A DNA stretch of 20,000 nt from Tricharina praecox (lineage: Eukaryota). Location: positions 59,097 through 79,096 of the forward strand of contig NW_026250457.1 in NCBI RefSeq assembly GCF_024521635.1, read 5' to 3'. How positions within the stretch are numbered: position 1 is the first letter of the stretch; every line of letters starts with the position of its first letter. Of this stretch, positions 1-20,000 are shown piece by piece. The translations under genes were made by a program, and so were the position numbers. The notes beneath the pieces are model-generated. The model was not told where the DNA came from and ran no database searches. It was given only the letters and a program-made list of their open reading frames with translations.

Positions 1-2
1 GG

Positions 3-545
3 CGAGTAGACGACTTCGAAGAATAACTTTCCAAGTCCTGTCGTATCGCCAACCGTCTGGCCACACTAGAAGCCCAACCCCAGGGCCACGCCGAGCGCGT
101 CCCGGAGCCAGCCATGTTCGATGGCACTCGATAGAAGCTCGAAGGGTTCTTTGCCCAGCTTTGACTCAAACTGTACTGCAACCATACCCGTTTCCCGTCC
201 CCAGCACTCAGAATGGCCTACACCTTCAACCGTCTCGAAGGCCGTGCCCAAGCCCAGATACTGCCGTACATCCAGAACAACGTGATCAGCTTGACCGACA
301 CCGATGCCATGGTCACCATCCTCGAAAACGCCTTCAGCGATCCCGACTCAGCGGCCACCGCACGCGCCGAACTCCACCGTCTCAAGCAAGGGAACAAGGA
401 CTTTACATCTTACTTTGCGCAGATTCAAAGGCTCGTGTCCAAGCTGAACTGGGACGAGCATGCCAAACTCGATGCACTACGCAAAGGAGTCTCCATCGAG
501 CTCCACCGACAACTGGTGGGCCGCACTCAGGGACTCACCTACAAT
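3..545 (+). pseudogene. gag: gag fragment of element A (Retrotrans_gag-like capsid region)
   Basis: Frame +3 reads ...PEPAMFDGTR*KLEGFFAQL*LKL...RFPSPALRMAYTFNRLEGRA...LENAFSDPD...ARAELHRLKQGNKDFTSYFAQIQRLVSKLNWDE...LRKGVSIEL, a typical fungal gypsy Gag. Stops at 24-26, 132-134 and 162-164. Ends abruptly near 545. Confidence 0.9.
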
Positions 546-3500
546 AGAAAAGGAGAACCTCACCATCTTTGCCACGACCCTGACGCAGATCAATGAAGTT
601 CTATCTGAAGAATAACACAGCTCAACCGCCCACATTTCCCCCGGATACCACAGATTTCTCCACGTCTTCTCTGAAAGGTTGGCGCAGAACCTACCACCCC
701 ATCGGCAATACGGCCACAAGATCCCACTGAAGAAAGGATTTGTGCCCCCTTACGGGCCCCTCTATTCGCTCTCAAAAACCGAGCTGGTCGCACTCAAGGA
801 ATGGCTTGACGACAATCTGAGTAAGGGATTCATCCTTGCGTCCTCATCACCAGCGGCATCACCGATCCTGTTTGTCAAAAAATCGGACGGCTCCTTGTGA
901 CTGTGTGTGGACTATAGAGACCTAAACGAAGGAACCATCAAGCACCGCTACCCACTTCCCCTGCCCCAGGAAACCTTGATGCGACTGTCCGGTGCAAAGT
1001 ATTTTACAACATTGGATATCCGCGGTGCTTACAACCTGGTACAAATGGCAGAAGGGGAGTAACGGAAAACGGCTTTCCGTACCCGCTACGGACTTTTCGA
1101 ATCATTGGTAAAGGCTTGCGGGCTAACCAACGCGCCAGCCGACTTTCAAGCCCTGATTAACGACGTTTTACGACCGTTTCTGGACGACTTCTGTACCGCC
1201 TTCCTAGATGACATCTTTATCTACAGCGCGTCACTGAAAGAACACTGAAAACAGGTCACCAAGGTGCTACGCGCCCTTTCATCGGCCGGACTGCACTTGA
1301 AACTGGAGAAATGCCACTTCCACCAGACAGAGGTCAAATACCTGGGCCTGATCATAACCACGGAGGGTATTAAGATAGATCCTGCCAAAGTCTCTTGCGT
1401 ACTCGAATGGGAAAAACCGACCACAGTAACGAATGTGCAGTGTTCCCTGGGCTTCGCGAACTTCTACCAGCGCTTTATCCAGGACTACTCCAAGGTGGTA
1501 TCTCCCCTGACGGCAATGACAAAAAAGGAAAATGGGAAGTACGTCCCCTTCAAATGGGGTATTGACCAACAGCAAGCCTTTGACACTCTCAAGACTGGCT
1601 TTACTACCGCCCCGATACTCCGACATTCCGACTACGACCGAGAAATAGTGGTGGAAACTGATGCCTCGGATTACGTACCGGCCGGTATCCTCTCCCAGTA
1701 CGACGCCGACGGAATCTTGCATCTGGTTGCCTTCTATTCAAAGAAACACTTCCCGGCGGAATGCAATTACGAAATCTACAACAAAGAATTGTTGGCAATT
1801 GTTCGAGCCTTTCAAGAATGGAGACCACACCTTGAAGGAGCCGCGCACCCGGCCCCAGTGCTGAGCGACCACAAGAACTTGGAATACTTCATGTCAGCCA
1901 AGTTGCTCAACCGCCGGCAAGCCCGATGGTCGGAATTCCTGTCCCGTTTCGACTTCAAAATCGTCTATAGACCTGGTAAAGCAGGAGGGAAACTGGATGC
2001 ATTGACAAGGAGGTCAGGAGACCTCCCTAAGGAGGGGGATGAAAGACTGCTGGCGAACCAACAAGCAATCCTCAAGCCCCAAAACCTGCTGGAAGAATTG
2101 AGATTGTCAGCGACCAATCCGTTGGAAGTACCCCGTCCCACTCTCTACCCTGATAACCGAAGCATATCAGGCAGATTCAGCGCCGAACAAGATCCTCCAA
2201 CTGCTCAGAAACGGAATACGCCAATCGAAGGACATCTCGCTCGTCGACTGCAGCGAAGTCAACGGACAATTACATTACCGAGATTGCTTCTACGTTCCTG
2301 AACACGACTCACTCAAACTTCGCCTGATCCAGGACCACCACGGCCCACCGGCTATGGGCCATCACGGAAGAGCTAAAACCTTGGGACTCCTGGCCGGGAA
2401 ATACTACTAGCCCCAGATGCGGAAGGACGTTGACCGATTCGTGGAAACTGCCACATTTGCAGACGAACGAAAGCAAGAACACACGCCCCCTACGGTGTGC
2501 TCAGCCCACTCCCAGTACCCGAGAAACCCTGGCAACATATCTCCGTCGAGTTCGTAACCGGACTCCCTCCCTCAAACGGATTCGATGCCATTTGCGTATT
2601 TGTGGACCGCCTCACCAAGCAACGACACCTGCTCCCTTGCAACACGACCATCACCTCTGAAGGATTCGCAGAACTATTCTGCGATCTGATCTTCAGATAC
2701 CACGGACTACCCGACACTATCGTATCGGACCGGGGCCTACAGTTTGCATCACGATTTTGAAAACATCTATGCTCTTGGCTCAAGATCGACGCACGGCTCT
2801 CCACGGCGTTCCACCCGCAGACGGACAGTCAAACAGAGAGAATGAATGCAGTAATGGAAAACACCTCCGAGTATACGTAAGCTACCTGCAGAATGACTGG
2901 GTCGACTGCCTATTCTTGGTAGAGTTTGCTGGCAACAACCAGGCATCTGACACCACCACCCTGTCCCCGTTCTTTGCTAACCTAGGCTACCACCCCCGTT
3001 GCGACTTCGAGCTTGACATCCGAACCGACAAGAAAGAAGAGCGAGAGGCACAGACAGCGGCAGAGCGACTCCAGCAGATCCATGACGTTGCCCGCAGTGA
3101 GATGCGCTACGTCCAAGCACGGCAGCAGGACAACACGGACCAGCACCGAACCCGCGCACCGGCCTTCCAGCCTGGAGATATGGTATGGGTGGACGGCCCA
3201 AACTGGCGAACGGAGCAACCAAGCCGAAAACTGGAAAACAAGCACCTCGGACGCTATCGGATTACCCGAGCCATCGGAAACCACGCATACAAACTGGACA
3301 TTCCGAACACCATCCAGAAGCACCGCACCTTCCCAGTATCCCTCCGCCACGCATCCGCTGACGACACCCTCCCCGGCCAGATCCTGCCGCCACCGTTACC
3401 AATAATTGTGAACGACCAAGAAGAATGGGAGGTGGAGGAAGTGCTCTACAGCAGAACGCTGAGGGGAAGACTCCAGTACCTAGTCAAGTGGAGGGGTTTC

Positions 3501-3551
3501 GCAGCACCGATGTGGGAACCTGAGGACAACCTTGTGGACGTACAGGCAGTG

Positions 3552-4241
3552 TGTGAGACTGGGACGGGTTTGTGTCGTCGGAGTCTATAGTAAAATCGAG
3601 GATAGAATAAAAGTCAGGGATTTCGATAATTCACAACGGAATAATCTTAAGGGTGTTTTGTTCGATGGTTTGTTCGGTGCGGTGATTGTAGTTTGTTCAG
3701 TTGCCAGCTCGGTTCGACTTATAGTCGTCCCGATCCTCAGCACGTGATTCCTCTAGAGTGCGGCCTAACCTAGCTCCGTTGCTTCCTTTGCATCGGAGTT
3801 CCGCGGCCTAGCCTTGAGTCGTCGTCAGCTCTCTTCGGATAGTCTTCTCGACTAGGCAGGTGGTAAACACCACGCGCCCAAGATAGATCGGAGTTTCCGA
3901 GCAATTATCTCCCTCATGCGCCGGCAGAGTTCTTCGCTCGAAGTTGTCTGCCCCCATCGGTCGATGTTCGATTCTCTCGTCATAACAGTTTTTTCCTGGA
4001 TCGGAGTTCCTACTGCGGGGCCCTATGATAGGAGATCTCAAAGTCCTCTGGACTGTTATCCCGATCTCCCGCATCTCCGATCACTGTCTAGACTCTGGAA
4101 TCCGTTTGCTCCCTCCTTCCTATCTTGTCTTTGATCGCTTCTAACTATCCTTTCGGCTCGCAACTCTATTCTAATCACCCGAACTATCTAATCACATCTG
4201 TTGCGACCGTCGTGTCCTCCGATACCTATCGGGGTGTCACA
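3552..4241. mobile_element. Solo LTR (690 bp) related to element B, with 5-bp TSD CAGTG
   Basis: Termini TGTGAGAC...GTGTCACA (7/8 inverted match). Flanked by direct repeat CAGTG (3547-3551 and 4242-4246). Removing it restores the chromodomain frame VDVQAV|EDFHQRYP. Its first ~110 bp align with 6494-6600. Confidence 0.93.
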
Positions 4242-4315
4242 CAGTGGAAGACTTCCACCAACGGTACCCAATGATGCCTGGACCAGTCCCACTTGCTCTC
4301 GGGGGAACTCGAGCC

Positions 4316-4329
4316 TTAGGAGAGGCTAC
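4316..4329 (+). other. Polypurine tract (PPT) of element A
   Basis: TTAGGAGAGGCTAC lies immediately before TGTCACGG, the usual position in fungal chromoviruses. Confidence 0.75.
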
Positions 4330-5145
4330 TGTCACGGCTCGCGACGGAACGATCAAGGAAGAGTCGGAACAGGGGCTGGAAGGCAGCGCGGGGGCAGTGC
4401 AAGGGGCTCCACGGGCGGCAATGCAGTAATGAGCCGGAGGAATTGGGGCTGTGTAGTGGTAGCAGGGGTAGCGCTGCAGCGCAGGCTGTGAGTCACTAGA
4501 GTGGGGTATCGGCCAGGAGGATTTCTCAGGGTCTGGCACATGCCCACGGTCATTGTCAGGTTGCGGGAAGAAGTAGAGGATTTCCTATATAAACGGGCCG
4601 ACGCCGCTCTGTATTTAGTTCTTCACGTAACAACTTGTTAATTTAATCACTGTTACCTCTGTCCTTGCCTCGGCTGCCGTCTGCGCTGTAGTCCTTGTCC
4701 CTGCCTCTGTTCTCAGTTGTCGTCTGCACTGAGCCCTGCCTTACCTTGTCCTCTGAACCCGTGTTGCTTGTGCCATACCCAGAGCCCGGTCCCCCGCCAG
4801 ACTTCGCTACCTGGAGCCTTGCCCGACCGTGCCGTTACAGTTACCTGTGTCCTCGCCTCGCCTGCCGTCTGCGCCCGAGCTCCAGTTTCTGGCCTTCTCT
4901 CTCAGTTGCCGTCTGCACATAGTCCTGTCTTGCCTCGTTTTCCCTCACGCCTTGCCGTTGCCCAGCCTGATTACGTCCATCTGTCCACCTGTCTTCGCTG
5001 CCTGGAGCCCAGCCCGACTGTGCCGTTACACTACCGTCATAAAATACACTGGGAAAGTACTATACCACTCGGCCAAAAAGTATTTTGATGGCTGACGGCC
5101 ATCATCCCAGTCGCTACTTAAGGCAAGGATTTCTGAACTGTGACA
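4330..5145 (+). repeat. 3' LTR of element A (816 bp)
   Basis: Starts TGTCACGG after the PPT and ends CTGTGACA (7/8 inverted match). Purine-rich U3, TATATAAA at 4586-4593, pyrimidine-rich R/U5. An unrelated - strand gag begins right after 5145. Confidence 0.88.
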
Positions 5146-6444
5146 CAGAAGGTAGTGAGATATGACATGATGTCGTTATTATACCTCAAGGCGCACATCT
5201 TGCTGAGAGCATCTGCGCCTTCTCTCGAGTCTAGATACTGCTCTCGGATAGCTTCCTGTTAGGCCTGCCAATTGTCGAGCCCACGTAAGGCTCCTCACCG
5301 TGCTTGATGTCAGACACGTGCTTCGTGTTTCAACAGGGTTCCCGTGCAGGCGGTGCCTTGCACGTCGTCGATGTTGGGGTAGAAGTCGAGGTATTCATTC
5401 ACAGCATCCCACCACAGTCTGCAAGGGGTGGTTAGTTTACTGTGGAAGTTGTTGGGATTGCCCAGACGGAGTATGTGAAACCCTCCGTTCGCCCATGTGA
5501 GGGCCGCAGCCATGATGCGGACAAAGCGTTGTGCGTTGTCCTCGTGGTCGGCATTCCCGTGAAGAGCGACATGGTCTCCACGGCGAACAGACTACGTTCT
5601 TGCAGGAGGGTCTTCATCATCAGAGCATGCATGATCTTGGTGGTCACCTCCGAGGTTACTGGCCGGATTTCTCGGAGGTAAGGGAGGGAGAACTGTTCCT
5701 GAACCACTGAAATTCATCGCTGGGCAAACAGCCAATATGCACAGTCCTGCAGACCGTGATTTTTCTCTTGTGCCTGTGCGGACCCATTCCGGAACCTTCT
5801 CTTTCTGTTTTCCTGCGCGGATTTCCACCTGCTTCAAGGCTTTCGCATTTTCCCTAACAAGCCTCTTCAATTCCTCCTGCTGCTTGTGGAGCTCGTCGCT
5901 CCTTCTCACCTTCTGTTCCGCTCATACGTCGATGCTGCCATTGTAGTCTTCCTGGTTCTTCATCTACTCAGCCTGGACGGTTTAGAGGAAGATAATCGCG
6001 CTTTGGAGCCGGGCGTGGGCTATGCTATTGTTCTGTTGCCTGATCTCGTTATCCTTTCTGCGCTCCGTGAATACTGCCTACACGTCGCTGTTTAAGTCTT
6101 GGATGGCGTCGGCGGCGTTTGCGAGCTCTGTGCGGAGCCCTTTGGTAGCATCTTTGTTTTTCGCTGTTGGTTGTGTGAAGATACTTTATAGCCTCGCAAA
6201 GCTGGTCGTAGTTACGTTCTATTTCTCGCATGCGGCTGGCGTTACGGTTGGAGATTTGGTCGCATGCAGCGTACATCTGGCGGAGGTTTTGCAGCACAAA
6301 GTGGTATTGTTGCAGTATTGTTATGAACCTGTCAAAGGGGTTTACGATTTCAATTCTTGCGCCGGCCGTGTGTGTGGTGGAGAGTGCAGAGTCCAGCGTC
6401 TGTGTGTATCCCAGGCGAAGCATGTCGATGTTGGTGGATGACAT
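5146..6444 (-). pseudogene. gag: gag of a second Ty3/Gypsy element (B), truncated by insertion of element A
   Basis: ATG at 6444 (MSSTNIDMLRL...), a coiled-coil N-terminus (RMREIERNYDQLCEAIKYL; DELHKQQEELKRLVRENAKALKQ), then gag-like PNNFHSKLTTPCRLWWDAVNEYLDFYP...LLKHEARV*HQAR...DNWQA*QEAIREQYLDSREGADALSKMCALRYNNDIMSYLTTF ending exactly at A's LTR. Frameshifted. Confidence 0.75.
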
Positions 6445-6493
6445 AGTCGTTTCTTGTGGTGAAAGCGGTAACTTATAAATCTCAGGATTACAG

Positions 6494-7060
6494 TGTGAGA
6501 CTGGGCAGGTTTGGAACGTCGGAGTCTTGATACATATTGAGTATATCATTAAAGTCAGGGATTTCGATAATTCACAGCGGAATGATCTTGGGGGGTATCA
6601 AGGGTAGTGTTCGGTGTTGTGGTTGAGCTGGTGTTGAGATTTCTGTGACGATAGTTGAGTGACTATACAATCTCCCCATACACCAAGCACGTGATCGGAA
6701 AAACTTTGCCGTGGGGAACTCAGCTGCAAACGCCATTTGAGTCATGCTGTGGCGTAAGCGCTACGAAATGACTTCTCGGTGTTTCCCCAGGCGGAGGGCG
6801 CTGAGGGTGACGTACGAGGCTTAGGTCCACACCGAACCTGTGGCCCGGAATCTGGACTGTGGGCTGTGTACAGCAACTTCGGAGAAGGGTTGTGCACTCC
6901 AACAATAGTGGACAGTCGAAACACACGGTATGTAGAACAAACGCAACCGTTGAACCCTTCGGCGTTGCGAGCGATACAAGTGGTTTGTACCCTCTCTCGA
7001 GACTTGGGTAGCTTCCTATGTGTCTCTCGACGGAATCGAAGACCCGATGTGGGTCTCACT
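6494..7060 (-). repeat. 5' LTR of element B (outer boundary uncertain)
   Basis: Begins TGTGAGACTGGG and shares AAAGTCAGGGATTTCGATAATTCACA.CGGAAT.ATCTT and AGCACGTGAT with the solo LTR at 3552. Lies 50 bp upstream of the gag ATG on the - strand. Best inverted terminus is GTCTCAC at 7053-7059. Confidence 0.7.
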
Positions 7061-7164
7061 TAGCAATCCCCTGCTTAATTCTGTTCGTACCGGAACTCAG
7101 CCGATAGGGTTATCGGCCTCTTCCGGCGTTGCAACGTTCAGGACAATGCGGGCGTCGTCTGAAG

Positions 7165-8081
7165 TAGGGCTGTCAATCGTCAGTCCGGACTGCAGTCCAC
7201 TAGTGGATACATGCTAACATTGATGTTGTGCACTTCGCGGCTTCGCTCACGGGTCACATGCTATCATTCCGGAGAATTCACCGCCCGAGATACGTCCGCA
7301 GGCCAGTAAACACACGTAACCACCCAGCTTTAACAAACCCTCGCCACTTCGCTGGCTGGTACCTACTAGTAGTATGATGATATCCGAGGCTAACGGAACA
7401 CGAGGCGCACTCACTTCCAGCGCATCGACATGCCCAAGTACACACGGTACTTCATGCCCACTCCAGTTCGAATCCGCAACCGAGCAACGTCAAAGCGTCC
7501 GCACTCCGGGTATCCCTCATATATACTCCGTCATAGCTGTTGCACTACGGTCGAAGAGAGCAGGACCGTCAACTGTCCGTCCCGTCCGTCTTTGAGGTTA
7601 CCCGGCCTGGGACAGAATTAGTCGGGCTGAGGAGACCGTGGACTACAGTCTTCCGGGCTGGAGAAATGAGGACGGATACCCCACAGGACCCGGAATTGAC
7701 TGGAAGACTCGGACAATGCAAGCGGCGTGGCGCCACACAGTGGCGCAGGTGTAAGGATGTGTGGCCGTGCGGCTCCATTTCGCAGTTTCTCTCACGGTAT
7801 AGAACTTTCACACCATCCCCGTTCCTACTTCCAGCAGTGTCTATCCCCTGAGGTCGATTGTTTGACGACGTTGAAAATTCTGCTCCAGGCTGAAAATTCT
7901 GTCGGTAGTCACCGCGCTATATACTACTTCGCAAACTAGTAGTCAGCATAGCAAGCTAGTGCTATCAGGTACCTATAGGTACCAGGCGGGTATCCGGGCA
8001 TTTCATCCTCCGGACGGAATGGATCAGTCCTCTGGAAAGCCTGCCCGGGACTGTAGTCCGGACGGACGGTTGACAGCCCTG
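7165..8081. mobile_element. Non-autonomous TIR DNA element (MITE-like, ~917 bp)
   Basis: 34-bp terminal inverted repeats at 7165-7198 (TAGGGCTGTCAATCGTCAGTCCGGACTGCAGTCC) and 8048-8081 match at 30/34. GAAG flanks both sides. Internal TIR-like sub-repeats near 7567 and 7640. No recognisable transposase ORF. Confidence 0.75.
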
Positions 8082-9196
8082 GAAGAGATTCTTTCCCCAC
8101 CTTCGGAAGCCACCGATGACATTCTGCCATCCTGCCTGGACGGGCGAGCGCAGCCTGTATGTAGAGTACTCAGTAGGTAGCACGAGCCTGAGGCGGCATG
8201 CCCGGTCGTTTGAGCATCATTACCCGCTACATACCTAGGTAGAGTATGTAGGTATATGTTGCAACATCCGAGCTCCGAGCTCCGCCCTTCGCCTCAAAAG
8301 CTCAAGGCGGGTGACAATAACCCTACTGGGCACTCTTGCCCTGCCCCCGATGCAATGCTTGCCTCCTCCTCCTCCAACACCTCCTCCAGGTCTGGTGCAG
8401 CTTTCCTCCCCACATCCGTCGTTCCTAGAAACTCTAGCATTGCCTCGCTGCACCGCTCGTCGGCGACTTCGCGGAACAGAGTGTTTCTGTGGCCCCAGAT
8501 CTTGTGCTTTCTCGTCTGTCCGTGAACGATACCTTCCTTAAGATCCTGTCGTTCGATGTTAGGTAGATACTCCTGTTATTTGATCTTTTCTTCGCGAATG
8601 CGAAATCCAACTACAACCTACGAGAGTTAGGTTCGATCGCACAACGGGCTCAAATACCATCTCGTTCCAGCTACCGGGACTCGTAGCTTCAACTGTGTTA
8701 AAACCGCCTGTACAGTAGGATATTAACCACAACTTCCGAAAACGGCGGTCCACTTCTCAACCCGAATGTTTTACATGATGAACGAGAGAGAGAGATAGAG
8801 AAAGATCTTCGGTTTATTTCGCATGCAGCCTATTTAGACTATGGCGAACGATCGTACTCCTTTCCTGCCCACTCTGGCCGGTCGGGGGTGAAGACCCGTT
8901 ACCGACCAGTCCGATGCGGCGCCCCACTTCCCCTGCCCATCCGCCTCGGGCCGACACAAGCAATACATGATGAACGAACCAGCGAGTGCCTGGGATAGTC
9001 CACTTCTGGTTGAGTGAGAATGTGTAAACCTGTGGCCACGCTTTAGCTACTGTCAATGCGCCAGTAAATCCCCATCAGATTTTATGCCAGTCTATATGTT
9101 CGCAAGAACCGGATCTCAGCGTACTGCCTCCACCATCATGCGGCAAATTTGATTCGAAGATGTCCAATGCTGTGGTCGTCGCCGAAGACGGGAAGA

Positions 9197-9231
9197 AAAC
9201 GAGGAAACGAGGAAACGAGGAAACGAGGAAA
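9197..9231. repeat. Microsatellite (AAACGAGG)x4
   Basis: Four perfect 8-bp units. Confidence 0.9.
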
Positions 9232-9815
9232 TGCGCGAGGCGGTAGTTGATTGGAAGAAGAAGACTCGGCAGAATTGACGCGGAAGAGGATAATTAACGG
9301 AGCACAGGGACGCAGGATACATCACAGCAGTGTGACATTTATGGACTGCTATACTGAACATTGAAGCGCGTGAACTTCATTCACTCGCCACGGCGGATCC
9401 GCCGGCCAAAAAGCGCCTACCGTAGGTTAATGTGAGGAGGATAGCGGCAGTAATGGTGGAGAATTGGCTAAGATTCCTCGGAAGAGTCCACGTTAATCCG
9501 CGGGTGAATAAACCTTCTGCACCAAGTTCGCCAGTTTGTAAACGTGCTTTCGACGTTGTGTAAGTAGTCAGCTCGGGAAATATCTCTCTTCATCTGAGGA
9601 ATATACCTTTCCGTATGAACAAATACTGGATTTACATAGCATCCCCTCTCTCGTAAACGTAAATGATGTTGCGGAGCCGCCAAAAGCGCCTGCAGTTAGG
9701 TCATTTCCTCAGAACCCTAACGAAATACTCGATACTGCACCGAGTGATGGTGGCGGCCATGATTTCGCCGACGGTTTTTGGCTAGTTCTTTGGATATTCC
9801 AACCCCACGAACCCT

Positions 9816-9823
9816 TATAAATA
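9816..9823 (+). promoter_or_regulatory. TATA box, copy 1
   Basis: TATAAATA followed by a CT-rich tract typical of fungal transcription-start regions. Conserved in copy 2. Confidence 0.7.
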
Positions 9824-10037
9824 CCTCCGTCTTCCCCCACTCCTCTTCCCTTTCTTTCTTCGTGAATTCTCAAGACTTGCTCCTGATCCCAACGTTTACG
9901 TTCTGCTCAACCCTCTCTTGCACTTCACACTTTTGTTGCATCGCAACCACCCTTTTCTGCTCTTGCTCTCGCTCTTGCTCTGCTCTTGCTCCCTTTTCTT
10001 TCTACTCCCTCTTCCTCCTCCCTCTTCTTCCTCCCTT

Positions 10038-10730
10038 TACGACTACGGTCGTATATTTTTCGAAAGGTCGTCTAAGGTACATATCTCACGCTACTTTACT
10101 ACCCCACGGGGTTCTCCCATACCTGCAGAAAACGACTGACGAAACTACTACTAGGACTTCCTAGAGATCCTACGGGACTGTTAGATTACGACTACAGTCG
10201 GAAATCATTGAAGAGGTTGTCTACGGTACATATCTCTCTATACGTCACTACAGCATGGGGTTCTCCCTTGTTTGTGGAAACTGACTGACGAAACCACTAC
10301 TAGGACTTCCTACAGATCCTGCGGGACTGTTAGATTACGATTACGGTGGGTAATCTTTGCAGAGGTTGTCTACGGTACATACCTCCCAACACTTTACAAC
10401 ACCCGGGTGTTCTCTTATATCTACGGAATGTGACTGACTAAATCACAATCAGGACTTCCAGAGACGTACTACGGTAGTGTCCGATTTTACGACTACGGTC
10501 GGTAATTTCTTTTTCGGTCGTCTAAGGTGAATATCCCTAAAGTTATTCCATGGTTGCAAAAACCGACTGACCAAACCACCATCAAGACTTCAAAGTAGAC
10601 TTACTACGGTAGTGTCAGATAAGACTACGGTCGATATCTTTTTCTGAGATAGTTTACGGTACATATCGCCTTATACACTCTTTCCGTAGTGCGTGAAATA
10701 ACTGACTGTGCGCCATCAAGACACCTAGAT
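10038..10730 (+). other. Tandem array of five ~149-bp exon+intron modules with UNCG-type hairpins (putative spliced non-coding leader or ncRNA), copy 1
   Basis: Predicted introns 10077-10154, 10226-10303, 10375-10452, 10527-10586 and 10659-10720 (GTACAT/GTGAAT...ACTGAC...YAG; the last two end in AAG). Internal exons are 71-74 nt, ATG-free, and do not join into an open frame. Confidence 0.75.
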
Positions 10731-10785
10731 TTATTTTTACGGATTACTTCACAAGACCGAGTTTGTGCAAGTAAAGTTGTCAGAT

Positions 10786-11929
10786 ATGAACAACGTTCCA
10801 ATCAAGATTGTGGCGAAGGTGTGCGGCGGTGGTGTCGACGGCGGGTAACGGCCCCAACAGGATAGCCAACAAGTCGGTTTTCGAAGACTTGGACAACTCC
10901 GACTGTGAGATGAGAGACGGCGACGACGATGGCGAAAATTCCGACTCCGGGGATGGAGCTTCTTTCGTTGCTCCTCCTCTTGACTGTGACGATGAAGACA
11001 GTGACTCTGACTTCTACGACGAAGACAAGGACGACGACAAGAAGGCCGATCACAAGAAGGCCGATGACAAGAAAGGAGACGACCCTAAAGGCGGCGACGA
11101 TGGCGGCAAATCCTCCTCCGGCGATGGAGCTCATGCGATTCCTCCTCCTCCTGCGATTCCTCCTCCTAGCTGTGACGACGAAGACAGTGACGCCGAGTTC
11201 TACATGGAAGACGAAGACGTCGACAAGAAGGACGGAGAGGCAGGCGAACCTGCAGCGATTCGTGTTCTGCTGGAATGGCGGGAGGGTGGGAACGATGATG
11301 ACGATGATGACGATGACGACGATGAGAAAGACTCTCATGATGATGACCAGAGTGGGCTAAGTGTGAGTCCACTGGATGACGACGAACTAGAGTCCCTCGT
11401 GGCTTGTTTTGAGAAGCTTTACCTATCTCGCAAGAGAAGTGTGTCGGCTGCGGCTGTCGTTGGTCAACAGAGCAGTGCACTTCTTTGCCCTCGGGCCACC
11501 GGACCTGCCAAAGACACGGACGCAGACGGAATGGAGTCACTTGTGGCTCTCTTTGCGAACCTTTCGGTGTCTGATGAGAGAACCGACAAGGACGGGATGG
11601 AGTCACTTGTGACTCGCTTCAAGAAGCTGTCAGTGTCTGGCAAGAGAGCTCAGGATGCCGTGTTGGCTCCGGCTCCTCCCAAGGACACGGACGGGGTGGA
11701 GTCACTTGTGGGTCTGTTCGCGCACTGGTCGGTGTCTGACGGGACAACCGACAAGGACGGGATGGAGTCACTTGTGGCTCGCTTCAAGAAGCTGTCCGTG
11801 TCTCGCAAGAGACGGCAGGATAGTGTGTCGGCTCCGAGTCGTCGTGACGAAGTGGACTACGTTGGGCAGACGGTGAGGCAAGTGTCTTTGGTACTCACAT
11901 TTGATTGCCAGCGACACCATACATCTTAA
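10786..11929 (+). CDS. Orphan acidic, low-complexity protein with tandem NES-like repeats; frameshifted near 10845 (possible pseudogene, or starts at ATG 10910, 339 aa)
   Basis: Long open frame 10808-11929, D/E-rich, with repeats DGMESLVxxFxxLSVS. The ATG at 10786 matches the paralog's ATG at 15431 but stops at 10846-10848 because of a 1-nt indel. Confidence 0.55.
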
Positions 11930-11967
11930 TCCATCATGATTGGCGAACGGCGAGGATTTGTTGTCGC

Positions 11968-12600
11968 CAGGGCCTCTCTGCCTGACCACTGCGTTCGCTC
12001 CCAGGGCGCTGTACTCGATTCCCTCCCAGGTCTCTCTTCCTCTATACTGCATTCACTCCCAGGCCTCTCTACTGGATTCGCTCCAAGACCTCTCTACCGG
12101 ATTCGCTGCCAGGGACCTCTACTCGATTCGCTCCCAGGGCTCTCTTCCTCTATACTGCATTTACTCCTAGACCTCTCTACTGGATTCGCTCCAAGGCCTA
12201 TCTAATGGATTCGCTCCAAGGCCTCTCTGCAGGATTCCCTCCGAGGCCTCTCAACTGGATTCACTCCCATGCCTCTCTACTGGATTCCCTCCCAAAGGCC
12301 ACTCTATCTCCCCACTGGATTCGCTCCAACGCCTCTTTACTGGATTCGCTGCAAGGCCTCTGTTTGATTCGCTGCCATCAACTCTCTACTGGATTCGTTC
12401 CCATTCCTCTCTACTGGATTCACTCTCATGCCTCTCTACCGGATTCGCTCCCAATGCCTCTCTACTGCATTTGCTCCCAGGGCCTCTACTGCATTCGCTC
12501 CAAGGGCCGCTACTGCATTCGCTACCATGGCCTCTCTGTTGGACTGGCTGCCATGGCTCTGTACGGGATTCGCGGCCATTCCCTCTCTACTGGACTCACG
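11968..12600. repeat. Degenerate 25-bp minisatellite (~AGGCCTCTCTACTGGATTCGCTCCC), roughly 25 units
   Basis: Recurrent CTCTCTACTGGATTCGCT at a ~25-bp period. Confidence 0.9.
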
Positions 12601-13714
12601 ACGATTTTCCCACGCAAAATGGCAACCACTTTCGCGGCGAGAGAGAGACAAGGCGGCATAGCAATTCTCGTCAACAACACAGACATCAGACCAACAACAG
12701 CCTACAACACGCCCGCTAAATTCATGTCCGCCGCGGATGTCGCAGCTCCACGTTTTCAGCAGCAACATTTCAGCAGTTTGAAGGATCCGTGACGCACGAC
12801 AACAGTAAAGTCAGTTCTAAACAAAAGTAGGTTGGACACAAATTACTACCACCAACGGCGACGCAGTCACGGTTCACAGAGGAGAAGCGAGTGGACTACC
12901 GCGACTGGATTCATTCGGTATCCTCACATGAAAACACCACCGGGGACCCAATTAAAACCGCCTTTGGAACCATCAGTACGATGCCGAAACGAGATTCGGA
13001 GCCGGACTCCGACGCACCCCGCCCCTCCTACTGACTGAGTGACCAGTCGTACCACTGCGCCGCAGGAAGTGACCACGGCAGACAACGATTCCACCGACTG
13101 TACTGGATGGTGCTGTAGTAGAAGGATGGGTTCTGAGAAAGAGGAGGGTTGGCATGCAAGTGGAAAAGATTGTACAGTAACATCCGAGATCAATGCAGTG
13201 TTTGTTGTGTTAGTGAGAATTCAATTCAATTGATGTTTGACGAGGATTGGTACTGCAGAATGTAGTCGCCAAAGCAGTACCGTAACCGTACAGCCAGCAG
13301 TGGTGGTGGTGGTGGTGATGGTGATCTCGAGCCCGTAATACTACTTGCCGGTTTCGGGTTCAGCATGCCATTCTATCCTTGGGCCAGCCGACGTCGGCAA
13401 ACTTCTATGGCTGGGGAGTCTGGCCCAGGATGAGATATGCCGGAAAAATCGATCCATGGTCCGGCCAGTTGTGACATTCGACCCACCTATACAGGGGCCG
13501 GTCCATGTATACACGGGCCGGTCCATCTATTGATGCGCGGGCCCATCTGAAGAACAATATATCTGCCCAATGGCATAGAACATATATAGTACCCAGCCTG
13601 CTGGTGATCAGGAATTTCCCACACCAAATGAAAAACACAATCGTGGCAAGAGAGAGAGAAGAAGGTACGGTTCTTTGGTTACTTAATGCCATTTTCAGCG
13701 AGTCTGTACATGTC

Positions 13715-14105
13715 AATTTATCATGGTTAGCGAACGGCGAGGGTTCTTTGTTGCCAGGTCCTCATGACTGGTGGTATTCGCTGCCATGGCATCTCTGCCT
13801 CTCTACGGCATTCGCTCTCAGTGCTTTATCACTGCATTCGCTCCCAGAGCTCACCACTGCATTTACTCCCAGAGATGCATCACTAGTTCGCTCTCAGGGC
13901 TCTATACTAGACTTGCTACCAGGGCTCTATACTGGAATCGCTGTTAGGGCTTCATCACTGCATTTTCTCCCTGAACTCAGCCCTGCATTCGCTCCCAGGG
14001 CTCTGTACTGGAGTCGCTGCCATGACTGTGTACTAGATTCGCTGTCTGCCAGAGAGACTGTGCTGCATTTGCTATCGTGGCCTCAGTACGGGATTCGCTG
14101 TTGTG
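13715..14105. repeat. Second, more degenerate block of the 25-bp minisatellite with the same 5' flank
   Basis: ATCATGGTTAGCGAACGGCGAGG matches ATCATGATTGGCGAACGGCGAGG at ~11932. Followed by repeated CTGCATTCGCTCCCAGGGCTCT-like units. Confidence 0.8.
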
Positions 14106-14524
14106 GGTTCGATGATGGTGGTTACTTGACGGATGTCATTTGTGTTTTTAGTTGCCACGAAAAAAAAACTGATGTGTCGCGAAAAAAAACGTTTTTTTGG
14201 ACAAGGACTTAATCCAGACTTTTCTGTCGCCGCGACGAGATGCTAGTGATTTACGACAGGAACAAGCCTGGTGCGAGACTATTTTCATCTATCTAGAGGA
14301 ATATATCTTTCCGTGTGGGCAAATATCTGGAAGTACATCATGTAGCATACCCTCTCCCGTAAACGTACGTGATGTTGCGGAGCCGCCAAAAGCGCCTGTA
14401 GTTACGTCATTTCTTTGCAACCCTAACTCCTCAGCGGGATACTGCCACCGAGTGATGGTGGCGGCCGAAAGTTCGCCGACGGTTTTTGGCTAGTTTGTTT
14501 GGATATTCCAAACCTACCAAACAG

Positions 14525-14532
14525 TATAAATA
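14525..14532 (+). promoter_or_regulatory. TATA box, copy 2
   Basis: TATAAATA at the position homologous to 9816, followed by a CT-rich tract. Confidence 0.7.
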
Positions 14533-14802
14533 GCTCCGTCTTCCTCCACCCCTCTTCCCTTTCTTCCTTCGTGAATTCTCAAGACCTCCTGATCTCAACG
14601 TTTACGTTCTGCTCAACCCTCTCTTGCACTTCACACCTTTGTTGCATCGCAACCCCCCTTTCTGCTCTTGCTCTTACTCTACTCTTGCTCCCTTTTCTTC
14701 CTCCTGCTCCCTCTTCCTCTTCCCTTTTCCTCCTGCCTTCAAGTTTTCTTGTGCACAGCACAAGTCACGAAGAGCTTGCGACAGCAAGTCTCATTTCGAC
14801 TT

Positions 14803-15375
14803 CGGACTACGGTCCGTTGCGCTTTCTGACCACGGTTAGTTTTTTTTCTCGAAAGGTCGTCTAAGGTACATGTCTCCCTCCCCCATGCTTGCGGAAAACG
14901 ACTGACGAAACACTACTAGGACTTCCTATACAGATCCTACGGGACTGAGATTACGACTACGGTCGAGAATCTTTGAAAAGGTTGTCTACGGTACATATCT
15001 ACCTCGATTCTACTACACCCGGTGGGTCTCCCATATTTGCGGAACGTGACTGACCAAGCCAATCAGGACTTCCCGGAGACGTACTACGGTAGTGTCCGAT
15101 TTTACGACTACGGTCGGTAATTTCTTTTACGGTCGTCTAAGGTGAATATCTATATAGACTCTGCTACAACTGGGAGTTCTTCCATGATTGCCAAAGCGTA
15201 TTTACCAAACCACCATCAGGACTTCCTAGTAGACCTACTACGGTAGTGTCAGATAAGACTACGGTCGATATCTTTTTCTGAGGTAGTTTACGGTACATAT
15301 CCCCACATACACTCTACCACGCCTGGAGGTTCTTCCACAGTGCGGTACTGACCGTACCACCATCAGAACACCTAG
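14803..15375 (+). other. Tandem array of four exon+intron modules with UNCG-type hairpins, copy 2
   Basis: Predicted introns 14866-14919, 14991-15066, 15142-15219 (weak branch site) and 15293-15366, all GT...YAG. Internal exons are 71, 75 and 73 nt. Confidence 0.75.
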
Positions 15376-15430
15376 ATGTTTTTACGGATTACTTCACAAG
15401 ACCGAGTTTGTGATTGTAAAGTTTTCAGAG

Positions 15431-15940
15431 ATGGACAACGTTTCCAGAAAGATTTTGGGGAAGGTGCGCAGCGGCGGTGGCGGCGGTGGCAATGGCTCCG
15501 ACAAGATGGCCTACAAGTCGAAGATCGAAGACTTCGACAGCGAGATGGAAGACGGCGGTGACGGCGATAACGACAACTCCGACTCCGGGAATGGAGCTCC
15601 TTTTGTTGCTCCAGGTGAACGTGCAGCGCTTTGCGCTCTGCGGGACTGGCGGGAGGGCGGGGAGGGGGGGGGGGGTGGTGACGACTCCGACGACTCCGAC
15701 GACGCCGACGATGAGGACGGCTCTGACGATGAGGACGACGCCAACGATGAGGACGGCTCCGACGATGATGATGACCAAGGTGGAGTATGTGAGAGTCCAC
15801 CTGACGCGGACGAACTAGACTCCCTCGTGGCTCTTTTTGAGACGCTTTACGTGTCTCGCAAGACGACTCAGAGAATTGTGTCCGCTGCGGCTGTGGTCGA
15901 CCAGCAGAGCAGTGGACCTGCCAAAGAGGCCAGGATGTAA
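15431..15940 (+). CDS. Orphan acidic protein (169 aa), shorter paralog of the 10786-11929 ORF, with one NES-like motif
   Basis: MDNVSRKILGKVRSGGGG...DSDDADDEDGSDD...DELDSLVALFETLYVSRK...AAAVVDQQSSGPAKEARM*. Colinear with the copy 1 protein. Confidence 0.55.
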   Translation: MDNVSRKILGKVRSGGGGGGNGSDKMAYKSKIEDFDSEMEDGGDGDNDNSDSGNGAPFVAPGERAALCALRDWREGGEGGGGGDDSDDSDDADDEDGSDDEDDANDEDGSDDDDDQGGVCESPPDADELDSLVALFETLYVSRKTTQRIVSAAAVVDQQSSGPAKEARM

Positions 15941-16158
15941 TGTTGGTCCTGGGTCTCAGGGGCGAAGTGGATTATGAGGAGCTGGGCTAGGGCCCACCCC
16001 GGCCCAGAGGCCGGGAGTGGTGCTGGTAGCGGCGGACGAAGAGGATGGTTATACAACCTCCTCAGGTCGCCCGACAGCAGTCCGGTTCTGGCGAACTTCG
16101 TCCGGTGGTGGTCGCCACCGGCGACCGGGTGATGTCACGCCGTACAGCTTAGACGAAG

Positions 16159-16622
16159 TTGCCTGCGACGGACTTGATCGAGCACGAGATACTGATATTT
16201 CAACGATGCAAGCTAGTACGAGCCAAAGACCCCTTATACAACAAAGTCGAATGGCAGAGACGGAACCTCCCAAAGATGCTGGACGGGTGTATCATGACCT
16301 GGGATCAGCCACCTGGGAGCGCTCTATATACACGTTCGTCTTGTCCAAGGCAGAATACTCTTACGTAGGAGATACTCAGATTCTTCAGCTTCTGAGACGA
16401 GCACGGTCCGCGCCGCGTCATCAGGTGGGCCTTGGGCTCGTGAGTCTTCGAGAGCCTTCCAGACGTCTAATGTTGACACACGGTACGGCGGTGGCATCAG
16501 GTGCTAGCAGTACTGAAGTTGCTGTCAATGTGCAGGGTATGGCAGCGATGGGAGAAAGAGCGATTCAAGATGCGATCATGACAATTCCAAGGGCGTTGAC
16601 CAATGAAAGGAATGAGGAATGA
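16159..16622 (+). pseudogene. Possible decayed Harbinger accessory ORF (Myb/SANT-like partner), convergent with the transposase
   Basis: Position is tail-to-tail with the transposase relic. Fragments EILIFQRCKLVRAKDPLYNKVEW and AAMGERAIQDAIMTIPRALTNERNEE* are only loosely suggestive. Confidence 0.25.
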
Positions 16623-16639
16623 AAGGAATTTATGATATC

Positions 16640-17100
16640 CTACATGTAGATTTAGACACTCATCCAATGACGGTGGAGGACAATCAAACTGAATGTTGAT
16701 TTGATTTCCTCACTGAATGCATGACTGAATATTGTAAAAACGTACTGTGATATACCATAATATGTTCCCACCTGAGAAGATCCCGCTTTCAAGTCTCCTT
16801 TTTACCCATTGAAACCCCAATTTTCCATCGTGACTCGTCTTTCCAAAACCATGCCCTACACTGATATGCAGAGAAGAAATTTGAGCGTTGATCTCTTTTT
16901 CAAGTTCACTCAACTCTCGTCCAACATGTGCATTGCATTGAATGGACTGGGAGTACCATGCAACATCGCATACGCAGGATCGCAATAGATGTGTTGTAGG
17001 CCACACGGCAGATTTTCCCAGATGAGCTTATCAGCCGCAAATTTTTCTGTCATAGTTGTGCATGCGGAGTGTGTCGATGACGACCGCAGCAATACTGGAA
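16640..17100 (-). mobile_element. PIF/Harbinger-like (DDE_Tnp_4) transposase relic, C-terminal half
   Basis: Across one frameshift it reads HIYCDPAYAMLHGTPSPF / ELSELEKEINAQISSLHISVGHGFGK...YITVRFYNIQSCIQ*GNQINIQFDCPPPSLDECL. This resembles the fungal pattern YGDPAY..PF..E..FN..MS..RISVEHGFG...N..C..GNQ...F.C.PP.L.EYL. Confidence 0.8.
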
Positions 17101-17640
17101 GCGTTGGGCGTCCGAAATGCTACTATAATTGTCGCAGAAATGCTGCCAGACCACAGAAGTGCTAGCAGAGAAAGCATTAGCACGTGATGATGTACTAGAG
17201 GCTGTAGAATGTATCAAAATCTGGTAGAGGGATGGGATGATTGTGGCGACTCAGGCGGATGTGAAGGAAACCGGGGACATGTTGGCCGCGCGATACAGGA
17301 GGATCTGGTGTAGATTACATGATTGTAAAGATCACAATATCCAACGTGTATACTTTCGTAGCCCGACTCATCCCGACCGACCAGACCATACCCAAAGTTG
17401 GTCGGGACTGGTCTATGTAGAACACTGGTCAGAAGCATCAGCAGCATCAGCACGCATCATGGCCTTCAACCCCCGGAGACCGTTCCCCTGTCACTCTCCG
17501 AATTTCGGACGGCTAACTAGCCATCATATTGTTGTCAAACTTTACTCGCCCGGAGATCTCGGGACGAGTTAAGGTTTGGCGGTGGAAGAGTCTCGACGAC
17601 CATGATGGACCATCGACGACTATATGGTTACGCGGCGGCG

Positions 17641-17726
17641 AACTCTGACGAGCGGGCCCGGCAAATTCTGATGAGCGGTCCCGGTGAACTCTGATGAGTG
17701 GGTCCGGCAAACTCTGATGAGCGGCC
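17641..17726. repeat. 23-bp tandem repeat x3.7 (AACTCTGATGAGCGGGCCCGGCA)
   Basis: Units start at 17641, 17664, 17687 and 17710. Confidence 0.9.
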
Positions 17727-17730
17727 AACC

Positions 17731-18300
17731 TTAGGTGGCCCCCCCAGTCTCAAATAGAGGTTTTCGCCGTGGACCATAGGTTCTTTTTTCTGCATCGAAT
17801 AGAAGATCATCATCTGTCCACCTGTATATTTCAAGAAATGTCATCCAGCCAGCTGGGTAATAACCTGCCAACATTAGAATTGCGCAACAATTCCGAAAGC
17901 ATGAGAGGGCTGCATAATGGCTCTGTAAATAGTGCCCGTATCGGTGTTTGCTTACGCTGCTTGGGCCCGTGGTATCGACGGCGAGCTCGACCTCCGATCA
18001 CGGCGTCGTCTGCTCCAATAGCTTGGGCCCAGGCACTGTACTGCATGAAGAGCCGCTCAAAGTCTGCATGACATGGTAGATACTCCACCGGGGCCGGTCA
18101 TCTGGCAGATCCGTTATCCAAACAGGTGCTCGACTCCGAGGGCGGGCTCATACTTACCGGGATGCATGCGATTCCTGGGGCTGTGGATACGAGTGATGCC
18201 TTGTCGCGTCGCTGCACAAATGAAGCGCAAACGGAAATCGCGGCTGCGCTGAGTACGGACGTGGCTACGGACCGACAATGACCATTGGAACACACAAGAA
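17731..18300 (-). pseudogene. Possible decayed intron-containing gene of unknown function
   Basis: Candidate intron 18157->18102 (GTAAGT...GATAAC...CAG). Protein-like fragments (ADFERLFMQYSAWAQAIG; CFRNCCAILMLAGYYPAGWMTFLEIYRW) lie in different frames. Confidence 0.25.
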
Positions 18301-19572
18301 TGAGGGTAACGAGATCATGATCACGGCTCCCGACAAACCATATGCCACCGACAACGGGATTGCTTTACGCCTGGGATAGTGTTGTCTGCTGTTACGAGAT
18401 GTGGTATGATAAGATCAGATGGGATAAGATATCAGAATAGGAGCAGGCGCAGATGACTTCTGGAGACGCACAACGCTAGCGGCATTCGGGTTAGGCTTGG
18501 TGGAGCAGAGGAGTGCGGGGCGCGGAGGCAGAGGCGGCTTGGCGTCATCGGTGATCGCCCAAGAGGAGACCTGATTGAAACCTGGTGGGACCTGATGCAG
18601 TCGCTCAACGTTGAATTTTTTCTACTTTTCTACATTCTCTCGTCCTGTCGCCGGTCGGTCCTCATCCTCATCTTCTTCTTTATCTTCATTATCACCATCA
18701 TCATCGACCGAAAGCTTTAGTCTAATTGATCACGTTTTTGTTCCTCACCCGTTTCTGGGTCCCTCAGCAGCCCACGAGGTGGCGCTCTGAGCGGTAGTCA
18801 GAATAGCAACCTTCTCATCGTACTCCTCACATTTACTGCTTGCCCGGCTACGAGATACGACAAACGCCTCCTTCCAGGCGGTTCTCCGTGCCAGCTTCTT
18901 CGATTTGTCAGCCGTACAATCTTCCGCGCCGGACCCGGCCGGGGTTGCAGAATTGCCGCTACCCACGTAATCCCCCCACATGGCCCGTAGCGGCACCACC
19001 ACACGGCGCGCTGCAATTGAGATACACGATAGGGCTAGTGCGAGATGGCTTCATTCGCTATTAACGCGGCCGAATTCAATTCTAGCCACGATTTCGCGAG
19101 GGATCATTCGTCAATGCCTCTCCAGGAAGACACGCGTGAGGAGAAATGGCGAAGACACAGAAAATAGCGAAGGCGGAGTGTCACCGTCGACTGGATATAT
19201 GCTGATCAAGAAAGAAGAAGAGAGCCTGCGGGTCCTAGTTTAACTTCACCTGCCTCCCAACTTGGCCGACCCCACCATCTTGCAGACTACAGTAACCACA
19301 TTCGTTCCCTCTCGCTGACAGCTCCTCCATCCCGCCGGCACAACGGAAATAGAGGTCAACTATCCATGTAGCAAATTTCGCAATGCGGGAAACTTTTACT
19401 TACGGCCGGTAGCTGAGGGTGATGAGGTGGGGGAGTCTGGGTTGCAAAGAAGTTACCGATCGTTCCGTCTGCATATTTATACCGTCTCTTCTCCACAGTA
19501 GATATCGACACTAAATAATCCTTTCAGCACATCACAGCACCGTTCGTCGCGATCTAAAATCCCACCAGCTCG

Positions 19573-19580
19573 TATAATAA
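19573..19580 (+). promoter_or_regulatory. TATA-like element of the hydrolase gene
   Basis: TATAATAA lies 45 bp upstream of an ATG in AAACAATG context. Confidence 0.4.
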
Positions 19581-19617
19581 TACCTTTCACCGCAATCCAA
19601 CTTCCGCATCTAAAACA

Positions 19618-20000
19618 ATGTCGATTCTCAGCAGCACCTTCGCTTGCCAGACCCATACCTACCAAAGCGCGCCCACAACGGCCCTCGACGTTTACAAACC
19701 TGCCAACCACTGTCCTGCCTCGCGCCACAAGACTCTCATCCTATTCCACGGTGGCGGGCTCACCACCGGGAGTCGCGACGTGTTCATCCCCGTCGGTATC
19801 GCCACCCAGCTGCTGAACCGGGGCTGGATTGTCATCTCAGCGGACTATTCGCTTCTCCCGCAGGCGAGCGGACTATCGTTGCTCCGCAACCTCGCCAACA
19901 TCGAGACGTGGATCACCGAGAACGCGGCGAAGGAGGGAATCGACACGACCAACGTTGCCGTCGGCGGCGAGAGCGCGGGAGGGTACATGAGTATCCTTGC
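19618..20000 (+). CDS. Alpha/beta hydrolase, HSL/Abhydrolase_3 esterase family (5' part; runs off the window)
   Basis: Open frame MSILSSTF...LDVYKP...LILFHGGGLTTGSR...RGWIVISADYSLLPQ...IDTTNVAVGGESAGGYMSIL contains the HGGG oxyanion motif and the GxSAGG nucleophile elbow. Missing from the ORF track because no stop falls in the window. Confidence 0.93.
   Translation, partial: MSILSSTFACQTHTYQSAPTTALDVYKPANHCPASRHKTLILFHGGGLTTGSRDVFIPVGIATQLLNRGWIVISADYSLLPQASGLSLLRNLANIETWITENAAKEGIDTTNVAVGGESAGGYMSIL

Follow-up and report, generated by a model that had tools for sequence, protein, structure and literature searches.

The DNA that we analysed, a window of 20,000 nt from a contig of Tricharina praecox, looks fungal in its content: it holds two paralogous genes for acidic proteins without a Pfam family, hereafter copy 1 and copy 2, together with a gypsy remnant and the beginning of an alpha/beta-hydrolase open reading frame (ORF). 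The remnant is a degenerate Ty3/gypsy-type retroelement at 1-3600, whose RT-RNase H, integrase SH3 and chromodomain segments are spread across several frames; a direct repeat of 92 nt, at 3562-3653 and 6503-6594 (78%), may be LTR-related. Both gene copies have in common a promoter with a TATAAATA box, a CT-rich tract, a repeat array and a start codon (Table 1), and in the promoter/leader of copy 1 the stretch 9880-9955 is 96% identical to copy 2. The promoters also keep a telomere-like CCCTAA motif about 100 nt upstream of the TATA box, at 9715-9720 and 14421-14426.

Other tandem repeats lie downstream of the first gene. Arrays of a 25-bp unit (consensus CCTCTCTACTGGATTCGCTCCCAGG) occupy 11982-12594, with about 21 copies, and 13799-14056, with about 10; they come after the coding region of copy 1 and after a partial third copy of its end (13691-13763, 77% similar to 11904-11976), and across the first of them two frames of the + strand stay open (11986-12792 and 12171-12719). 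At 17636-17724 there is a 23-bp tandem repeat of 3.9 copies that includes CTGATGAG; it gave no Rfam match at the gathering score.

Table 1. Promoter, leader and coding features of the two gene copies, in positions of the window; exons and introns are proposed ones.
Feature	Position	Strand	Remarks
TATAAATA box (TATA), copy 1	9816..9823	+	Motif aligns with copy 2
CT-rich tract and probable first leader part, copy 1	9826..10036	+	96% identity with copy 2 over 9880-9955
End of proposed leader exon 1, copy 1	10037..10076	+	6-bp TACG-capped hairpin, loop at 10044
Proposed intron 1	10077..10154	+	78 nt; GTACAT, ACTGAC at 10135, acceptor TAG
Proposed leader exon 2	10155..10225	+	71 nt
Proposed intron 2	10226..10303	+	78 nt; GTACAT, ACTGACTGAC, acceptor TAG; ATG at 10255 inside
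Proposed leader exon 3	10304..10374	+	71 nt
Proposed intron 3	10375..10452	+	78 nt; GTACAT, ACTGAC at 10433, acceptor CAG; ATG at 10428 inside
Proposed leader exon 4	10453..10526	+	74 nt; 97% identity with copy-2 counterpart
Proposed intron 4	10527..10586	+	60 nt; GTGAAT, ACTGAC at 10566, acceptor AAG (next YAG ends at 10598); ATG at 10550
Proposed leader exon 5	10587..10658	+	72 nt
Proposed intron 5	10659..10720	+	62 nt; GTACAT, ACTGAC at 10701, acceptor AAG (next YAG ends at 10728)
Last leader exon, copy 1	10721..10785	+	Reaches start codon
Copy 1 coding region	10786..11929	+	Acidic orphan protein; 1-nt frameshift relative to copy 2 and P0002
TATAAATA box (TATA), copy 2	14525..14532	+	Motif match
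Proposed leader exon 1, copy 2	14559..14865	+	Start is a guess; holds about 100 nt without copy 1 counterpart, and a degenerate unit whose 5-bp hairpin is capped by TACG (loop at 14808)
Proposed intron 1'	14866..14919	+	54 nt
Proposed leader exon 2'	14920..14990	+	71 nt
Proposed intron 2'	14991..15066	+	76 nt
Proposed leader exon 3'	15067..15141	+	75 nt
Proposed intron 3'	15142..15219	+	78 nt; GTGAAT donor, degenerate branch element ATTTAC, acceptor CAG
Proposed leader exon 4'	15220..15292	+	73 nt
Proposed intron 4'	15293..15366	+	74 nt
Last leader exon, copy 2	15367..15430	+	Out-of-frame upstream ATG at 15376
Copy 2 open reading frame	15431..15940	+	169 aa

Tandem Repeats Finder reported the array of copy 1 at 10037-10506 (period 149, 3.1 copies, 77% matches, score 466) and that of copy 2 at 14951-15268 (period 151, 2.1 copies, 74% matches, score 331). 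A repeat search found five 149-nt copies in register and confined the units of the window to the two leaders, and alignment by hand lengthened the arrays to five units before the ATG at 10786 and four before the ATG at 15431. An initial annotation of this DNA had described a tandem period of about 149 bp with five and four units; these three approaches reproduce that description, including all of its unit boundaries and coordinates. In each of the nine units a block (71-75 nt) precedes a spacer (54-78 nt). Taken in order, the spacers measure 78, 78, 78, 60 and 62 nt in copy 1 and 54, 76, 78 and 74 nt in copy 2, and the blocks between them 71, 71, 74 and 72 nt and 71, 75 and 73 nt, respectively. 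Units inside one array share 62-81% mutual identity.

Fungal introns can be short, about 45-100 nt, and in those of filamentous ascomycetes an RCTRAC branch element is expected about 10-25 nt ahead of the acceptor. Measured against U2-type introns of this kind, all nine spacers have a fitting length. The initial annotation had given every unit the form GT(ACAT/GAAT)...ACTGAC...YAG, and its donor part stands, with GT in all nine spacers (GTACAT in seven, GTGAAT in two). The branch element, written as RCTRAC, is found in eight, where the branch A lies 13-16 nt from the G of the acceptor, and fails at 15142-15219, which reads ATTTAC; the acceptor is AG throughout, as YAG in seven spacers and as AAG in two, both of them in copy 1 (10584-10586 and 10718-10720). 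None of the nine donors fits GURWGY, the ascomycete donor consensus as summarised in PMC8469720: GTACAT departs from this consensus at +4 and +5 and GTGAAT at +5, and the G at +5 is missing from all nine. A Pfam search of 69 further ORFs of the window returned no family, one sub-threshold match excepted, so that there were no homology-defined introns from which the organism's own donor usage could be learned. The spacers are rich in A and C, not in U. Together with the non-consensus donors, the two AAG acceptors and the one degenerate branch element, this composition speaks against splicing of the array.

The strand of these signals points the other way. On the + strand the two leaders together contain RCTRAC nine times, on the - strand a single time, and introns on the minus strand were ruled out by this count. 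A loose intron pattern, defined as RCTRAC with YAG 8-25 nt further on and a GTR donor 45-100 nt upstream, was found seven times on the sense strand of the leaders (1.8 kb) as against five times elsewhere (both strands, about 18 kb). Since the units share one ancestor, their intron-like signals count as roughly one independent event and not as nine, and we estimate a probability of a few percent that one ancestral 149-nt unit bore such a pattern, correctly oriented, by chance. The main rival explanation starts from such a coincidence: the array would be unspliced, its blocks would be repeated cis-regulatory modules, and the intron-like signals would have been carried along by duplication. We regard it as possible, though clearly short of an even chance. 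The departure of every donor from the consensus is in its favour, whereas the restriction of the signals to the sense strand is not what it would lead one to expect.

The same two explanations can be set against the conservation of the units. Four block pairs and four spacer pairs were compared between the copies, and the blocks proved 93% identical (19 mismatches in 278, 9 gapped nt) and the spacers 83% (42 mismatches in 245, 70 gapped nt), a difference which supports a stronger constraint on the blocks than on the spacers. The first 200 nt or so of the coding start reach 80% ungapped identity between the copies, less than the blocks do. All the large indels that separate the copies sit between the donor and the branch element, which bears out the earlier claim that they fall inside the introns and spare the splice signals. 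When the nine units are compared pairwise, mean column identity is highest in the branch hexamer (0.93) and the donor hexamer (0.87), stands at 0.59 in the blocks and is lowest, at 0.41, in the stretch from donor to branch element; the columns next to the branch hexamer reach 0.25-0.44, which leaves it as a conserved island. This pattern matches what selection on splicing signals would produce, and it seems to us more telling than the pattern counts as an argument for an origin of the signals other than chance. On the other hand, conservation reaches into the spacer by about 10 nt at its 5' side and about 22 nt at its 3' side, so the signals may simply be the edges of conserved blocks and could be kept for another reason, as an unspliced regulatory repeat would have it. 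What such a repeat leaves unaccounted for is a branch hexamer that forms an island properly spaced from the AG in eight of the nine units, and signals that the indels have spared.

The blocks do not encode protein. When they are joined, each frame holds 3-8 stops in copy 1 and 4-9 in copy 2, and with stops in every frame and a period that is not a multiple of 3 a coding repeat was ruled out. The claims that the joined exons of copy 1 give no open frame, and that the exons are conserved for a non-coding reason, agree with these counts and with the excess of conservation in the blocks. Upstream of the start codon of copy 1 there are three ATGs (10255, 10428 and 10550), and all of them lie within spacers, as the initial annotation had stated; in copy 2, an ATG at 15376 falls inside the last leader block. 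Compared with dinucleotide shuffles, the blocks hold 0 ATGs against 3.1 expected in copy 1 (P 0.023) and 1 against 2.0 in copy 2 (P 0.37), so the depletion is weak; the spacers, which are shorter in total than the blocks, hold three in each copy against 5.5 and 4.6 expected. It had also been proposed that intron retention would expose upstream ATGs and switch translation off. Such a switch would depend on the three spacer ATGs of copy 1; the ATG in a leader block of copy 2 and the weak shuffle statistics lessen its weight.

In copy 1, the frame opened by the ATG stops at 10846-10848, and homologous reading resumes in the next frame after a frameshift near 10840-10845, which reflects a misassembled run of G or, alternatively, a pseudogene. 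Among 1.84 billion proteins, a search with the copy 1 frame (E up to 0.001) yielded only two representatives, P0001 and P0002, whose records both name Tricharina praecox; for the copy 2 protein there was no match among proteins of near length. The paralogue P0002 starts with the same MDNV-type N-terminus as both copies, which supports the ATGs at 10786 and 15431 as starts. Copy 2 matches residues 1-159 of P0002 and then, in another frame, residues 256-311, so that it lacks the middle of this paralogue and changes frame between 15913 and 15990; the gap between the two matches, within 15913-16160, holds no convincing intron signals, and copy 2 may have been cut short or rearranged.

P0001, a public gene model of 448 aa, agrees letter for letter with the window at 9453-12167. 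It begins upstream of the TATA box, at 9453, takes coding exons from parts of three leader blocks and leaves out 11363-11434, which aligns as coding with copy 2; by our reading, it shares the donor at 10226 and the acceptor at 10452 with the proposed introns and otherwise has different sites. That this model does not treat the region as a leader counts against a spliced leader. P0001 is probably a mis-annotation, in our view an ab initio artefact that the frameshift of copy 1 provoked. Its leader-derived part (residues 37-82) found no match among shorter proteins. Pattern scans for relatives of the leader gave a single match in metagenomes, L001, which carries none of the other unit motifs and was set aside as a chance match, and zero matches in prokaryote contigs. 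Contigs from four sequencing runs, which hold no RNA, match 11013-11812 in the coding region of copy 1 when compared with 9700-16000; in the same runs, low-complexity 31-mers match 15647-15681, the leaders are uncovered and no joints appear, which makes these data uninformative on expression and splicing.

The array could also be a decaying relic, a minisatellite in front of a young, fast-evolving and partly broken gene pair, in which recent duplication or patchy gene conversion, and not function, gives the appearance of constraint. The frameshift in copy 1, the missing middle and the frame change of copy 2, a protein family of two representatives from one species and a repeat-rich locus would all suit a relic, and so would the erosion of signals seen in the AAG acceptors and the degenerate branch element. 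We nevertheless consider it very unlikely. Blocks and spacers alternate every 70 nt or so, and the spacers exceed the blocks by a factor of two to three in substitutions and of eight in gapped nt, a fine alternation that gene conversion would not yield, and the units are old, as their divergence within an array indicates, yet have kept their donor and branch hexamers.

The blocks also carry motifs of their own. YTACGG-type motifs number 12 in copy 1 and 11 in copy 2 and lie mostly within blocks, each block module having three CTACGG-type motifs and two short TACG-capped hairpins. TACG occurs 84 times in the window; 14 of these sites are flanked by at least three complementary pairs, and all 14 are in leader blocks. 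In their consensus fold, the blocks form a closing stem plus two small hairpins capped by TACG, with 91.5% of cells paired as against 19-44% when the partners are slid and with three pairs changed on both sides; the fold was derived from these very blocks, which are related, and the compensatory changes trace to one or two events. The local hairpins are a lead only. Single blocks and spacers have folding energies of z -2.9 to +0.8, with one of 11 below -2 (blocks alone, -0.08 to -2.9), and a global RNA structure was ruled out, the joined internal blocks giving z -0.28 and +0.11 and the unspliced span +1.9 and +0.6, in neither case better than shuffled sequence.

These motifs admit an interpretation in which the leader, not the protein, would be the selected product, serving as a multivalent platform of four to five modules of about 72 nt for an RNA-binding factor. 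Each module would offer two short UACG-capped hairpins and its CUACGG motifs, duplication of the cassette would set the number of modules in evolution, skipping between the equivalent weak splice sites might also set it in the cell, and the downstream reading frame would evolve at the pace of an intron. It is an unlikely interpretation, and we mention it as a speculation.

A multi-intron, non-coding anatomy might also belong to a host of small RNAs, with snoRNA-type or other RNAs processed from the spacers or the blocks. Fungal snoRNAs often sit in the introns or exons of clusters, as outlined in PMC3596301, and CUGA is present in every branch element of the array. Multi-intron snoRNA host genes resemble it in that non-coding exons alternate with short introns; here, in contrast, it is the exons and not the introns that are conserved, and a coding region follows. 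Rfam searches yielded nothing, either over 9500-16000 with E up to 1 or over the window as a whole at the gathering score, inspection of the units by eye, as distinct from a pattern search, showed no UGAUGA (C box), spacers of 54-78 nt are short for a snoRNA, and the folding energies are mostly ordinary. Such a host has, in our judgement, only the slimmest chance of being the right answer.

Tandem repeats that raise transcription from promoters are known in fungi, and those of fungal CYP51 promoters are tandem promoter or enhancer repeats. To our knowledge, the CYP51 repeats and the monomers of mouse L1 (L1Md) have promoter or enhancer activity and lack splice-like signals. The L1Md promoter is built of tandem monomers according to the summary in PMC6454616. 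Such precedents lend weight to the unspliced regulatory repeat, as does the abundance of YTACGG-type motifs in the blocks: the units could be promoter-proximal or enhancer monomers that act as DNA through the CTACGG-type motif, of which each unit has about three, or they could work as parts of a long leader that stays unspliced. The array is like these repeats in having units of 100-200 bp just upstream of a coding region, in a number that varies between copies. It differs from them in its intron anatomy and in lying downstream of a conserved TATA box; in both copies the array is placed between the conserved TATA box with its CT tract and the ATG, and in copy 1 it ends only 65 nt before the start codon, a position that argues for a spliced leader and against the unspliced repeat.

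Seen as a spliced leader, the array has known counterparts for several of its parts. Fungal 5' UTR introns are alike in their sense-strand GT...RCTRAC...AG, their length of 54-78 nt here and their place between promoter and start codon; the array differs in that five or four of them stand in a row, derived from one cassette, with donors that lack the G at +5. Its leader is also far longer than usual. Pyronema confluens, which we take to be a relative of the source fungus, serves here for comparison. The median 5' UTR of that species is 156 nt, as summarised in PMC3778014, and fungal introner-like elements are described in outline in PMC4457414 as multiplying families of similar introns. The proposed introns of the array are alike in that they, too, are similar in sequence and multiply, but introner-like elements spread as introns alone to unrelated genes, whereas the copies in the array are local and tandem and include the exon.

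In the model for intron gain in potato RdRp, the duplicated segment itself reportedly turns into an intron and leaves the mRNA unchanged. Intron gain by tandem genomic duplication is known, for example, from this case (PMC4974935, as summarised there), and the array is alike in that new introns would come from tandem duplication. Here, however, a duplicate does not supply one splice site to an otherwise unchanged mRNA: each unit has its own donor, branch element and acceptor and a block of 71-75 nt, so that a whole exon with an existing intron would have been copied repeatedly, each time adding an intron and a non-coding exon. The literature that we searched, mostly at the level of abstracts, describes no tandemly amplified exon-intron cassette in a leader. 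Introns of the 5' UTR are already known, as are introner-like elements and the gain of introns through tandem duplication; what is plausibly new here is the local amplification, several times over, of a whole exon-intron cassette whose exons are non-coding and yet the most conserved part of the gene.

Taking together the tandem array and its phase, the signals in the spacers, the differential conservation and the non-coding nature of the blocks, all of which can be read directly from the DNA, we favour a spliced multi-intron leader built by cassette duplication and give it somewhat better than an even chance. The initial annotation had attributed the array to tandem duplication of a unit made of a block and a spacer with intron signals, and this attribution is supported. 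Transcription through the array, removal of the spacers and a regulatory use are what we infer beyond it. Transcription of both paralogues would probably start from the conserved TATA/CT-rich promoter, some 0.95 kb ahead of the ATG, giving a primary leader of about 0.9 kb with five (copy 1) or four (copy 2) short U2-type introns, which tandem duplication of one ancestral cassette of non-coding exon and intron would have produced. Splicing would leave a leader of about 0.58 kb, AUG-free in copy 1 and nearly so in copy 2, in the form of a concatemer of conserved modules of about 72 nt. The weak donors may make splicing inefficient or regulated and lead to intron retention, and the equivalence of the splice sites may allow exon skipping.

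If the array is not spliced, it is a diverged upstream tandem repeat in a repeat-rich region of orphan genes, and of modest interest. If it is spliced, it would be a clear case of introns and non-coding exons that multiply through local duplication of a cassette. The nine related introns, with their varied divergence and their distribution over two paralogues, would then form a small natural series, in which one could ask which positions of an intron are under constraint and how splicing copes with weak donors. The array would also present a gene whose 5' leader is better conserved than its coding sequence, which would point to a function at the level of RNA or DNA.

Follow-up and report, generated by a model that had tools for sequence, protein, structure and literature searches.

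Tandem exon–intron units bearing cUACGg-type hairpins in the putative leaders of two paralogous orphan genes of Tricharina praecox

The 20,000-nucleotide stretch of Tricharina praecox DNA analysed here (hereafter the window) contains two adjacent related genes, upstream of whose reading frames lie two arrays of tandem units of about 149 bp, each unit consisting of a 71–75-nt putative leader exon and a 54–78-nt putative intron. The exons carry small hairpins with a UACG or related loop closed by a C–G pair, and the cores of these hairpins are the best-conserved part of the locus. With moderate confidence, we interpret the array as a row of hairpins that is under selection at the RNA level within a spliced leader and that probably controls translation or binds a protein. 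The initial annotation of this DNA, which had proposed a multivalent protein-binding array of C(UNCG)G hairpins with possible roles as a sponge or in localization, is partly supported.

As judged from their sequences, genes 1 and 2 are tandem paralogous orphan genes predicted to encode acidic low-complexity proteins that are species-restricted in the protein search: two of 6,435 candidates passed, both of them hypothetical proteins from T. praecox, a repeated search again returned two (of 8,000), and the gene 1 protein matched no Pfam family. The paralogue P0002 begins, with an MDNV start, at the residues encoded from 15431 in gene 2 and from 10786 in gene 1, and the arrays are therefore placed upstream of the start codon. 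The long open frame of gene 1 (10790–11929), encoding the acidic low-complexity protein, is shifted by one base relative to the ATG at 10786, and a frame break is found near 10846. So far the array has been seen in a single species, in two orphan genes and perhaps a third.

All features of the two genes described here lie on the + strand. The TATAAATA box of gene 1 (9816–9823) is located within a promoter block (9592–10037) that is duplicated upstream of gene 2 (14291–14739; 84.5% match), and is followed by a pyrimidine-rich stretch with short CT repeats (9840–10036; 93.6% identical to its gene 2 counterpart), a putative transcription start region in which the leader would begin. The tail of leader exon 1 (10037–10076), a partial module match in nhmmer, contains a 6-bp cUACGg hairpin (10038–10053) with a predicted energy of −8.0 kcal/mol. 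This hairpin precedes a T-run, as noted in a bacterial promoter/terminator scan that is not meaningful for a fungus. Intron 1 (10077–10154, 78 nt) reads GTACAT..ACTGAC..TAG and leads to exon 2 (10155–10225, 71 nt), in which hairpin B (10168–10177) has a UACG loop and hairpin A a UACA loop (10193–10196). Intron 2 (10226–10303, 78 nt) appears to share its 5′ splice site with the public gene model; in exon 3 (10304–10374, 71 nt), hairpin B (10317–10326) has a UGCG loop and hairpin A a broken inner stem, its outer GAUUAC/GUAAUC stem being kept. Intron 3 (10375–10452, 78 nt), the 3′ splice site of which is apparently also that of the public model, precedes exon 4 (10453–10526, 74 nt; hairpin B at 10467–10476, hairpin A at 10490–10501), which is 97.3% identical to exon 3 of gene 2. 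The leader continues with intron 4 (10527–10586, 60 nt; GTGAAT..ACTGAC..AAG), exon 5 (10587–10658, 72 nt; hairpin B at 10602–10611, hairpin A at 10623–10632) and intron 5 (10659–10720, 62 nt), which also bears splice signals, and ends with a last exon that includes the start codon at 10786–10788 (10721–10788; predicted hairpin at about 10744–10774).

The organization of gene 2 is similar, with a TATAAATA box at 14525–14532 read directly from the sequence. The 3′ part of its leader exon 1 (14746–14865) contains four successive hairpins, at 14748–14764, 14774–14789 (GACA loop), 14803–14816 (cUACGg, 5 bp) and 14826–14839 (cCACGg, 5 bp including one G–U pair). It is followed by intron 1 (14866–14919, 54 nt), exon 2 (14920–14990, 71 nt; hairpins at 14935–14944 and 14954–14965), intron 2 (14991–15066, 76 nt), exon 3 (15067–15141, 75 nt; hairpins at 15082–15091 and 15105–15116), intron 3 (15142–15219, 78 nt), exon 4 (15220–15292, 73 nt; hairpins at 15235–15246 and 15257–15266) and intron 4 (15293–15366, 74 nt). 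Introns 1, 2 and 4 bear splice signals, and in intron 3 the branch-site motif is degraded to ATTTAC. The last leader exon, which includes the start codon at 15431–15433 (15367–15433), contains the sole upstream ATG of both spliced leaders.

The leader segments are called exons on the basis of their splice signals, from which we infer splicing. All nine introns (five in gene 1 and four in gene 2) have a GT donor and a YAG acceptor and measure 54–78 nt, and ACTGAC lies 15–19 nt upstream of the acceptor in eight of the nine units, the exception being 15142–15219. These signals agree with those of fungal U2-type spliceosomal introns, which are about 50–80 nt long and have a CTRAC-type branch site 10–25 nt ahead of the acceptor. 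The donors are GTACAT or GTGAAT in 9/9, with A at +5 throughout, a weak match to the usual fungal donor GTRNGT. Contigs from four sequencing runs included none over 9500–10801 or 14000–15575, and no joints; one run of unspecified kind covers only 11013–11289, 11333–11518 and 11662–11812, and three metatranscriptome runs yielded 31-letter pieces on the low-complexity sequence at 15647–15681 and one partial piece at 11032–11073.

Tandem Repeats Finder (TRF) detected a period of 149 (3.1 copies) and one of 151 (2.1 copies). The repeats stand head to tail, each with a full set of splice signals, which is the pattern of intron multiplication by tandem duplication. As described in the available text of two reports, tandem genomic duplication can add introns when the duplicated segment carries splice signals (PMC4974935, PMC2891723); there, as here, each copy adds an intron, and in the present case unit number varies between paralogues. 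The cases described in the available text concern one intron in coding sequence, whereas here an exon-plus-intron unit is multiplied four- to fivefold in an untranslated leader and its exon part is constrained. An nhmmer profile of the exon recovered only seven full and two partial units in the window (all other matches at E ≥ 0.55), and self-comparison of the window placed unit copies only in the two paralogous leaders; introner-like elements would be dispersed as many near-identical intron copies among unrelated genes. Four unit types are common to both genes and diverge from each other more than paralogous partners do, which indicates that the array predates the gene duplication.

Eight hairpins had been listed in the initial annotation (10038–10053, 10168–10177, 10317–10326 with the loop TGCG, 10467–10476, 10490–10501, 10602–10611, 10623–10632 and 14803–14816), and all of them were located as claimed. 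A mechanical scan of both strands of the 20-kb window for C-(TNCG)-G with a stem of at least three perfect pairs identified 14 hairpins on the + strand, every one of them within the two 0.7-kb arrays (1,406 nt) and none in the remaining ~18.6 kb. Mononucleotide-shuffled versions of the window (200 in all) averaged 1.46 such hairpins, with at most five in any one. Although the excess is real, the 14 hairpins do not represent 14 independent events, since it was a unit with two hairpins that was duplicated (TRF period 149/151). The expectation of a dozen or more hairpins per transcript was somewhat high: seven perfect cUNCGg hairpins were counted per gene, to which exon joining would add two in gene 1 and one in gene 2. 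Similarly, the proposal of about three hairpins per module fits some modules and not the rest, as a third hairpin, GUC-UACG-GAC, would form at three of the nine exon junctions. Among the module loops, 15 of 17 fit UNCG (14 UACG and one UGCG), the others being CACG, which fits YNMG, and UACA, which does not. The predicted local energies range from −3.6 to −11.5 kcal/mol at 37 °C (nearest-neighbour calculation), and several stems contain G–U pairs.

The stems had also been said to change in a compensatory manner, which is borne out for hairpin B, with its invariant closing C–G pair and UNCG-compatible loop, but hardly for hairpin A, which barely covaries. The reported switch between TCC/GGA and TAC/GTA is genuine, the pair being A–U in four and C–G in three of the seven full exons, and a second pair of the same hairpin switches as well (C–G in four, G–C in three). 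The three inner pairs of hairpin B are intact in 7/7 distinct sequences, two of them altered on both sides, and show zero uncompensated changes. Its covariation score was 0.448 compared with 0.137 in shuffles and was reached by none of 500, a count to be read with the caveat that related sequences may beat all shuffles even in the absence of structure; sliding the partner strand by one column reduced pairing from 80% to 63% or 40%. For hairpin A, 48 of 500 shuffles attained the observed score, and three of nine modules are off consensus (UACA loop, broken stem and CACG loop). The closing pair is C–G in all seven distinct sequences of hairpin B and in six of seven of hairpin A, the remaining one being U–G. 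When the consensus of the complete exon, with its 14 pairs, is considered, pairing holds in 94.8% of cells compared with 87.8% in shuffles (0/500), while the number of pairs altered on both sides, two, was reached by 390 of 500 shuffles. Among these seven to nine related sequences, all from one genome, the compensatory changes go back to about two events on the branches.

Thermodynamic predictions are less distinctive. RNAalifold gives a weak consensus structure (−7.6 kcal/mol; covariation term, −0.3), and the folding energies of the exons are not below those of dinucleotide shuffles (z from −0.04 to −2.76 over 11 segments, only one below −2). In the full spliced leader of gene 1, a closing-pair probability of 0.00–0.28 was predicted for seven of 12 candidate loops; such low values in the full spliced leaders arise because the repeats can pair with one another.

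The comparison of the two paralogues separates exons from introns. Identity is 90–97% in the leader exons, 75–84% in the introns and 79% in the first ~190 nt of the coding sequence, so that the leader exons are conserved better than the coding sequence downstream. The exons differ by 20 mismatches in 301 aligned pairs with seven gap columns, and the introns by 44 mismatches in 244 aligned pairs with 70 gap columns (Fisher p = 4.8e-5 for mismatches, 6e-17 with gaps included). The hairpins sit in short segments flanked by intron-like signals, in keeping with the initial annotation, which had called them exons, and these segments are the best-kept part of the duplicated locus. Within the exons, hairpin cores differ in four of 88 columns and other columns in 25 of 206 (p = 0.054).

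A possible, if rather unlikely, alternative is that the hairpins are passengers in short leader exons that, lying between near-identical splice sites, may be constrained in their exact sequence for correct splicing, AUG avoidance or intron-mediated enhancement, palindromes having been copied along with the units and the paired stem changes having arisen by chance or by template-switch mutations, in which one arm of an inverted repeat is rewritten from the other. Template switching is indeed described as a source of apparent compensatory change in the available text of one report (10.1101/2021.04.15.439925). The non-core exon columns are fairly well kept with almost no indels, the exon folding energies are unremarkable, hairpin A has degraded in some modules that were nonetheless retained, and the preservation of splice signals in all nine units makes splicing itself look selected. 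On the other hand, it is the hairpin cores that are the most conserved columns (p = 0.0013 against intron mismatches). For exon columns outside the cores, an advantage over the introns in substitutions is not clear (p = 0.089). The lack of any uncompensated change in the inner pairs of hairpin B also speaks against passengers, as does the loop repertoire, three of the four loop sequences (UACG, UGCG and CACG) belonging to one structural class according to the available text of PMC5633025.

The leader exons are also poor in ATG, in line with the preferred interpretation. The spliced leaders of both genes contain stops in all three frames, with no ATG in gene 1 and one in gene 2, where about eight would be expected from mononucleotide composition; the introns hold six ATGs over 638 nt and the leader exons a single one over 1,146 nt (Fisher p = 0.010). 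With dinucleotides preserved the depletion is weak, the observed values comparing with shuffle means of 3.1 in gene 1 (39 of 1,000 shuffles at or below) and 2.2 in gene 2 (311 of 1,000).

It is improbable that the repeated CTACGG is a binding site at the DNA level, such as one for a zinc-cluster transcription factor that recognizes CGG, with the transcribed array serving as a downstream enhancer and RNA pairing being irrelevant. Such sites would account for the invariant CTACGG core and for the concentration of the word in the arrays (17 of its 22 copies in the window), for its occurrence at the exon–intron border, which is hairpin-free before splicing, and for the duplication of the promoter block along with the arrays. 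They give no reason, however, for flanks that change and yet stay complementary, and the border copy is not kept, being CTAAGG in four of seven module-type borders and TTACGG in two further ones. Moreover, the G–U pairs of several stems become A–C mismatches on the opposite strand, and all array hairpins have the sense orientation of the genes, both of the window's − strand hairpins being outside the arrays.

We consider it very unlikely that the arrays are a young neutral minisatellite, with exon similarity stemming from recent duplication or gene conversion and with functionless hairpins and introns. The repeat is tandem and differs in unit number between the paralogues (five introns compared with four), the gene family is limited to one species in the protein search, and gene 1 may be decaying, given its frame break. 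Against this, exons and introns with several-fold different divergence and indel load alternate every ~75 nt, a contrast that neither recency nor conversion tracts explain, and the unit types, although they predate the gene duplication, have retained their splice signals. A coding role for the modules, parts of three of which appear as an N-terminal region in the public model P0001 (residues ~37–82, mapping to 10168–10224, 10315–10347 and 10455–10502), is scarcely credible: uniform splice sites give several stops in every frame of both spliced leaders, that of gene 1 has no ATG, P0001 would have to be spliced differently in every module, at non-homologous sites, and to begin at 9453, which lies upstream of the TATA-like box, skipping the conserved ATG with its MDNV residues at which the paralogue P0002 begins, and a search with the module-derived peptide, in which other mistranslated leaders were sought in the protein database, returned P0001 alone (one of six candidates). 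The public model probably mistranslates leader sequence.

If the preferred reading of a selected RNA-level hairpin array is correct, each leader would have been built by tandem duplication of the ~149-bp unit, a short exon plus a short spliceosomal intron, and the mature mRNA would carry a leader of roughly 450–570 nt nearly devoid of AUG, in which each 71–75-nt exon would present two small cUACGg-capped hairpins and some junctions would form a third. Purifying selection would act on the leader exons, with the strongest constraint on the hairpin cores, and it would therefore be the hairpins that make the leader work as a cis-acting RNA element. Its likeliest action would be post-transcriptional control of the downstream reading frame. 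The stable hairpins could obstruct scanning one after another, so that it would depend on RNA helicases, or the repeats could each dock an RNA-binding protein specific for the loop.

Hairpins of the cUNCGg/YNMG type are extra-stable and are common in rRNA and other structured RNAs. The present hairpins resemble them in their short stem and in a UACG (also UGCG or CACG) loop closed by C–G, with loop and closing pair invariant and stem pairs variable, and differ in forming a periodic row of predicted 3–6-pair stems in an mRNA leader and not part of a large folded RNA. Natural and engineered arrays of hairpins in UTRs are represented by the five iron-responsive elements of the transferrin-receptor 3′ UTR and by MS2/PP7 arrays, respectively. 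There too, small hairpins recur at intervals of tens of nucleotides in a UTR, the loop staying constant and the stems varying, a likeness that would imply multivalent protein binding; in contrast, their loops are of another class, and here the units occupy a fungal 5′ leader and are separated by introns.

The statement of the initial annotation that cUACGg is a protein-bound loop in enterovirus cloverleaf stem-loop D agrees with the available text of PMC5633025, in which the UNCG/YNMG class covers UACG, UGCG and CACG and the apical tetraloop of enterovirus domain d is of the UNCG class, with UACG, CACG and UGCG as its commonest variants in Enterovirus B and C genomes. The same three loop variants recur here, a likeness that extends to loop class only: stem-loop D of oriL, which is bound by 3C/3CD, is a single hairpin within a four-way cloverleaf at the 5′ end of a picornavirus genome and is read by a viral protease, whereas the present array stands in a fungal nuclear gene leader, with no cloverleaf, virus or 3C homologue. 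The candidate RNA structures that Li and Breaker (2017; PMC5640933) reported from UTRs and introns of fungi are likewise cis-elements found by sequence analysis and include a SART-1 hairpin that is often UNCG-looped. The available text of that report describes no repeated units, and the word ‘tandem’ occurs nowhere in the paper.

That no described RNA family had been recognized in the sequence is confirmed by Rfam 15, the curated collection of described families, which gave no match at the gathering threshold over the whole window; at E values up to 10, and with viral elements included, region 9800–10850 produced only two chance-level matches, which scored 16.3 and 12.3 bits where 60 and 36 are required. 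When metagenomes were scanned for hairpin A combined with the donor site, eight loci came up, all unrelated, mostly GC-rich and coding-like and without repeated units, and no such array was described in the open-access literature searched by species, tandem duplication or intron gain, UACG tetraloops in fungal UTRs and repeated leader introns.

It is conceivable, though doubtful, that the array is a natural multivalent tetraloop array assembled by splicing, of which only the fully spliced mRNA would present the complete row to a loop-specific RNA-binding protein. This would couple the splicing of a multi-intron leader with weak donors to translation, stability or localization, and would constitute an undescribed class of fungal leader element, the natural counterpart of engineered hairpin arrays. 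For the preferred reading of a selected hairpin array, the implication would be that a leader grew by unit copying and that the copies were retained for a small RNA structure and not for protein. Such leaders would offer a natural system in which to study the effect of rows of very stable mini-hairpins on scanning ribosomes, and in which to ask whether fungal proteins read UNCG-class loops and whether splicing builds RNA structure across exon junctions.

Two further ideas, that the hairpins are substrates of fungal sexual-stage A-to-I editing or mimics of the tRNA-Arg anticodon, were set aside together: the position in the loop and the U at −1 fit an editing substrate, but the C at +1 is disfavoured. 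In the available text of PMC9600606, A-to-I editing prefers A or G at +1, where C is depleted and reduces editing if introduced. ARAGORN predicted no tRNA genes over the window; the leader exons are tRNA-sized and have paired ends.

Gene 1 and gene 2 are tandem paralogs that align from the promoter through the leader to the beginning of the coding sequence (9592–10974 with 14291–15612). The leader of gene 1 contains a tandem repeat at 10037–10720 with a unit of about 149 bp (TRF: period 149, 3.1 copies, 77% matches), and TRF reports a second tandem array, of period 151, at 14951–15268 in gene 2. A TATAAATA box followed by a pyrimidine-rich stretch can be read from the forward-strand sequence of both genes (9816–9823 and 14525–14532, respectively). 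The window as a whole shows eukaryotic features of a fungal type. The open frames 3′ of both arrays encode acidic, low-complexity proteins for which Pfam holds no family, and a search of a large protein collection returned only two matches, both hypothetical proteins of Tricharina praecox (Pezizomycetes). P0001 is the public model of gene 1, with exon matches identical to the window, and P0002 is a paralog on a different contig. Since the N-terminus of P0002 corresponds to the residues encoded from 15431 in gene 2 and from 10786 in gene 1, the arrays are placed between promoter and start codon. The P0001 model (9453–10808) begins with an ATG at 9453 that precedes the TATA-like box, translates parts of three leader modules, each of which needs a different splice pattern, and leaves the conserved start codon unused; it probably represents a mis-annotation or prediction artefact, provoked in our reading by a break of one base in the gene 1 frame near 10846. 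Compared with gene 2 and P0002, gene 1 is shifted by one base within 10786–10910: the frame opened by the conserved ATG ends at a stop at 10846–10848, and the long frame (10790–11929) runs one base off. A misassembled G/C run or incipient decay may be the cause.

Each repeat unit consists of a leader exon and a short predicted intron, with signals in the order GTACAT (seven units) or GTGAAT (two units), branch motif (ACTGAC, 40–60 nt past the donor, in eight of nine units and ATTTAC in one) and YAG, 15–19 nt beyond the branch motif. Five introns of 60–78 nt are predicted in gene 1 and four of 54–78 nt in gene 2, separated by leader exons of 71–75 nt. When paralogous partners are aligned, 20 of 301 exon pairs are mismatched, with seven gap columns, as against 44 of 244 intron pairs with 70 gap columns (Fisher p = 4.8 × 10−5 for mismatches and 6 × 10−17 with gaps included). 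ATG occurs six times in 638 intron bases and once in 1146 leader-exon bases (p = 0.010), although the exon depletion is modest against dinucleotide shuffles, 39 of 1000 (gene 1) and 311 of 1000 (gene 2) having the observed count or fewer. The splice signals are retained in every unit despite intron bodies that are approximately 18% diverged and carry many indels, and the protein-to-window matches indicate that the P0001 model uses donor 10226 and acceptor 10452. The divergence contrast, the ATG density, the signal retention and the splice sites of the public model support the introns being real; the A at +5 in all nine donors, which agrees poorly with the usual donor sequence, counts against this. 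Judged from these sequence features, the leader is very probably spliced as predicted. With homologous splice sites, the spliced leaders of both genes contain several stops in all three frames, and that of gene 1 has no ATG, for which reasons a coding-repeat reading was rejected. A small GGGGTTCTCCC-type palindrome recurs in the longer introns (10105–10120, 10254–10270 and the gene 2 counterparts) and has been lost from the two short ones (10527–10586 and 14866–14919).

The initial annotation described these exons as strings of c-UACG-g hairpins with compensatory stem changes, and every hairpin that it listed is present in the window sequence at its position, including those at 10467–10476 and 10490–10501, which exemplify hairpins B and A, the two small hairpins of each full leader exon. 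A scan of both strands of the window for C-(TNCG)-G loops whose stems have three or more perfect pairs yielded 14 hairpins on the forward strand, all within the two arrays (1406 nt in total) and none in the approximately 18.6 kb outside them, and two on the reverse strand. The excess over 200 shuffles of the window (mean 1.46, maximum 5) is genuine, and the 14 hairpins stem from the copying of a two-hairpin unit rather than from 14 separate origins. The 17 module loops in hairpin alignments A2 and A3 comprise 14 UACG and one each of UGCG, CACG and UACA. No related units were found beyond the two arrays by a profile search of the window, and a metagenome scan for hairpin A together with the donor site gave eight matches, all by chance. 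A U-rich tract follows each hairpin A (10054–10062, 10502–10516, 10633–10647 and 14840–14850), owing to which a bacterial terminator scan flagged 10038–10053.

RNAalifold, applied to the seven full exons, returned three elements, namely an end-to-end stem of the exon, hairpin B and hairpin A, in a 14-pair consensus of just −7.6 kcal/mol with a covariation term of −0.3. Pairing holds in 94.8% of the cells of this consensus, compared with 87.8 ± 2.2% in shuffles (reached by none of 500), and sliding the partners by one to three columns lowers pairing to 19–46%. Hairpin B is the convincing one of the two hairpins: its three inner pairs form in each of the seven distinct sequences, two of these pairs are replaced on both sides (U-A to G-C and A-U to C-G), one replacement being the switch between TCC/GGA and TAC/GTA noted initially, and the closing C-G is invariant. 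Its covariation score is 0.448, compared with 0.137 in shuffles (reached by 0 of 500), although related sequences may beat shuffles without any structure, as the counting tool warns. Covariation is slight in hairpin A, which is mostly invariant and whose score was reached by 48 of 500 shuffles; compensated changes occur only in exon 1 of gene 2 (stem CUGAC/GUUAG, loop CACG), the stem is broken in one module and the loop is UACA in another. The compensations in the two hairpins together represent roughly two branch events. Folding energies of single exons are not unusual (z from −0.04 to −2.76). Predicted energies are −3.6 to −11.5 kcal/mol for local hairpins and −120.6 and −135.9 kcal/mol for the two full spliced leaders; in the latter many tetraloop hairpins persist and several are out-competed by repeat–repeat pairing. 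As the 3′ ends of the exons read GUCUACG or GUCUAAG and their 5′ ends GACUUCC, their predicted ligation would create GUC-UACG-GAC at three of nine junctions and GUC-UAAG-GAC at three more; in folding predictions the same bases can instead join the two ends of a single exon. At 14746–14842, within its first leader exon, gene 2 carries about 110 bases that gene 1 lacks, with two extra strong hairpins (a 7 bp stem with a three-base loop and a 6 bp stem with a GACA loop) preceding the cUACGg and cCACGg hairpins. The last leader exon of both genes contains a further conserved predicted hairpin (10744–10774 and 15394–15413), 10–35 nt upstream of the start codon.

Paralog identity is 90–97% in the leader exons, 88% in the promoter block, 79% in the first ~190 nt of coding sequence and 75–84% in the introns, and the leader exons are in all likelihood constrained. 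Within them, the two hairpin cores differ at four of 88 columns and the remainder at 25 of 206 (p = 0.054), counts that are partly non-independent because one gene 2 exon is used in two of four comparisons. Set against intron mismatches, the cores give p = 0.0013, whereas any advantage of the non-core exon columns over intron substitutions is unclear (p = 0.089); by sequence comparison, the hairpin cores are the best-kept bases of the whole duplicated locus. A rival reading takes the hairpins as passengers in exons constrained for splicing or other reasons, with the paired changes arising by template-switch mutation, a source of such changes treated in 10.1101/2021.04.15.439925. The fixed loop and closing pair, the co-varying stems, the relaxed linkers and the free-running introns suggest that the mature leader is under selection for its RNA hairpins, a reading that would also fit the sense-strand location and the G-U pairs in some stems; that the hairpins are the constrained feature is the slightly favoured reading. 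The possibility that the CTACGG copies act as DNA sites is weakened in that their flanks are complementary and the copy at the border is not conserved. Divergence that alternates between exons and introns contradicts the reading as a young, neutral minisatellite.

We commit to the hairpin array as a cis-acting post-transcriptional element, on the narrow base of two paralogs in one genome. Nine to eleven small, very stable predicted hairpins would lie within a long, nearly AUG-free leader, and may either impose helicase-dependent scanning or serve as repeated docking sites for a putative loop-reading protein; the existence of a specific binding protein is a tentative and rather doubtful proposition. 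Editing by a tRNA deaminase was set aside since C follows the A, a context that PMC9600606 describes as disfavoured. Rfam gave no family match, in keeping with the initial failure to recognize a described RNA family, and ARAGORN found nothing. The initial comparison with enteroviruses was sound, since PMC5633025 gives UACG, CACG and UGCG as the most frequent forms of their UNCG-class domain d loop; the likeness is limited to loop class. The open-access papers searched describe no fungal leader in which tandem exon–intron units carry an array of hairpins. Intron multiplication by tandem duplication is known, as are UNCG hairpins, structured leaders and UTR hairpin arrays, but their combination is not known in this literature.

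Elsewhere in the window, arrays of 25 nt units occupy 12039–12594 (about 21.5 copies) and 13799–14043 (about 9.7 copies). The forward strand of the former is open in three frames (11986–12792, 12171–12719 and 12368–12661), so that it is readable as a 25-residue protein repeat in any phase, and P0001 takes part of it as its C-terminus. In gene 2, a low-complexity stretch with a G-run and GAC-rich sequence (15647–15681) draws 31-letter contigs of unrelated soil metatranscriptomes at 90–95% likeness, which is a mapping artefact and not evidence of expression. A broken Ty3/Tf2-type chromovirus retrotransposon lies on the forward strand at 165–3590, with gag, RT/RNase H, integrase, SH3 and chromodomain scattered over several frames, and an α/β-hydrolase gene (BD-FAE/Abhydrolase_3) starts at 19558–19998 and continues past the window end.

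Follow-up and report, generated by a model that had tools for sequence, protein, structure and literature searches.

A small gene family in Tricharina praecox appears to encode disordered acidic proteins that carry one, four or five tandem copies of a unit resembling a PKI-class nuclear export signal (NES), each gene lying behind a leader of repeated non-coding exons. Its focal member, gene 1, lies in the window, by which we mean the whole 20,000-nucleotide stretch that was analysed (contig C56, positions 59097-79096, of a 38-Mb genome in 104 contigs). The reading we prefer, at a probability a little short of even, is that gene 1 encodes a disordered, acidic, lineage-specific cargo of Crm1 whose NES was amplified, and that its leader is selected post-transcriptionally. 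The motif itself is of a known kind; what would be new is its tandem amplification in a featureless orphan behind an amplified, conserved leader. The case rests on one genome and two damaged copies.

Protein and DNA searches of the genome show three paralogs: gene 1 and gene 2 in the window, with five units and one unit, and a third copy (gene 3) on contig C38, with four. DNA searches gave these three loci and no more. Each of the three has a TATA box and a CT-rich first exon, followed by a leader of repeats and a shared start ATG (Table 1). Outside the T. praecox genome, no homolog was found among 6,435 and 8,000 scored protein candidates, which returned only the public models P0002 and P0003, both annotated at source as hypothetical proteins of T. 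praecox. P0002 is identical to the focal frame over 186 and 146 residues and is thus an alternative gene model of the gene 1 locus. A profile search of 1.84 billion proteins gave four matches, these two together with P0004 and P0005; the latter were dropped as homologs, being repeat proteins of 4,000-5,000 aa without the motif and artefacts of summed repeats.

Metagenome scans gave no match to the leader pattern and 144 candidates, none of which was confirmed, and a scan of viral contigs gave 64 candidates, again with none confirmed. The gene 1 protein has no feature match in the Atlas and no Pfam family above the cut-off; DUF2719 (E 0.094) fell below it and was rejected. A literature search at the level of record listings found no description of this family or architecture. 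The original prediction had called the protein an orphan, and the homolog and copy-number searches bear this out, with three paralogs of one, four and five units and no homolog found beyond this genome. The best reading of these sequence searches is a young, three-copy, lineage-specific gene family known from one genome.

Table 1. Features of gene 1 and gene 2, in window coordinates
Feature	Position	Strand	Remark
TATA box of gene 1	9816..9823	+	identical 8-mer at the corresponding site of each paralog
CT-rich first exon of gene 1	after TATA box, ends at 10076	+	
Five predicted leader introns	10077-10154, 10226-10303, 10375-10452, 10527-10586, 10659-10720	+	repeat family D3/D8
Four non-coding repeat exons, 71-74 nt	10155-10225, 10304-10374, 10453-10526, 10587-10658	+	short UACG-type tetraloop hairpins (predicted)
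Last leader exon	10721..10785	+	in each paralog, a predicted hairpin just ahead of the start codon
Ancestral start ATG and 20-codon frame	10786..10848	+	interrupted by one inserted base near 10843-10846, as seen in nucleotide alignment with the two paralogs
339-aa frame from ATG 10910	10910..11929	+	predicted disordered acidic protein
Candidate in-frame intron, 147 nt	11244..11390	+	pattern search; putative
Unit 1	11387..11425	+	five-Phi fit; basic patch after
Unit 2	11531..11569	+	five-Phi fit
Unit 3	11597..11635	+	five-Phi fit; basic patch after; sole unit modelled with Crm1
Unit 4	11696..11734	+	degenerate: Trp at Phi3, Gly in Phi1-Phi2 spacer
Unit 5	11762..11800	+	five-Phi fit; basic patch after
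"Sixth motif"	11852..11890	+	valine-rich regular-expression match; not conserved as a motif
Gene 2, tandem paralog	14525..15940	+	TATA 14525, ATG 15431, open 169-aa frame, stop 15938-15940
Gene 2 leader introns (n=4)	14866-14919, 14991-15066, 15142-15219, 15293-15366	+	predicted
Gene 2 single NES-like unit	15815-15853	+	

All five units of gene 1 lie in one frame, open from 10790 to 11929 on the plus strand, and four of them fit the strict five-Phi PKI-class pattern with L, I, V, M or F at each Phi position, as do nine of the ten units across the family. The original prediction had counted five to six tandem motifs; the five (11387-11800) stand, whereas the sixth is not a conserved unit. It has Val at four of its five Phi positions and is identical to the units at 14-20 of 39 nt, against 20-37 of 39 nt among the units themselves. 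In both paralogs the stretch matching its first half ends in a stop codon, and its second half comes after a 17-nt deletion unique to gene 1; it may derive from a degenerate unit. The predicted 66/99/66-bp spacing is right for units 2-5 but incomplete, the full series of Phi0 codons, at 11387, 11531, 11597, 11696 and 11762, being spaced by 144, 66, 99 and 66 nt. The single unit expected in the window paralog is present, at 15815.

Across the ten units, the Phi slots hold L, I, V, M or F in 49 of 50 cases, and Phi2 is Phe throughout (10/10, with both codons in use). Acidic residues had been predicted ahead of the motifs, and Asp stands two residues before Phi0 in all ten units of the three paralogs. 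The three predicted basic patches are likewise present, each formed by two to four basic residues directly after Phi4, and the 25 residues that follow four of the five gene 1 units are net basic. The units arose by tandem DNA duplication of a single ancestral unit, as their identity at 20-37 of 39 nt indicates. At least one five-Phi match arose in 6.6% of 20,000 residue shuffles of the 339-aa product and four or more in none, and shuffles of the one-unit paralog gave a match in about 1%. Since the units are tandem DNA duplicates rather than independent matches, the fair chance figure is 1-7%. Codon position 2 varies in one of five Phi columns against seven of 11 spacer columns, so that the Phi columns are not significantly the more conserved (p=0.28), and some non-Phi residues (Asp at -2, Ser at 4 and at 15) vary no more than the Phi residues do.

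The product is acidic, as had been claimed, with 87 D/E against 41 K/R among its 339 residues and 63 of the D/E within the first 159. Models of the protein are of low confidence, a weak sign of disorder given the three-sequence alignment: the Atlas model has a pLDDT of 0.35, and a separate model at pLDDT 40 consists of isolated helices without a folded domain.

NES consensus patterns are reported to have a precision of 12% and 4%, and true NESs tend to sit in disordered regions (PMC3442415). NES predictors flag 70-98% of random yeast proteins, and the C-terminal flanks of true NESs tend to be acidic (PMC4168985). According to a preference map from 2026, acids are favourable at positions 1-4, as are Phe or Met at Phi2, Leu or Met at 8 and Lys or Arg at 11; Pro is unfavourable, as are Gly within the Phi1-Phi2 spacer and Thr at 10 (bioRxiv 10.64898/2026.07.31.742000). 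The same preprint reports that five-Phi peptides with poor spacers fail to export, that single NESs have an affinity ceiling and that export can be blocked in trans where a NES is very strong. The units were compared with the rules stated in the preprint text. Counted by eye over the ten units, an acid occupies position 3 in ten, Leu position 8 in six, Lys position 11 in five and Ser position 15 in ten, while Pro is absent from all ten, Thr occurs at 10 in none and Gly in the Phi1-Phi2 spacer in one (unit 4); as the ten units have one ancestor, these counts are not independent. Most of the stated spacer rules are followed across the units, but the C-flanks are basic. Phi4 is suboptimal in nine of ten units (Val in eight) and the optimal Leu in one, which points to a moderate rather than a jamming affinity.

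Structural modelling places a unit in the site where a NES would be expected. The genome's Crm1 is 95-97% identical to Pezizomycetes Crm1, and a 33-aa peptide holding unit 3 was modelled with a 239-aa exon of this protein (L029). The complex scored 0.89 against 0.00 for the best of three controls, with at least 72% of contacts shared between runs and a partner pLDDT of at least 61. In a calibration that contains no peptides, the score threshold was passed by 51 of 78 solved complexes in microbes, against 2 of 108 mismatched pairs, and by 39 of 65 against 2 of 126 in eukaryotes. The modelled contacts correspond to human Crm1 514-577, the NES groove of HEAT 11/12, in the expected register, and the Leu at Phi3 is in contact with the counterpart of Cys528, a residue next to the Phi3 pocket (PMC4588050). 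Because many Crm1-NES structures have been solved (PMC4596688; 35 Crm1 sequences have solved structures), the pass of unit 3 shows likeness rather than binding and is possibly memory of solved complexes. Thr replaces human Cys528, the leptomycin B target, in the genome's Crm1, so a leptomycin B test in the native host would probably be blind and a heterologous host would be needed; Aspergillus work uses a special leptomycin-sensitive allele (PMC4488483). That the units are PKI-class NESs able to bind Crm1, as originally predicted, is supported by computation through their spacing, spacer residues, disordered context and the unit 3 model; the degenerate unit 4 and the basic C-flanks depart from this picture.

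Amphipathic helices made for a partner other than Crm1, similar to LD motifs or acidic activation domains, could carry an incidental NES fit, a reading we consider improbable. LD-motif and NES patterns overlap, and LD motifs occur in four or five copies in disordered regions (PMC7703752); the invariance of Asp -2, Ser 4 and Ser 15 and the low precision of NES consensus patterns would also suit such helices. The terminal Phi-x-Phi and the spacers are nevertheless those that Crm1 prefers, strict LDxLLxxL matches at no place, and the modelled peptide enters the NES groove in the register expected of a NES.

Substitution patterns point to selection on the protein. Between gene 1 and the C38 paralog, pN/pS is 0.51 over 324 codon pairs, against means of 0.84, 0.80 and 0.71 in neutral simulations at three transition rates (P = 0/1000, 0.002 and 0.017). 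Gaps are multiples of three in 12 of 15 cases in the coding region against one of nine upstream, a difference to be read with the fact that triplet-repeat slippage also gives 3n indels. Judged from this comparison, the data show that the frame evolved as protein-coding, which speaks of past selection and not of present expression. A C-terminal extension past the ancestral stop, as in P0003, was rejected as coding, codon-position bias being absent in every frame over 195 nt. The post-stop sequence of gene 2 and the C38 copy (window 15952-16146 and C38 12882-12688) is 84% identical with no codon bias, and on C38 a 350-codon acidic frame without a Pfam match follows it.

The frame of gene 1 is interrupted near its beginning. 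ATG 10786 is common to all three paralogs, and in gene 1 an additional base shifts the frame by +1 after codon 20, so that it stops at TAA 10846-10848. The next ATG is at 10910, and the long frame is thus without a homologous start. This one-base insertion is either a real lesion or an assembly error; in the latter case gene 1 would be intact, with about 380 codons. Seven single-base indels separate the low-depth X1/X2 contigs from the assembly at window positions 12400-15664; either side may err, and these indels bear on trust in one-base frameshifts here. Lesions affect the frame in two of three paralogs, gene 1 and the C38 copy, the latter with a 2-nt deletion and two in-frame stops; the open paralog, gene 2, has one unit.

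Within the long frame of gene 1, the candidate intron has a GC donor and a decayed branch, and its counterparts in the paralogs measure 204 and 168 nt. Its removal would delete the acidic run and Phi0 of unit 1. Public model P0003 uses the counterpart intron in the C38 paralog, and P0002 omits unit 1. X1 and X2 gave 12 and 9 contigs, which span introns and spacers as DNA would; none of them skips an intron, and 10720-11451 is left uncovered. X3 yielded no contig. These data speak neither for nor against expression.

Such lesions would also fit a decaying family, in which a single ancestral NES was multiplied by neutral slippage and gene 1 no longer makes protein; we regard this as unlikely, although it keeps an appreciable share of the probability. 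Besides the insertion after codon 20 and the deletion and stops of the C38 copy, it would account for the degenerate unit 4, three shifted AAG acceptors in the leaders and the retrotransposon-rich setting, 8-13 kb from contig ends. Gene 1 nonetheless keeps 339 codons open past the lesion, and its leader exons are 94% identical to those of gene 2 while the introns drift, losing blocks but not splice signals. The purifying selection on the frame argues in the same direction, though it is possibly older than the decay.

In the wider surroundings of gene 1, at window positions 1-3590 and about 4236-5146 and in L034 and L031, there are a broken Ty3/chromovirus-type retrotransposon with gag, RT/RNase H, SH3 and chromodomain, a probable solo LTR (by eye) and further copies, upstream and on C8, at 90-98% identity. 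Coiled-coil-like frames at 5592-6597 (minus strand) and L034 2085-2879 sit beside an LTR-like stretch, in which 6493-6589 resembles 3551-3648, and have no Pfam match. A 33-nt inverted repeat (7166-7198 / 8048-8080) is 91% complementary, its arms 849 nt apart. The start of an alpha/beta-hydrolase gene (BD-FAE / Abhydrolase_3) at 19558-20000 is cut by the contig end. On the C38 side, a Tc5/pogo-type transposase DNA-binding remnant below the Pfam cut-off (L026 1405-2034) lies about 4 kb from the paralog. No neighbour gene common to the C56 and C38 loci was found, nor a partner gene at the paralogs.

A 25-bp minisatellite follows gene 1 (11981-12600 and 13800-14100) and, with a conserved flank of about 200 bp, occurs at 16 places on 8 contigs; one site adjoins a STAG/Scc3-type cohesin gene on C44. 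Its units could each form a small bulged hairpin (by eye), and it holds six CNYTCNYT words in 620 nt against 0.87 expected, a word that is presumably the Ssd1-binding motif. The array was rejected as part of the family, being dispersed elsewhere and absent at the C38 paralog.

The leader of gene 1 repeats an exon-plus-intron unit of 149-152 nt. Five leader introns are predicted in gene 1 and four in each paralog (n=13), and the repeat exons measure 71-75 nt across the family. A GT donor is present in all 13 introns and a CTRAC branch in 12, and in every case an AG is available 12-15 nt past the branch; the acceptors, predicted from sequence, were picked by rule, and three of them are AAG. After in-silico splicing, all three frames close in all paralogs, and the leader was rejected as coding sequence because every frame is closed. 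Genes 1 and 3 are without an upstream ATG, and gene 2 has an extra out-of-frame ATG at 15376 in its last leader exon, 55 nt upstream of the main start.

Comparison of the leaders separates exons sharply from introns. Between genes 1 and 2, substitutions affect 13 of 215 exon positions (6%) against 40 of 142 in intron bodies (28%; Fisher p=1.4e-8). Relative to the C38 copy, the counts are 30/217 in exons vs 41/173 in intron bodies for gene 1 (p=0.017) and 27/219 vs 36/178 for gene 2 (p=0.038). Conservation changes at each exon border, and intron deletions leave the splice signals intact. On these predicted boundaries, exon-over-intron conservation is the strongest signal in the locus. Since identity switches at every exon border, a single gene-conversion tract is an unlikely cause of the exon identity; RNA-templated conversion may have acted.

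Each repeat exon can form two small hairpins with a UACG loop, which with a C-G closing pair we take to be a UNCG tetraloop, and the end of one exon and the start of the next can give a third across the junction. Hairpin counts are 11, 10 and 4 against shuffle means of 0.61, 0.52 and 0.44, for a pattern chosen post hoc in copies that are non-independent. In the consensus fold, 92.8% of cells pair against 86.7% in shuffles, but double-sided changes affect only two of the 14 pairs, and both of these follow a single division between exon types. Folding z values of the whole spliced leaders (-0.71, -0.57 and -1.02 in the three paralogs) correspond to ordinary stability, and the hairpin before the start codon gives local folds with raw energies of -9.7 to -12.3 kcal/mol. 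By these measures, the UACG hairpins of the repeat exons are weakly supported. Junction hairpins were rejected as a strong signal, with none of 13 at p<0.05 against random 7-mers (0.06-1.0).

At the last junction (15363-15372 in gene 2, 10717-10726 in gene 1, about 13940-13930 on C38), the closing pair of the possible hairpin is U-A in gene 2 and C-G at other junctions; in genes 1 and 3, the acceptor has moved one base, to AAG. The pair change is suggestive of pairing across the splice junction, and it concerns one pair only. Rfam holds no family for the leader (one chance match, E 4.7), and a covariance model run on 100 kb of DNA to find more leader modules gave only the 10 training exons and three exon-1 ends. 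Where the original prediction spoke of a splicing-dependent structured leader, the predicted introns and the exon conservation agree with it; folding z of -0.6 to -1.0 and the absence of any junction hairpin at p<0.05 do not.

In raw percentages, repeat exons diverge by 13.8% against 17.6% for coding sequence (gene 1-C38) and by 12.3% against 16.9% (gene 2-C38). A CTACGG word recurs about every 24 nt in the leader, in unspliced DNA too. With repeat exons at least as conserved as the coding region, this regular word and frames broken in two of three paralogs, the leader repeats could themselves be the selected product, whether as a non-coding RNA that acts as scaffold or decoy or as an array of DNA sites for transcription factors, and the frame would be dispensable. 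We judge this quite improbable: the frame bears purifying selection, conservation that switches at exon borders suits RNA better than DNA sites, and an Rfam family match is absent. The leader is a separate puzzle, and non-coding exons that were amplified with their introns and are conserved at least as well as coding sequence point to an undescribed RNA element.

Under the preferred reading of a Crm1 cargo, one ancestral PKI-class NES would have been amplified by tandem DNA duplication to one, four or five units. Each intact unit would form a short helix that enters the NES groove of Crm1 with RanGTP, as the modelling suggests. The protein would then be a moderate-affinity cargo held out of the nucleus, with extra units adding avidity or redundancy, and the basic patches after three units might allow weak import and so produce a shuttling protein. 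The leader of 71-75-nt repeat exons, conserved as described and spliced by prediction, would be under purifying selection and would most likely serve as a protein-binding platform limiting when the gene is translated. In gene 1, the insertion would leave codons 1-20 as a short frame upstream, and any protein would start at ATG 10910, unless the extra base is an assembly error. An acidic tail with a tandem PKI-class NES array would allow a direct test of the effect of valency on Crm1 export, and, as a natural protein, it would also show whether Crm1 can be titrated by a product of the cell itself.

The original prediction had gone further, speculatively, to a multivalent Crm1 binder that acts as an export adaptor or competitor and loosely recalls Rev/RRE logic or a selfish toxin-type gene. 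In its strong form, such a protein would either carry its own structured RNA out of the nucleus as a multivalent adaptor, in the manner of Rev and the RRE, or sequester Crm1 as a selfish toxin. Both the NES units and the RNA modules are indeed repeated within this one gene, Rev is reported to use several NESs for avidity (PMC4360530), and the blocking of export in trans by very strong NESs (bioRxiv 10.64898/2026.07.31.742000) offers a route for a sink. Against this, the strongly acidic protein lacks an arginine-rich motif or a folded RNA-binding domain, and the RRE is intronic (PMC4360530) where the conserved parts here are exonic, so the Rev/RRE analogy finds no footing. The number of units does not track that of modules (five units with four exons, one with three, four with three), and Phi4 is suboptimal in 9/10 units. 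The paralogs share no flanking partner gene, and with neither a catalytic domain nor a family match found, the toxin-type suggestion finds no support here. We hold both forms of this reading to be very improbable. A single-gene driver of the spore-killer type would still be compatible with the sequence. The boldest version, to which we give very little weight, is a cellular Rev/RRE counterpart assembled from tandem duplications: the spliced leader, an array of small UACG hairpins, would recruit a dedicated factor or else the basic patches of the protein. The protein itself, a Crm1 sink or adaptor with many NESs that is turned on at a single life stage, would re-route nuclear export with a strength tuned by unit number.

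Comparison with known systems sets the preferred Crm1-cargo reading in context. In the related fungus Pyronema confluens, more than 20% of orphans rise in sexual development (PMC3778014); the likeness lies in lineage-restricted genes and is a lead only. No homolog was found there, and the material drawn from that report describes no repeated spliced leader. HIV Rev/RRE also combines several displayed NESs with structured RNA in the same transcription unit. Rev forms oligomers and, with its arginine-rich RNA-binding motif, recognises an element inside an intron (PMC4360530), whereas the gene 1 protein is acidic, its units are covalently linked and the conserved RNA is exonic. A search of the gene 1 product for an arginine-rich RNA-binding motif found only basic patches of two to four residues, and the spliced leaders, with z of -0.57 to -1.02 and no Rfam match, gave no large stable structure of the RRE type; gene 1 is not a member of this class.

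The paxillin family resembles the gene 1 protein in its four or five short amphipathic helices within a disordered region and in a pattern that overlaps with that of NESs (PMC7703752); it differs in its LD motifs, of which the 339-aa product has no strict match, and in its LIM domains, which are absent here. Juxtaposed NES-NLS modules share the basic patch immediately after the NES, and an NLS lies within 50 residues in 529 of 2,778 predicted human cargos (PMC13041915), which makes the pairing of an NES with a basic patch common. Here the patches are two to four basic residues after Phi4, three times, and their import role is putative.

With the PKI-type (class 1a, five-Phi) NES, the gene 1 units share the Phi0-x2-Phi1-x3-Phi2-x2-Phi3-x-Phi4 spacing (in four of five), the N-terminal acids, Phe at Phi2 and Leu at Phi1, a predicted helix in a disordered chain and, in the model, the same groove. 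They differ in a Phi4 that is mostly Val and in basic C-flanks. PKI carries one NES, whereas in this family up to five copies of a single DNA unit make up an orphan that has no other domain.

Follow-up and report, generated by a model that had tools for sequence, protein, structure and literature searches.

[quoted passage not shown] It is a single, experimentally proven element in the coding region of an animal mRNA and is tied to kinesin-dependent transport. A second point of comparison is given by sister stwintrons and introner-like elements, which one study presents as similar short fungal introns with inverted repeats of 45-55 nt inside the intron and with unrelated gene positions (PMC8469720). 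A preliminary description of a 20,000-nucleotide stretch of Tricharina praecox DNA (the window, to which all positions below refer) had proposed a hairpin of the first type, assembled by joining predicted exons, and had singled it out as the best candidate for an undescribed system. Since the oskar SOLE is already known as a splicing-assembled stem-loop (PMC10484445), a hairpin of this kind is not undescribed as a kind. The flagged site is putatively the last of the ordinary short spliceosomal introns of one gene copy (four in that copy, B, and five in its neighbor, A), and these introns would sit in the long 5′ leader of a tandemly duplicated, lineage-specific gene.

Two gene copies with a modular leader

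The window consists of fungal nuclear DNA in which one gene unit occurs twice, about 4.7 kb apart, as tandem paralogues (copies A and B). Both copies lie on the + strand and share the same order of elements, with a TATAAATA box followed by a CT-rich block, a long leader and the main ATG. In copy A, the upstream region covers 9816..10785, with the TATAAATA box at 9816-9823 and the ATG at 10786; in copy B, it covers 14525..15430, with the TATAAATA box at 14525-14532 and the ATG at 15431. The coding region of copy A (10786..11926, + strand) is broken, as the ATG frame meets a stop after 20 codons and the long open reading frame (ORF; 10790-11926) lies in a different frame, to be explained by a 1-nt frameshift or else by an error in the sequence. 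The reading frame is intact in copy B. Its first coding exon (15431..15937, + strand) has 169 codons and begins MDNVSRK, and an ORF further downstream (15978-16619) is similar to the C-terminal part of a paralogous protein, P0002; because of this resemblance, an intron probably lies between the first coding exon and this ORF.

A word-indexed search of 5.8 billion proteins returned two relatives, P0001 and P0002, both named in the source as hypothetical proteins of Tricharina praecox. P0001 (93% identical) evidently represents the gene model deposited for copy A, and P0002 (50% identical) is a paralogue from another contig, whose N terminus, MDNV..., agrees with the ATGs used here. A full HMMER pass with P0002 as the query over 1.84 billion representatives yielded nothing beyond these two proteins, Pfam families in the products of copies A and B numbered 0, and residues 37-82 of P0001, which derive from mini-exons of the leader, gave 0 matches as a query among shorter proteins. 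As P0001 and P0002 are the sole relatives in the protein searches, the gene family is, judged by sequence, a lineage-restricted orphan. In a scan of metagenome contigs with a pattern that matches five modules in the window, 16 loci were retrieved, all 16 of them unrelated tandem repeats. Among sequencing runs over 9000-17500, two (X1 and X2) are low-depth DNA contigs that cover intergenic DNA as well, and the sole joint in them (9889 to 14596) falls within a 41-nt stretch common to both paralogues; two others (X3 and X4) contribute 31-mers alone, on the low-complexity stretch 15647-15681, and represent unrelated metatranscriptome words.

Each leader is a tandem array of modules of ~150 nt, in which a mini-exon (~71 nt; range, 71-75) is followed by a predicted intron of 54-78 nt. 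Tandem Repeats Finder reports this periodicity in both copies (149 nt at 10037-10506 and 151 nt at 14951-15268). Nine leader introns are predicted, all on the + strand. The five of copy A are A-I1 (10077..10154; 78 nt; GTACAT..CTGAC..TAG), A-I2 (10226..10303; 78 nt; donor within a CTACG/GT motif, the slash marking the exon border), A-I3 (10375..10452; 78 nt), A-I4 (10527..10586; 60 nt; acceptor moved by 1 nt, to CAAG) and A-I5 (10659..10720; 62 nt; acceptor likewise moved by 1 nt). The four of copy B are B-I1 (14866..14919; 54 nt), B-I2 (14991..15066; 76 nt), B-I3 (15142..15219; 78 nt; with the degenerate branch box TTTAC) and B-I4 (15293..15366; 74 nt), the last being the intron at the flagged junction. 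Mini-exons begin with the head GACTTCCT and end with the tail AGGTYGTC-TA[A/C]G, head and tail being imperfectly complementary (6/8). The internal exons comprise three old types with 63-75% mutual identity, along with recent A/B pairs at 85-93%, and each of the nine junctions derives from one module by tandem or segmental duplication. The window contains 17 copies of the 7-mer CTACGGT for an expectation of 1.7, and 14 of these are inside the two leaders, all on the + strand. The 7-mer is common to hairpins within the mini-exons and to three donors, where it straddles the border as CTACG/GT.

The predicted introns carry canonical signals. All nine begin with GT[AG][AC]AT, and all nine have the GT and AG of U2-type introns (YAG in seven; AAG in A-I4 and A-I5). 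The branch box is CTGAC in eight of the nine, the exception being the TTTAC of B-I3, and the chosen AG, which is the first usable one, follows the branch A by 13-16 nt throughout. Joining the exons removes nearly every ATG from the leaders: 0 are left in 579 nt in copy A and 1 in 589 nt in copy B, for a composition expectation of ~8 each, and the introns carry 3 in copy A (356 nt) and 3 in copy B (282 nt). Between the two copies, 259 of 287 exon columns are identical (90%) compared to 202 of 316 intron columns (64%), a difference with a Fisher p of 8e-15 when gap columns are counted and of 3e-4 when only substitutions are. The mini-exons are also conserved better than the first 60 nt of the coding sequence, which are 77% identical between A and B. 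Coding mini-exons were rejected as a candidate, since each frame of the spliced leaders contains 3-9 stops and the spliced leader of copy A lacks an AUG. Beside the intron signals, the AUG-poor joined leaders and the conservation of exons over introns support the borders without the hairpin, and on these grounds we hold with high but not full confidence that the predicted introns are real. The intron/exon structure of the preliminary description is very plausible, and the tail AGGTYGTC is complementary to the next head GACTTCCT. Its strings are exact across all three joins it had quoted (10065-10076 to 10155-10162, 10214-10225 to 10304-10311 and 15281-15292 to 15367-15373), and each predicted intron does adjoin the 3′ edge of the 4-nt loop.

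Predicted hairpins at junctions and within mini-exons

Junctions were folded locally, using the last 14 nt of the upstream exon and the first 12 nt of the next. At the predicted junctions, the described hairpin is present in seven of nine cases, including all four of copy B, with energies of -4.2 to -8.4 kcal/mol. In prediction, therefore, seven of the nine junctions have the SOLE-like property that the arms lie in separate exons and are joined by splicing. The two others are in copy A: the 1-nt acceptor shift of A-I4 abolishes the junction hairpin and leaves another fold (-3.7 kcal/mol), and the A-I5 junction has no fold (0.0). At the flagged junction, the 5′ arm and loop, AGGT-A-GTT-[TACG], form the end of mini-exon B-E4 (15281..15292, + strand), and the last leader exon opens with the 3′ arm, AAC-ACCT (15367..15373, + strand); the local energy is -4.2 kcal/mol, and the probability (P) of the closing pair in the fold of the whole leader is 0.08. 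It is the weakest of the hairpins present, with a U-A closing pair where the others have C-G. The special stability of UNCG loops requires a C-G closing pair, and the flagged hairpin, with its UACG loop on a U-A pair, falls outside the C(UNCG)G class. UACG loops closed by C-G are found at three of the nine junctions (A-I2, A-I3 and B-I2), and the loop is UAAG at four. The best predicted junction of copy B is B-J2, where the 5′ arm and loop, AGGTTGTC-TACG (14979..14990, + strand), pair with 15067-15074 at -6.7 kcal/mol and P of 0.91. In copy A, the 5′ arm and loop of A-J2 (10214..10225, + strand) and their partner at 10304-10311 reach -8.4 kcal/mol, with P of 0.99 in the spliced form; unspliced, the same arm is predicted to pair with the intron start at P of 0.87.

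Similar hairpins are predicted inside the mini-exons. In B-E2 (14931..14972, + strand), two UACG-capped hairpins follow each other, H1 at 14931-14947 and H2 at 14948-14972, with a z-score of -2.88 (1 of 200 shuffles folds as well). Equivalents of both occur in every internal mini-exon, H1 being made of TCC/GGA or TAC/GUA with an outer stem and H2 of (C)GAC/GUC(G) with an outer stem. The design is the same as that of the junction hairpin, a 3-4-bp stem closed on TACG. H1 also carries a compensatory change, being A-U in four units and C-G in three, a result that 14 of 500 shuffles reach. When the spliced leaders were scanned for the candidate loops TACG, TGCG, TACA and TAAG, 11 of 22 candidates of copy A and 11 of 20 of copy B had at least three Watson-Crick flanking pairs; the background per position is 0.040 for the leaders and 0.018 for the window.

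Folding relative to shuffles distinguishes exons from introns. Mini-exons have z-scores of -0.08 to -2.88 (mean, -1.15), whereas the nine introns range from +0.84 to -0.89 with a mean of about 0, and the spliced leaders (z = -1.37 and -2.41) likewise differ from the unspliced ones (z = -0.06 and -0.53). A structured intron was discarded as a candidate on the intron z-scores of about 0. A known RNA family, an intronic snoRNA and a tRNA were also discarded: 0 Rfam covariance models reached the gathering score in the window, a single match in 9800-10800 was at chance level (E = 0.93), and tRNAs in the window numbered 0. Taken together, the conservation of the exons, the predicted folding of the mini-exons and spliced leaders and the UACG-capped stems suggest that an RNA-level role of the mature leader is likely. 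They would also allow the junction stem to be the third hairpin of an array, although the evidence is thin, coming from a young family confined to one species.

Origin of the junction complementarity

Three nulls define the level of stability expected by chance, namely virtual joins among the leader exons, shuffles of the arms and random joins in the window. Across the three, a fold of -6.5 kcal/mol or lower appears in 5.4-8.6% of random joins and one of -8.4 kcal/mol or lower in 1.1-2.6%; the value of the flagged junction, -4.2 kcal/mol, is reached in 22-25%. Because the nine junctions were copied from one module, their repetition is inheritance and amounts to about one observation, and the junction hairpin is not confirmed above chance. 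For the same reason, the hairpin cannot serve as independent support for the splice sites, a use that had been made of it: all of its copies descend from one module. We consider it somewhat probable that the junction hairpin is a by-product of the complementarity between module heads and tails, inherited with the module and of a stability in the chance range. As the modules are tandem copies, each tail would be set beside the following head on splicing, and a small stem-loop would arise at most junctions. Such a hairpin would be neither a sensor nor a counter of splicing.

The fate of the hairpins in copy A bears on this reading. Two junction hairpins have been lost there without compensation, through a C-to-A change in the head of A-E5, a G-to-A change in its tail and two 1-nt acceptor shifts, and the cores of the exons concerned are 97-98% identical to those of copy B. 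The loss is hardly informative should copy A be a decaying pseudogene; should copy A be functional, the loss speaks against constraint on these stems.

A second reading, which we regard as rather unlikely, is that the junction stem-loop is real, SOLE-like and assembled by splicing. Each module would then encode three hairpins capped by UACG or UAAG, the third of them interrupted by the intron and completed only when the exons are ligated. The mature leader would thereby gain a periodic hairpin array that could be read by a protein or by the scanning ribosome and that would stay incomplete without full splicing. The presence of the hairpin at seven of nine junctions and at four of four in copy B, its loop and stem style, which is that of H1 and H2, and the conservation of exons far above introns are all consistent with this, as is the precedent of the oskar SOLE (PMC10484445; PMC4509934). 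Against it, the tandem copies supply a single ancestral observation with a chance of 5-9%, the UACG loop with C-G closing occurs at just three of nine junctions, with UAAG at four, and two hairpins of copy A are gone without compensation. Folding of the whole spliced leaders cuts both ways. In junction order, the closing pair has an ensemble P of 0.38, 0.99, 0.46, 0.00 and 0.00 in copy A and of 0.13, 0.91, 0.55 and 0.08 in copy B, where the last value is that of the flagged junction. The values of 0.91-0.99 at two junctions speak for a real stem-loop and those of 0.00-0.13 at five of nine against it.

Covariation offers this second reading little further help. The nine genomic junction regions were aligned over the six proposed pairs, giving 54 cells, in 85% of which the pair is formed. 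The change of GTC/GAC to GTT/AAC on opposite sides of the intron, reported as covariation, is present and is compensatory (C-G to U-A at B-I4). It is a single event, occupying 1 of the 54 cells and seen within Tricharina praecox paralogues only, and 128 of 500 shuffles score at least as high, so that covariation is no higher than in shuffles; the score is also unchanged when the partner is slid by -1. Transitions account for 42 of the 74 A/B differences in the region, and a paired C-to-T and G-to-A change is therefore no rare coincidence. A change neighboring the double change at B-I4 converts an internal loop to a pair, and the tail position that varies among the three old module types is one without a pairing partner. 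On the favorable side stand this one compensatory change in a junction stem and the one in H1 (14 of 500 shuffles). A weakly selected real structure would fit the four of four hairpins of copy B, the shared loop design, the compensatory change at B-I4 and the change beside it, the unpaired variable tail position and the z-scores of the spliced leaders relative to the unspliced ones.

The two readings differ in what they would mean. If the stems are real and functional, they would constitute a second natural type of splicing-assembled RNA structure after the oskar SOLE, and one repeated within one leader. They could then offer a handle on how cells tell fully from partly spliced mRNAs, in a fungus that is simple for reporter tests. 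If the complementarity is merely inherited, as we think likelier, nothing new in kind is involved, and the locus would represent a tidy multi-intron leader that grew by tandem duplication of exon plus intron and in which the mini-exons are more constrained than the start of the protein-coding region.

With inherited complementarity as the preferred origin of the junction stems, the leader may still act at the RNA level. Each gene has three AUGs in its leader introns, from which we infer that complete splicing would be necessary for access to the main AUG, scanning ribosomes reaching it only from the fully spliced mRNA. The hairpin-rich mini-exons may act in the mature leader, for example by tuning scanning or stability or by binding a protein. 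We speculate further, and consider it unlikely to hold in full, that this is the modular leader of a young, species-restricted family in which splicing of four to five introns both builds a regular hairpin array and strips upstream AUGs, thereby coupling the completeness of splicing to translation or to RNP assembly.

It is also conceivable, but very unlikely in our view, that the junction hairpin never forms because the true junctions differ from those predicted, for example through use of a second AG (GACTTCCTACAG/ATCC) or through other processing of the leader. A second AG does follow every acceptor, 8-14 nt downstream of it and 23-28 nt from the branch A, behind a pyrimidine-rich run, and its use would turn GACTTCCT into the end of the pyrimidine tract of the intron. 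Between A and B, the heads (8-14 nt) match in 40/48 columns and the exon cores in 219/239, a lower conservation of the heads that is not significant (p = 0.105). When mapped on the window, the P0001 model joins 10225 to 10316 and uses the AG at 10165-10166, which are distal AGs at two introns; it also uses one predicted donor (10225/10226) and one predicted acceptor (10452/10453). However, this model begins ahead of the TATA box, runs on through the leader, places two ...G/GT donors within mini-exons and skips the frameshift. It is an ORF-driven model and thus weak evidence on the positions of the junctions. The proximal AG, moreover, is the first usable one, at 13-16 nt from the branch A in all nine introns, and the first AG is as a rule the one chosen as acceptor. 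The third paralogue, P0002, has its initial Met at the position equivalent to 10786 and 15431, which also speaks against other junctions.

The complementarity might instead work before splicing, through a UACG hairpin that hides the donor, through head-tail closure that defines short exons or through pairing across the intron; we regard this as scarcely probable. The best case for it lies at the donors of A-I2 and A-I3 (TACG/GT), where a C(UACG)G-capped hairpin is predicted in the unspliced RNA with P of 0.87 and 0.82 and local energies of -6.2 and -8.2 kcal/mol. Its loop is closed by the first G of the intron, and GUACAU and the pyrimidines that follow pair with the exon tail. The motif CTACGGT, common to the intra-exonic hairpins and three donors, and the head-tail pairing of isolated mini-exons point the same way: in the minimum free energy fold of six of seven isolated internal mini-exons, the head pairs with the tail of the same exon and closes a three-way fold around the two internal hairpins. 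Elsewhere, however, the donor hairpin is weak or absent (P of 0.10 at B-I2; 0 at the remaining six), the same-exon head-tail pairing falls to P of 0.06 or less in full-length folds, whether spliced or unspliced, and the unspliced leaders show no excess of structure over shuffles. These folds also bear on two earlier statements. The exclusion of the capped hairpin from unspliced RNA is only partly right; it agrees with the P of 0 at six donors and conflicts with the values predicted at A-I2 and A-I3 (and, weakly, at B-I2), and the suggestion that exon-exon pairing draws the splice sites together across the intron finds no backing, as this pairing has a predicted P of 0.02 or less at nine of nine introns. 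Introns of 54-78 nt are usual in filamentous fungi and need no such bridging. Finally, the repeated CGG-containing sites could be read at the DNA level as sites for a zinc-cluster factor, but such a reading leaves the conservation along the exon/intron borders unexplained.

Comparison with known systems

Narrow literature searches turned up neither a leader of tandem mini-exons and introns nor exon junctions with UACG hairpins, which is weak evidence of absence. The locus is in part like four known systems. Like the oskar SOLE, the predicted junction hairpin draws the two sides of its stem-loop from two exons and would exist only after splicing. Where the SOLE is single and proven, the structure here is a 20-nt predicted candidate with a 3+3-bp stem and a stability in the chance range, repeated at seven of nine leader junctions of a fungal orphan gene in one species. 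Its likeness to C(UNCG)G tetraloops is equally partial: UACG with C-G closing is found at three of nine junctions and in most of the intra-exonic hairpins, whereas four of nine junctions have a UAAG loop and the flagged one is closed by U-A.

As with proliferating introns, the locus presents a family of similar short fungal introns with associated complementary sequences. In contrast to them, the arms here are in the flanking exons and the copies are in tandem within two paralogues. The copies were duplicated together with their exons in two leaders and the introns have z-scores of +0.84 to -0.89, which separates them from introner-like elements. A further likeness is to the ordinary 5′-UTR introns of filamentous ascomycetes, with which the predicted introns share the arrangement GT..CTRAC..YAG, a length of 54-78 nt, a branch-to-AG distance of 13-16 nt and a leader that is AUG-poor after their removal. 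The leader departs from such introns in its four to five consecutive tandem copies of exon plus intron and in mini-exons that are conserved above the start of the coding sequence.

Coding regions of the two gene copies

In copy A, the first of the tandem paralogues of one orphan gene, the frame that begins at the ATG (10786) stays open for 20 codons before it meets a stop, and the long open reading frame lies in a different frame (10786-10860). Comparison with copy B and with P0002, a paralogue on another contig of the same species, points to one surplus base within a short run of G as the putative cause of the frame break. The break could mark copy A as a pseudogene or represent an assembly error; none of the aligned DNA contigs extends over this site. 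Further along copy A, a 165-nt coding repeat (11518-11836, forward strand; 1.9 copies) encodes repeated protein segments of the form '...DGMESLVxxFxxLSVS...', a motif that also recurs in P0002. In copy B (ATG at 15431), the first coding open reading frame ends at 15937 and a second, at 15978-16619, is similar to the C-terminal half of P0002 (RPGVVL..DEEDGYTT..). The intervening stretch, 15937-15978, probably holds either a short intron in the coding region or a second disruption.

Repeats and neighboring genes

Two arrays of a 25-nt tandem repeat with consensus CCTCTCTACTGGATTCGCTCCCAGG are situated between copies A and B on the forward strand, the first with ~21 copies (11981-12594) and the second with ~10 (13799-14056). 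The last coding exon of P0001, the deposited protein model of copy A, falls within the first array (12063-12167). A 23-nt repeat (17636-17724, forward strand; 3.9 copies) has the unit CGGCAAACTCTGATGAGCGGGCC, inside which CTGATGAG is present; Rfam gave no match here at gathering score.

The window opens with a degenerate Ty3/gypsy-type retroelement on the forward strand (1-3600). Stops and frame changes break it into separate open reading frame segments, with matches to Retrotrans_gag at 165-593, to RT/RNase H at 1249-2298 and to a Tf2-type integrase SH3 plus chromodomain at 2661-3587. At the other end lies the start of a forward-strand alpha/beta-hydrolase gene (19558-20000; BD-FAE/Abhydrolase_3, E = 7e-13), which continues past the window.

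The H1 hairpin read as DNA

H1 is one of two intra-exonic UACG-capped hairpins in each mini-exon, the ~71-nt exons of the modular 5' leaders. In mini-exons A-E4 of copy A (10472-10483) and B-E3 of copy B (15087-15098), its forward-strand DNA sequence is CGG-N6-CCG. A reading of the conserved mini-exons at the DNA level is possible, with CGG-N6-CCG as candidate zinc-cluster factor sites; some sites bound by zinc-cluster transcription factors have this form.
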